Below are positions 1-64,000 of a stretch of DNA of 64,000 nucleotides, one piece after another (within the stretch, counting starts at the first letter, position 1; the number at the start of each line of letters is the position of its first letter). Origin of the DNA: Podarcis cretensis (Eukaryota); the NCBI GenBank assembly GCA_951804945.1, contig OX638161.1, positions 1,178,001-1,242,000 on the forward strand, written 5' to 3'. The translations under genes and the position numbers were made by a program. The notes under the pieces are model-generated. The model was given only the letters and a program-made list of their open reading frames with translations, was not told where the DNA came from and did not search any database.

Positions 1-869
1 GTTCCTAATAGTGATAACCTGAACTAATGTGGCAGGGAATTCCGCATGCCAGTTCTACATATAGGCAAGGTTCTGTGTGTACCTAATTTGTGCTCCTGTA
101 CAAGTTGCCTTTGTTCATGTTTCAAGTTGGTAAAAACAGAAACTGCATTCTTTGCTAGGATGACAATTCTGTGGCAAGAGGCTAAGCATTCCATAACTCA
201 CATAAATTTAAGATTTGCTGTCCTTATTTTGCAGTATTTATTTCATTACCTTTGAGTTCTATTAGCTTGTAGTGCATGGAGCACAGAGCAGGCGTGATTG
301 ATGACATCATCTGCAGTGATGCTAAGCTGATTGACACTCATTGTTATGCCTAGTGCATGAGGTGATAAGGAGGCTTTCAAGTTCTACTATTGTGTGCAAC
401 AGATTAACAAAGCAAAAGTTGGAGAAGGAAGGAAATAATCAGAGTCTTGCTCCTTCATTCCTTTTCTTTGATGAGGTTCCTATTTCATGCAATCAACTTC
501 GGCAATTGGCTTTGAGGATCATCACAACGAGCTGCTGCCTTCAACATTTTACCACTACCCTCCTGCTGAGGCCATAAAGGCTAGGAACTTACGCTCTCAC
601 TTTTAAAAGAAATAAATCAGAGACAGAGGAGCCATGGGGGATAGGAACCTGTGCTGGGTTCTAACTCTCACTCCCCATAACCAGTTGGCAGTTCTGGCTG
701 ATGGGAAGGAGTCCAGCAACATTTGCCAGGCTGCAGATGCTTCCCATCCCTAGTTCAGTGGGTTGAAAAAGGACCTGTTTCTGTTCTGTACGTCTTCCAA
801 ATTTTATTGATGCAGGAATAGAGATAGATGTTTCGGGGGACCCCCCCCCCCAGTCAGTGGTTACTTCTT

Positions 870-1194
870 GATGTATTGCCTGGTCAAAGGAGGTGGCCGA
901 TGCAGTAATGAGCCACTCTTTCCCTGCCCCCCCCCCCCCCGCTGCAAACTATCATCACGTTACCATGCAAATGAGGGGGGTTGTTTTGACTCCTTTTTTT
1001 GGCCTGGCTCAGGACCAAGCAGATCTGAAGTTTACGTTCTTCACAGCAATAGCTGACAAGCTCCTTCTCAGACTACAGTGGCTGCGCCTGGATGGGTGCG
1101 GTGATTCTCTAGTTCTTGAGAATGAAGAAAGGAGGTTTGTAGATTGGGCCGCTTGGTGGTGAGGGGGCTCCTTGGCTCAGAGAGGCTGGTAAGT
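870..1194 (+). promoter_or_regulatory. Candidate upstream promoter and non-coding 5' exon of ACACB (donor at 1189)
   Basis: Coding exon 1 has a splice acceptor, so an upstream exon must exist. Consensus donor CTG|GTAAGT at 1189-1194. Nearby GGTCAAAGG (nuclear-receptor-like), ATCACGTTAC (SRE-like) and ATGCAAAT motifs. Start point not determinable. Confidence 0.35.
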
Positions 1195-1760
1195 GGCAAA
1201 AACCAAAGGAAGCTCGTATTTCTGCTAATGGTTATTTGTTTGTTTATGGTGCAGAGCAACTTCTATAGTCACCATAGAAATATGTCTAGAGTTGAATTTG
1301 GCAGGGGGTGGAGAAGAAAGTGCCCTCCATGTCTCAGAGACCCCTGTGAAGAGGGGCTGGTTGTTAAGCCACTCTGGGAATCGTAGCTCTGGGAGGGGAA
1401 TAGAAGTCTCCTAACAACTCTCAGCAAACTACAGCTCCCAAAATTCTCTGGGAGAACCCATGACTGTTTAAAGCACTTTAAAAGTATGAGGTGAAGGTGG
1501 CCTTACTTAGGAGTAAGTCTTATTGAATTCAGTGGGATTTTTCATATAAACATCATTTTTTCCCCTCTATACTGTTTAACATCTACATGAAACCACTGGG
1601 TGGGGTTATCCGGAGGTTTGGAGTACGTTGTCAGCAGTATGCTGATGACACTCAGCTCTATTTCTCCTTTACATCTGCAGTGGAAGTGCTGGACTGGATG
1701 AGAGCCAACAAAGTGAAGCTCAATCCAGATAAGACGGAGGCACTCTTAGTGGGTGGTTCC

Positions 1761-2190
1761 TGTCAGGGAACTGCCATCGGAGCCAGAGGAGGGAGGGCTC
1801 CAGAGGGATGCCGGAGAGCATCCCAGGAGGGAGAGAGGCAGCCCATCTGCGGGGGAAGGAAATCAGCGTAGCACCAGTGGAGAAGGGGGCAGATGGGGGA
1901 ATTGGTGAGGAGGCTCCATGACTCCTCGCCGGAGACCAGCGGGGAGAGCACGGGTCCTCCACTGCCCACACCCTCCCTGCACAGAAGACTTCCGCGCAGG
2001 GAGAGTAGGAGGAGACATGGCGTCAAATAACTTCTTTGCTGGAAGAAGTTCAAGAAATGCCCACTGACGGATTCTGCCAGCGATTGAGACAGCCATGGAT
2101 GGGTGGCTGTCCGGACAGAAAGGGTTCACCCAGGTGACTCAGCCAGGTGTGGCGACGACTTACGCACGAGCAACCCCTAGAACCATTACA
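1761..2190. mobile_element. Solo-LTR-like insertion, 430 bp
   Basis: TGT...ACA termini with 5-bp target-site duplication GTTCC (1756-1760 and 2191-2195); splits the L2 sequence. Confidence 0.75.
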
Positions 2191-2719
2191 GTTCCCTAGA
2201 CCAGATGGGTGGGAGATCACTTGCTCTTGATGGGATTACCCTCCCTCTGAAGGAGCAGGTTCGTAGCTTGAGGGTCCTCCTGGATCCTCGAGGCTCAGGT
2301 GGCCTCAGTGGCCTGGAGTGCCTTCCATCTGCTTCGGCTGGTGGCCCAGCTACGCCCCTATCTGGACAGGGACAGCCTAACTACTGTGCTTTTCTATGTG
2401 TCCCTGTGTTCTCTATGTTCTGGTAACCTCTAGGTTAGATTACTGAAATGCGATATAAGTAGGGCTTCCTCTGAAGATGGTTCGGAAACTTCAGATGGTG
2501 CATAAATTTGGTGGCCAGGTTGCTCACCAGAGGAAGACGGTTTGAGCATCTTACACCGATCCTGGTCCAACTGCACTGGCTACCAATTAGTTTCCAGGCC
2601 CAAATCAAAGTGCTGGTTTTGACCTATAAAGCCTTGAGCGGCTCAGGACTGCAAGACCTCAAGGACCGTCTCTCTCCATATAACTGACCTGGACCCTGAG
2701 ATCTTCCTCCTCCTCCTCC

Positions 2720-4328
2720 TCATATTTAGGTACAGCAAACTAAATATGACATAATAGTTATCACTGAAACCTGGTGGGATAAGTCCCACAACTGGAATGT
2801 AATAATGGAGGGATACAATCTATTTCAGAGAAACAGACCAGACAAGAAAGGAGGAGGAGTGGTGTTATATGTCAGGGATGTGTATACCTGTGAAGAGATC
2901 CAAGATTTAGAACCTCAAAGCCAAAGTGAGAGCATTTGGGTCAAAATTAAGGGAGAGAAGAATAATAGTGACCTCATTGTGGGAGTTTACTATAGATCCC
3001 CAAGCCAAACGGAGGACATAGATGATGCCTTCCTGGAACAGATGGCCAAGCATGCAAAAGGAAGGGAGATAGTAGTAATGGGGGACTTCAATTACCCGGA
3101 TATTTGCTGGATGTCAAACTCACCCCTCCCAGTTTGGTGTCATCTGCAAATTTGATCAGGATGCCCTTGAGTCCATCATCCAAGTCGTTGATAAAGATGT
3201 TGAATAAGACCGGGCCCAAGACAGAACCCTGTGGCACCCCACTAGTCACTCTTCTCCAGGATGAAGAGGAACCATTGATGAGCACCCTTTGGGTTCGGTC
3301 AGTCAGCCAGTTACAAATCCACTGAGTGGTAGCATAGTCAAGACCGCATTTTACCAGCTTCTTTACAAGAATATCATGGGGCACCTTGTCAAATGCCTTG
3401 CTGAAATCAAGGTAGGCTACATCCACTGCGTTCCCTTCATCTACCAGGCTTGTAATTCTGTCAAAAAACGAGATCAGGTTAGTCTGACATGACTTATTTT
3501 TCAGAAATCCATGCTGACTATTGGTGATCACAGCATTCCTTTCTAGGTGCTCACAGACTGTTTGCTTAATGATCTGCTCCAGAATCTTCCCTGGTATTGA
3601 TGTCAGACTGACTGGGCGGTAATTATTTGGGTCCTCTCTTTTCCCCTTTTTGAAAATAGGGACAACATTTGCCCTCCTCCAGTCTGCCGGGACTTCGCCT
3701 GTTCTCCAGGAATTCTCAAAGATGACTGCCAGTGGTTCTGAGATCACATTTGCCAGTTCTTTTAATACTCTTGGATGCAGTTCATCTGGCCCTGGATGCA
3801 GTTCATCTGGCTCTGGTCAGACCTCACCTGGAGTACTGTGTCCAGTTCTGGGCACCACAGTTCAAGAAGGACACTGACAAACTGGAACGTGTCCAGAGGA
3901 GGGCAACCAAAATGGTCAAAGGCCTGGAAACGATGCCTTATGAGGAACGGCTAAGGGAGCTGGGCATGTTTAGCCTGGAGAAGAGGAGGTTAAGGGGTGA
4001 TATAATAGCCATGTTCAAATATATAAAAGGATGTCACATAGAGGAGGGAGAAAAGTTGTTTTCTGCTGCTCCAGAGAAGCGGACACGGAGCAATGGTTCC
4101 AAACTACAAGAAAGAAGATTCCACCTAAACATTAGGAAGAACTTCCTGACAGTAAGAGCTGTTTGACAGTGGAATTTGCTGCCAAGGAGTGTGGTGGAGT
4201 CTCCTTCTTTGGAGGTCTTTAAGCAGAGGCTTGACAACCATATGTCAGGAGTGCTCTGATGGTGTTTCCTGCTTGGCAGGGGGTTGGACTCGATGGCCCT
4301 TGTGGTCTCTTCCAACTCTATGATTCTA
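2720..4328 (+). mobile_element. CR1 LINE, 5'-truncated, with internally inverted RT segment
   Basis: Endonuclease fragment (TETWW...[10 protein letters not shown]) on +; RT (NYRPVSLTS...[10 protein letters not shown]...FADDTKL) on - at about 3120-3790; C-terminus ([12 protein letters not shown]) and ATTCTATG-type tail on +. Confidence 0.92.
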
Positions 4329-5415
4329 AGAGGTCTGGAGGGTGGCAACACGAGAACGGGACCTTTTCTGCAGTGGCTCCCTGCTTGTGAAATGCTCTCC
4401 CCAGGAAGGTTCAGCTGGTGCCTTCATTATACACCTTTAGGTGCCAGACAAAAATGTTCCTCTTCAACCAGGCCTTTGGCCAATTAATATTCTACAGCCT
4501 TTTAAATGTGCTTGTGGGAACGGTGGGGGTATCTGTTTGGTTTGTTCTTAGTGTTCTTATGTATTTTGTGTTTCTTATATTGTAATTTTATGTTGTGAAC
4601 TGCCTTGAGATCTACAGATGAAGGGTAGTTTACAGATTTAATAAACAAAAATAATAAAAATAATAAATGTTAAAAGCAAATGAATCCCCAGAAAGAATCT
4701 CCACCTTGAATTGGCTACCTGTAGTAAGCTGACACCCCCATGGACCAGCGCCGAGGATTGTGCTGGACATGACATTGATCTTGTGGGAGGCAGGATTGGG
4801 GGGGGGGCGAAGTAGAGGAGAGGGATGGGCCTGTGTCCTAAAGTGACACGTCGGTGTCTGTGCCCCTGAGACATTTTGCTGTCAGGGGCCAAAGTGGAGA
4901 CATTATGCTCCCTTCTGCAATTCCATATACAGCCCCCCTTACGTGGGGCTTAGGTTCTGGGGCCCTGCACACATAAGTGAAATTGAGTAAAGTGGGGATT
5001 GCAAAGTAAGGACACACACACAGAGAGAGAGACTCTCTCTAGAAATTGCTGGGGGCCGCTGCCCGGCCTGTTCCAAGCCTCCCCTCAGTTGGGCTACCAT
5101 CCCAGAGCAAGGGAAGGCCAATTTATTTCTCCATTTATTTCTCAGCAACCTGTGTAAATGCTGGTGGGATGCACGTAAGGGGGAGGGGGTGCCTGTTCCA
5201 AAACTGAGCAGATTGCCCCTCAGAATCTGCCCCCGAGGTGGCTGCCTCCCTCCACCTGACAGGAAGGCTGCCCCTGCCCCCGTCCTTCCAGGCACGACAG
5301 GTGCCTCTGTGCTGAAGCTCTTGCTCCAGGAGGCGGGGCTGTTGCCTTATGCTCAGGCCATGGCACAGGAGAACAGGCAGACTTTGCCAAGGGGCTGCTT
5401 TTGGAGAATGAAAAT

Positions 5416-5678
5416 TGTTATGTGCTGAAGTTCTCACCCTGGGCCAGCAGGGGAATACTGTAGATAGTTTTCACTCAGGTCCACATATGCAAATAAGGGA
5501 TTGAAAGTGACGTTCAGTGATTGGATAGTTACAGAAAGTGTTACAGTTGCATTCTAGTGGAGCTTTATATAAGCAGGATGGCTGAACCCTTCAGTTCAGT
5601 TCTGTTCTGGCCTGTGAATAAACAAGAGCTGTCTGAAGAATTGCTGTGTCGTCTGATATGTTCACCCACAACTTAACA
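5416..5678 (+). mobile_element. Solo LTR, 263 bp (Copia-like by size, termini and TSD)
   Basis: TGTTA...TAACA termini; 5-bp TSD AAAAT (5411-5415, 5679-5683); ATGCAAAT 5487, ATTGG 5520, TATATAA 5566, AATAAA 5617. Confidence 0.88.
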
Positions 5679-6295
5679 AAAATAGCTCATGTTTCAAGAG
5701 CCCCTCTGGCTCAGCCGCAGGACCTGGCAGCAGAGAGATAGATCAGCGAAGAGATTCCATTGGCTGCAATATAAAATACTGTAAGAGGTGGATCTTTCCT
5801 GGAGCAAAGGCCTGCTATGTGTTGTCGTGTCTCTTTTTAAGTGAAGGTCTTGGGGCAGCAGTTCTACAGTGTGGTGGATGCTGTTGTTGTCTGTGTTTGT
5901 GCATGAATCTGGCCCATATGGTCCTTGGAATTCCTCTTAACTTGATCATGGCGTCAGAGCTGAGGAAAGCTCTTTTTCAGTTTTGAGGGGCCCAGTATCA
6001 ATTTATTTGTGTGTTTATAATTCTGTGGTGAAAGCTTGCATTTCATAAAAGCTTGTGGGGGAGGCAGTTGATGCAGCAGCAGCAGAACAGATTTTTTTAA
6101 ATGCAAAATTATCCATTTTGCTGCTGGCTTTTCAATGCTGACGGGGGCTGTAGTTTGTCTGGAGAGCACCAGGTTGCCAAAGGTGACCTTAGGTTAACTT
6201 TCAGAACTCTGGAAGTGTGTGTTTGTGTGTGTGGTTTTTCCTACTACCACGCCTAAATATTCTTCTCTCTTTCCACCCCCATCCAGGATTTCTGA

Positions 6296-6945
6296 ATGGT
6301 CCTGCTAGCTTTTTTCTCTTTGCTGACTTTGGCCTGGTTAGTTTGGACCAAAATGGCAAACTACCCAAGGAAACTGGTCGTGGAAGGGCCTGCCCCAGAT
6401 CAGCCACTTCCTTCCGAAACTCTGGATCTTCCCACCAATGGATCCCCCCTCCAACTCTCCAAAGCTTGTGGGTCGCAGCCCCCGCTGATGGGGCCCAGCC
6501 AGGACTCCGAAGATGCCTCACAACAGTGCCCTCCTCTAAGCACGCAGGCCTCTGTGGGTGCCCCTAAGCAGCCAGAACACCCCTCCTGCCCCTGCAAGCC
6601 CCCAATTCCCCAGTCTGCCTCAGGTCATTTGGCCCAGGGCTCCCCAGCCACGGAGTCGGGGAGGCCTCTCAGCCGGGTCATCGTCCCTTCCTCAGGCCAG
6701 TCGCTGAGGCAAATGCGGTCCCTCTCAGGAGAGGAACCAGAGAGCAGCCAGGTCCAAGTGAGGCGCCAAGCAATGACCAAGTTTGTGCTGGGCTCTTTCG
6801 AAGACAACTCTTCTGATGACGAGCTTGTGGCTGGATCCTTCAAAATGGCGGGCAGGAGGAGGAGCAGCTTGGCCAGCGTCGGGTCCTCGTCCTCCGTGGA
6901 TTCCTCGCCGCTGATCTCCCTGTCGGAGACCAGTGGGATGATGAG
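6296..6945 (+). CDS. ACACB: ACACB coding exon 1 (mitochondrial-anchor N-terminal extension)
   Basis: [20 protein letters not shown]...[21 protein letters not shown]...GMMR; acceptor ccag at 6286, donor AG|gtaagc, phase 2. Confidence 0.95.
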
Positions 6946-8033
6946 GTAAGCATCATGGCAGCCAGAGAGCCTGCTGGCAGCTGGGCCAGGCAAAAGCTTG
7001 TTTGAGCATGGCATGTGAAACGGGCACAATATGAGATCCTGTGCTCTCTGTCTTTCCTAACTTATGCCAAAGCCCCCTCTCCTTCTGATTCACAGCAGTC
7101 TATCCCTCCTTTGCAGCTGAATGCCTATGACCTTAAGCAGCTTCCCCAACCCCATACCCTCAATAAGTTTTGGCTTACAGCTCATGTCCACCCAGCCAGC
7201 ACGGCCATGTTCCCCCCAAAGGATGCTTCGTCCTTCTGGGGCTGATAAGAGCTGGAGGGCACCAGGTTGGGGAAGGCTGAGCTTTAAAGGATGGGATGAG
7301 GAGCTTGTGGCCTCCGGATGTTGCTGGACTCCAACTCCCATGAGCTCCAGCTTATTTTTTGGCAGACTGATTTTTTATTTGCTATGCTCCTTGCTTGTTA
7401 CTCCAACTGTTGAAGTTGTGGCTTAAAAAAATGTCTTTCATTTTGAGATGCTGAGGTCTCTTTCATTGTATGTCAGTTTAGAAATGTTTGTTTTATGCTT
7501 GACTACTGCAATGCGCTCTATGTGGGGCTACCTTGGAAGGTGACCCGGAAACTACAACTAATCCAGAATGCGGCAGCTAGACTGGTGACTGGGAGCGGCC
7601 GCCGAGACCACATAACACCGGTCTTGAAAGACCTACATTGGTTCCCAGTATGTTTCTGAGCACAATTCAAAGTGTTGGTGCTGACCTTTAAAGCCCTAAA
7701 CGGCCTCGGTCCAGTATACCTGAAGGAGCGTCTCCACCCCCATTGTCCAGCCCAGACACTCAGGTCCAGCTCCAAGGGCCTTCTGGCGGTTCCCTCACTG
7801 CGAGAAGCAAAGCTACAGGGAACCAGGCAGAGGGCCTTCTCGGTAGTGGCCCCTGTCCTGTGGAACGCCCTCCCACCAGATGTCTAAGAGAACAACTACC
7901 TGACATTTAGAAGACATCTGAAGGCTGTTCAGGGAAGTTTTTAATGTGTGACATTTTAATGTATTTTTAATCTTTGTTGGAAGCTGCCCAGAGTGGCTGG
8001 GAAAACCCAGCCAGATGGGCGGGGTGCAAATAA

Positions 8034-8075
<42 letters not shown>

Positions 8076-11000
8076 GATTTAAAATTTAGACGTGGTTTCT
8101 GAAAGACGAAAATAGGTGATATGAAGAGGTAACAATATCCAGAGTAGCTCAGCTTCATGGTAGCTCAGCATCCAGCCAAAGCCAGAACTTTTCTGTTTAA
8201 GAAATCCAGCACTCCCATTAATGACCCCCTTCTTAGTTCAGCCGAGGTCTTGGCTTGCAGCCAGTGGTGGATTTAGGTAATTTTAGATTGTGGACTTAAG
8301 GTTCTTTGGGGTCCCTTCTTGGGCATTGATGATTCTAATGGGTGGCGGCTGGAGGGCGGCAGCACTCTCCAGATAATAATGTATGCCTCACTCACTACAA
8401 ATGGCCTTATGGGGTGGGGGCATTAAAAGGCCATGTGCATTGCTCACCAACCTGCATTGAGCATCCAGCATTTTTTGGCTCAAGGCTCCAAGGGCAGGGA
8501 GTCATCCACATTTCTGTTTGCCCCATGATTTCCATTCTCAGGTCCAAGAGGTTTTCGTTTTGTGCTGCCACTTTTCCTGGGAAAACCTGAATGTCAATCT
8601 GCAGAAAACCCAACTGGAATTTGTTCCAATTCAGCAGTAAGCAGTGGGTTTTTCAGGAAATGTGGCAGGACGAAAGATGAACCTCTCTGACCCTTGAATA
8701 GAAATCACAGGAGTAACAGAAATTTGGAGGAGCCCTTGCCTGTACCCTGTACCAGCTGCATAGCAGAAAAGGCAGGCACAGCTCTCTGCTTCATGTTAGT
8801 AAAAGTTAACTGTTAAAGCCCCCGACATTTCCTAACAGCAAGGAGTGGTGAGTGAAAAGAGAGAAGAGCAGCGAGTTCAGATCCTGAAGCTGATGGAACT
8901 GTGTAGATGATGTGTAGATGGGGCAGAGGGAATGACCTGTTTGTTTGTTTTTCAGATGAGAAATTATTGTTGCTTATTTATTGAATTTATATCCCTCACT
9001 TCCTCCCCAAAGAGCCCAGGGTGGCAAACAGATGGGCCATTTAAAACAAAAGCAAGGTAAACGTTTTAAAACGGGTTAAAACAGTCTAAAAAGAACTACA
9101 ATTGAAAACATCTAAAATCAGTTACAGTTAAGAACATTCCAAAAGCAGTTAACCAAAAAGATAAAAAACATTCTTCCACCCAGTGATCTTAGGGTTGCCT
9201 GGAACAGTGAGAGCCAGTGTGGTGCCACTGTTTGGAGTGTTGCTCCAGGAGCTGGAAGACCAGGGTTCGAATCCCCACTCAGCCATGAAGCTCCCTGGCT
9301 GCCCTTGGGCCTGTCACTCAGCCCACGCCACCCCACAGGGCTGTTGTGAGGGTGAAAGGGGGGAGGGGAGCATTATGTACACCACCTTGAGCTCCTTGCA
9401 GAGAAAAAAGGTGGAATATAAAGGGCATCAATTAATAATTGTAATTCTTTAGTCACCAAATGCCTGGCCAAGCAGGAAAGTTTAAAAATTGCTCCTGAAA
9501 ATAAATAATGATGGACGCAGACGCACCTGACTAGGGAGGGCATCACTGAAAAGGCTCCCTCACGGGCTGGTGAGAATCGGAGAGCCTCTGGTGGAGCCAC
9601 CACCAACCAGCTCAACCAATTGTAGGGTCCGAGATGGTTGGTAATGTATTCCAGATACCCATAGTCTATTTATTATCTGGTGTTTCAAAGATCTATATCC
9701 TGCTTCTAATTTTTTTTTTAAGAGAACCTCTTCTGAAGCAGTGTCACACAATAAGCCTTAATGTCCACAAGGACACATTTTATTTTTAAACACAGGCAAA
9801 CACATTAGCTACAAGTTGTTCCCAAAGCCTTCCAGGGTTGCTGATAAGCAGAGGACAAAAGGCCTGATTAGGACAAAGGACAGAGGACTGTTTCTTGGGG
9901 GGGGGCAGGCCCCTTGCCTCCCTCTTGCTGCTGCTCTCCTGTTGCAATGGGGGGACACGACTATGTAGTGACACGTAGAAATGGTGAAGGGGTTTTGCAG
10001 CCCTGGGGGTCTCTTGCGCAGGGGACTCTTGGCAACGAGGAAAGCGACAACTTGGATTTCAGTGAGAAGCAAACCCTGCATGCCTTCCGTGAGTCTGTCA
10101 AGCGAAAGGTTCCCATCTGTCAGGCGATGAGCTTTCTGGAGGTGCCTGGCTGGTCACTATCAGAGGCGGGACTTGGGCTGAGCCACCGGAGCAGGTTTGC
10201 CGCCTCAGTGTAAAGGGGGACGTGGTTTTCTCCCCCCCCCCAAATTTATTTGTTGTGTTTCTATCCCACGTTTTTCTCCCAGAAGCTCAAGGTGGCCCAC
10301 ATGGTTCCATCTCTCCTCACCACAGCCCTGCCAGGTAGGCTCGGCCGAGAGGCCCTGACCTGCCCAAGGGAGCTTCATGGCGGCGGCGGGGGGGGATTTG
10401 AACCCTGGGCTCTCCAGGTACTAATCCCACCCTAATCGGACTCTGCTGCCCACAAGACCTGGGTGTCCTTTGGCTTCGCCCCCCCCCCTTGAAAAAGCCC
10501 CTGCCTAGGAAAGGGTTGCTTGCGTGTCTTTGGGAGAGGAGACTCCGGCCCGCGGCTTCCTTCTCTGCGGCGTCTCGGGGCCCTTTTCCTCGGCTGAGCC
10601 TCTTGGTGCTGCTCGAGAGTTTGCTGGCGCTTTGCCCAGAGGGGAGCAACAGGCGGCAGCAATGGAGCAGCAGGAGGCGGCGGCGGCGGCGGCGGAGGAC
10701 GAGGCTGCCTCGGGGCCCCTCCCGGGCAGGATGGCAGAGGAAGGCGGAGCCGATCGGCGCTGCTCCGGGGGCCTTGGGAGGTCAGTCCGGGCGGGCGGGC
10801 GGGCAGGGGACTCGGTCCCCGGGAGAGGGCCGAGACTTGGCGGCTGAAGTCCCTTCTCCTCTTGGCTTCGGGCAGGCGGGGCTCTTGGACCCTCTTGGGC
10901 GTCCCCTTCCCCTTGTGCGTGGCCTCAGCCGCCGAGGGGGAGGCGGCAGCTGCCCTGCTCGGACGGGCAAGTCCTTTCCCCCCGCTTAAGAGGTTTTTTC

Positions 11001-14000
11001 AGGCACCTGCAGGTCAGAAGAGGGAGAGTGGCCTTCTGCAGTCGATATTTCCCGCGTGGGGTTTCCAGAAGTGCCAGAGGTCAGGTGGGGGCTTGCAGAA
11101 GCCCTTTCGTCTGCTTTATTGCACCCCTGGGTGTTTTGGAGCCTCCCGTGCATTGGGGGAGTGGATTCTCCAGATTCTTCCGCTTCTTCGTTTTGGTCAG
11201 CAAAGATTGTGCCTGTGTGTGTTTCGAAAACTGCTGTGGCCGGAAAAGCTCCTAGATGGAGTTTCCCATTTCCAAAACAAAATCCACGTTTCTTGTGTGA
11301 CATCACTGTGTTTCCCACCCTTGACCCTTGCTTGCCTCTTCCATTTTAAATCTTTCTTGCCCTCTTCCCTCCCTGCCCGCACTGCGTTTTTCTTTTAAAC
11401 ATCCAGTTTGGAAAGTGAGGGGGGACTAACTTCACAGCATCTTGTCAGGTTAGTTGATCTTCCTTTCCCCTTGCTTTCCCTGCCTGTCATCTAAAAATTG
11501 GGTTAAGTTTTTGCTAAAAGCAGAAATAAGCAAAATTGTGTGCACGCCTTGGGAGTACATGGGAGACACTGATTCCAGTATAATTTATCCCGATTTATTT
11601 TTATTTAATGAAGGTTTTGATTTACTTCAATAAACATATCAATATAGTAAAAATAACATAAGTGCATCAAAGCAGTATAGTATAGAATCCTAGAATTGTA
11701 GAGTTGGAAGGGATCCTGATGGTAATCTAGTCCAGCTCCCTGCCATGCGGGGATCATCTAGATCATGAATGACAGAGGGCCATCCAACCTCTGCTTAAAA
11801 ACCTCCAAGGCTGTTTTGGGGGAGACTTAATATTAGGTTGGTAAAGTACTTAAGACCATTATGAAAACCAAATTTCACATGGTGCTGTGGAGAGGGAGTC
11901 CTTTGTATCAGTATTTCTGCTATATATAAGGGAATTCAGGGTCCTCCTGAATTCTTTTGGCACCACACCATTTATGAGTCCCCCGCCCCAAATTTGCATA
12001 TTTTTATAGCAAAACAAAAATTGTAAATTCTGATTTATAAGGCTTTGAGTGTGAGTTGTTTAAATGTGTCATGCATTGCATATTGCGTGAAGCAGTTGGA
12101 AAGGTGGCTTTAAAATAAATTAATTCCCTAAATATATGTTATTAAGATTCTTTTCTCTTCCCTTTCCCCCTCCCCCACCCCACAAAATGCACCACTCAAA
12201 ATGTGGGTTTAGCTACTAGGGTCCCACAGCGCAGCCGTGTTTCCCCAGCCAGAGGGTGGCATGGCCGGACGTTTGCCCGGGCCCCTGTCTCCTGATGAGA
12301 AGACCCTCTGACCAAGCAGGGCTTCCATTTCCTCTTGCACAGATTATCTGAGAAGGTCAAGTGCAGTTGAAGAGAGCTCACACTTTGCATGTCCCAACTC
12401 TGGGGAGGAGCCTTTGAGGGAGGGGGCAAGCCCCAGGGCCCCAGGATCCTGCAGCCTGCAGTCTGCATTAGATAGGGACTAGACTGCCTGCCTCTGTGAC
12501 AAGAGATTTCAAAGGGTTTACCCTCTAGGAGTCCATGCATCCCAACAAAACTATGGCCTGACCGACTTGACTAAATGACTGAGTGGGGTGGAGATACATT
12601 TTTCATATTGCTTTGCGACTGCTTATACTTTCTTTTTGAAATGCCAATTAATCCAGGTTCAGATTTGTATATGAAAGGGCACATTACCCCTTCCCCCATC
12701 CCCCAAAGGCTGAGGTCACTGCAAGATGACCATCAAGAGAAATTTGCTAAAGTTACTGGAGATCTGTCTGTTTCTTGAAGACTGAAGAGTTCTGTGAGTG
12801 TGGGGTGTTTGTGTTTGGAAATATATACCCTAGTGGAGTGCTCATGTTCATGAGCCTGTCATTCTTTCCAAGAGGGGATTTCCACTCCTCCTTTTTCTCT
12901 CTCTTCCCCCTTCCATTTTTCATTCTTCTTTTCCAGCTGGCACTCAAATGTTCTGTGGCTTCTGGACTGCTCAGCATTCATGGGGGGAGCCAGCGGTGGG
13001 AGCAGTTTCCTCTTGTCTTAACTCACCACCTGTGTTTGCTATCGGAAGGAGTGGTTATTAATTTTTATTTTGATGATTAGGCTAAATTCCCAGTCAAAAC
13101 TGCCTCACTCACTTTTTGTCCTTTGCTCCGGAGGGTGTTTGTTGCCCCCCTCCCCGGCCTAATCTTGCCCGGCAGCTGCATTTCTGGGAGGACTGAGCCA
13201 GCCCTGCAAGCACTTGGCGAGAGAGCAAGGAGATAGCACAAGGAGCAGAAGCTGAGTGGCAAGCTGCCCTCCTTTGCCTCTCCTTAGTTAGGGGGGCATA
13301 CGGAAGGTGAGAATTTGGGGAAGGATTGCCTGGGTCAGGCCAAGTCTTGCTTAACCCAGCCTTCTGTTTCCAGCTCACCAGCAGCAGCCCTCCTCTCCTT
13401 GTGCCCAGCATTTGGCATTATTTGGTGGTATGATGTGCTTGCACATGGAGGCTCCCTCTAAGATCTCACTTCCCTTTGTCACCTTTTAAAGCCACCATGT
13501 AAGCTAGTCATCATCACTAGGGGGGTGAATTCTGCCACTAGGTTGCATGTTGTGTCCTGAATAGGCCACCAATTTGTTTCACTGTGGTGACATTTCATTC
13601 ACATAGAGACAGAGCGAAGGGAATCTTCCTGGTCTCAAACCAGCAGCCTTGAGGCTGGTGACTCTTTGCTCTTGGCACTGCATTGGGAGAAGACCTGCTG
13701 GGTGTCCTTGTGGTCAGACACAGACAATTTCTTCTGCAGCTTTCAAACAAGTTCTCCAAAGTTTATAGATCACAAACACATTTCTGAACCAGCCTACACT
13801 TGGTGAGTTATTTTGGTCTGAAAAGAGGAGAAAAACAACAACAAGAAATGTGGAATTATTCAGTACTTGTCACCTGGAGGGCATTTCTGGTTCGCCCTTG
13901 ATAACCAGAGGAGTGGTGGTTTGAAAGCTTGCTCCTCCTTGAGCTGCCCTTCTGGTTCCAAGGAGTTGCTGCCTGTGACTCCTGCTTCCTATCAGTCCTA

Positions 14001-17000
14001 CCAGGTCAGCCTCCACTCTTAATTTCCCTCCGTCTTCTCACCCCTTCCAGACCCAGCATGTCGGGGATGCACCTGACCAAGAAGGGGCGTGAGCAAAGGA
14101 AGCTAGACTTGCACAGGGACTTCACGGTGGCCTCGCCTGCGGAGTTTGTGACTCGTTTTGGAGGAAACCGTGTCATTGAAAAGGTAGCATCCCCAGAGAA
14201 GGGTAACAGATCAGGGGGTTTGCGACCATGGCTGGGTTTCTTGTGGGCTTCTAAAAGATATCTCCGGGAGGGTATGCATAGTCGCCCTCTTTTGGCATAA
14301 GGTGCAGAGCTCAAATGCAAATTTTTCATAGAATCACAGAGTTGCAGAATTGGAGGGGACGCCAAGGGTCATCTAGCCTAGCCCCCTGCAGTGCAGGAAT
14401 CACTGCTAAAGAATCCTTGACAGATGACCATCCAACCTTTGTTTAAAAACCTCCAAGGAAGGTTGGGTCCACCACCATATTTGTATCACTTTTCATTCAT
14501 TTTTCTTTCCATTTTTAAGAAGACCAAGACACTCTTTTGCACAGAGCTTTGTGTTTGGAGGATGAGTTTAGACTATCGCTCTCCCCCCCCCCCCCCCAAT
14601 TTAATATTCGTGCATTACATGGTTTCATTGTACTAAGCTTTATGGAACCCACCCTGGAACCCTATGGTGAAGGGTGGGCTTAATAAATACTTAAGGGTAT
14701 ATAGTAAGTAGGTCATCATCAGGGGCACCAACTCCTAGAGCAGGGGTCAGCAAACTTTTTTAGCCGTGGGCCAGTCCACCATCCCTCAGACCATGTGGGG
14801 GGTCCGACTATATTTTGGAAAAAAATTAAATGAACGAATTCCTATGCCCCACAAATAACCCAGATATGCATTTTAAATAAAAGCACACATTCTACTCATG
14901 TAAAAACACGCTGATTCCTGGACTGTCCGCAGACTGGATTTAGAAGGCGATTGGGCCGCATCTGGCCCACGGACCTTAGGTTGCCTACCCCTGTCCTAGA
15001 GGCTGAGCTCTTTTAGGCCCCTTCCAATTTTTTTTTTTTTGGGGGGCGGCCCTCCACCAATCTTCAGTGCAGCCCAAGGTTGAGAATGGCTGCTTTAAAG
15101 TGTAGGGTGTGAATGTGGCCCACACTTCTCTTGTAGTCTTTGGAGGAGGGATTGGGGTGCTCTCCATTCTCCAGCTGGAAATCTTTCCAGGATTAGCTGC
15201 TTAGATGCTTCAGTTGAGATTCTTGCATCGCAGGGGGTCCCTTACAACTCTGTGATTCCATGATTCTAACAACAATCAGTAACAAACATTACCTGTGTGT
15301 GGTTTCTTCCCAGGTCCTTATTGCCAACAATGGCATTGCGGCCGTGAAGTGCATGCGCTCTATCCGCCGCTGGGCCTATGAGATGTTCCGCAATGAACGG
15401 GCCATTAGATTCGTGGTCATGGTGACACCCGAAGACCTCAAAGCAAATGCAGGTAAGCAGCGAGAGTGTGGCCGCCCTGTCTCTGCATGCACATTCAGCA
15501 CTGCAAATAATTCTACCGTTACAATTTTTCAGAGTATATAAAAATGGCCGATCAGTATGTGCCAGTCCCCGGAGGAACGAATAATAACAATTATGCCAAC
15601 GTAGAATTAATTGTGGATATTTCAAAAAGGATTCCAGTGCAGGTAAGGTCTGAAATGCTCTATCTGCCTCTTTCCTGTTCCGGAGAACAAGACAACAGAA
15701 CAGTTTTGGTTTGGCGGCTTTGAGGATCAGTTGTTTACAACAGGTGTGTAGCTCTTGAGCTTGCTTCCTTGGAGTGCTTTCCGCAGCCTTTTGTGTTTGG
15801 ATCCTCCGTGTGTCTGCCATGAAACCTCCATGCAATGCAAAGGATTCCTGGGGACAGATAGAGAGACTCTGCTGGCTCAGGCAGCGGGTGCTCTGGGTGG
15901 GGAATGGCAATAAGGTGGCTCTGCGACCCTCTGCACTCTCAACCAGTTTCCCTCCTCGGAATTAAAGCCCTTGGAAAGCCCTTGGAAAGCAACTTAAGCA
16001 GTATTCTGGGAACTGTAGTTTGCTAAGGGTGCTGAGAGTTGTCAGGAGACCCCTGTTCTCCTTCCAGAGCTGCAGTTTCTAGAGTGGTTTAATAGTCAAT
16101 CCCTCTTCACAGAGAACTCGGGATTTGTAGCTCTGGGAGAGAATGCACCCATAACAAACTACATCTCCCAGACTTCTTTGGGGGAAGCCAGGACTGTTTC
16201 GAGTGGTATCCCGTTGCTTTAAATGCATGGTGTGAAGGTGGCCAAAGCTCCTCTACTCCCCTTGGGGAGTTCTCTGCAATACGCCTCTCTTGTAGTCTTT
16301 GGGCTCTGTAGGGCAGATCTTGAGTCCAAGCAGCTGTTTATGGATCTGAAGTCTGTTTCTTAAATGCTTTCATTGCAGGCTGTTTGGGCTGGTTGGGGAC
16401 ACGCATCGGAAAATCCAAAACTTCCAGAATTGCTTCACAAACACGGCATTGCTTTCCTAGGTAGGCATTCTTTCGTGCAGGGGTCCCTACTATTTTGACA
16501 GTGGGCACAACAGTGTCTCCTAAGATTCCTTTGGAGGAAAAATGGGGGGGGGGGCTTTTGAAGGTACAATCTTCTTTTTTGCCGGGTTTATTTGGGGACA
16601 GGGTAGGTGTTTTGCTTGTTTTATGAGATGTGTTTTTGCCAAATTCTCCTCCTGTGAATTGATATTTTGTGGTGTGCATGGCAGACTCTTAGATTTCCAA
16701 AAGACTGACATGGGGAGCTGGCTCAGTGTCTTTGAAATGCATGCTGCTGTGTACCTGTTAATATGGCTGATTTCAAGGTTGTTTATGCACTGAGAGATTG
16801 CTCTGTGTGTGTCCACATGGATACAAAAATAGACAATTGTCTGCTGTGGTAAATTGCAAAACTGGGGCCACAAGACGAGCACCAGCTCCTCCTGTGTTAT
16901 ATCCTGTATAGCACTACAGACTGTAAGCTGCCTGGGGCAGGGACCTGTCCTCTTGCATGTTGGTGGCACTGTTAAATGGGCAGATGCAGGATGAGTCGTG

Positions 17001-17686
17001 TGCCAACCTGCCTGTTGGAACAGGAGCACTGATGGAGTTTCTGTGGTGCAGAAACTAAAAACAAGCAGCGTGCGGAGCAAGTGTAAGCAAGGGAGCTCTG
17101 CTGGGCTTCTTGTGGGGCCTCTCCTGGCTGCTTCCTTACGCTCTTCCAATCCTGCCTACGAACGGATGGGCTCTCATGCTGTTGTGTGAGGGGACCATCC
17201 GTCCCGCTGGACCTTGCCCAAGTAAGTACAGTTCTTGCTGGTTTCTTCCTGCACTTACCCCAGGACGACTTGTTCTGTTTTGCCAGGCCCGCCCAGTGAA
17301 GCCATGTGGGCTCTGGGGGACAAAGTGGCTTCCACCATTGTGGCCCAGACGGTCCATATCCCCACATTGCCTTGGAGTGGAAGTGGTAAGAGAATGCGTG
17401 CGCTCTGTCCCTGCGTAGCTCAGGCTTCTGGTTGGTGCTCCCCAACAATTGCAGGCCTCCCCTGATCCCAGCTTCACTCTACACATGCCCAGAGGGGATG
17501 GGACAGAGTGGAGGTTCAGGGCTCAAGGAGCACGGCAGAAACCAAGGCCTGTTTTTGTGAAATGGAGCCTCTCTCACATTTTGTCGCCCTCCTACCTACC
17601 TCTGCAGTGTTTGACATGAACTGAGGAAGATTAAGTCTCCATTTGTATCTTGTCCAGCATTCTGTTCTCACACTGGCCAACCAGAT

Positions 17687-17735
<49 letters not shown>

Positions 17736-20700
17736 CTCACCCATCTGGCTGGGTTTCCCCAGCCATTCTCAATGGAAAACCAACAAGCGGAACCCAAACC
17801 CAAGAGCAACTCTCCTGTGGTTTCAGCAGCCATGAATTTGTCCAATTTCCTGGGCTGGTGACCGTCTCACTGCCTCCTGTGGGAGTGAGTTCCATAGTTC
17901 AACTCTGCGCTGCATGAAGAGGTCCTTTCTTTGGTCCTCTCCCAATCTTTCAACATTCAGCTTCGCTGGACATCCATGAGTTCCAGTGCTTGGAAAGAGG
18001 GAGAGAATACTCCTCATGATCGCTATGTGTTACTTCCAGGACCCGAAGCCTCTGAATTCCAGTGGCTGGGGAGCAACCAAGGGAGAGGGCTGCTCCTGGG
18101 CTCATGTTCTGCTTCTGGACTTCGCTGGGGCATCTAGTTGGCAAGGATGAGATCAGGATGCTGGGCTTGATGCCCCCCCCAGCCTGATCCAGCAGGGCTT
18201 TGCTTACATGCGCTGCCTGTGGGATGCCGGTCCGGATAGGCCTCTGGTTGGATCCCTGTGGCCATCACTCTGAGGCTTCTTGATGTGAATGTTTCCAGGT
18301 TTGGTTGCTGAGTGGATGGAGGACGAGAAGGAGCAGCCAAGAACCATCACTATCCCCCTGGAGACGTATTGGCAGGGCTGCGTCAGGGATCAGGATGAAG
18401 GCCTGGAGGTAACACAGGTTCAGAGGGGACTTTGGACTTCAGAGCAGGGGTGCCTGACCTGTGGCCCTGCCAGGGCCAGACTAGGACAGAAGATGCCACC
18501 CGACTCCTCCTCACTCTGCCACCACCTAAGGCAACTTGAGGCAGCCGGGGGAAGCCCTGAAGGTGGCGGGAGAGGGAGCAGGGGGAGGGCGACGGTGGAG
18601 GAAGAGGCACAGGAGGCAGCAAGCGGCTCTGGAGGTCAGATCTGCTGCTCCTCCAGCTGCCCCCAGCAAGCAAGCCCTGAGCCCAGCGGATGCTGCCTGA
18701 CTTGGAATCACCCCCTGAAATTGATGGATGGTGGATTCAGGAGAGTCCAAAGAAAGTCCTGAGCAAAGCCCCCAGCAGAATTTCCTCCCAAGGCACATTC
18801 CAGCTGCAAAAGGGAGGTTTTCCTCAGGGCTACAACACACCTGAAAAGGGTTGCATTCTCCACACACAGCTTCCTTCTCAAAAAGAAACATTATCAGCCT
18901 TGAAGAAATCCTGTGCAGTTTAACAGCCACATTGCAGGAAGAATTTGCAACCAAGGCTTTTCTCATCAGCCCTTACTAAGTGAGAGAAGCTGAGACAACC
19001 AAATTTCTCCCTTTCCCACCAAATTTTTAAGCCTCGGGGTTCAGGGCTGAATTTTGATCTGCAGTTCAACCCTGAAACATGACACATTGAGGAGGAGTGG
19101 GGCAGCATTTGTATCGGGCAAAGGTGGTAACTCCCTGGGGGGCAGCCAGCGGCCTTGTTCCTTAAGGAGCCCATAGCTCTGTGTGTGTGTGTAGCTGGGC
19201 ACTTTTCACGGGGTGAATCAGCCACCATTTTGTACTGAAGGAAGTATAGGCTGTCCACACTTAGCCTGAGAGAAGCACAGGCCTTGGCCTCCCAGAGAAG
19301 ATGGTTCGCTCCGTAGTCCGGGACTGCGATTAGCGGAAAATGTCCTTTAGCTCTTTGCCATCTGACTCTTATTTTCCTTTCTTTTTTCTGAAATTTCCTT
19401 TCTCTCAGGCCTCCGAGAGAATTGGCTACCCTGTGATGATCAAGGCTTCGGAGGGAGGGGGCGGCAAAGGAATCCGGATAGTGGAAGCGGCAGAAGAGTT
19501 TCCCACCCGCTTCAGACAGGTGAAAGCTGCCGTGGTGGATTTATTATTAATTTACCCCGCCCTTTTCTCCACTTAACAATTAAATGTTTAATTGTTTGTT
19601 TACGGTTAACTTGTTATGTTAATGTGGCATTCCTGTATTAATTAATTTAATTTCATAGAATGTATATGCCACTTGATTGTAAAACAAACAAATAAACCAT
19701 CAAATCAGTTTGCAAAGAGAGTTAATAAAATTATAAGTAAAAACAATTCTTTGAAAGATAAAATCAGCAATAAACTGCAATAAATGAATAAAAAATACAT
19801 CAACATTCCACATATCTAGGTAGGCTTGTCTAAACAATAATGTTTTTAGCTGGTGCCAAAAAGAGTGCCTGGTGTAAATAGGCAGGGGGTTCCAGAGTGC
19901 AGGTGCTGCCACACTAAAATATCCATTTTATAATCTTATAATCCATGCAAGTGCCACTTCAGAACATTTGCAACTATCTGAGTTTTTGCTTCATGTATGA
20001 AAAGTTTCCATAGCCAAGGACAAAGCATGTTGACTGCTAGGCTTCCTTTTGGAAGTTGAGGCCGGGGTATGCTACAAATACACTAAAATGAAATTCAGAT
20101 GCTGCTCTTTGCCGCGGGTGCAGAGAACCTCAAGTCTAGGAGCTGAATATGGCTCTACATTGAGTCCTCTCTGTCTGGCCCTCGGGACTCCTCCCAAGTC
20201 GCATTTCTCCACTCCCTCCTTGAGGGCTTTGGCTGGGTGTATCCTGGAACCGTGACAGTGCCTCTTGAGGAGAGCTGTGTGGCGCTTGTGTGGCTTGCAG
20301 GTAGTCCAGTGGGCAATGGGAAAAGCCCCCCAGGCTCCACCCACTCTGGCCTCTGGCCCCGCCCACAGCTGGTATGTGGCCCTCAGAAAGTTCTGTTCAT
20401 GAGGGAATGTGGTCCTCAAGCTGAAAAAGTTCACACAGGACTGGAGAAAGTTTACGATTTATCTGGAAAATATTTGTGATGAACAGACAACGCTAGTTGG
20501 ATTTAAAGAGACTTTGTGAGGAGAAAGGGTATTGTAAGAGGGAAAAGAGCTGTAAAGATTTATTAACTGGCAATACAAATTACAAAGGAAATGTGAACTA
20601 AATTTAAAATTATGAGGATTGTGGAGGGAGCGGGGGGAAGTCCAAAAGAATTTTGTATTATAGTGGATACGAATGTGTTATTTAAATTTGTAAAAGAAAA

Positions 20701-23700
20701 ATTTTCTTAAAAAATTAATTAAAAAAGAAAAAAAAGAAAAAGGTTTTCCGGCCCTGCCTCCCAAAAGCTGCACAACAGAGAATCCTTAAACCTTTGGTTT
20801 CTTCAGAATATCTGAAAATGTGTTCACATTTATTAAAATTGGCAGATCTGTACTTTGGGCTTTCCTGTGGAAAAAAATTGGGCTTTTTCTCCCAATGCTG
20901 AATCCAGATTAAACACATGGGTTGTTTTAATGTGTTCATAACAAACAGCACAAATGTTGCTTCCAGCGTTGCCGCCTGCCATGGAGTTTGCCCTTGGAGA
21001 GGCATAAATCATTAACAGATGTGAATCAGTCTGTGACGTCTGCATTCCTTTAAGGCAGGAGTTTTCAGTAGGGTGCAACTTTGACGATTTGAAAAACCAC
21101 TTTGGTTGACTAAAAAACGCCTCTGATTAACTGAGCAGCATTTACTGTGTTTGTTATTAGCATGAACATGGCTTAGAAAGGATGCTCCCTGTTCACTCCT
21201 GCACAGGGTGGATGCCTCTCCTAAGCTGCTGCAGTATATATGTTGCAACAATTTATTTCTTAGTGTTTGGGTTTTATCACATGCACATTCAATTCACTGG
21301 CCTCATACAACTACCTGGTGTATATGCAGTCCTATGCATATTTACTCAGAAGTCAATTCCATTAAATTCAGTGGAGCTTACTCCCAAGCAAGCACCCTGG
21401 AAATTGTTTGTTCAGGTGATGGCTCACATTATCAGGCCAGCTCTCCAGGGTGAAATCTCTGTTGTGAAACCCCTGTGCCCAGCAGAAGCGTCCTGGCATC
21501 TGTCTGTACAGTGTGCTTTTGTGCCTCTGTGTTCTTTGAGTTTTGCTCCCTCCCCTGCCCTTTCCTGATCTTCCTTACCTTATGGCCCACACAATTCAGC
21601 ACCAGTAAACTGTCTCCAGAAGCCTCTCCCCCCCCCTTGAAACTTCGAAACACCGAACTTTGGGTGTCTCATAGCCTTGTCCTGTCCTCCGCTCACATCC
21701 TTCCCCATCACATCCTTCCCCATTGAGTAATGCTGCTCTGGAATGTACCTGGAAGGCCATAGCCAACATGACTTGGCTGCTGTACTCCATGCTCTGGTAA
21801 CTTCCAGACTGGCTTGTTGTAATGCATGCATCACTTTCTACAACTCAGAAACTCCCAACTGGCCCCAAAGGCAATGACCAGGTTATGGACTGCTTTGGAT
21901 TGCTTTGTGTTAATTGGTGGGTTTTTTGTCACGCACACCCATCTCAGCTTCCCCTCCTATCCAGCTGGTGTGGATTGTGTAGCATTGATTCCTGCACTGC
22001 GGGGCCTTGGACCAGATGACCTTTTGGGTCCCTTCCAGCTCCACAATTCTATGATTCTGTGATTCTAGGTGCAGAGTGAGGCTCCAGGCTCTCCGATTTT
22101 TGTGATGAAGTTGTTGCAGCACGCCCGTCACCTTGAGGTCCAAGTCTTAGCAGATCAGTATGGGAACGCGGTTTCGTTGTTTAGCCGGGACTGCTCCATC
22201 CAAAGGAGGCACCAAAAGATTATTGAAGAAGCTCCAGCAACTGTAGCAGCAACGTCTGTGTTTGAATACATGGAACAGGTACACACACCTGAGTTTTCCA
22301 ACAGGGTCATAGCTCTGTGGTAGAGCACCTGCCTTGCATGCAGAAGGTCCCAGGTTCCATCCCCAAGGATTCCCAGGTAGGGCTGAGAGAGACTCCCAGT
22401 CCGTGTAGACAGCACTAAGCTGGCTTGGGCCAATGTTCTGATTTGGTAAAAGGCAGCTTTCTCTATTCTTATTTAAGCTAGCCCTTTATCTGGGACCACA
22501 ATAACTAGATTCTTATTTTACAGTAGCAGAGAGTGCCTGGTGCTTCTCAGGATTTTTTAGAAATAAAATATGTTTTTTATAAAATGGATGGTGTAATTCA
22601 TGAGTTTGGACCCATCATGCCAAAAACCAGGCAAAGTCACAGCAAACTCGCATTTTGGTCTGCCATTCTGATTCAAAATGGCACCTGGCACCCAAGCATT
22701 GACAGAGACCCCTGTCCCCATCTCCTTGTTTGCACGCACCAAAACAATAAGCAAACTGAACTGCAGCCACCATTCGCAAATCATGTTTTTCTGAGTTTTG
22801 CAATGCAGGTATATAGGCAACCCCTCATTTACATAGGTTCAATATGTGCGTGACTGTGCACACATGGATTGGGCAGAGGCAGAACGAGGTGTTTGCAGGC
22901 TTTTTCAGTGGTGTTTCAGATATGTGCAATTTCACTGACACATGTGGTCCCTTAGAACGTAACCCCCGTGTAAATGGCCTACGTATATTGCCTATATTGG
23001 GGGGAAATGCACATAGAAAATAACAAAGAAAAAGTTGATGCATTAGGGGAACTTGCTTGGGAAATTGTGCAGAAATGACATAACAAAAATTTATATACTG
23101 GGTGGAATGTGCACTAAAATGCATATAATTTTTTTGTGATGACTTCCCTTTCCCACAGGCCCACATCCCTGTTTTTCATTTTATTATTTATTTCCCTTTA
23201 TAGACTGCCTCTTCTCCAAAGACCTCCTCATGGTTCCCTTTTGCCCTCTTCCTCCTCCCCCTCCTTCCTTCACTCTCACAACCACCCTCTGCTGTAGATC
23301 AGGCTGAGACCAGGGTCACCCGTAGTACTTTGGGGGTGAGTGTGGATTTGAACCTGTGTCTCCCTAGTCCCTGCCCCAACACTCCGACTGCAGCACCACA
23401 CTGTTCCTTGTCCCGTGTTCAAATCTCACCTTCACTGCAAACTATTTTGTTTTTTTACTTGCTGAACATATTCCTTATTCTTCAAAATTCAGTTCTCCAA
23501 AGCAGCCAATATATCACAATGCCAGAAAAATTAGTCAGAGTTTCAGATAATGTAGACGCGTGCACTTCTCTGGATGAATTGTTCCTGTCACTCTCCCAAG
23601 GCCCTGCGTGTTTTATGGAGGCTTATTTTGCATGGCTGCTTTTCTCCACAGTGCGCTGTACGACTTGCCAAAATAGTGGGATACGTGAGCGCGGGAACGG

Positions 23701-26700
23701 TGGAATACCTCTACAGTGAAGATGGCAGCTTCCACTTCCTGGAGCTGAATCCGCGCCTGCAGGTGGAACACCCTTGCACCGAGATGATTGCTGATGTTAA
23801 CTTACCTGCTGCCCAGCTTCAGGTAATTCAGATGCTACTAAATGGGGTTTTTGTCCCATGGCCCTCCCCAGCCAGCATGGCCAGTGGTCAGGAAAGATGC
23901 GTGTTGTAGTTCCAGCAACATCTGGAGGACCACAGGGGACCCATCCCTGTTCTCTAGGACTAGCGGGAAGCAGGATCTTTGCAGGGACCTAGAAATTTCT
24001 AAGCCTGGTGTTGTTCTCATACCACCAAAAGTCAGTCTCTTTAAGGTCTTTTTCATTGTAGTAATTTATTTATTGCATTTTTATCCCATCTTTTCCTCCA
24101 TGGTGCTCCAGGGTGCCATATGTTCTCCCTCTTCACGTTTATTCCCCCAACCCTCCTTTACCTACCCAGTGAAGTAGGTGAGGCAGAGAGGCAGTGATTC
24201 AGTGACTGGCACAAGGTCACACCCAGTGAGCCTCATGGGCAAGGAGGGATTTGAACCCTGATATCCCAGGTCCTCGTCCAGCACACCAGCCACACTGGCT
24301 CTCCAGTTGCAGTAAAGAATGTAGGAAGAGCCCTGCTGGATCCGGCCAAGCGCCCATCTAATCCAGCAACCTCCTTCCCACAGTGGCTGGCCAGGTGGGA
24401 ATGTAGCAGAGAAAATAACCGGAGACTGAAGTGAGCTTGCAGACCCTGGTTAAGAGGGGAACCTGATTAGTGCTAAACATGATTAAGACTTAGTGCACAT
24501 GTACTCTTCAACTGTGGATGAGTGTATGGGAGCCTGTAAGAGAGAGAAAAAAGGAGTATGGGATTTTTACACGCCGCTCCTAATCTCTTAGCTGCAGTTG
24601 AGACTATGGGTTCATCCACACTCCCACTTGCTTTCTGGAATCATAGAATCATAGAATCATAGAGTTGGAAGAGACCACAAGGGCCATCGAGTCCAACCCC
24701 CTGCCAAGCAGGAAACACCATCAGAGCACTCCTGACATATGCTTGTCAAGCCTCTGCTTAAAGACCTCCAAAGAAGGAGACTCCACCACACTCCTTGGCA
24801 GCAAATTCCACTGTTGAACAGCTCTTACTGTCAGGAAGTTCTTCCTAATGTTTAGGTGGAATCTTCTTTCTTGTAGTTTGGAGCCATTGCTCCGTGTCCG
24901 CTTCTCTGGAGCAGCAGAAAACAACCTTTCTCCCTCCTCTATGTGACATCCTTTTATATATTTGAACATGGCTATCATATCACCCCTTGACCTCCTCTTC
25001 TCCAGGCTAAACATGCCCAGCTCGCTTCTAGGCACAGGTCTGAGCAGTTACCCCCTTTCCCCACTCCTTTCCCATGGAAAATCCATTCTTTAGTACTAAA
25101 TTAGAGCAAACATCAATCTGGAGAAAACCCGAATTGCACTTTGCTCTGATTGAGCACCAAAAAGCAGTTTTCTCTTGGGGGAAGCAGAGGGAAAAGAGGA
25201 AATGTGAATAAGCCTTTAAGGGTTATCTGCATTCACTTGGCAGTTTATTTCATTTTCCTGTTGTTTCCCTAATTGTTAAGTTCTGGTTTATATTTGAGCT
25301 TTCACGTGATGTAAAAGACACTTCCTGAAATATAGTGGAATATAGCACAAGTTTAGCACTTGTTTCCATGTTATTTGCAAATAGATTTATTTTCTGGAAG
25401 CAAATATCATGGAAATGAGTGCTAAATGTACACCATATTACCAGAAGTAGTTTTTATGTTATCTGAAAACTCAAATAGAATGCAGAAATTAACAGTCAGG
25501 GAAATGTCAAGAAAACAGAATGAACTGCCATGGAATGCAGCCAATATCTTGCCATGTGTTCTGATGCAAAGAAGATAACTGCATCCCATGAAATAAAATG
25601 TTTGTAAAAGCATCTGGAAAGGACCCTGAAAGGTCCAAGGAATTCTGTTTCCTTTTGCCCCTTCTTTTCTCTTCCTCCTCTCAGATTGCCATGGGTGTGC
25701 CTTTGCACAGACTGAAGGACATCCGAGCCCTCTATGGAGAAGCCCCCTGGGGGGATTCTCCCATTGCCTTTGAGAGCCCCAGCAATGTGCCCGTCCCCAG
25801 GGGCCACGTGATTGCAGCACGGATAACCAGTGAAAATCCTGATGAGGTCAGTCATGGAGACTCAAACTGTCCTTACCTGCAAGGAGATGGAGAGGGGATG
25901 CTGAGAGAGCTTGGGTCCACATTGCAAGCATGTGGGATGTGAATCCTTTTATCAAGCAGTGTCAAACCTCTGTGCAACAGGAGGAGTTCGCAAATTGCCT
26001 ATTGTTTATTTATTTAATTTTTTGGGACCCCAGCTTTCCACCTAAGGTTCTGTTATGTTGCTTACAATCTAAAAATGAAATAAAAGCACAATCCAGCAAC
26101 CATTAAATATGAACATATAACAATGAAGTTTATTATTAAATATTATTATTCAAGATGAAGCAGCAAGGACTAGCAGACGCAGTAAAATACAATTAAGTCC
26201 AGGATTGCTTGGAGAAGATCTTGCAGGAACTCAGATGACCCTGCAAGATCTGCAAGAGCCCCCCCCCCCCTTAATGAGGGCACTGCCTGGGCCTTGCCCC
26301 TTCAAGCAAGATGGGGAGCATCAAAGTGGACACAAAAAGAGCTTTTAAGCTTTCCGCCTAGCTTGCATTTAACTTGTGGAATTTCAATCATGTTCTACCA
26401 CGTATGGTTGAAATAATTCAAGTTAAGAGTGAGTGCCTATGATACGATCACACTGTAGTAAAGACCTGGGGACATTAAAGCCCACATCCGGTTTTTCTTA
26501 GTACCGGTCAGGTAACAAGTCAGTGACTCTGCTGTCTCATGTTTACCATTTTTGTGGCAAGCTGCCTTTTGAGACCTCACTTAAAAGTTGGCAGGGAAAT
26601 AAGACAAAAGTGTAAACGCATGTTCTCCCCACTTTCCTGCTCCCCGTGTCTCTCTTTTGCACCTTGCAGGGCTTCAAGCCAAGCTCTGGCACCGTGCAGG

Positions 26701-29700
26701 AGCTGAATTTCCGCAGCAACAAGAACGTCTGGGGGTACTTCAGTGTGGCAGCCACTGGCGGCTTGCATGAATTTGCTGACTCTCAGTTTGGACACTGTTT
26801 CTCCTGGGGAGAGAACCGAGAGGAAGCCATCTCGTGAGTATTTCACTGTCATCAACCTTAGTGGCCTTAAGGAGTTGGGAGCAGGTTACCTGCAAGATCA
26901 CCTTGCCCTGCATATGCTCACTTGACTGCTTTGAGCTTCAGAATGGGCACCCTTGGAGGTGCCACATAACATTTGTTCCACAATGTGGCCGCACCACACT
27001 TTGGAACTCCCTGCCTATAGATACCACTGTGAATCTATACAGTGAATAGATATTCACTGTATTCTTTTTCACACCTGTGAGAACCAGTTTTGTTTAGGCA
27101 AGCCTGCCCAGATACATTGAATGTTGGCATGTTGTTTTAATCTGATTTTAGCTTATCACTGAGGTTAATTATTATTTGAATGTTTTAAATAGCTGCTTTT
27201 AACTGTTGCATCACCCCTGGCCTTTGGCCATGCTTGCTTGGGCTGATGGGAGTTGTAGTTCAGCAACATCTGGAGGGCCAAAGCTACCCCACCCCTGCAG
27301 TAAGTTAAAACAAGAGCCATGATGTTGGGCTGTGAGCTTTCCCCCTCAAATGGCAGTCACCAAAGTGTAGCTTGAGGATAAGGAAATGTGCGGCTTCATG
27401 ATGTGATGGTAAACTTTTTAGATGATCAGACTGCAATCCTATCCACATCTGTTTGGGAGTAATCCCAACTGAGTGAATGCAAAGGGTTGCCCTGCAGATG
27501 TTATTAGGGAGAGGAGAGAAGGAGATGCAAGACTGCCTCTTTTCATACCAGCATTTACAGTAACATCTACCATAATTCCAGGCTGTGATTGGATGATACT
27601 TCAGAATGGCCTTGCTTCACCCCCTGATAAATCAAATTTCCAGCTATCTTTTTGAGAAAAGCAAATTTATTGTTGTATGCAGAGTCTAGATAAAAAATAA
27701 AAATAAAATCTCCTGAGGCAGATCTGTACCTTAATAAGAAGGGTTATCTTCTCAGAAACTTAGTAGTAGCTCTGAAGGAGCTGTCCATCCGTGGGGACTT
27801 CAGGACAACAGTCGAGTACCTGGTCAAGCTGCTGGAAACAGAGAGTTTCCAGGCCAACGAGACTGACACCAGCTGGCTAGATCACCTGATTGCAGAGAAA
27901 GTGCAGGTGAGCCGAGCTCCGGGTGCCAGTCATTTATGCCATGCTTCTGAATATATACTGCATATTTTTTATTAACCTTTTGGGATTCAAAGATGTGAGC
28001 ACCTTAGTCTGAATTCTTTCTTCTTATGAAGAAGTTGTCTGTCTATTGGTCTGCCTACATTATTTTCCCTTCAGGCAGAGAAGCCAGACACTATTCTGGG
28101 CGTGGTCTGTGGCGCTCTCAACGTGGCGGATGCTCTGTTCAGGACGTCTATGGATGATTTCCTGCATTCGCTTGAAAGGTAAAGCGCCACCTAAAGGAGT
28201 GTTGGGGGTGTTACACCACTCAGCCGCATTTGAGAAACTCTTCCTACTCACCTGGGCTTTGGTGCTGACTTGCAGTCGCAAATTATGTTGCAGGGAGTGG
28301 CAGCATAGCTAAAGAGCAGCTGTCCGAGCATAGCAGCAAAGTGTGTGTGTGTGTGGAATGCTTAGAGTATTCTAAAGGTGCTCTGCAGATCTGTCTTCAA
28401 AAGATTGTTCTGAAGAGTAACTGAAGGGCGGTGGAGAGGGGAGGAAGAGGATTGTAGGGCAATTTTTGTGCTAAGGTGGGATTGTCTTCCAGGGGCCAAG
28501 TACTACCAGCAGCCTCACTTTTGAACATTGTTGACGTTGAGCTTATTTACGAAGGCATGAAATACTCACTCAAGGTAATGCTTGCAAAAGGTTGATCCAA
28601 AGGGGAAGGCTCAGAGAGCCAGTTGATTTGTGTGCCAAATGTCCCAGGCTCAGTCCGCAAAGACTACTCCAGTTAGGCTGGGGAAAGGCTCCTGTCTGAA
28701 GCCCTGGAGAGCCCCTGCCAGCCAGTGCAGGCAACACTGGGCTACATGGACTAGACACAAGGCGGCTTCCCACTGGGAGTCTTGGTATGCGGGGTGCGGC
28801 TTGGGAACTTGATTGGAGAGCAGACTGTACCTGTTGCTTAGGGAGTAAGAAGATAATGAAGTTGTTCATCATGGGACATAAATACAGGTGCCACTACCTG
28901 AACATAATCAGTCCTCAGGAAATGGTTTGTCATGAGAGTGTTTGTGTAACAAGTCAACATTTTCTATTGATTCCTATGAGGAAATGTATAATGCTTTTCT
29001 GACCACGCAATTTTGTCCCCAAAATGACGAAAAGACCCAGGAAACCCCTCTGAAACCTTGCAAAAAGCAACCAAGGAAGGGAAGAATGCTCTTATTTTCC
29101 CCATCTCTCCCCCTTCACCCCCACCATGGTTTCGGCAGGACAGCTGCTGCAGGCCAGCCAAACATGAAAAGCAAGGCTTTCTTGAGGCAGCTTATCTACA
29201 CGCAGCTTATCTGGCTGTTTGAATATCTGAATCTGCAGTGTGTATTGTGAGGTTGGAAGTGGGCAGGGTGATAGATGGGGTAACTTGGGGGTTTCCTTCC
29301 CACTCTGAGGGGAAGATGGGTAAAAAGGCTCCCGTTTTCTTTTTCTGGCGCTTGGGCAGGTTGCTCGCCAGTCGCTGTCTACCTACGTGATCATAATGAA
29401 CAACACCCACATAGAGATCGACGTCCACAGGTTGAATGACGGGGGGCTCCTGCTCTCCTACGATGGCAACAGTTATACCACGTACATGAAGGAAGAAACG
29501 GACCGGTAAGTGGATTTCTGAGCTGCTGCTTCTTGCTCTTTGTGGAATCCAGTTCAAGGCTTAGCAAGGGAGAGAAGCTTTTCCAGGCCATCTACAAGGG
29601 AAGAGAGCGGCCTTGTCTGGGCACACGTGCAGCAGCCGTTTGCTCGCAATTAAGTCGCAGTTGCCTGTGATGGAATGGCTAGCAGCTTAGGCTGGGAGCT

Positions 29701-32700
29701 GTAGGCCAGGGCTGTGCATTCACTTTGGCTGTCAGGTCCTGCATTCAATTCCCAGACCAGATAAGACAAATCTTTAGAAGAGGGAGGAAAGATTAGCATA
29801 AAAGCAATAACAGCTCACATAGAAAAAGGGGGGAACTCTAAAGAAAAGCAAAACAACTAGAGCTGCAGTGTTAAAGTTATAAGTAGCTAGATTAATCAAC
29901 TAAATGGTGCCTCAATTAATTGGGCCGCAGATTTTAATTTTTTTTACATGTGCAAATACTATTTTTAATACAACTATTTATTAAAACTGCTTATATGGTT
30001 GGCAGGTGGCAGTGATCTGTTTTAATCTGGTTTTTTGTTATAGCATAAATCTGAAGCAAAAAAAGCATGAGAGTTGGAAGGGACCCCCAGGGGTCATCTA
30101 GCCCAACCCCCGCAATGCAGGAATCACACCTGAAGAATCACCCACAGGTGGCCATCCAACCTCTGTTTCAAAACGTCCAAGGAAGGGAGAATCCTCCACC
30201 TACTGAGGTTGGGCGTTCCACATCCTGTGCTTGAGAACTATTCTGTACATTCATTGGCAAATTAATCACACACACCCCCCATTAAATTAGTTTAAATATT
30301 TAAAATTAATATCTAACTTAAGATTTCTTGGTCACAGCAACTGATGGAAAGATGCAACGGTAAAGGGACACCCTTCTCTCTGCAATGGGTAGCAGTTAAC
30401 ACCCTAAAAGCTAACCCCCCCCCCGTCTCTTTTCGACTCCAGATACCGCATCACCATTGGCAATAAAACCTGCGACTTTGAAAAGGAGAACGACCCAACC
30501 TTGCTCCGTTCTCCCTCTGCTGGGAAGCTCCTGCAGTACACGGTGGATGATGGGGGACACGTCTGTGTGGGCCACAGCTATGCGGAAATCGAGGTAGCTC
30601 TGGCATTTGGCCGGCTGGGAAGCATTTCTGAGGATGCTCTGGAGCTGCCTTCCCAGCCACCGCATGGCAGGGGCAAACGGGAGCGTATTGGGCGCAATGA
30701 ACTTTCAGCTGCAGAGTGTGTGGGGATGAGGGGATCATTTCTGGGGTGCCCCCTTTCCCTGGATGCCCCAAGCGCACACTTATTTTGCTGAAGGGCTAAT
30801 CCAGCCCTGCGTGAATCCAGCTTTCATCCGAGGCCTGTCAGCAAGGGTGAGGAAGCCTCCTGTCACTCTCCAAACAGGTGATGAAGATGGTGGTGACCTT
30901 GGCAGTGGAGGAATCGGGCCTCATCCATTACGTGAAGCGGCCAGGTACATTGCTGGAGACGGGCTGTGTTGTGGCGAGGCTTGAGCTGGACAACCCCACC
31001 AAAGTCCACCTGGTAAGTGAGCCGAGGCTGATTGGGAAAGGAAGGTGTGTCTGGCTGGGCTCTCTTCCGCCTCTGCTCCGCCCTTCCGGATTCTAAAAGG
31101 ATTTTCTCTGCTTTCTTCCTTCTTGTGCTGCCCTCCCCAATGTCTCCCCATCCCCACCTCCAGGCCCAGTTGTACACCGGTGGGCTGCCCACTCAACAGC
31201 CCCTGCCCATCCTCGGTGAGAAATTGCACCAGGTCTTCCACAACGTGCTGGAGAGCCTGATGAACATCATGAATGGATATTGTTTGCCAGAGCCGTATTT
31301 CAGCACCAAAGTAAGGGGGGGGTCTCCTTGTGTGCAAAGACCCTGGCTGGTTTTGCATGTGTGAGTTTTTGTAATATGATTTTTATTAAGATTAATCTAA
31401 AACAATACAAACAACAGATCTATCAGTCAAAGCCAAGTCCCACACCCTCTCATGCCAGATGCTTCACTTGTCCTGCACAGAAAGCCAGGAGGTTGTGGGT
31501 TGCCCTGGAGGCCAACAAAGTCCCACCGGGACAGGAAGCCTTCTTCTCATCTCCTTCCTGCTGGGGGGAGCGAGGGGGTGGCAGGGCCGAGCCACGTCAG
31601 AGGCTGTGCTGGTAATGCGGAATAGGGCTCAGCGGTTCCTGGCAGGAACAAGCCAGGGATCTTCCACGAGCAAAGCAAGGGGGGCCTCCTCCTTGTGCTT
31701 GGCAGGCTCCCAGGAAGTCCTGGCCAAAGCTGGCTTTCCTTGTGCAGAACTTCTCTTAATACAGTCATACCTCGGGATAAATACGCTTCAGGTTGAGTGC
31801 TTTCGGGTTGTGCTCCGTGGCGACCCGGAAGTAATGGAGTGCGTTACTTCCAGGTTTCACCACTCGTGCATGCACAGACGGTCAAAATGACGTCACTCGC
31901 AGGCGCGGAAGCGGCGAAACGCGACCCGTGCACGCGCAGACGCACTGTCGCGTCTTACGTTCTGTTCAGGATGCGAACGGGGCTCCGGAACGGATCCCGT
32001 TCGCATCCCGAGGTACCACTGTACTTCCCTTGGGTTGCTTGGCAGTCCCCATACCAATAGAGCCCCTCAGCACAAACTGCCGATGCCCCTGAACTTGCCT
32101 TTTCCCAAACTGAATCTGTGTCTTATTTGGGAGGTCCTTGTGTCCCTGATAATTTACTCCTTTTTGATGTTGTTTTTCAGCTCAAAGAATGGGTCTTCAA
32201 GCTGATGAAGACCCTCCGGGACCCCTCTCTTCCTCTCCTGGAGCTGCAGGAGATCATGACAAGCATTTCGGGCCGCATCCCGCCATCTGTGGAGAAGTCA
32301 ATCCGGAAAGTGATGGCCCAGTATGCCAGCAACATCACCTCAGTGCTGTGCCAGTTCCCCAGCCAGCAAGTGAGGGCTGCAGTGGGGAGGGGGAGGGCAG
32401 GTGATGCCAGGAGGACTGGGGGTGGGCTGCCTTCAAAGAAATGCTGGGGAGGCCCAGGGGGGATCCTGAGAGAACGGGGGGTGTTCTTGAGCTTTGTGCA
32501 GAGTTTCCCCTCCCCTCCCCCTCCCTAGGTCTGTGTAACTGAAGTTACTGCTCTTCTCCAGTTGGCATGCAGGGGTCCTCCAGATTGTGATGTGTTAATA
32601 TGCGACAGCAAAGGGGTCTAATGCAATCCTGGGCTGCATCCACAGAAGTCTAGTGTCCAGCTCAAGTCATTGTACAGCTCTATTCTGCCTTTGTCAGGCC

Positions 32701-33965
32701 CCACCTGGAATCTTTGTCCAGTTCTGGGCGTCACAATTTAAGACGGATATGGACAACCTGGAAGGTGTGCAGAGGAGGGCGACCAAGATGATCAAGGGTC
32801 TGGAAACCCAGCCTGATGAGGAACAGGTTGAAGGAGCTGGGGATGTTTAGCCTGGGAAAGAGGAGACTGAGAGGGGACTTGGCCTTACTTTCTGTATAGG
32901 AAGGCGCTCATACAGAGGATAGAGTGAGCTTGGTTTCTGCTGCTCTAGAGGGTAGGACATGAACCAATGAATTCAACTTTCTGATGGTAAGAGCTGTTCA
33001 GTAGTGGAGTGGACTCCCCCAGAAGGCTCTCCTTCACTGGAGGTTGTTAAACAGAGGTTGGGGATTATTTTGCTGTGATTCCTGCATGGCTGGGAGTTGG
33101 ACTGGATGACCCTTGAGGTCCCTTCCAGTCCTACAGTTCTTTGATTCTATGAACATGCTCTGCTGCTCTGGAGAAAGAAGCATGGGCACAGAACTGAAAG
33201 TGCAGAAACAGGCAGCTCCCAAGTCATCTCCTCTAGTTTTTCTCCTTGCCCTCTCTTTTGTTCCTGTAAAAGACATGCTAGGGTCCATAAACAGCTTCAG
33301 GGGAGATGGCTCTTGTGCTCAGGTCCTGCTTGCAGATGTCGTGCAGGCATCTGCTTGGCCCCTGTGAGAACAGGAGGCTGGACTAGATGGGCCACTGGCT
33401 GGATCCAGCAGCCAGGCTCTTCTGATGTTCTTTTGCCTCCCAGATTGCCAGCATTCTGGACAGCCATGCAGCCACCCTGCAGCGGAAAGCTGACCGGGAG
33501 GTCTTCTTCCTGAACACCCAGAGCATCGTGCAGCTAGTTCAGAGGCAAGTTCAGGGGGTGGGCACCCTGCCTTTCTCTTCACTTACATGCAGCATACATT
33601 CCCTACACCCAATGTGTGTGCTGGGTGTCTAGTTTTTTTCTGCTTTCCTAGCTGGGGCTGATTTGAGTTGTAGTCAAAAACATCTAGACAGCACCAGGTT
33701 GAGGAAGGCTGGTTTAATGAATATGCTGTGGCCTTGCCTAGAAGGAGGAGAGTTGCAGCAAACAGCCCATTGGGGGCCTTTTCCTACATTATATATTTGA
33801 AAGTTGTTTCTTTCTTTAAGATTTCATAACTAAATTTTGCATGGTGGCTCCTCAGTTCAAGAATTGGATTTTCATTTACATTGGGATACAGTTGCATACC
33901 ATTTTGAATCAAGAATTGGTTTCTTAGAATTCCAGAGCAACACAGGGGACAAGGCTGTTAGTGAT

Positions 33966-34008
<43 letters not shown>

Positions 34009-37000
34009 TTAAATCTCCAGTTCAACTTGCTCTGACCTGATACATAAATTATGTGCTTCCTTTTTTAAAAAAAGGCAAAACCTTCATACTTTTTCATCTA
34101 CATTATTCAAACAGCTATGCTTCACAATTAAATTCCTCAAGCTAGCAACATGACATTTTTAGCTGAGAGTTGAAAATACTTTACAAGAGGTGGCGTTGCT
34201 CATCCTACCAATGCCTGTTGTAAACAGGCTGAGCAGGTTTTTCTCTTGCAATAGAAACCTGCAAAGCCTATTTAACCAAAATCAGTGGGACAAAGCTATG
34301 TAGGTGCTCACTGCGAGAAGCAAAGCCCCTGTGAACCCACCTTCAGCTCTCCAAAAGCTCTTGTCAACCCCAGCAAGAGAGGAATAGACCTGTTCCCCTC
34401 GTCTAGGTATCGCAGTGGCATCCGAGGCCACATGAAATCCGTCGTGTTGGATCTCCTAAGGTGTTATTTGCAGGTGGAGACCCAGTTCCAGCAAGGTAGG
34501 CTCAACAACAGGTTTGCCGCTCTTCGGTCATCACGGGAGTGAAAGAGGGAGACCAAATCTGACAAGCACCCCTTTTTATTTTCCCTTTTCGTCTCAGCTC
34601 ACTATGACAAATGTGTGATCCACCTACGCGAGCAATACATGCCCAACATGACCCCGGTTCTGGAATGCATTTTCTCCCATGCGCAGGTGGCAAAGAAGAA
34701 TCTCCTGGTGACGATGTTGATTGTGAGTAGCAGGAGGAACAAGGAAGGGGCTTCCTGGGGAGCCACAGATTTTTGTGTGTGTATGTGTGCAGCAGGTCTG
34801 TGGCCCTCCGGGCCTGGTTGGATGGCAGCATCCATCTTCCCTGGCCATCGGTCATTCTGACTGGGGCTGGTGGGAGTTGTTGTTTGGCCACCTCTGGAGC
34901 AGCCCCCAGACTCACCATTCATTCAAAATTTTATTGGTATGATGCTTTTCTACAAAAATGAATCTTGCTCAAAGCAGCTTGCAACAAAGAAAACAGGAAG
35001 GCATTTCGAAATCAGCCACTGCAAGAGCAATTTCATTTCCCAATAGCATAATAGCAAATGTAACAGCATACAAAAGTGCCAACATTTCAATACCAATACT
35101 GTATAATAAGATTACGCTAACAACATTGTGCCTCTTGGCAATAGCAAAAATATCAAGGGAGCTGCTGGAAACCCCTCTTCCGAGATGTTGTTGCTGGTTC
35201 CTTTCTACATTGGTGCAGGAAGAGATAATACAGTCTGGCATTTTTTACCTCCAGGATCACCTTTGTGGCCGAGACCACACCCTGACCGATGAGCTGATGG
35301 CCATTCTGAATGAGCTGACTCAGCTTAGCAAAACAGAGCACTCCAAAGTGGCCTTGAGGGCCAGGCAGGTCAGTGGGACTCCCATCTTCTTCTTTCATTC
35401 CTGGAACTGCAGGCATTTTGTGCCAAGGCTTTGTGTTGCTGCCTAAGGGGAGAAGGTTCCAAACAGCCCCATGTCAAGCTTTGCATGCCCTGGAGGAGGG
35501 TTTGGGTTTCTCAAGGAATCTGAGGAGACCTTCCAGAGCACCTGGCATGGATGGGAAGAGTGTGGCTCTCTGGATGTTGTTGGGCACTCAACACCCAGCA
35601 GCCAGCATGGCCAGTTGTCTCAGGATGATGGATGTTGTAGCTCAGTGACATCTGGAGGGCTACAGATGTTCCTTCTCCTTAGCATTGACTCTGTGTTTGA
35701 CAGAAAGAGGATGATCCTGATATGCCCAGGTGGTAACTCTTCAGATTCCAGCTACAATGCATTTTGCAATATGGCCAACCTGATTCTGTTGGTTTTTTGT
35801 CCTGTTTTGTTTTTTACAAATTTACTCAGCATTTTAAACTCATAGAATCATAGAATCATAGAGTTGGAAGAGACCACAAGGGCCATCGAGTCCAACCCCC
35901 TGCCTGTATTGCTTCTGCTTATTAACCCCCTCCAACTGTAATGCTTCTGCTTATTGCGATGTGTTGCTGTTGTGCTTTATTTCTGATGTTTTGTTTTCCT
36001 GCTGTATTCTATATTTTGCATTTATTATTTTTATGTTTAAGGTGTTGTCTGTGAATGACAACAAGATTAACAGTTTGATTTATACTTTGGGGTTAAAACA
36101 GATGGTGCTCTAGTTTTTGTATGTGTCAGCATGGAAAGACCATTTGAAAATGTCTGGTCTTTGAAATCTCAGAAGAGATAGGGGCACTTTCAGTGTCTTT
36201 CCCCACTAACTTTTACATCTCCATTGTCTCCTGATCTTTTGCTTCCACGCTTTTCAGATCGTTTGAAATCCTCCGTCTTGGAGGCAGAATAAATGGCACA
36301 AAAGTTAGCAATTGTGCACAAATCTTGCTTTTCACTTGTATGTTTCAAAAGGTTTGCTGGGGCCTTGAAAGGCCCCCTGTGATTCCTCTCTCCTTGCTTC
36401 CCTTGGGCCGGTTGAACCCAAGCCCCTTTTTGTTCTCAGGTGCTGATTGCCTCCCACCTCCCTTCCTACGAACTGAGGCACAACCAGGTGGAATCCATTT
36501 TCCTCTCAGCCATAGACATGTACGGACACCAGTTCTGCCCTGAAAACCTAAAGGTGACCTGGATTGCTTGTTAGGTCTGGCTCTTGCAACTGGCAGCATC
36601 TGTTCACACTAAAGAGCCATTGTCGTGTCTTGGCAAGAGTGCTGGACTAGGACCCAGGAGAGACCGGGGTTCAAATCCCCACTTGGCCATGAGGCTCCCT
36701 GGGTGTCCTTGGGCAGTCACTCATGCTCAGCCAAACCTACCTCACAGGGTCGTTTTGAGGATAAAATGGGGAGGAAGAGAATTGTGTGTGGCACCTTGAG
36801 CTCCTAGGAGAGAAAAACAGGTCGGATACGAATACATGACATAAACTTGAGTCACGCTTTAGCCAAGAAGTACTCAGGGGTGGAGCTGGTCCTTTGCCCA
36901 GAGTCAGTCTATCAAATCCCTCATTTTTAAAAAAGTAAATAAACTTAGCTGAGAAAGACCCCTGCATGCTTATCAGAGAAGACAGCATTTTCAAACTATA

Positions 37001-40000
37001 GTTTTTATTCATTCCTTGTATGACTCTGTTCTTCCTTCTCCTTGTGAGTATTATGCCCTGTGGGCAGATCCATACTTTAGGGATGTAGATGGGTATAGAG
37101 AGAAGAACTCTAAGCAGCAGCGTCAAAATGCCACAAACCGGTAAGGATGCTGCCTCTTGATGCTTTTGTTGAAACCTCAGCTGTGTGCACGACACAAACA
37201 CAGTGATTGTCGGTGATAACTCCATCTTCTTAACTTTGCTACAGTAATATAAAGCTTGCAGTGGGGGAGAGGGCCTTGGTCTCATTTGAGGCCTGAGTGA
37301 TTCTAATCAAACTTTCTCATGAAAGCATGAGAGGTGGCGGACTCCCCTTCCTTGGCGGTTTTAAGAAGAGGTTGGATGGCCCCCTGTCATGGATTACCTA
37401 GCTGAAATCTTGCAGGGGGTTGGACTGGATACCCGTGGAATCCCTTCCAACCCTAAAATCCTATTATTCTAAATTTTAAACCAGCGTGATTCTAAAAATG
37501 TGTTGTGATCTCCAACGGCAGACCTGTTTGTTCATTCGCTGCTCCTCCCTTCCTTTCTAGAAACTGATCCTTTCTGAAACCACCATCTTTGATGTCCTGC
37601 CTACTTTCTTCTATCACTCCAACCAGGTGGTCCGCATGGCAGCCCTTGAGGTAAAAGGGAGGATGGCAAAGGCTAGAGTAGGGTAGTGCTTGAATGGAAC
37701 ACAGTGACATTTTTCCCCCTTTCAAAAAAGGGAGGGTGCTCTTGTAGCATTGATGGCAGCTGCATAGTTTGGGGCAACTGCTGGCAGCCTGGGGATGAAT
37801 GCATGCAGCATTCATGATCTGAAGGGTGGGTTCTCGTTCATAGAACAGTAGGGCTGGAAGAGAGGGACCCAAAGGGTCGCCTAGCCCAAACCCCTGCCAT
37901 TCACAGATGCGTTGCAGCACTCACACGACGTCATTGACATCCAGTTCCAACCTGCATTTCCCCACCCACTCCAGATGTGCCCTTTCTGGGGGAAATCCAA
38001 GAAGCAAAACCACCACCACCCCAACCTGTGGCCAGAACCCCCATTTGGGGAGCAGTATTCTGTTCTTCACCTGTCATTGGAATTCCCTTCTTTCCTCCCC
38101 AGGTGTACGTGAGGAGAGCCTACATCGCCTATGAGCTGAACAGCCTCCAGCATCGCCAGCTCACGGACGGCACCTGCGTGGTGGAATTCCAGTTCATGCT
38201 GCCATCGTCCCATCCAAACAGGTGGGCTTAGCCAAGAGCCAGAGACCGACCGTCTTGCACTGGCTCCCTGGGGCTTTGGGGGCTCTTTAACATGTGTGCA
38301 TGTGAGGACCTTTGGTGCAGAAGGAAACTGGACAAGGGCAGGCTGGAAAGGAGGTGTGGGCATGGGAGCAGAGCTACCGGAAGGTCCCAGGTTCAGTCCC
38401 TGGCCTCTCCACCTGAGACCTTGGATAGCCACTGCTGATTGGAGCAGGTGGCTCAGTGGCTGGGCATGAGGTATAAGGAAGCTTTGTGTGTCTTCTTTCA
38501 GAGGCAGCAGCCCCGCCCTGAGCAGGTAGAGTGTCTGGTTCTTTACACTGTGCAGCATGAGTGGCAATGTAAAAAGAATAACCGGCCTGCAAGTGCGTGT
38601 ACGACTCCTTGCCTACCTTTCCCTGGTTCTTTCATTCATTCTGGGCTTGCTAACTAATTTGCTTTTTGGTAAGCATGTGAAAGGGGTCTTTCTTCCGGGA
38701 TCATGGGATTATGATTATTTTTTTACGTCTTCTTGGTCCCTGCTATGAAGCTTAGAAGTGAGTATCAAAATCTCCAGGTGGAAATAAGAAGCCAGCATTT
38801 GTGGCCTCAGGGCCACACTGGGAGCAAGGACTTTCAAGGGCTGAGATGAGCTGTGCGCAGCCACCTGCTGTGACCTGTCCTGGGTCAGCCTTCTATCCAT
38901 GCTGGGAGTTGTGGGATCATCATCATGAGCTGTGAAATCTCCAAGGCGGCAGGAGGGAGGGCTGCCTGCCCTGGGGGATCTGTGGTGCTGCTGCAGCACT
39001 CCTGTTTCCTTTACGAGAATAGCCGTAACCCCCTGAGTCATCCAAGAGTCCTGTCTCCATGACTCTGGGGCTCTGCTGTGCCTGATTCTTCCCTTCCTTT
39101 GCGGGTAGGATGTCTGTGCCCATAAGCATCTCGAACCCCGACTTAGCCCGACACAGCACTGAACTCTTCATGGACAGCGGCTTTTCTCCTCTTTGCCAGC
39201 GGATGGGGGCCATGGTGGCTTTTGACAGATTTGGAGACTTCACCAGGTAGCTGAACAGCCATGTTTTGGGAGGAATGTGTTGTGACCCTTGCCTTCTGAA
39301 TGTCACCAAACAGCTAGACCACATTCACACCGTACCTATGACGTGCTTACGATACCACTTTAAATAGTTATGATGTCTCCCAAAGTATTCTGAGAGCTGC
39401 TGTTTGTTCAGGGTGCTGAGAGCTGTTGGGAGGCCCCTGATCCCTTCCCAGCTACAATTCCCAGAACTCCCTTTGAAGAAGGATTGATTGCTAAACCGCT
39501 CTGTGAATTGTAGCTCTCTTCCAAATTATCCTGTGTGTAGCATCCTGGGGGCAGCACAGAAGTCTTTATTAACCACCAGTCATTCCCAGGAAAGAATGTA
39601 GTTCTAGCCATTCTGTTTTGTTTTTTTTTATAATATTTTTTATTAATTTTCCAATTTTTAACAAAAAACAACAACAACAACACACAAACATCAACAAGTA
39701 CAAACACATACAAAGATATCATTTCTTAACCTCATTTTCATAAACCTCTTTTCTCGGACTTCCCCATACCTCACCCTTTTTGCATCCTTATTTTACAGTT
39801 TTTCAACAACTCTTTTTGCCAATTTAGTTTAAGCTCATTATCATTCTCAATTTTACCTTAGATCATCAAACAGTTTTAGCTGCAATTCTGCATCTCCCTT
39901 CCCCTTGACATTTTATCACTCCTCTATTTTACAACAGTTCTTAAGATATACTTTAAACTTCTTCCAATCTTCCTCCACTGTCTCTTTCTCTTGGTCGCGG

Positions 40001-43000
40001 ATTCTGCCGGTCATTTCTGCCAGTCCCATAAAGTCAATCACTTTCGTCTGCCATTCTTCCAGTGTGGGTAGTTCTTGTGTCTTCCAATACTTTGCTAAAA
40101 GGATCCTTGCTGCTGTAGTGGCGTACATAAAAAAAGTCTTATCCCTCCTTAACACCAACTGGCCGACCATGCCCAGGAGAAATGCCTCCGGTTTCTTGTG
40201 AAAAGTACACTTAAGTACCTTCTTAATTTCATTATAAATCATTTCCCAGAAGGCCTTAATCCTTGGGCAGGTCCACCAAAGGTGAAAGAAGGTACCTTCA
40301 GCTTCATTACATTTCCAACATTTATTATTGGGCAGATGATAAATCTTCGCAAGCTTGACTGGGGTCATGTACCACCTATAAATCATTTTCATAATATTTT
40401 CTTTTAAGGCATTACATGCCGTAAATTTAATACCGGTGGTCCATAACTGTTCCCAGTCAGCAAACATAATGTCATGACCTATGTCCTGTGCCCATTTGAT
40501 CATAGCTGGCTTAACAGTTTCATCTACTGTATTCCACTTCAGCAACAGGTTATACATTCTTGATAAATTCTTAGTATTGGGTTCTAACAATTCTGTTTCT
40601 AGTTTCAATTTCTCCACCTGGAATCCAATTTTCCTGTCTTGTTTAAAAGTCTCCATTATTTGATAATAATGGAGCCAATCTCGTACTTTAGACTTTATTT
40701 TCTCATAGCTCTGTAGTTTAAATTTACCACTTTCCTGTTCTAAAATTTCAAAATATTTTGGCCATTTAGATTCCATGTTGAGTTTCTTCACCTCTTTGGC
40801 TTCCATAGGTGATAACCACCTAGGGGTTTTATTTTCCAACAAATCCTTATATCGAATCCAAACATTGTATAGTGCTTTCCTAACAATATGGTTTTTGAAA
40901 CCTTTATGAACTTTAACCTTGTCATACCATATATATGCATGCCACCCAAATCTATTGTCAAATTCTTCCAAATCCAAGATGTCTGTATTCTCAAGAAGTA
41001 GCCAATCTTTCAGCCAGCAGAAAGCTGCCGATTCATAGTACAATCTTAAGTCCGGCAGGGCAAACCCCCCTCTTTCTTTTGCATCAGTGAGTATCTTAAA
41101 TTTTATTCTGGGCTTTTTGCCCTGCCAGACAAATTTAGATATATCTTTCTGCCACTTCTTGAAGCAATCTAATTTATCCACAATTTGTAATGTCTCTAGC
41201 CATTCTGTTCAAGATTGCTGTATCTTCAAAGACGCTTTGGAGGGTTTCTGTTTAAGACCAGGTCTATTTGTATACCCACCATGTTGCATACAGTTTGTCT
41301 GATTCTGCCCCCATTCCTTTTATGCTCTGAGTTATTTTCTCAACAACTGTCACTTTCCAGACATTTTTATACCATAAGTCAAGCGACAGCCCTTGTAAGG
41401 ACTTCCAGGTTTAGATAGCCAAGCGGCCACTGAAAAAACAGCCAGTCAGTCCTTATTCTTCACATTGGCATTTAGGCCCTCTCATTCCTGCTTTGATTCT
41501 TCTGCTCCCTGTTTTCTCTTTTGTGCCAGAAACTTTGATGAGGTCATTTCCTGTTTTGCCGACCCCAACCCTTCTGAGAGCCCCTTGTTCAGTGAGGTGA
41601 GGGCCACGCTGTACGATGAAGAAGACAGCAAGGTGAGCGACTTGTGGGCCTCCAAGGAGCTCAAGGTGGCATACAAGGTTTCTCCCTTCCTCATTTAATC
41701 CCCACAACAACCCTGTGAGGTAGGTTAGGCTGAGAGGCAGCGACTGCCAGTCAGCTTCATGCCCAAGTGGGGATTTGAACTCTGGTCTCCCAAGTCCTAG
41801 TCCAACATTCCACGCTGGCGCGCCAATAAGTGGGGAAGGCAGAATGCCCAAGTCAGCCTCTGCCACCCTGTTCCTTGTCCAACTGCAACACAACAGTCCT
41901 GCAGTGCTGCCAATGGATCTTACTCTCCAGTAGTTGCTGCCACCATCCTCCTGTGAAGAAAGGGTCTACTACAGGAGAGTAATACCTATGGGCAGCACTG
42001 CAGGGCTGTTGTGTTGCAGTTGGGCAACAAATGGGGTGGGAGAGCCTCTGTGGGGCTTCACCCCTTTGCCACCCTCCCACTTACTCTTGCAGCCCAGATG
42101 GGAGGGAACCTGGGAGGCACTAAAGCACTTACTTTTAGGAAGGCTCCAAGCCATGGCACCATGGCATTTGTTCAGCCTGCACAGACATTTCTGGGGAAAG
42201 CAGAGCTAACTTCCAGCTGCCTTATCTTAATCCAAGACCAAAGCAGCTTGCCTGTTTCCCTGGCAGACACCCCCCACCACTTCCTAAGCCCCAGCAACTT
42301 TGAGGCCAGTACACCCTGCGTCTCCCAGACAGTTACTATGGTTGTCACTGTAACTGACCGTGTGGCTTTGCCGTTTCCAGAACCTCCGAGAGGAGCCCAT
42401 CCATATCCTGAATGTTGCAATTCGGTGGGCAGAGCACCATGAAGATGAGGAGCTGGTGCCCGTCTTCAGAGCCTTCGCTCAGTCCAAGGTTTTGTGCCTT
42501 CCACTTCACTCTGGGGACTGGCAGGAAAAACAGAATGGGTCTTGGGCTTCTTTGGAAACACATTTGAGAATCCTGGGAAATGTAGTTTGTTAAAGCTGCT
42601 GTGAGGGGGTTCCTAGAAGCTCCCAGCCCCCTTAACAAACACAGTGTGTGTGTCAGGTCCTTCATTCAGGTGAAGAAGGAGATGCGTTGTGCCCCGACAG
42701 CCATGCATTAGGCAGATAGCCCCCTTGTTTTTAGCAGCTTGCTTTCCATTTTTGGGCTGCGAACTCTTGCCATGTTTGTGCAGGGAGGTGGGGGCGCAGC
42801 TACACACATCCCATTTGTTCCCCGCAAAAAAATGCATTTGTTGAGCTGGTTTTTGGACTCAAGGGTGCACATTGAATGATGAATCCGACTACATCACCAG
42901 CTGCAGATCCTCAAGGCCAACGCTGGCTCCTGCTCAAGGCAAAGCCATGCCTACATTGATGCTGTCTGAGCCGATGGTTTGTGTTGCTGTTCCCTGAAAG

Positions 43001-46000
43001 ATCAACTATTTTGCCCTTGGAGGGTGTCATGTCTGTGGGAAGTTTCTCCTAGGCTCACTCACACCTTTGCCTCTGTTCTCTTCTTGGTCTGTTCTCCATA
43101 CAGAACAACATCCTTGTTGAATGTGGGCTCCGAAGAATCACATTTTTGATAACACAGCAGGTCAGTGAAAGTGATGGAATTTCATTTTGGGGTTTTTAGG
43201 ATTGGTGGGTTATTTTCTTTAAAAAGAAGACAAGGCACTAAAGGAATGTTGTTATCGGTTGTTCTTGTATCCCACTTTTCTTCCCGAAGGAGCCCAGTTC
43301 TCTGTAGTGGGGGGAGGGGGCTTCTCCTTCTCCTTGTTTATGACTTTTGCTTTCCGTTGCAGAGGGAATTTCCCAAGTTCTTCACATTCCGGGCACGAGA
43401 TAAGGTGAGTTGGCCCAGGTGGTTTTGTACATGGAAGTTAGCTTAGCTTGCGCACTGCCAAGACCAACAGGTGCTTGTCCCACTTTCCTGGCAGTTTGCC
43501 GAAGACCGCATCTACCGCCACTTGGAGCCGGCGTTGGCCTTCCAGCTGGAGCTGAACCGCATGCGCAACTTTGACCTGACAGCAGTGCCTTGCGCCAACC
43601 ACAAGATGCACCTTTACCTGGGTGCCGCCAAGGTGGAGGAAGGCGCTGAAGTCACAGACTACAGGTTTTTTGTCCGTGCCATTGTCAGACACTCGGACCT
43701 GATCACCAAGGTAAGCCTCAGGGCTGAGCCAAGGGAAGCTGTCGGGGTGTGTGTGTGCAAGAAGTGGAAGAGGGGCCAGGAGCGAAGCGTCTGCTGAGGT
43801 CAGCTCAGCCCGAAAGCAGGCATTTTAACCAGGCTCCTGCCTGGCTCTTTATAGCACTGTGAAGCCTCTTCTTTTCTGCTTTGAGGGTCTTTCCTTTCTC
43901 TCTCTGATGTGGCGCTTCCTCTGCCCTCTCTCTGGGACAGGAAGCCTCGTTTGAATACTTGCAGAACGAGGGTGAGCGGCTGCTCCTGGAGGCCATGGAT
44001 GAGCTGGAAGTGGCCTTCAGCAACACGAGTGTCCGCACCGACTGCAACCACATCTTCCTCAACTTCGTCCCCACCGTCGTCATGGATCCCTCCAAGGTCT
44101 GAGCCTTGCTTGCTTCCCTTTCTGGTAAACACCTAAGAAGGGCTCTTGCAGATGGGACAGACCAAAGGGGGCTCATCTCATCCAGCGCCCTGCTGCTCAC
44201 AGTAGCCAACCAGATGCCTCTTCCGGGAAGCCCACCACCACCATCAGCAGCAGCAGCAGCAGCAGTCTTCCGACACACCTTTGTGTTTGTGTGTTATTAG
44301 TTAAAGTACCGTGGTACCTTGGTTCTTGAAGAAAATCCATTCTGGAAGCTCATTCAGCTTCCAAAACGTTTGAAAACCGAGGTGTGACTTCCCATTGGTT
44401 GCAAGAGCTTCTTGCACTCAGCGGAAGCCGCATTGTACGCTTGGGTTCTGAAAAATGTTTGAAAATGGAAGCGTTCACTTCTGGGTCTTCGGTGTTCAAG
44501 AATTGAAGCGTACGACAATGGAGGCATTTGGGAACCGAAGTCCCACTGTATTTTCTAATCTGCAGTGCTTCTGAATGACCGGTGCTGGAAACTGCAGGAG
44601 GGGAGAGGGCTGCTCTTGTGCTTGGATCCTGCTTGCTCCTTTCCCATTGGGGCATCTGGCTGGCCCCTGTGAGAGCAGGATGCTCGACCAGATGGGCCAT
44701 GGGCCTGATCCAGCAGGCTCTGCCTGCATTCTTAACATTCTTAAAAGAATATTATCAGTCTGATTATGTTGGTGGCACCCCCAGATTGAGGAATCGGTGC
44801 GCTCCATGGTGATGCGCTACGGGAGCCGTCTGTGGAAACTCCGGGTCCTGCAAGCCGAAGTGAAGATCAACATCCGCCTGACGCCAACTGCCCAGGCCAT
44901 CCCCATCCGCCTCTTTCTCACAGACGAGTCGGGCTACTACCTGGATATCAGCCTCTACAAGGAGGTCAACGACCCCAGCACGGGAAATGTAGGTTTCTTG
45001 CATGTGCCAGAGATGATGGAATGTTTGTGTACGCTACTCCTTTGTTCTTGCATTTTTGTTCTCTGCACCAATCATGACCACATAGTATAAAGTGGGATAT
45101 CTCCCTCCGTCGCTCTGTTAGCTGAGTGGCAGAGCAGCTGTTTTGCATGCCAAGGGCTCCTGGTTCAGTCCCCTGACTGAACCCCTGGAGAACTGCTGCT
45201 CTTCAGAGGAGGCCAGGGAGGGAGGACATTGGTGGCTCTCCAAAGGTTGTTGGACTCAACTCCCATCTGCCTTGGACAACCAATAGTCAGGGAGAGCGGG
45301 AGTCATTGCCCAGCACCACCTGAATGGCCACAGGGGCTCCTACTGGGCCTTATAGACACTGGCAGCCTTCGGTGATGTCTCCTGCAGCCCCCAAAGAATT
45401 TGCGCTTGCAAATGTTGGAACAGAATGTGAGAGGACAGAGGAGCTGCTGCTCTCTTGCTATCCTTGCCAGCCCTGTCTTCTGTCTCCTCCTACTCTAAGT
45501 GCCTCTCGGCATTTCACAGCCTTTTCTTTGCCTGAAGGAAATGTTGCCTCATTAAGAAAAGTAACTTTGGAGAGGGAAGTGAATAGGTACATGGTCAGTG
45601 CTCCCTTTTCTATCCCCCAGCTGTTTCCTGTTTGAGTTGTAGGTTAGTTAAAAATGGGAATTTCAGAAATCAGAACACAAGGGCCAGCTCCGCAGCAGAC
45701 CTTTAAAGTGCTATGATACCCCTATAAACAGACATGGCTTCCCCCAAAGAATTCTGGGAACTGTGGGTGCTGAGAGTTGTCAGGAGACTCCTGTTCCCCT
45801 CAAAGAGCTACCGTTTGCAGAGTGGTTTAACAATCAATCCCTCTTCCCAGAGCACTCTGGGAAATTGTGGCTCCGTGGAGAGAATGGGGGATCTCCCGAC
45901 AGCCAGGCGTGTTTCAAGTGGCATCATAGCACTTTAAATGTATGGAGCGAATGTGGCCAAGTTCTGCCCCTCACAAACTCTCTTGCCAGGTTTGGAACAG

Positions 46001-49000
46001 CTTTGATTTCACAAGTGTAGAAGTCTGCGGGGAAGAGTGAGGAGGAGGTGGCCTGATGCTGTGCTTTGCCTCCTGGACTAGATCATGTTCCACTCCTATG
46101 GAGACAAGCAAGGGCCTCTGCACGGTATGCTCATCAACACTCCGTACGTCACCAAAGACCTGCTTCAATCCAAGCGCTTTCAGGCCCAGTCGCTCGGCAC
46201 CACCTACGTCTACGACTTCCTTGAGATGTTCCGGCAGGTGAGCTGAGGACGAGGCCCCCACATCTCCTTCTGTTGGATCAGGGAAATGCTTTGTAATTGG
46301 GAAGAGCAGGCTCCAGTTCAGCCCAGAGGCTTCACAAACCAGAAGAGGGATTGTGCACACTGCTGCACACACAGCCCCCATCTCACAGTTAGCTCTGGTC
46401 AGAAAGGTGTTTGAGGTTTACATTACTTATTTTTAAAAACCCTCTAGTCCCTGTTTCTCCAGAACTGATAGTGAGACACAACTGCGGGAGTACATGGAGG
46501 GGGGGAGGGAGGCAGCGCTGCTTTGGTCTGACTGCAGCCCTTAGAGCAGCAGTGGGGAGTCCGTCGCCTCCAGGCTTCCAGACGGCTTCTCCCTTCTTCC
46601 TTGGTCCTTCTGGCTGGGAAGGCGAGTCAAAGCTGGAAAGCCACTGGATTCTCACCCCACTGCAGAAGCTGGGCCAGGAATCCTTGACACACTGGATCTT
46701 CTGGAGTAAGAAAGAGTGGCACTCTGTTGTTTTGCTCATGGCTCCTTGTTTTCAAAAACGACTCTCATGTTGGTTCCTCTTTAGGCTCTGTTCAAATTGT
46801 GGGGTTCCACGGAAGCAGACCCTGCAGATGTCCTGACCTACACAGAATTAGTGCTGGATTCTCAGGGGCAGCTGGTACAGATGAACAGGCTGCCTGGAGG
46901 AAATGAGGTAGGGCCATGGAAAAGGCAAATCCCCCACTAGGAAAGGAACTGAAAACTGCCAACATCATAATGCCATTGGTTTGATTTACAGATAGGTAGC
47001 CGTGTTGGTCTGCCATAGTCAAAACAAAATAAAAAAATTCCTTCCAGTAGCACCTTAAAGACCAACTAAGTTAGTTCTTGGTATGAGCTTTTGTGTGCAT
47101 GCACACTTCTTCAGATACACTGAAACAGAAGTCACCAGACCCTTCTATATAGTGAGAAGGTGGGGAGGGGTATTACTCAGAAGGGTCACCCCTTGCTTTT
47201 TCCTGTAAGACCTATTGCAGTCGTTAAGAGTCGTCAACAGGCTCATCACAGCTATCTGCCAATCACCCAGTCCCACCACCCTTCTGAGTAATACCCCTCC
47301 CCACCTTCTCACTATATAGAAGGGTCTGGTGACTTCTGTTTCAGTGTATCTGAAGAAGTGTGCATGCACACAAAAGCTCATACCAAGAACTAACTTAGTT
47401 GGTCTTTAAGGTGCTACTGGAAGGAATTTTTTTATTTTGTATTGGTTTGATTAATTACTTTTATATTCCACCTTTTCCTCCAAGGAGCTCAAGGTGACAA
47501 ACCTGGTTCTTTCCCTCATTTTATCCCCACAACAATCCTATGAGGTAGGTTGGGTTGAGAGGCACTGACTGGCCCAAGGTCACCCTGAGTGGGGATTTGA
47601 ACCCTAGTCTCACCCTGTTACCACTACAACAGTAGGTGGTGCAAGAACATTTGGAATGTTGTGTGCAGTTCTGATCACTTCCCCTCAAAGAGAACATTGT
47701 AGAGTTAGAAAAGGTTCAGAAAAGGACAACCAATATGATCAAGGAGTTGGAGCAAGGTATAGAGAAAATGCGAGTGAGAGGCAGCATGAGAGAAGCTATG
47801 GAACAAACTCCCACCAGAGGCAGTGATGGCACTGGGTAAATTCCTGGGGGAGGGGGCTATCGAGGCCTACTAGCCACAAGGGCTATTATCTGTCTCCAGG
47901 GTCAGAGGCAGCAGTGCTTCTGAATCCCACTTGCTGGAAGCCACAGGACGGAAGAGAGCTCTGGCGCTCAGGTCCTGCTTGGCAGGGTTTCCCTTTGGGC
48001 TGTCTGGTTGGCCCCTGTGAGAACAGGAGGCTGGACTAGATGGATGGGCCGCTTTGGCCTTATCCAGCTTAATATGCCCTTATGGCAAAGGTGCAGGCAA
48101 AGAAGCTGGCTCTTGGCTCTCTAGATCCAGTATTTTCGCTGCTGAGGTAGGGCTGTTGCTAAACCCTCAAGGAGGCCCACTGAGGAGAGATGGGGAAGCT
48201 GGATAATGCTCTCAGACAAATGACCTCATTGGCTTTTGCTGTTCACTAAACCATAACCATAACACTTGCTATTCTTTGAAAGCAATCAGTGTCAGCTTTG
48301 TGGACAAAACCTCCAGAACATACAGATGGTAATTTCTTCACCTCTCCTTCTTCCTCAATATCCTTCCAGATTGGGATGGTGGCCTTCAAGATGAAGATGA
48401 AGACCCCTGAGTACCCCCGAGGCCGTGACATTGTGGTCATTAGCAATGACATCACCTACAAGATCGGGTCGTTTGGGCCGGAGGAAGACCTCCTCTTCCT
48501 GCGCGCTTCAGAGCTGGCGCGCAGCGAAGGCATCCCCAGGATCTACATTGCAGCCAACAGTGGGGCCCGCATTGGGTTTGCTGATGAGATCAAGCACAAG
48601 TTCCAGGTGGGCTGGGTGGATCCTGCAGAGCCATACAAGGTATGTGGCTTCCTGGCAGATCCCCCCTCCCCCCAAAAAGAGAGTTTCACTAGGGTAGAAT
48701 CCTGAGACATTTTGTGGGGGGGGGGTTGCGGATAGGTACAGTTCTCAATGAGATCCACTTGTCTCCTGGAGCTTCCCTGAGTGTGTGCAGAGCCCTGTGT
48801 GAGGGTCTCCTCCTCAAGGGACAGCAGCCTCTCCTCTGGGCTGCAATCCCATCTCCACCTTGCAGAAAGCAGCCATTGCAAGTGGAAGCTAGGACCCACA
48901 GGAAGCCAGTCCTTTTTAATGCAGCACATAGTTAAAGGATGGAATTCTTTTGCATAGGAGGTAATGAGGGCCACCCACCTGGATGACTTTAAAGGAGGTT

Positions 49001-52000
49001 GGACAAATGCATGGAGGAGGAGGAGGAAGAGGAGAAGGCCATTGATCGCTTTGAGCCTCAATATGCTCTGCCTCAGGCACTGCAACAGCCTCCCCAGGAT
49101 CATGCCCTTAATCCATGAGACTTCCAGAGGGGCAACCATGTTAGTCTCTTGCAAGAAAGGCACCTTAAAGCCTAATAGATTTATCATGGCATCCACTTCA
49201 TTGGATGTTCAGCTGACACTGTGGGTTCGAGTCTGCAAAAAAACCCAAAAAAACTTATGCCATAATAAATTTCCTTCCTAATACATAATTTAAAATCTCA
49301 TGATTTCAAACAAAAACCCTGCCAGTTTCAAGTCTAAGGCTGTGCTGAAGTGGAGTGGGGTGCAAGAACTTCTTGGCACTTCAGTCCATTTCAAAAGCCC
49401 CCCCCCCCCCTTGCAAGTTTTCAGGGAGGTCTTCCAAAGCATTACGGGGCAAATAGTTATCTGCTCTCAACTGGTGCTTTGCTTTCTGTAAGGGCATCTA
49501 GCGCAGTGGCCTCATTTTTCACCTGGTTTGTGCTCCGGCTCATCTGTCGCACTGATTTCAAAGTGGTGCCCCCAGTTTCCCCAACTGATGTTGCTCCACC
49601 ATCTTTTTCCAAAGGGCTTCAAGTATCTGTACCTGACCCCGCAGGAGTACACCAGGATCAGCTCCACAAACTCTGTTCACTGTGAGCACGTGGAGGAAGC
49701 CGGCGAATCGAGGTGAGTCAATGGTGTCCCCCTGTCTTGGCTTGCCTGCAAAAGGTCCCGTGTTCAACCCCCAAGGGTATTTCCAGGTGAGACAGGGGAA
49801 AACAACAACCGTGTCTACAATCCCAGAGAGCCTCTACTAGTCATGGAAAGGCAGCCAAGTGCCAGGCTAGATGGACCAGTGCTTTGCCTGGCTGTCAGGC
49901 AGCTTCCCTCGTTCCTGGGAGGAGGAACTCTTGGTGTCCTGCCCTGCCTGGCTCCATCTTTCAGCCGCCTTGGCCTCCTGCAGGTACATCATCACCGATA
50001 TCATTGGCAAAGAAGAAGGCTTTGGCGTGGAGAACTTAAGAGCATCAGGCACCATCGCTGGGGAGTCTTCTCTTGCCTATGATGAAATTGTCACCATCAG
50101 CATGGTATGTATGTATGTAGGTAGGTATGTAGGTATGTATATCCTGCTTTCCCCCAGACTGGGACTCAAAGCAGCCCTGGCTCTTTCTGTCTCCTGCAGG
50201 TGACCTGCCGTGCCATCGGAATTGGGGCTTACCTGGTGAGGCTGGGCCAGCGGGTGATCCAGGTGGAGAACTCCCACATCATTCTGACCGGAGCTGGAGC
50301 TCTGAATAAGGTAGTGAGCAGGCAGCGTTCCCTAAGCTTCCTCCATGTTCCATTGCGCAGATCCTTCTTGGCACTCCATTTCCTTTTGCTTGTTCTCATG
50401 CAGCACTAAAGAGCTCCCAGGAGCTCTCTTCATCTTCTCAGCTGGATGGCTCTCATTTTGCCATGTCTGCCTCTCGGCCAAGGAGCCACCCGCTCCCAGA
50501 CCATCTCAACTGCCTGCAGCTGCGGTGAGGGAAAGGACGGAACAATTTCTCTCTCTGCCCATGAAATATTTTGGGGATATAAAAAGAGAGTCACTGCATC
50601 TCCCTAAGTGATTTGCATCACAGTCCTACACGTGTTGCAGCATTTGGGACCTTTTAGTTTAGAGAGATGGCGAGCGAGAGGCGACACAATGGAAGTTTAC
50701 TGAAATATGCCTGGCCTGGGGAAAGTGAAGAGAGAAAAGTCCTTCTCTCCCTCTCATGACACACGGGGCTTCTCCACACTCCCTGTTGTCCTGCTGCTTC
50801 CCCTGGAGGAAGCCGGTTGCTGGCCAGTGGGGCAGGCGGGGCGGGACAGCCCCTGGGCTCAGGTCCTGCTTGCTGGCTTCTCACAGGTATCTGGCTGGCC
50901 CCTGTGAGAGCAGGAGGCTGGGGCCAATGGGTCGCCATTGGCCTGATCCGGTAGGGTTCTTCTTATGTTCTTCTTGGATTGGGGTTGTGTTTTTGGACCA
51001 GGTCTTGGGCCGTGAAGTGTACACTTCAAACAACCAGCTTGGAGGGGTGCAGATCATGCACAATAATGGCGTTTCCCACGTAACAGTTCCAGACGATTTT
51101 GAAGGCGTCTACACTATTCTGCAGTGGCTTACATTTATGCCAAAGGTAGGCTGAGGGCAACAGAGCTTTGACAATCCTCACAATTCCTCTCTAGTCATCC
51201 CACCTCATAATTATCATTTATCCTAATAGGGGTGATAAACACCAGGGGTGCAATGTTTCATTCATTCATTCATTTATTTATTTATTTATTTTTGTCATGT
51301 TCTTGTTTTCTTCCTTGTGAAAACAAAACCTATCCATAAATAAATTCTTAGAATAAAGTATCTTAATTGACTGAAAAAGTTTCCCCCTATCTTAACTGGG
51401 CAGCAAACGTAAAATAAAAAAATAATGATTTAAATTTTTTTTAAAGGGAATTACCAATAAATAAATAAAAATCCAGTACAGTCATACCTCAGAAATCAAA
51501 CACCTTGTGAGTCAAACATTTTGGCTCCTGAATGCCACAAACCCGGAAATGAGGATTCTGGTTTGCGAACGTTCTTTGGAACCCGAATGTCTGAGGTGGG
51601 TTCGGCAGGTTCCGGTTGGCTGCAGGTTTGATTTCCGAACGTTTTGGAAGTCGAATGGACTTCCGGAACGGATTCCGTTCAACTTCCGAGGTATGACTGT
51701 AGTTGATGGCCACCATCTTAGAATTCTCTGTCCTGCTTCTCTCATAAACCGGAGGGCAGATTTATGTAGGTTTAATTGACGGGTTGAGGATGCGACCCTA
51801 TGATTCCAGGAAGGGCATTCACTGGGGCCATGGGATATTGCTGACCACCCTCTCCGTGGGCACAGATGGCCTGCCCCCTCCCCAAGGCCCCCTTTGCCAT
51901 CCCCTTTGAGGGAGAAAGAGGGTCCCTTCCGACAATTTTATGAGGCTTTGATTCTATAAGATGCTGTTCACATTCTCAGAGCTAAGCAGCCCTAATTTCT

Positions 52001-55000
52001 TCCTTTCTTGATCATCTTCTCAGGGCTCTCGTTTTGTTTAAAGCTCGTTTAAGAGAAGTTTCTTCTTGTAGGACAATCGTAGCCCTTTGCCTATCACCAC
52101 CACAAGTGACCCCATTGACAGAGAAATTGACTTTGTCCCTTCCAAAGCCCCTTATGATCCCCGGTGGATGCTGGCAGGGAGACCTCATCCCAGTAAGTAC
52201 AGGCACTAACCCAGCTGCAAGAATTCTGCAATGCTTTTGGAGGTATGGAACTGAAAGGGGAGGGGTTGCAATGTAATAGCAGGGGAATTGTTTCTGACCT
52301 GGAATTTTCTTCATTGACATTTCCTCCTAGTCAGTGTCATCAAGGCAAATCTACAATTTGTTTGCCAGACTTCCAGGGCTGACCTGAAGTCTCTAGGTTT
52401 GTGTGGCCCTCTCCAAGTGACAGAGGGAGGTTGCCATTGTTGTTGTTGTCATTACTAATAATAATGGGCTATGCTTGAAGCTTACAAGCTTCAGCCTGGC
52501 AGGAGCTGGTTGCAGGTTATTGCATAGACTCTCTGGAAGATCTGTCCCCTTTCCCTCTCCCAATTAACTTCCATCTCCAAGGCTCAAGGCTCATCAACGG
52601 TTCTGCTTGTCCCCTGCCTAAAAAAAAACGGGTCTGAGCGGTTTTCCATTTGACCTGCTGCTTACCCCAGACAAACCTTCCCTTCGCGACTGAGTCACAG
52701 CAAATGTCAGTCCATGGAAAACCCCACTGATATTTGCTCTGTTTCAGCTGTAAAGACTGAAGTTCTTCCCAGGGGGAAATGGCAGGACAAGCAAAAAGCT
52801 GCATGAACACTCTGTGTGGGGAGGAATTTCCATCCAGTGACGTATTTGTTCATTTGTAGACTTCATGTTTTTTATTTGGACGACATGCTCTTGGCGACTA
52901 TGGTTAATGCTTAATGTGTCGTGCCTAAGGACACCACTGGGCTCCAGCCCCCAATGATATCACCAGAGGCTGCCCCAAGGTTTCAGGATTGGGCCCTGGG
53001 CTCTCAGGATCTGACAGCCCAAAATACAGTATAAAACCAAAAGCATTGTGAATTGCATAATTATAAGATGTGGATCAAATATGTGGAGTAAAAATGCAAG
53101 GGAAAGCAAAAGACCATAAACTCCACTGTGAAAGTTTTTTTAAAAGGAAAAAAAAGCTGAAAATGGAGGCGAGCTGCATAAGCAATCTGCCAGACACCTG
53201 TTGCCTGCCTTCTCCTCACAGGTTAGACTGGTCCCAAGTTGTTAAGGGCTCTATGTACTAATAGTAGTAATAGTAACACCTGGCAGCGAATCAATGGCTG
53301 GTGCAGATCTCGGAGCATAAGGTGTTGTAAGTGGATGAGCCTGTCAGCTATCAGGCTGCAGCATTCTGCTGCACTAACTGCAGCTGACTGTGGCAGTCGA
53401 GGCTCTTTGAGCCTGGGACTGCATTTACCAGGGGTCTTCTCCCTCGTTCCCTGCTGCTACGACATTTCCCCAGCTTTGCATATAATGAACGCAGCATATA
53501 TGAAGAGGTTGTGGCTTTGGAAGGTCACAGTCAGACTTTTCTCAGCGTCCCCCGTTCCTTTATTGTGCAGCTGTGAAGGGCTCCTGGCAAAGCGGCTTCT
53601 TTGACCACGGCTCTTTCATGGAGATAATGCAGCCCTGGGCCCAGACGGTGGTGGTTGGCAGAGCCAGGTATTGGCCGAATCTTCCCTCTTACTAGAGGCA
53701 GTTGGGGAGAGGAGGGGGCTGGCACATTATTAAAGGTGCCCCCCAATGGCTGCCTGATCAGTTACTGGGGTGGGCTACACTCCTGCCTTTGTCACGGCAC
53801 CCAGGCCATTTAATGCCTGGTGCAGAATTCGTCAGAATGAAAATCTCTGCTTTCTGCCTTTTGCATAAATAGGATTCCTAGTCCTTATGATCATTGAAAT
53901 GCTCTTGGAGTCTTTAAATAGTTTTTCATTTGTTTTACATGGAGTCCACATGAAGCTCTTTTCCCTCCTTCGGATTCTTTGCAGGCTGGGAGGGATCCCG
54001 GTAGGTGTGATCGCAGTGGAGACCCGAACAGTGGAGTTGGCGGTGCCAGCTGATCCAGCAAACCCGGAATCAGAAGCGAAGGTTGGGAGCGCTAGAGTCA
54101 TTTGCATTCCTGTACCATTGCTGATTTTATCTTTTCCATGAACCTGTATTGTTCTTCTCAAGCTGCCTTGTTGTTTTGGTGACCTCTACATTCCTTGTGT
54201 AAAAAGTCAGCAGACCACATGGCTCCTCTTCTGCTGTGACACATCCCTTGAAACATGGGCACTGTGTCGGGGGGGGGAGCTTTGGCCCGAATGTTCGTTT
54301 GAAAATGGCAAAACAACAACAACAAACTTTTGGTAACCCCCCATTAGCCCCTGGCCCCTCAACCTGCTGGCTGCTGTCACTAGGATCTGAAATTTTTACC
54401 TGCTTTCCTTTTTACTAAGTTTTTGGTTTTGAAGAGTCCCCCCCCCCTACACACAACCTCTTCTGTTCCCTCCTTCCTAGATAATCCAGCAAGCTGGACA
54501 GGTTTGGTTTCCGGATTCAGCCTTTAAAACAGCCCAGGCTATCAGAGACTTTGACCGTGAACGCCTACCACTTTTGATTTTTGCCAACTGGAGAGGATTC
54601 TCTGGTGGGATGAAAGGTAACTTACGCACCTCTCCTTGTATGAGCTGACCATGGTCACCTGAGGCCCTTCTTCATGTGCCACCTCCATAGGAGGACAGGA
54701 AGGCAGCAACCTGAGAACGGGGCCTTTTCAGTGGTGTCCCCCCACTTGTGAAATGCTATTCCCAGGGAGGCTTCCTTGGCACCTTCATTATATACCTTTA
54801 GGCACCAGGCAGAAACATTTCTTTTCTGCCAAGCCTTTGGCTGTTAATCACCCATGGCCTCGTTCAGTGGGTAAGATCTTTTAATCCTGCCTTTTAAAAT
54901 AGCCACGTGTTTTAGATTTCTCTGCCTTGTTTTATGCTGGTTTTAATGTAAGTGTTCTTTAATTATTGTTGTCGATCGTTTCAAGTTACTTTGCTTAAAA

Positions 55001-58000
55001 GAGTGGTGAATAAGTTTAATTTTAAAAAATCACCCAGTGATGTTACTTGCTCCCTCGGCCCTGGAGCTGGCCTTGACTCCTGCCCTCCTTGCAGACATGT
55101 ATGACCAGGTGCTGAAGTTCGGGGCGTATATAGTGGACAGCCTTCGGCAATTCAAGCAGCCGGCCCTCGTCTACATCCCCCCCCATGCCGAGCTCCGCGG
55201 GGGCTCCTGGGTGGTGATTGATCCAACTATCAATCCTCTTCACATGGAGCTGTATGCAGACAAAGAGAGCAGGTGGGTGCTGAGGGAGGCGCACTTCCGT
55301 TAGACAGTCTTGTCGTCAGAACATCAGAAGAGCCCTGCTGCTGGGTCAGGCCAAGGGCCCATCCAGGCCAGCATCCTGTTCTCACAGGGGCCAGCCAGAG
55401 GCCCCAAAGAGAAACTGGCCAGCAGCACCCGAGTGAAAGAGCCCTCTCCCCCAGGACGGCTTCAAGAAACTGGCATTCTTCCAGAAGCTTCTTCCAGCCA
55501 TGGAGGCAAATAATAGCCATTGTGGCGAGTAGCCACTGACAGGCCTCTCCTCTGTGAATTTGTCCAGCCCTCTTTTAAAGCCATCCAAGTTGGTGGCCAT
55601 CACTGCCTCCTGTGGCAGGGAGTTCCATAGTCTAATTATGTGCTGTGTGATGCAGCCATGCTTCTGAATGCCAGTTGCTGGAACTGCAAGAGGGGAGGGT
55701 TGCTCTTGTGCTCAGATCCTGGGCTTATGGTTGGCCCCTGTGAGAACAGCATGCTGGACTGCATGAGCTGCCTTTGGCCTGAACCAGCAGACTCTTCTTG
55801 GGTTCTTATGTTCTTTAACATCTGGAGCCCCCCCCCAAAGGGCCCAGTCTCTGATCCAAAGTGATCCCGTCCATGGAGCCTGGCTGAACATCTCCACCAG
55901 CATGTACTTAAAAGCCGCAAGGATGTCTGGCTGGAAAGAGTGCAAGAGCCCTAATTTGGGCAGCTCCTGTAAGCCTCTGGTCTCTGTTTCTGCAAGATGG
56001 CTTTGCTTTCCAGGGGGGGCATCTTAGAAGCTGAAGGTACCGTGGAAATCAAATTCCGGAGGAAGGAGCTGCAGAAGACCATGAGAAGGATTGATGCCAC
56101 CTATGCCAGGATTGCTGAGCAGCTGGGTAAGAAAAGAGAGAAGGGCTGTGGGGCTGTTTCCTGCCTCCCTACCCCCCCCACCTTCCCCTTAAAGCTTGGC
56201 CTTGGAATAAGGTTTCTACCCATTTTCAAAGGCCGTATTTGATCCAGGGTGGGGAGGTGGGGGAGAGCAAATATTCTTGATGTGCTCTTTTTGGCATGTT
56301 TTGCTAGAGCAGACTGGACCACCCTGGTGCCCTCCATCGGCCCCATCCAGCACAGCTGCAGGATGACAGAACCATGGCCCTGCTGGCTGGGCTTGAAGGA
56401 AGATGCCGTCCCAAACATCTGGAGGGCACCGGGTTGGCAAAGGCTCCTCTGGTGAACCTGGAAGTCAGAAGAGAGGAAGCTGCTTTCTGCAGAGTCCGAC
56501 TAGCGGTCTCTCGAGCTCAGCATTCTTTGGGGTTTCAGGCAGGGAGTCCTTTCCAAGACTCCTCTGGACACCCCAGGGGAGATGGTGCCTGGGACCTTCT
56601 GCTTGCAAGGCAGATGCCCTGACCACTGAACTCTATAGTCCTTCCCTGCACAGACTTCTTCCTCCCTGGCATTTTCCTCCCTGCCACGGATCAGCCGCTT
56701 TTTCTGGTGTCTACAGATTTTGTCTTCTCCTACAAAGACTTCTTGTATTCTGGGATTAACAGGTTCCCTGAGGCTCTCTGCAGAGGAGCACAAGGAGCTG
56801 GAGAAGCAGCTGAAGGCCCGCGAGGATTACCTCCTCCCCATCTTCCACCAGGTGGCAGTGCAGTTTGCTGACCTCCACGACACGCCAGGGAGGATGCAGG
56901 AGAAAGGAGTCGTTACAGTTAAGCCATGGGTTTTTTTCTTCTCGCTCCCAAATTCTCTGTTCTTCAGCCTCTGGAGTCTGATCATCCCTCATGCCTGAGA
57001 AGGTGTAGGAACTGTTTTTCATTTCATTCAAGTTGGAAAAACAAGGGCTGGAATCCTTGTTCCACTCTAATGCTTGCTGCATCTCCCTTGTGCTCCATCT
57101 CACGTTAACCTCTCTCACAGGGTTCTCATGAAGATAAAATGCAGGGAAGGGTCTTTGTCTGCTGGGCAGAGTATCTTGGAGAAAGCGTGGAATGAAAATA
57201 TAACCATACGCTTGTGGGCTCATGAACCTGCTCAGCTTCTGAGCCATACTTGCCCAACCTGCTGCCCCCCAGATATGTTTGCCTCCCACTCTCATGGTTA
57301 GCCCCAGACTTGCTAAGACCTCCTGTCTTGTCACAGCAGAGTTGATGGAGAGCATCATTCAGGCTGCCTAAGGGGAGTTAAGTATGTCTACAACACTGGA
57401 TAATGTGAATATCCTGATAAGCTTCCTCCGGCCAATGCAATAATTTATTAATATTCCCATAAAAAAAAAACTAGCAACGACCTTATTTGCTCCCTTTTAG
57501 GACATTCTCCAGTGGAAAAATGCCCGGGCGTTCTTCTACTGGCGTTTGCGGCGCCTCCTGCTGGAGGAAGTCGTGAAGGCAGAGATCCTAGAGGCTCACA
57601 GCGAGTTAAGCAACAGCCACATCCAGTCCATGCTGCGACGATGGTTCCTGGAAACGGAGGGTGCCGTGAAGGTGCTTGGCTTGGCTCTGTTGCAAGGATG
57701 GGGTAGCCTCCAGGCCAAGCCAGCGTACTCTGGGGGTTCAGGGGGGTCTCCCTCTTTCCACCTCAGCTGCTGGCCATGCAGCACCTCCAAGGGTTTGGAC
57801 ATACACCGTTTGTATGTGTACATGGAGCCCTTGCAGCCAAACCCCTGTGTGCAATCTACCTGTAGATATAAGACGCCTTAATAATAATACAAAGCATGGG
57901 TAAAATTGTGGCGTTGTCAGAGTGGAAGGCAAGTTTACAGAGAGAAGGGGGCTTAAAGCCTGTGCATTTCATCCCATTCTCACCTCTGGTTAAATGGGTT

Positions 58001-58805
58001 TGGCAAGCTTTTGTGTGATTTTCAAAAACCTTCAAGGCCTGCTTGGTTGGAAGTGAGGGTGAGGGGTGCAAACTGCGTGAAGGACCCATACCCCACTCTG
58101 ACCTCTCTTCAAAGCCAGACTGAGTTTCCATTCCTCCTCCTCTAGGGCTACCTCTGGGACAGCAACCAAGTGGTGGTGGAATGGCTTGAGAAGCAGCTGC
58201 AAGAGGAAGACGGGGCCAAGTCTGCCATCCAGGAGAACATCAAGTACCTGAAGAGGGATTATGCCCTCAAGCACATCCGAAAGTGAGTGTAAAGCGAGAC
58301 AGCAGGGGGGCTGCTTGAGGAAGCTCAGCTTGTTTCCTGCAGGGGCTGCATCTGGGCTATTTCTGGGTTGGAAAGAGTTGCATAGCAGGGATCTGGAGGG
58401 ATGACCGTCCAGTGCTTGGTGCCTGATTCACATTGCAATCGCCATTGCAAGTTGAAAGTGCAGCATGGGGCTTCTGAATGCCAGGGGCTAGAAGCCACGA
58501 GGGGAGGGGGGAGTACTCTTGTGCTTGGGTCCCGCTTGTGGGTTTTCCTTAATGGGCATCTGGCCAGCCGCTGTGAGAGCAGGATGCTGGGCTGGGTGGC
58601 CTCCCATGGGCCTGATTCAGCAGCCTGCATTCTTAAATGACCCCCTTCCTTCTCCCTCATAACACCCCCCCTTTGCAGCTTAGTTCAAGCAAATCCCGAA
58701 GTTGCCATGGACTGCATCATTCACATGACCCAACACATCACTCGTGCTCAGAGGGCCCAGATCTCTCACCTCCTGGCAACAATGGACAACCCTTCCTCCT
58801 CGTGA
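6296..58805 (+). CDS. ACACB: Acetyl-CoA carboxylase 2 (ACC-beta), complete multi-exon CDS, 52 coding exons, about 2458 aa
   Basis: Exon translations match eukaryotic ACC throughout: BC domain ([28 protein letters not shown]), biotin motif EVMKM, CT domain ([18 protein letters not shown]). ACACB rather than ACACA because of the hydrophobic N-terminal anchor plus long extension, RPSMS site, [12 protein letters not shown] segment, lack of the ACACA-type insert before REFPK, and FOXN4 downstream. An in-frame TGA lies immediately 5' of the ATG. All exon phases join in frame. Confidence 0.98.
7497..8075 (+). mobile_element. L2-clade LINE 3' fragment with (TTA)n tail
   Basis: [12 protein letters not shown]...[12 protein letters not shown]...[16 protein letters not shown]...[14 protein letters not shown]; ends in (TTA)n at 8035-8075. 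Confidence 0.85.
9205..9430 (+). mobile_element. tRNA-derived MIR-like SINE; related copies at about 10250-10430(-), 23170-23400(-), 24070-24300(-), 36630-36810(+), 41650-41820(-), 47460-47620(-)
   Basis: B-box GGTTCGAATCCCC and shared body cagccatgaagctc...caccttgagctcc. Confidence 0.7.
10480..11000. promoter_or_regulatory. Intronic CpG island / candidate internal ACACB promoter
   Basis: Very GC- and CpG-rich stretch with a (GGC)n run and GGGCGG boxes, in otherwise CpG-poor intron 1; judged by eye. Confidence 0.75.
10662..10780 (+). CDS. ACACB: Candidate alternative first coding exon of ACACB (anchor-less N-terminus)
   Basis: ATG in strong context (gcagcaATGG) inside a CpG island; [39 protein letters not shown]; 119 nt ending AG|gtcagt, phase 2, in frame with exon 2 (AG+A=Arg, then PSMS). 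No transcript evidence. Confidence 0.6.
14051..14183 (+). CDS. ACACB: ACACB coding exon 2 (AMPK serine, RPSMS)
   Basis: [44 protein letters not shown]; cag/gt boundaries. Confidence 0.97.
14741..14993. mobile_element. hAT (Charlie-like) MITE, 253 bp
   Basis: TIRs CAGGGGTCAGCAA / TTGCCTACCCCTG; 8-bp TSD TCCTAGAG (14733-14740, 14994-15001). Confidence 0.9.
15314..15452 (+). CDS. ACACB: ACACB coding exon 3 (BC domain)
   Basis: [25 protein letters not shown]...KANA; cag/gtaag. Confidence 0.97.
15533..15642 (+). CDS. ACACB: ACACB coding exon 4
   Basis: [37 protein letters not shown]; follows an 80-nt intron. Confidence 0.97.
16000..16245. mobile_element. Non-autonomous DNA-transposon (MITE) family; copies also at about 1340-1502, 39320-39520, 45690-45960
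   Basis: Shared ctgggaactgtagt/aactacagctccca modules and ...gtgtgaaggtggcc end; family assignment uncertain. Confidence 0.6.
16379..16460 (+). CDS. ACACB: ACACB coding exon 5
   Basis: [27 protein letters not shown]. Confidence 0.97.
17287..17385 (+). CDS. ACACB: ACACB coding exon 6
   Basis: [33 protein letters not shown]. Confidence 0.97.
17688..17736. repeat. (CAA)n microsatellite, about 16 units
   Basis: Direct reading. Confidence 0.97.
18299..18408 (+). CDS. ACACB: ACACB coding exon 7
   Basis: [37 protein letters not shown]; phases fit both neighbours. Confidence 0.93.
19409..19519 (+). CDS. ACACB: ACACB coding exon 8 (ATP-grasp glycine loop)
   Basis: [37 protein letters not shown]. 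Confidence 0.97.
20435..20742 (+). mobile_element. Short L1-clade 3' fragment with poly(A), inside a hAT-like remnant
   Basis: [14 protein letters not shown] resembles the C-terminus of the L1 ORF at 39916 ([14 protein letters not shown]); A-rich tail. Confidence 0.6.
22069..22278 (+). CDS. ACACB: ACACB coding exon 9
   Basis: [56 protein letters not shown]...MEQ. Confidence 0.97.
22303..22470 (+). mobile_element. tRNA(Ala-like)-derived SINE
   Basis: Head tagctctgtggtagagcac...ttgcatgcagaaggtcccaggttccatcccc plus non-tRNA body; related copies near 45115, 49750, 56590(-). Confidence 0.7.
23652..23822 (+). CDS. ACACB: ACACB coding exon 10
   Basis: [57 protein letters not shown]. Confidence 0.97.
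24638..25023 (-). mobile_element. Young CR1 3' fragment
   Basis: Near-identical to 3957-4328; (ATTCTATG)n tail; a further ~65-bp stub at about 35840-35905. Confidence 0.93.
25685..25846 (+). CDS. ACACB: ACACB coding exon 11
   Basis: [18 protein letters not shown]...[15 protein letters not shown]. Confidence 0.97.
26670..26833 (+). CDS. ACACB: ACACB coding exon 12
   Basis: [26 protein letters not shown]...[12 protein letters not shown]. Confidence 0.97.
27756..27906 (+). CDS. ACACB: ACACB coding exon 13
   Basis: [50 protein letters not shown]. Confidence 0.96.
28075..28178 (+). CDS. ACACB: ACACB coding exon 14
   Basis: [35 protein letters not shown]. Confidence 0.96.
28493..28574 (+). CDS. 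ACACB: ACACB coding exon 15
   Basis: [27 protein letters not shown]. Confidence 0.96.
29360..29505 (+). CDS. ACACB: ACACB coding exon 16
   Basis: [49 protein letters not shown]. Confidence 0.96.
30443..30593 (+). CDS. ACACB: ACACB coding exon 17 (BCCP start)
   Basis: [50 protein letters not shown]. Confidence 0.96.
30878..31012 (+). CDS. ACACB: ACACB coding exon 18 (biotinylated Lys, codon 30884-30886)
   Basis: [45 protein letters not shown]. Confidence 0.97.
31164..31310 (+). CDS. ACACB: ACACB coding exon 19
   Basis: [49 protein letters not shown]. Confidence 0.96.
31762..32021. mobile_element. Tc1/mariner (Tigger/pogo-like) MITE
   Basis: TA TSD; TIRs CAGTCATACCTCGGGA / TCCCGAGGTACCACTG; CpG-rich interior. 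Confidence 0.88.
32181..32369 (+). CDS. ACACB: ACACB coding exon 20
   Basis: [28 protein letters not shown]...[12 protein letters not shown]. Confidence 0.97.
32600..33150 (+). mobile_element. Older CR1 3' fragment
   Basis: [30 protein letters not shown]; degenerate gattctatg tail. Confidence 0.8.
33444..33544 (+). CDS. ACACB: ACACB coding exon 21 (followed by GC donor)
   Basis: [34 protein letters not shown]; donor AG|gcaagt. Confidence 0.94.
33968..34005. repeat. (AT)n microsatellite
   Basis: Direct reading. Confidence 0.97.
34407..34495 (+). CDS. ACACB: ACACB coding exon 22
   Basis: [29 protein letters not shown]. Confidence 0.96.
34598..34722 (+). CDS. ACACB: ACACB coding exon 23
   Basis: [42 protein letters not shown]. 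Confidence 0.96.
35255..35368 (+). CDS. ACACB: ACACB coding exon 24
   Basis: [38 protein letters not shown]. Confidence 0.96.
36440..36553 (+). CDS. ACACB: ACACB coding exon 25
   Basis: [38 protein letters not shown]. Confidence 0.97.
37561..37650 (+). CDS. ACACB: ACACB coding exon 26
   Basis: [30 protein letters not shown]. Confidence 0.97.
38103..38221 (+). CDS. ACACB: ACACB coding exon 27
   Basis: [40 protein letters not shown]. Confidence 0.97.
39109..39246 (+). CDS. ACACB: ACACB coding exon 28
   Basis: [46 protein letters not shown] (ACC2-type segment). Confidence 0.96.
39618..41194 (-). mobile_element. 5'-truncated L1-clade LINE with open 421-aa ORF2 C-terminal part
   Basis: [16 protein letters not shown]...HLWWTC zinc knuckle; poly(A) tail; 15-bp TSD TCTAGCCATTCTGTT (39603-39617, 41195-41209). 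Confidence 0.93.
41530..41632 (+). CDS. ACACB: ACACB coding exon 29
   Basis: [34 protein letters not shown]. Confidence 0.95.
42381..42488 (+). CDS. ACACB: ACACB coding exon 30
   Basis: [36 protein letters not shown]. Confidence 0.95.
43104..43160 (+). CDS. ACACB: ACACB coding exon 31
   Basis: [19 protein letters not shown]. Confidence 0.94.
43363..43404 (+). CDS. ACACB: ACACB coding exon 32
   Basis: [14 protein letters not shown]; 42 nt. Confidence 0.95.
43495..43710 (+). CDS. ACACB: ACACB coding exon 33
   Basis: [26 protein letters not shown]...RHSDLITK. Confidence 0.97.
43941..44096 (+). CDS. ACACB: ACACB coding exon 34
   Basis: [52 protein letters not shown]. Confidence 0.97.
44309..44548. 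mobile_element. Tigger-like MITE (diverged)
   Basis: TA flanks; imperfect TIRs CCGTGGTACCTTGGTTC / GAACCGAAGTCCCACTG. Confidence 0.7.
44785..44988 (+). CDS. ACACB: ACACB coding exon 35
   Basis: [27 protein letters not shown]...[11 protein letters not shown]. Confidence 0.97.
46082..46237 (+). CDS. ACACB: ACACB coding exon 36 (CT domain start)
   Basis: [52 protein letters not shown]. Confidence 0.97.
46785..46907 (+). CDS. ACACB: ACACB coding exon 37
   Basis: [41 protein letters not shown]. Confidence 0.96.
46987..47440 (+). mobile_element. Penelope-like element remnant with inverted pseudo-LTRs
   Basis: 163-bp perfect inverted repeat (47024-47186 / 47278-47440); 12-bp TSD ATTGGTTTGATT (46975-46986, 47441-47452); hammerhead-like motif typical of Penelope pLTRs. 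Confidence 0.88.
47346..47383 (+). ncRNA. Minimal type-I hammerhead ribozyme motif, core-mutated (GAAA to AAAA)
   Basis: GTAT-CTGAAGA-a-GTGTGCATGCACAC-AAAA-GC-TC-ATAC; mirror copy on - strand in the left arm. Confidence 0.7.
48370..48639 (+). CDS. ACACB: ACACB coding exon 38
   Basis: [29 protein letters not shown]...ANSGARIG...PAEPYK. Confidence 0.97.
49615..49712 (+). CDS. ACACB: ACACB coding exon 39
   Basis: [33 protein letters not shown]; AAG acceptor. Confidence 0.95.
49984..50104 (+). CDS. ACACB: ACACB coding exon 40
   Basis: [40 protein letters not shown]. Confidence 0.97.
50200..50310 (+). CDS. ACACB: ACACB coding exon 41
   Basis: [37 protein letters not shown]. Confidence 0.97.
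51002..51145 (+). CDS. ACACB: ACACB coding exon 42
   Basis: [48 protein letters not shown]. Confidence 0.97.
51479..51699. mobile_element. Tigger-like MITE
   Basis: TA TSD; perfect 12-bp TIR CAGTCATACCTC / GAGGTATGACTG. Confidence 0.88.
52072..52192 (+). CDS. ACACB: ACACB coding exon 43
   Basis: [40 protein letters not shown]. Confidence 0.96.
53571..53667 (+). CDS. ACACB: ACACB coding exon 44
   Basis: [33 protein letters not shown]. Confidence 0.97.
53985..54081 (+). CDS. ACACB: ACACB coding exon 45
   Basis: [32 protein letters not shown]. Confidence 0.97.
54481..54616 (+). CDS. ACACB: ACACB coding exon 46
   Basis: [45 protein letters not shown]. Confidence 0.97.
55095..55272 (+). CDS. 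ACACB: ACACB coding exon 47
   Basis: [60 protein letters not shown]. Confidence 0.97.
56014..56126 (+). CDS. ACACB: ACACB coding exon 48
   Basis: [37 protein letters not shown]. Confidence 0.96.
56763..56917 (+). CDS. ACACB: ACACB coding exon 49
   Basis: [52 protein letters not shown]; weak donor ACA|gttaag. Confidence 0.93.
57501..57671 (+). CDS. ACACB: ACACB coding exon 50
   Basis: [26 protein letters not shown]...[14 protein letters not shown]. Confidence 0.97.
58146..58282 (+). CDS. ACACB: ACACB coding exon 51
   Basis: [45 protein letters not shown]. Confidence 0.95.
58679..58805 (+). CDS. ACACB: ACACB coding exon 52 (terminal, stop TGA)
   Basis: [41 protein letters not shown]. Confidence 0.95.
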
Positions 58806-60396
58806 CTAGGGCATAGCTACAGCAGGAACAGGCACATGCCCACCATCGGCCTCCTTCAGACCTGACAGCCTCGTGGCCAAGCGGCGCAGCACAGAATGCA
58901 TCTTCAGCGCAGGGCTCAACCAGCAGTTCCTAGAGCACAGCCACGTGGCAGGCGCAGTGGAACGGGCCTTTGGAGGACAGCTGTCTGTATGTTACCCAGC
59001 TACTGGTGTCCAAGACAAGTCTCGCCAGGTGTTTTCACATCAAAATGTATTGTCTTTATAAAATAACAGTACCAGTTTTCAGTGACTTTTTTAAAAAAAA
59101 AAATATGTCTGTGATAGAATTGTGCATTGGGGAACAATGCCAGTAACCACTTCCAAACCAGTCTCCAAGGCCTTGGCAAAATGTTGTGTCACACAGACTG
59201 CACTGCAGCCACGCTGCACCACAGAACACATTGCAGAAATTCCTACAAAAAATGTTGCTGCTTCTTGGTTGCAGATGACGTTTTTAGCCCCATTTGCCTG
59301 ATGTAGGAAGTTTTGTCAATTTTCCTAATGAAAGGGATTATTCCGTCTCCCTCCATCATCCTTCCCAACTGCATCCCTCGAGCTCAAGGCAATTATGCCA
59401 GGGTCTGCCCACTTCAAAAGCAAAGCAGCATCTCCACCTTCGGTTGGAAACATTTGCCCATTTCCTGGCAGTGCCTAAGGCTGTGCCTCCATCGCCAACC
59501 TAGTGGTTCCATCAAAGGTTGGCCTAATGGGATTAAGCGGACGCCATGGCCGTTGGAGGCATTGGGTAGGTTGTGGGAATAGGCTGCAACCTGGGAATTC
59601 ACAGTGCATTTCAAAGGTGTAAGCACCTGGCAGGTGGAATGTATTGTAATCTGCATAATGTTGAGCATTGTAAGTTCCCCCCCCCCCAAGAAAACTTATA
59701 TAAGTGTGTAAAGGGCAAAGGTGGCAACCGAAGGGAAGTTTATGTTGCTAATCCTGTCCACTGTTGAGTGTTGCAGATCCTGACAGTCGCACTAACGTTC
59801 CAGTGTCCAAACCAGGCTGCCAAGGACTATTCAAGCCCAGGTGGGTGTTGAGGAAGATGTTGTGTTGAGTTCAGTGACAGGTGGGAGTTTTTTCTAAAAG
59901 AAAAAGAGAGTTCTGGTTTCTTCCTTCAAGGAAGGAAGCACCAAGTTCAAAAAAGTTGCTCTTTCTCCTAGCAAATATGTTAATTTATGTGCACATTGTC
60001 ATGGGGGGTGGTCCTCTACTGTTCAAGCGTCTAATAAAAACAGCTATGTTTACTAGAAATGATCCTCTCTGGATTTTATTTACAGATGCCACATGCATTT
60101 TGTCTCTTACCATGTCAGAGACTCACAAAACAGGTCTTTTTAATTCTCTGAGCATTTCCAACTAGATTTGTTCTTGGCCATAAAGCTATTTCCTCTCCAT
60201 TGCTCTTGTTCTGAATTGCAATCTTGATTTATTTTTGGACATACGTCTCTTCCATTACTGCCTCTAGCATTAATCCTTCTTTATTGTGAATTTTTTTTAA
60301 AAAATCATAAGGCCAACAGTAGTAAATTATTGGATGGCAAGTCATGTCATGTAAGCAGAACTGACATTACATTTTCCAAGGGAGGTTTCCTTAAAC

Positions 60397-60402
60397 AATA
60401 AA
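60397..60402 (+). terminator. Candidate ACACB polyadenylation signal (alternative AATAAA at 60033-60038)
   Basis: AATAAA about 1.6 kb after the stop codon, followed by a GT/T-rich tract. Confidence 0.5.
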
Positions 60403-60799
60403 AATTCTGTTAGTGGTCACTTTTCTGGTTTTCATAGAACCACAGAATCACAGAGTTGGAGGAGACCCCAAGGGTCCTCTAGCCCAGCCCCCTGCAGTGC
60501 AGGAGTAACAGCTAAAGCACCCCGGCAGGTGGCCCCCCCCAACCACTGTTTAGAAAGAGTCTACCACCTTTTGAGAAAGTTCTTCCTAATGCTTAATGAG
60601 AATCTCTTTTTATTTTTTGTAATTTGGATCCATTGGTTTTAGGTTAACTTACATTCCCAAACCTTTCTAAGATTGCGTGTGTTTGGGCAGGGGCTGCAGG
60701 ATTGCTATTGATGCCATGCTGTCCTTTTTCACTAGTGAAGACATTTGTGGGACCTTCCTGTGAAAGAGGTTGCTGATAGGCAGCTGGTGGGCTCAGCCA

Positions 60800-60919
60800 C
60801 ACTTCCGCCAGGGAAACTTGCTCTTTACTGCTGAATGGGAGCAAACATTTGTTGGGTTTTCCGCAGGTAGACACTTGCTCCCATTCAACACTAAAGAGCA
60901 GGTTTCCCTGGGGGAAGTG
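60800..60919. repeat. 45-bp inverted repeat (palindromic MITE-like element)
   Basis: Arms 60800-60844 and 60875-60919 pair at 41/45 positions plus 1 GU; 30-nt loop; related degenerate copies near 8560-8670, 25050-25200, 52600-52790. Confidence 0.8.
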
Positions 60920-61259
60920 CTGGGACAAGTGGACATGTGGGCGAGCCCTGGGTCTGCTGCGTCATATGAAGGCTTGACCAAAAAGACACCCAGGAACCCG
61001 AGAATTAATAGCAACTCCTGCTTTTGTTTTATATGATTCTGGAGTTGGTGAGGATTTACATCTGAGTAAAAATATCCATATGCTTGAGTTATCCCAAGCT
61101 GAAAAACCAACCCAGTCCAGAACATCACTTCTGCTGCCCTGAAAACAACAGACTCCCCATGCAAAACAGTGTGAGGAACCTCCAGCCCACGGGCGACTGA
61201 TTCTTCCAAAACTACACCCAGCTTTTCATCAGCTGATGGACAGGGGTAGGGTTCAATTC

Positions 61260-63353
61260 TTTATTGGCATGTGATTTCAACACAGTAAGACTGAGCAGGG
61301 GGTCAAATCCTGCTCTGACTCCTGCAGAGAGGAGGACTGAGCTGTCTGCTCATCAGCTGATGACAAGGGAGTTCAGTTCTGCTCAGGGTTGCTTTGCAGT
61401 CACCTGATGTCATTATGAAAATTGACGTGTGTGGTCTCACCTGCCTGTCACAGTTGGCCCCTGGGGGTGGGGGGAGATAAGCATCTGGCCTGCTGAATCA
61501 AAAATATTCCCCCCCCCCCCCGCTGTCAACAATAGCAGATTTGCATTACTTCTGGCAAAAGAGAGTTCCAATGGCAGCCCAGCCGTATGATGGGGCTCAA
61601 CTCTCCTGGCCATCTCTTTCTGCAGGGCTGCTGCTACCTGACACCTGCCTTGATCAACGTTCTCAGACTTGTGGTTGTGTAAACAAGCCCAAGAGAAAGG
61701 AACTTTCCCATTCAATATTTCCACAGTCTATAAAGAAGAGCAAATATTTTGTTCCAGATCTGAAAAAGACTTTATAAAAATTCTATCCAACCAGTGTTTA
61801 GTAAAACATTATTAAAAATATAAATATTACATCAAGGTTATACTGGCATCAGCAGACTAAACGTTAAATTGGAAGTTTTCAAATTTTAAAACCAGTTTCC
61901 AGTTTTTCCTCCTGTTGGTGGACCTATTCATTTATTTACCTTGTGACTAATGCTGCAGCCCTGGAAACACTCACCTGGGAGCAGTACGCCCCACTGAAGG
62001 GGGTGGGGTGCACTTCAAAGAAAAGATCCACAGGAATGAATTGCAAAAAAAGAGCCACAGTCCTTTTTCAGCTGTAGAAAAGCCCTATCGGTTAAACATA
62101 AAAAACAGTATTGGGTCTGGCACATGTGCCATTTTATCTCTAAGTATCCAAAGTACTTCTTTTAAAGTTCAGGTAAAAAAAGGGAAAGAACCTGACATAA
62201 AAGTTTTGCAGTATTTTGCTGTGCTTCTGAATAATTTAAGGTTTGTGTTTTGTTTTCCTGTCACTACAACAACATTTTAAAAAAAATTGATGCTGAATAC
62301 ACAATTCCTTTTTGTTTTCATAAAAATAAATTATAAATAAAATTTACAACAGTAATACTGCCTAGTACAATAATTAGGAAATACTATACACAAGTCTAGA
62401 ATATAAATCCTAAATTATTTCTCCTTTGTTTTAAAAGCCTAAGTTAATGTTTTATCCAGTATAAAGTTCCTTATTTTGTACAGCCTTTGCCAAGCTGACG
62501 CTCCCCAGCTGTTTTGGGCCACGGGTCCCATCCATCCTGGCTCACACAGATGTGCAGGTGGGGCTGAGGCTGGAGGGCACAGATTTTGGTGAGGGCTGAG
62601 CTGAGACTTTCTCTACCAGGGAACACGAGCCATCCTCCTCCCCCGAGAGGCAGAGCCTGGCACCTCGGAAGACTCTGCTGCCCATGGCCTGGACTAGACT
62701 GAGACCACCTGGCAGCTGCTCAGGGGCTTCCCAGAAGGCATGGCTGAAGACTGGGCAGAGGGAGGATGCTGGAGGGAAGGGAAGGGAGAGCCAAAGGAAG
62801 GGTCCAAAGCGAGAAATAGGAGCCTGCAGGGAAGGAGAGTAGCTGGATGGTGTGGCTTGAGATGGACAGAGGGGAGGGGAGATTCACCCCCTTTTGCCTG
62901 AAGAGAAGAGAGGCAGGGGGATCACTAATGGAAGTGAAGCCTCTGGGAACTGGGGAAGAAGGTCTGGGGAGGAACCACCAGCAGGCCCCAGAGTGGAGCT
63001 GGGGGCACACAGTTGCAACTAGTGATAGAAAGCTCAGCCAGTTGTGGCTTGGACTGTCACAAATGACAGAGCAACCCTAATGGGCTTCAGAACAGCCCAA
63101 GCATCAGCGGGTTGGGGTGGGGGGGCTTTGCTGAAATTTTGCAGCTTGCCTTGGAGCACACCAGGATCCCTTCACATCAGTTAGTGTCTTCAAGACTATG
63201 CATCTCACCAAAATCTCTTGCTTGGGATGCTTGAAGGAGCAGCAAGGCATGTTCTCCTCCCCAATGTAGATAATTTTTCAGGTTCAAATCACCCCCAGAA
63301 GGAACTGGGCTTCTCTGTTTCTCAGTCAGGCTCAAGGGACGGGAATGGCTCTT
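61260..63353 (-). other. FOXN4: Probable FOXN4 3' UTR
   Basis: Downstream of the FOXN4 stop; AT-rich, repeat-poor block at about 61700-62480; minus-strand AATAAA candidates at 61931-61936 and 61260-61265. True end unknown. Confidence 0.5.
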
Positions 63354-63610
63354 TCAGAGAAGGGCGATAGGCTTGTTTCCTTGGGCGCTGATGTATTGAG
63401 TGGCAGAGATGGGGTCCAGCGTTGTGTATGTTGTGTAGAGGCCTGTCACTTGCAAGTCTGAAAAGGAGGGGTGGTCAGTGTTGTTGCTGGAGGCAGGGGT
63501 GAGGCCAGCGGGGGCAAGGTCGCAGTCAGAGAGGGCCAGAGAAGAGTTGCTGAAAGCACCCAGGCTCTCCAAGTTGAAGCTCTCGTCTTTCATCTCTTCC
63601 CAGATGTTAC
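63354..63610 (-). CDS. FOXN4: Forkhead box N4, last coding exon (gene continues beyond window end)
   Basis: (G)[22 protein letters not shown]...[11 protein letters not shown]...[14 protein letters not shown] matches the FOXN4 C-terminus; acceptor ...tgaaaag at 63611-63612; convergent with ACACB as in mammals. Confidence 0.94.
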
Positions 63611-64000
63611 CTTTTCATAATAGGGACAACAACAGAGCAGTGAACATTGGTGACAGTTCAGCTTTGAGAAGGTGGAAGGTGCAAGAGAGGAGGATCGCGA
63701 AACGCACCAGTTGTCCACAATCACATTGGCTCTAGTGAGAAGAGGCCCATCTCCCTCCATGATGAAACCAGCCAGCTGTCCTAAGGAAGCCCATGAGCGA
63801 TCCCCATCTCAAACCTCATGAGGACCTACCTAGATCCTCACTTGGACCGGTATCAACCCCTCCACAGCTGAGTTCAAATCCCACATTAAAGAATGATAGA
63901 GTTGGAAAGGACCCCAAGGCTCACCTAGTCCAACCCTCTGCAAGGCAGGAATCGCAGCTGGAGAATCCCTGCCATCCAGCAGCCATCTCCACCCCCCAAC

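Follow-up and report, generated by a model that had tools for sequence, protein, structure and literature searches.

A short alternative first coding exon of ACACB in the lizard Podarcis cretensis: a probable copy of an old vertebrate exon, predicted to remove the ACC2 leader and to alter AMPK recognition

The window, by which we mean the whole 64-kb stretch of Podarcis cretensis DNA analysed here, holds the entire coding region of ACACB, the gene of ACC2, on the plus strand from about 6.3 to 58.8 kb. In the textbook view, ACC1 is the cytosolic, lipogenic enzyme and ACC2 the mitochondrial one. The 5' part of the long form comprises:

6288..6945, plus strand: first coding exon of long-form ACACB, with the ATG at 6296 and a phase-2 donor at 6946
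6296..6352, plus strand: hydrophobic leader, residues 1-19, a proposed mitochondrial anchor (hydropathy 2.29 over 17 residues)
14051..14183, plus strand: common next exon, with an in-frame Met at 14058 and the AMPK-site serine codon at 14061-14063

The long exon ends in AG|gtaagc at 6945|6946, a donor edge at which RNA-type contigs also stop, and of its 216 residues 211 are identical in Podarcis muralis ACC2 X1, 209 in P. lilfordi, 208 in P. raffonei and 198 in Lacerta agilis. An acceptor (cag|G at 6287|6288) precedes the exon, and one RNA-type contig carries 95 extra letters upstream of it. Because it has an acceptor of its own, the long exon must be regarded as the first coding exon and not as exon 1. 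The role of the hydrophobic leader as a mitochondrial anchor is taken from earlier work on ACC2 (PMC2629817). The first ATG of the long exon, at 6296, has a T at -3, and a second in-frame ATG at 6353 (Met20), just past the leader, has an A at -3 and a G at +4; a Met is found at residues 16-32 in 99 of 106 leader-bearing ACC2 N-termini. Leaky scanning past 6296 could yield an anchor-less ACC2 from the long transcript as well.

The intron between 6945 and 14051 contains a second and much shorter candidate for a first coding exon, lying in the strongest CpG island of the window:

10510..11009, plus strand: core of the CpG island, a candidate TATA-less internal promoter; the wider island extends over 10301-11250
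10662..10780, plus strand: alternative first exon, coding part from the upstream ATG, 39 codons and 2 nt
10677..10694, plus strand: (GCG)6 triplet repeat encoding a poly-Ala run
10731..10780, plus strand: conserved 17-codon core from the second ATG, equal in length to its counterparts in Lacerta, Elgaria, gar, conger and rays
10781..10786, plus strand: splice donor gtcagt, phase 2

The original prediction described a strong-context ATG followed by a 119-nt frame, and both are present: the ATG at 10662 reads gca ATG g, with a purine at -3 and a G at +4, and the frame is open to AG|gtcagt at 10780|10781. The likeness to a canonical exon 1 that had been drawn from this holds for the phase, which is 2, but not for the label, as the long exon is the first coding exon only. 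The 39-residue peptide is indeed acidic (8 acidic and 3 basic residues) with a poly-Ala run of six, and the short N-terminus has no hydrophobic helix, its highest 19-residue hydropathy being 0.02 against 1.81 for the long N-terminus. The earlier reading overlooked another in-frame ATG, which stands at 10731 with an A at -3 and a G at +4 and opens the 17-codon form. The proposed CpG island is borne out by 61 CpG in 10001-11000, against 1055 across the 64 kb (a mean of about 16 per kb), with a GC content of 0.70 and an observed/expected ratio of 0.72 in its best 500 bp (10510-11009). GC boxes lie at 10165, 10789 and 10797, and a scan of 9901-11300 with SRE, TATA and ChoRE-like patterns gave no match. 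Judged by its composition, the island may well act as a promoter.

A chance combination of ATG and donor in a GC-rich patch has to be considered, as the intron offers 97 pairs of an ATG with a phase-2 GT on 68 donors. A donor consensus of at least 7 of 9 positions is reached by nine of these pairs on four donors, and among the nine only the two pairs at donor 10781 combine a purine at -3 with a G at +4. The 9-mer of this donor recurs at 25847, where ACACB uses it, and scores higher than 24 of the 42 mapped ACACB donors. It ranks 8th among the 357 GTs of the intron and 4th among the 41 of the island, and with 8 of 357 donor strength alone does not single out the short exon. What singles it out is the match to Lacerta agilis ACC2 isoform X4 (XP_033026266.1), which ends exactly at donor 10781. 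The 17-residue start of this isoform is identical to Podarcis from 10731 at 12 of 16 residues, and when its N-terminus is slid over all six frames, 10731 ranks first among 127,906 positions with a score of 58, the next being 29. This rank-1 match refutes the chance explanation, to which we attach practically no probability.

Homologues were collected from searches with the next exon (the best 120 of 138 and the best 120 of 784 matches) and from the member lists of 29 clusters, with the N-termini read by script. The X-isoforms of RefSeq are usually built on RNA-seq and are predictions, not experiments. Short N-termini on the same next exon were found in at least nine lizards, namely Lacerta, Elgaria (17 aa), Hemicordylus (20 aa), Eublepharis (39 aa), Paroedura (40 aa), Pogona (43 aa), Tiliqua (45 aa), Rhineura (46 aa) and Gekko kuhli, the last as a gene model. 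In the forms of 39-46 aa (Rhineura, Tiliqua, Pogona, Eublepharis and Paroedura) the start is MEE or MEA, like that at the 10662 ATG of Podarcis. Related short N-termini exist beyond lizards in frogs (15 aa), gar and conger (17 aa), killifish (12 aa) and sawfish and skates (17 aa); in the rays listed the short form makes up isoforms X1 and X2, and no long form is among their members (seven of seven listed). Eublepharis XP_054852819.1, Ascaphus XP_075424899.1, gar XP_015221749.2 and Pristis XP_051888522.1 share with Podarcis the junction, the acidic start and a core of 15-17 aa. Aligned as profiles, the lizard peptides match those of frogs, fish and rays with a hhalign probability of 96.5% (E 9e-10).

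The Podarcis core scores against seven non-lacertid lizards with a p of 0.006 among the 541 donor-ending peptides of the window, a score reached by one of 500 shuffles. Compared with single lizard peptides the match is modest, with ranks of 143-25,548 for seven of nine; for the Rhineura N-terminus the six-frame slide placed 10731 first, in a tie. The initial proposal of an alternative first coding exon, through which ACC2 would lose its hydrophobic leader, is supported by an orthologous RefSeq isoform in Lacerta agilis. The additional idea of a promoter that is this lizard's own falls, since the exon is common to other lizards, frogs, bony fish and rays; it is not an invention of Podarcis, and orthologous models are already in RefSeq.

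For the counts given below, 31 short forms were chosen by eye. Near-duplicates and Logan or Ensembl peptides resembling intron read-through were dropped, as were short N-termini unlike the family (Pogona X5, conger X7, Dromiciops X4, Alligator X4, Malaclemys X3, Pseudophryne X5, X7 and X8, a Xenopus model and Geotrypetes X3). The presence of such unrelated N-termini in the same lists means that annotation yields other short starts too. The caecilian short N-termini showed no link to the family in similarity tests. A 61-aa read-through frame found no match as a query in a search covering proteins of 108-2000 aa, and a search of representatives with the long exon returned 16 fragments and no full-length isoforms.

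The short exon ends inside a kinase site, a point that the original prediction did not raise. The AMPK motif has a basic residue at P-6, a bulky hydrophobic residue (M, L, I, F or V) at P-5, a basic residue at P-4 or P-3 and a hydrophobic residue at P+4; the groove of the kinase is bound by a helix spanning P-16 to P-5 (PMC5805978). From the pattern of Met at P-5, Arg at P-4, His at P+3 and Leu at P+4 (PMC5805978), the AMPK serine of Podarcis was assigned to 14061-14063, with His at P+3, Leu at P+4 and the split Arg at P-4. The exon junction therefore lies four residues before the serine, within the motif, and the residues before P-4 are all encoded by the first exon. As the junction falls at P-4, it is the short exon that supplies the docking segment in the short form, where P-5 is Gly instead of the Met of the long form. 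The wider comparison counts related sequences and not independent events. Of 109 distinct N-terminal ends of long forms, taken from ACC1 and ACC2 proteins above 2200 aa, 105 have M, L, I, F or V at P-5, and of the four that do not, at least three appear to be mis-modelled. Among the 31 short forms, such a residue occurs in 6, of which five are from mammals and one is from a caecilian; the others carry W, R, K, Q, G, S or E. R or K occupies both P-5 and P-4 in 10 of 28 short ACC2 forms and in none of the 109 long forms. The resulting dibasic R/K-R-x-S, with its serine at P-2, is presumably, by its consensus, a PKA-type site. An exon boundary running through the AMPK recognition motif predicts isoform-specific kinase control, and from these residues the short lizard ACC2 is predicted to be a poorer AMPK substrate than the long form. 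With the AMPK docking site rewritten, the short N-terminus may alter how the enzyme is switched off.

A Cys is found within the last 17 residues of 17 of the 31 short forms, and in the Podarcis exon as well. As a speculation, S-acylation of this residue could give weak membrane binding despite the absent leader.

We consider it probable that the short exon represents, in Podarcis, an alternative first exon that ACACB has had since early in its history, and that it is driven by the island promoter, is spliced to 14051 and gives a leaderless product with a swapped AMPK docking segment. Transcripts would arise from the CpG-island promoter within the intron that follows the long coding exon, and their short first exon would join the 14051 exon in phase 2. 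The start of translation could be 10662, giving a 40-residue N-terminus, or at 10731, giving 17 residues, through leaky scanning or a later transcription start site. The product would keep every catalytic domain, lose the 19-residue leader and have the Met at P-5 of the docking segment replaced by Gly. As the leader is absent, the short ACC2 would most likely not be inserted in the mitochondrial outer membrane. From the sequence we infer that the exon would be transcribed and spliced in Podarcis with one or the other start, and that the enzyme would be cytosolic, available for lipogenesis and under weaker AMPK control.

The commonest, though not universal, end of the non-mammalian short exons is W-F-x-x-L-[RKW]-R, and this motif is eroded in lacertids and more so in Podarcis. 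The W-F columns read C-S in both Podarcis and Lacerta (C-S-G-G-L, continuing as C-S-G-G-L-G in Podarcis), with a Gly in the Podarcis exon where Lacerta has a Trp. The short core differs between the two species at 4 of 16 residues and the long exon at 18 of 216 (Fisher p 0.05), an excess that hints at relaxed constraint. Together with the eroded motif, the core differences speak for a decaying exon, in which the island promoter would fire and the skipping of the long exon would be what matters, with the peptide little selected and translation starting at either ATG or at Met 14058. Further in its favour, 27 full-length ACC proteins of the set (P. raffonei X5 and 26 others) have the next exon's Met as their first residue, and no short-exon RefSeq form occurs among the snake members listed (15 of 21 and 15 of 19). 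We nevertheless judge decay to be unlikely, as both ATGs stand in strong context, frame and donor are intact, the repeat is a triplet and the upstream MEE/MEA start is retained in five other lizards. The 27 proteins also mean that an anchor-less enzyme is possible without the 10662 ATG; as such next-exon starts exist, the loss of ATG or frame in relatives would be too strict a ground for rejecting an anchor-less ACC2. An ACC2 started at Met 14058 would have neither P-5 nor P-4 of the AMPK motif.

As in the snakes, no family-type short form appeared among the members listed for crocodilians (15 of 36), turtles (15 of 139), birds (7 of 7) and lampreys (15 of 27). The Laticauda Ensembl model P0526 begins with an MEE stretch that resembles the 5' portion of the short exon of lizards but lacks the 3' motif, and snakes may perhaps retain the exon with a broken frame.

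Among the lacertid members listed (11 of 11, 3 of 3 and 15 of 42), no Podarcis protein carries the short-exon N-terminus. This could mean that the exon is a homologous remnant which is not spliced in Podarcis, within an island that is silent or serves as an enhancer. The retention of a CpG island usually requires germ-line hypomethylation, and with the island kept, donor and ATGs intact and a Lacerta model in existence, we find such a remnant very improbable. In RNA-type contigs from four runs over 5600-16500, which cannot reveal transcript starts or levels, neither 6945-14051 nor 10780-14051 was among the 15 of 162 joints listed in tables crowded by repeats; runs X4 and X13 gave no cover at 10696-11059 and run X1 low cover over the whole intron. 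The joints 14181-15312 and 15449-15530 were each present in three of the four runs. A search of sequencing runs with 10480-10800 listed no RNA run carrying this stretch, which speaks neither for nor against its transcription.

The preferred reading, that of an old exon in use, has a parallel in mammals. The human ACC2.v2 exon is located at a CpG island between RefSeq exons 1 and 2 and encodes a 16-residue N-terminus; it is supported by RT-PCR and protein evidence, accounts for over 20% of ACC2 mRNA in adipose and for most of it in testis, and its overexpressed product had enzyme activity and increased lipogenesis about two-fold, like the long form (PMC2629817). The results section of that paper contains no localisation experiment, and its conservation figure S2 may bear on conservation in chicken (PMC2629817). 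The Podarcis exon shares with ACC2.v2 of human and rodents (Castle et al. 2009, PMC2629817) the same intron, here between the first coding exon of ACACB and the next, as well as the CpG island, an ATG of its own, the in-frame donor into the same next exon and a short N-terminus without the leader, of 17 aa from the second ATG compared with 16 aa. It differs in the extra upstream ATG of the 40-aa form and in the residue at P-5, which is Val in eutherian and platypus short forms and Gly in Podarcis.

The question of their homology, raised with the original prediction, is answered in part. Intron, CpG island and length agree, but the peptides show no significant similarity: the human 16-mer ranks 95,944th at the 10731 site, the test against the mammalian v2 peptides gives a p of 0.38, and the mammalian short peptides as a group reach no significant score against the non-mammalian ones. 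The sole bridge is a C-F-P in frogs and in platypus and opossum (p 0.002-0.017, uncorrected among about 800 pairs). Orthology of the Podarcis exon and ACC2.v2 is therefore likely by position and unproven by sequence, and the two can be called positional counterparts.

ACC2.v2, known until now from human and rodents, blurs the split between ACC1 and ACC2. As the short start is kept from rays to lizards, it is to be seen as an old part of vertebrate lipid control; taken alone the lizard case is ordinary, since the sister genus Lacerta already has a RefSeq isoform. The interest of the finding lies mostly in how deeply the exon is conserved and in the predicted effect on AMPK. In the freely readable literature searched, the name ACC2.v2 occurs in one paper, and none of the titles and abstracts listed deals with a reptile ACC2 isoform, with conservation of the exon across vertebrates or with an effect on the AMPK motif.

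A similar arrangement is found in the paralogue. In ACACA, promoter III lies in intron 5 and exon 5A replaces exon 5, an arrangement described as ruminant-only (PMC2878982). Exon 5A and the Podarcis exon occupy the same intron position; exon 5A follows an internal promoter after the first coding exon and replaces that exon, as is proposed for the Podarcis exon; unlike ACC2, the exon 5 form of ACC1 has no hydrophobic leader to lose. Cariama, Lerista and Naja have acidic ACC1 starts of 18-20 aa at the paralogous junction, and the pigeon ACC1 model P0113 has the order long exon, short exon, next exon. By their position these bird and reptile ACC1 peptides would correspond to exon 5A. Birds, a skink and a cobra have exon-5A-like starts (P0544, P0118, P0078 and P0113), in contrast to the ruminant-only statement of PMC2878982.

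When anchored at the junction, three related ACC1 peptides compared with 15 non-mammalian ACC2 peptides gave a p of 0.004-0.007 (0 of 500 shuffles), hhalign found no match between the ACC1 and ACC2 short exons (below 4%), and for the Podarcis exon itself the p was 0.12. The ACC1 short exon thus weakly resembles the ACC2 family, and a common origin before the duplication is possible. A broader scenario, which we find doubtful though worth stating, is that the short exon predates the ACACA/ACACB duplication and, beyond deleting the anchor, swaps the AMPK-docking helix in both paralogues, resulting in an AMPK-resistant ACC; with the dibasic forms, those of rays, gar, eel, frogs and one gecko, it would instead create a PKA-type site at the P-2 serine, an AMPK-type P-5 would have been regained in placentals and platypus, and the motif would be eroding in lacertids. 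Barber and Travers (1998) are said to have discussed the altered ACC1 N-terminus near Ser79, and the docking idea may already be in print for ACC1.

The lamprey ACC models P0176, P0401 and P0405 occur with and without a hydrophobic N-terminal leader, and the choice of anchor via alternative 5' ends may predate the separation of ACC1 and ACC2. The stork and cormorant ACC2 models P0253, P0374, P0375 and P0377 begin without the leader; either the anchor was lost in birds or the models were begun at the second Met.

Elsewhere in the window, a 24-nt in-frame microexon (8 aa) was mapped at 38502-38525 between the introns at 38222 and 38526, and probably accounts for the 8-residue gap between lacertid isoforms of 2466 and 2458 aa. 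A second CpG-rich patch lies inside ACACB at 31451-32400, with 44 CpG and an observed/expected ratio of 1.14 over 31751-32100. LINE fragments resembling reverse transcriptase and endonuclease, which we take to be of CR1/L2 type, are found at 1527-1871, 2730-4166, 7420-8147 and 14700-15063, together with very high-copy repeats.
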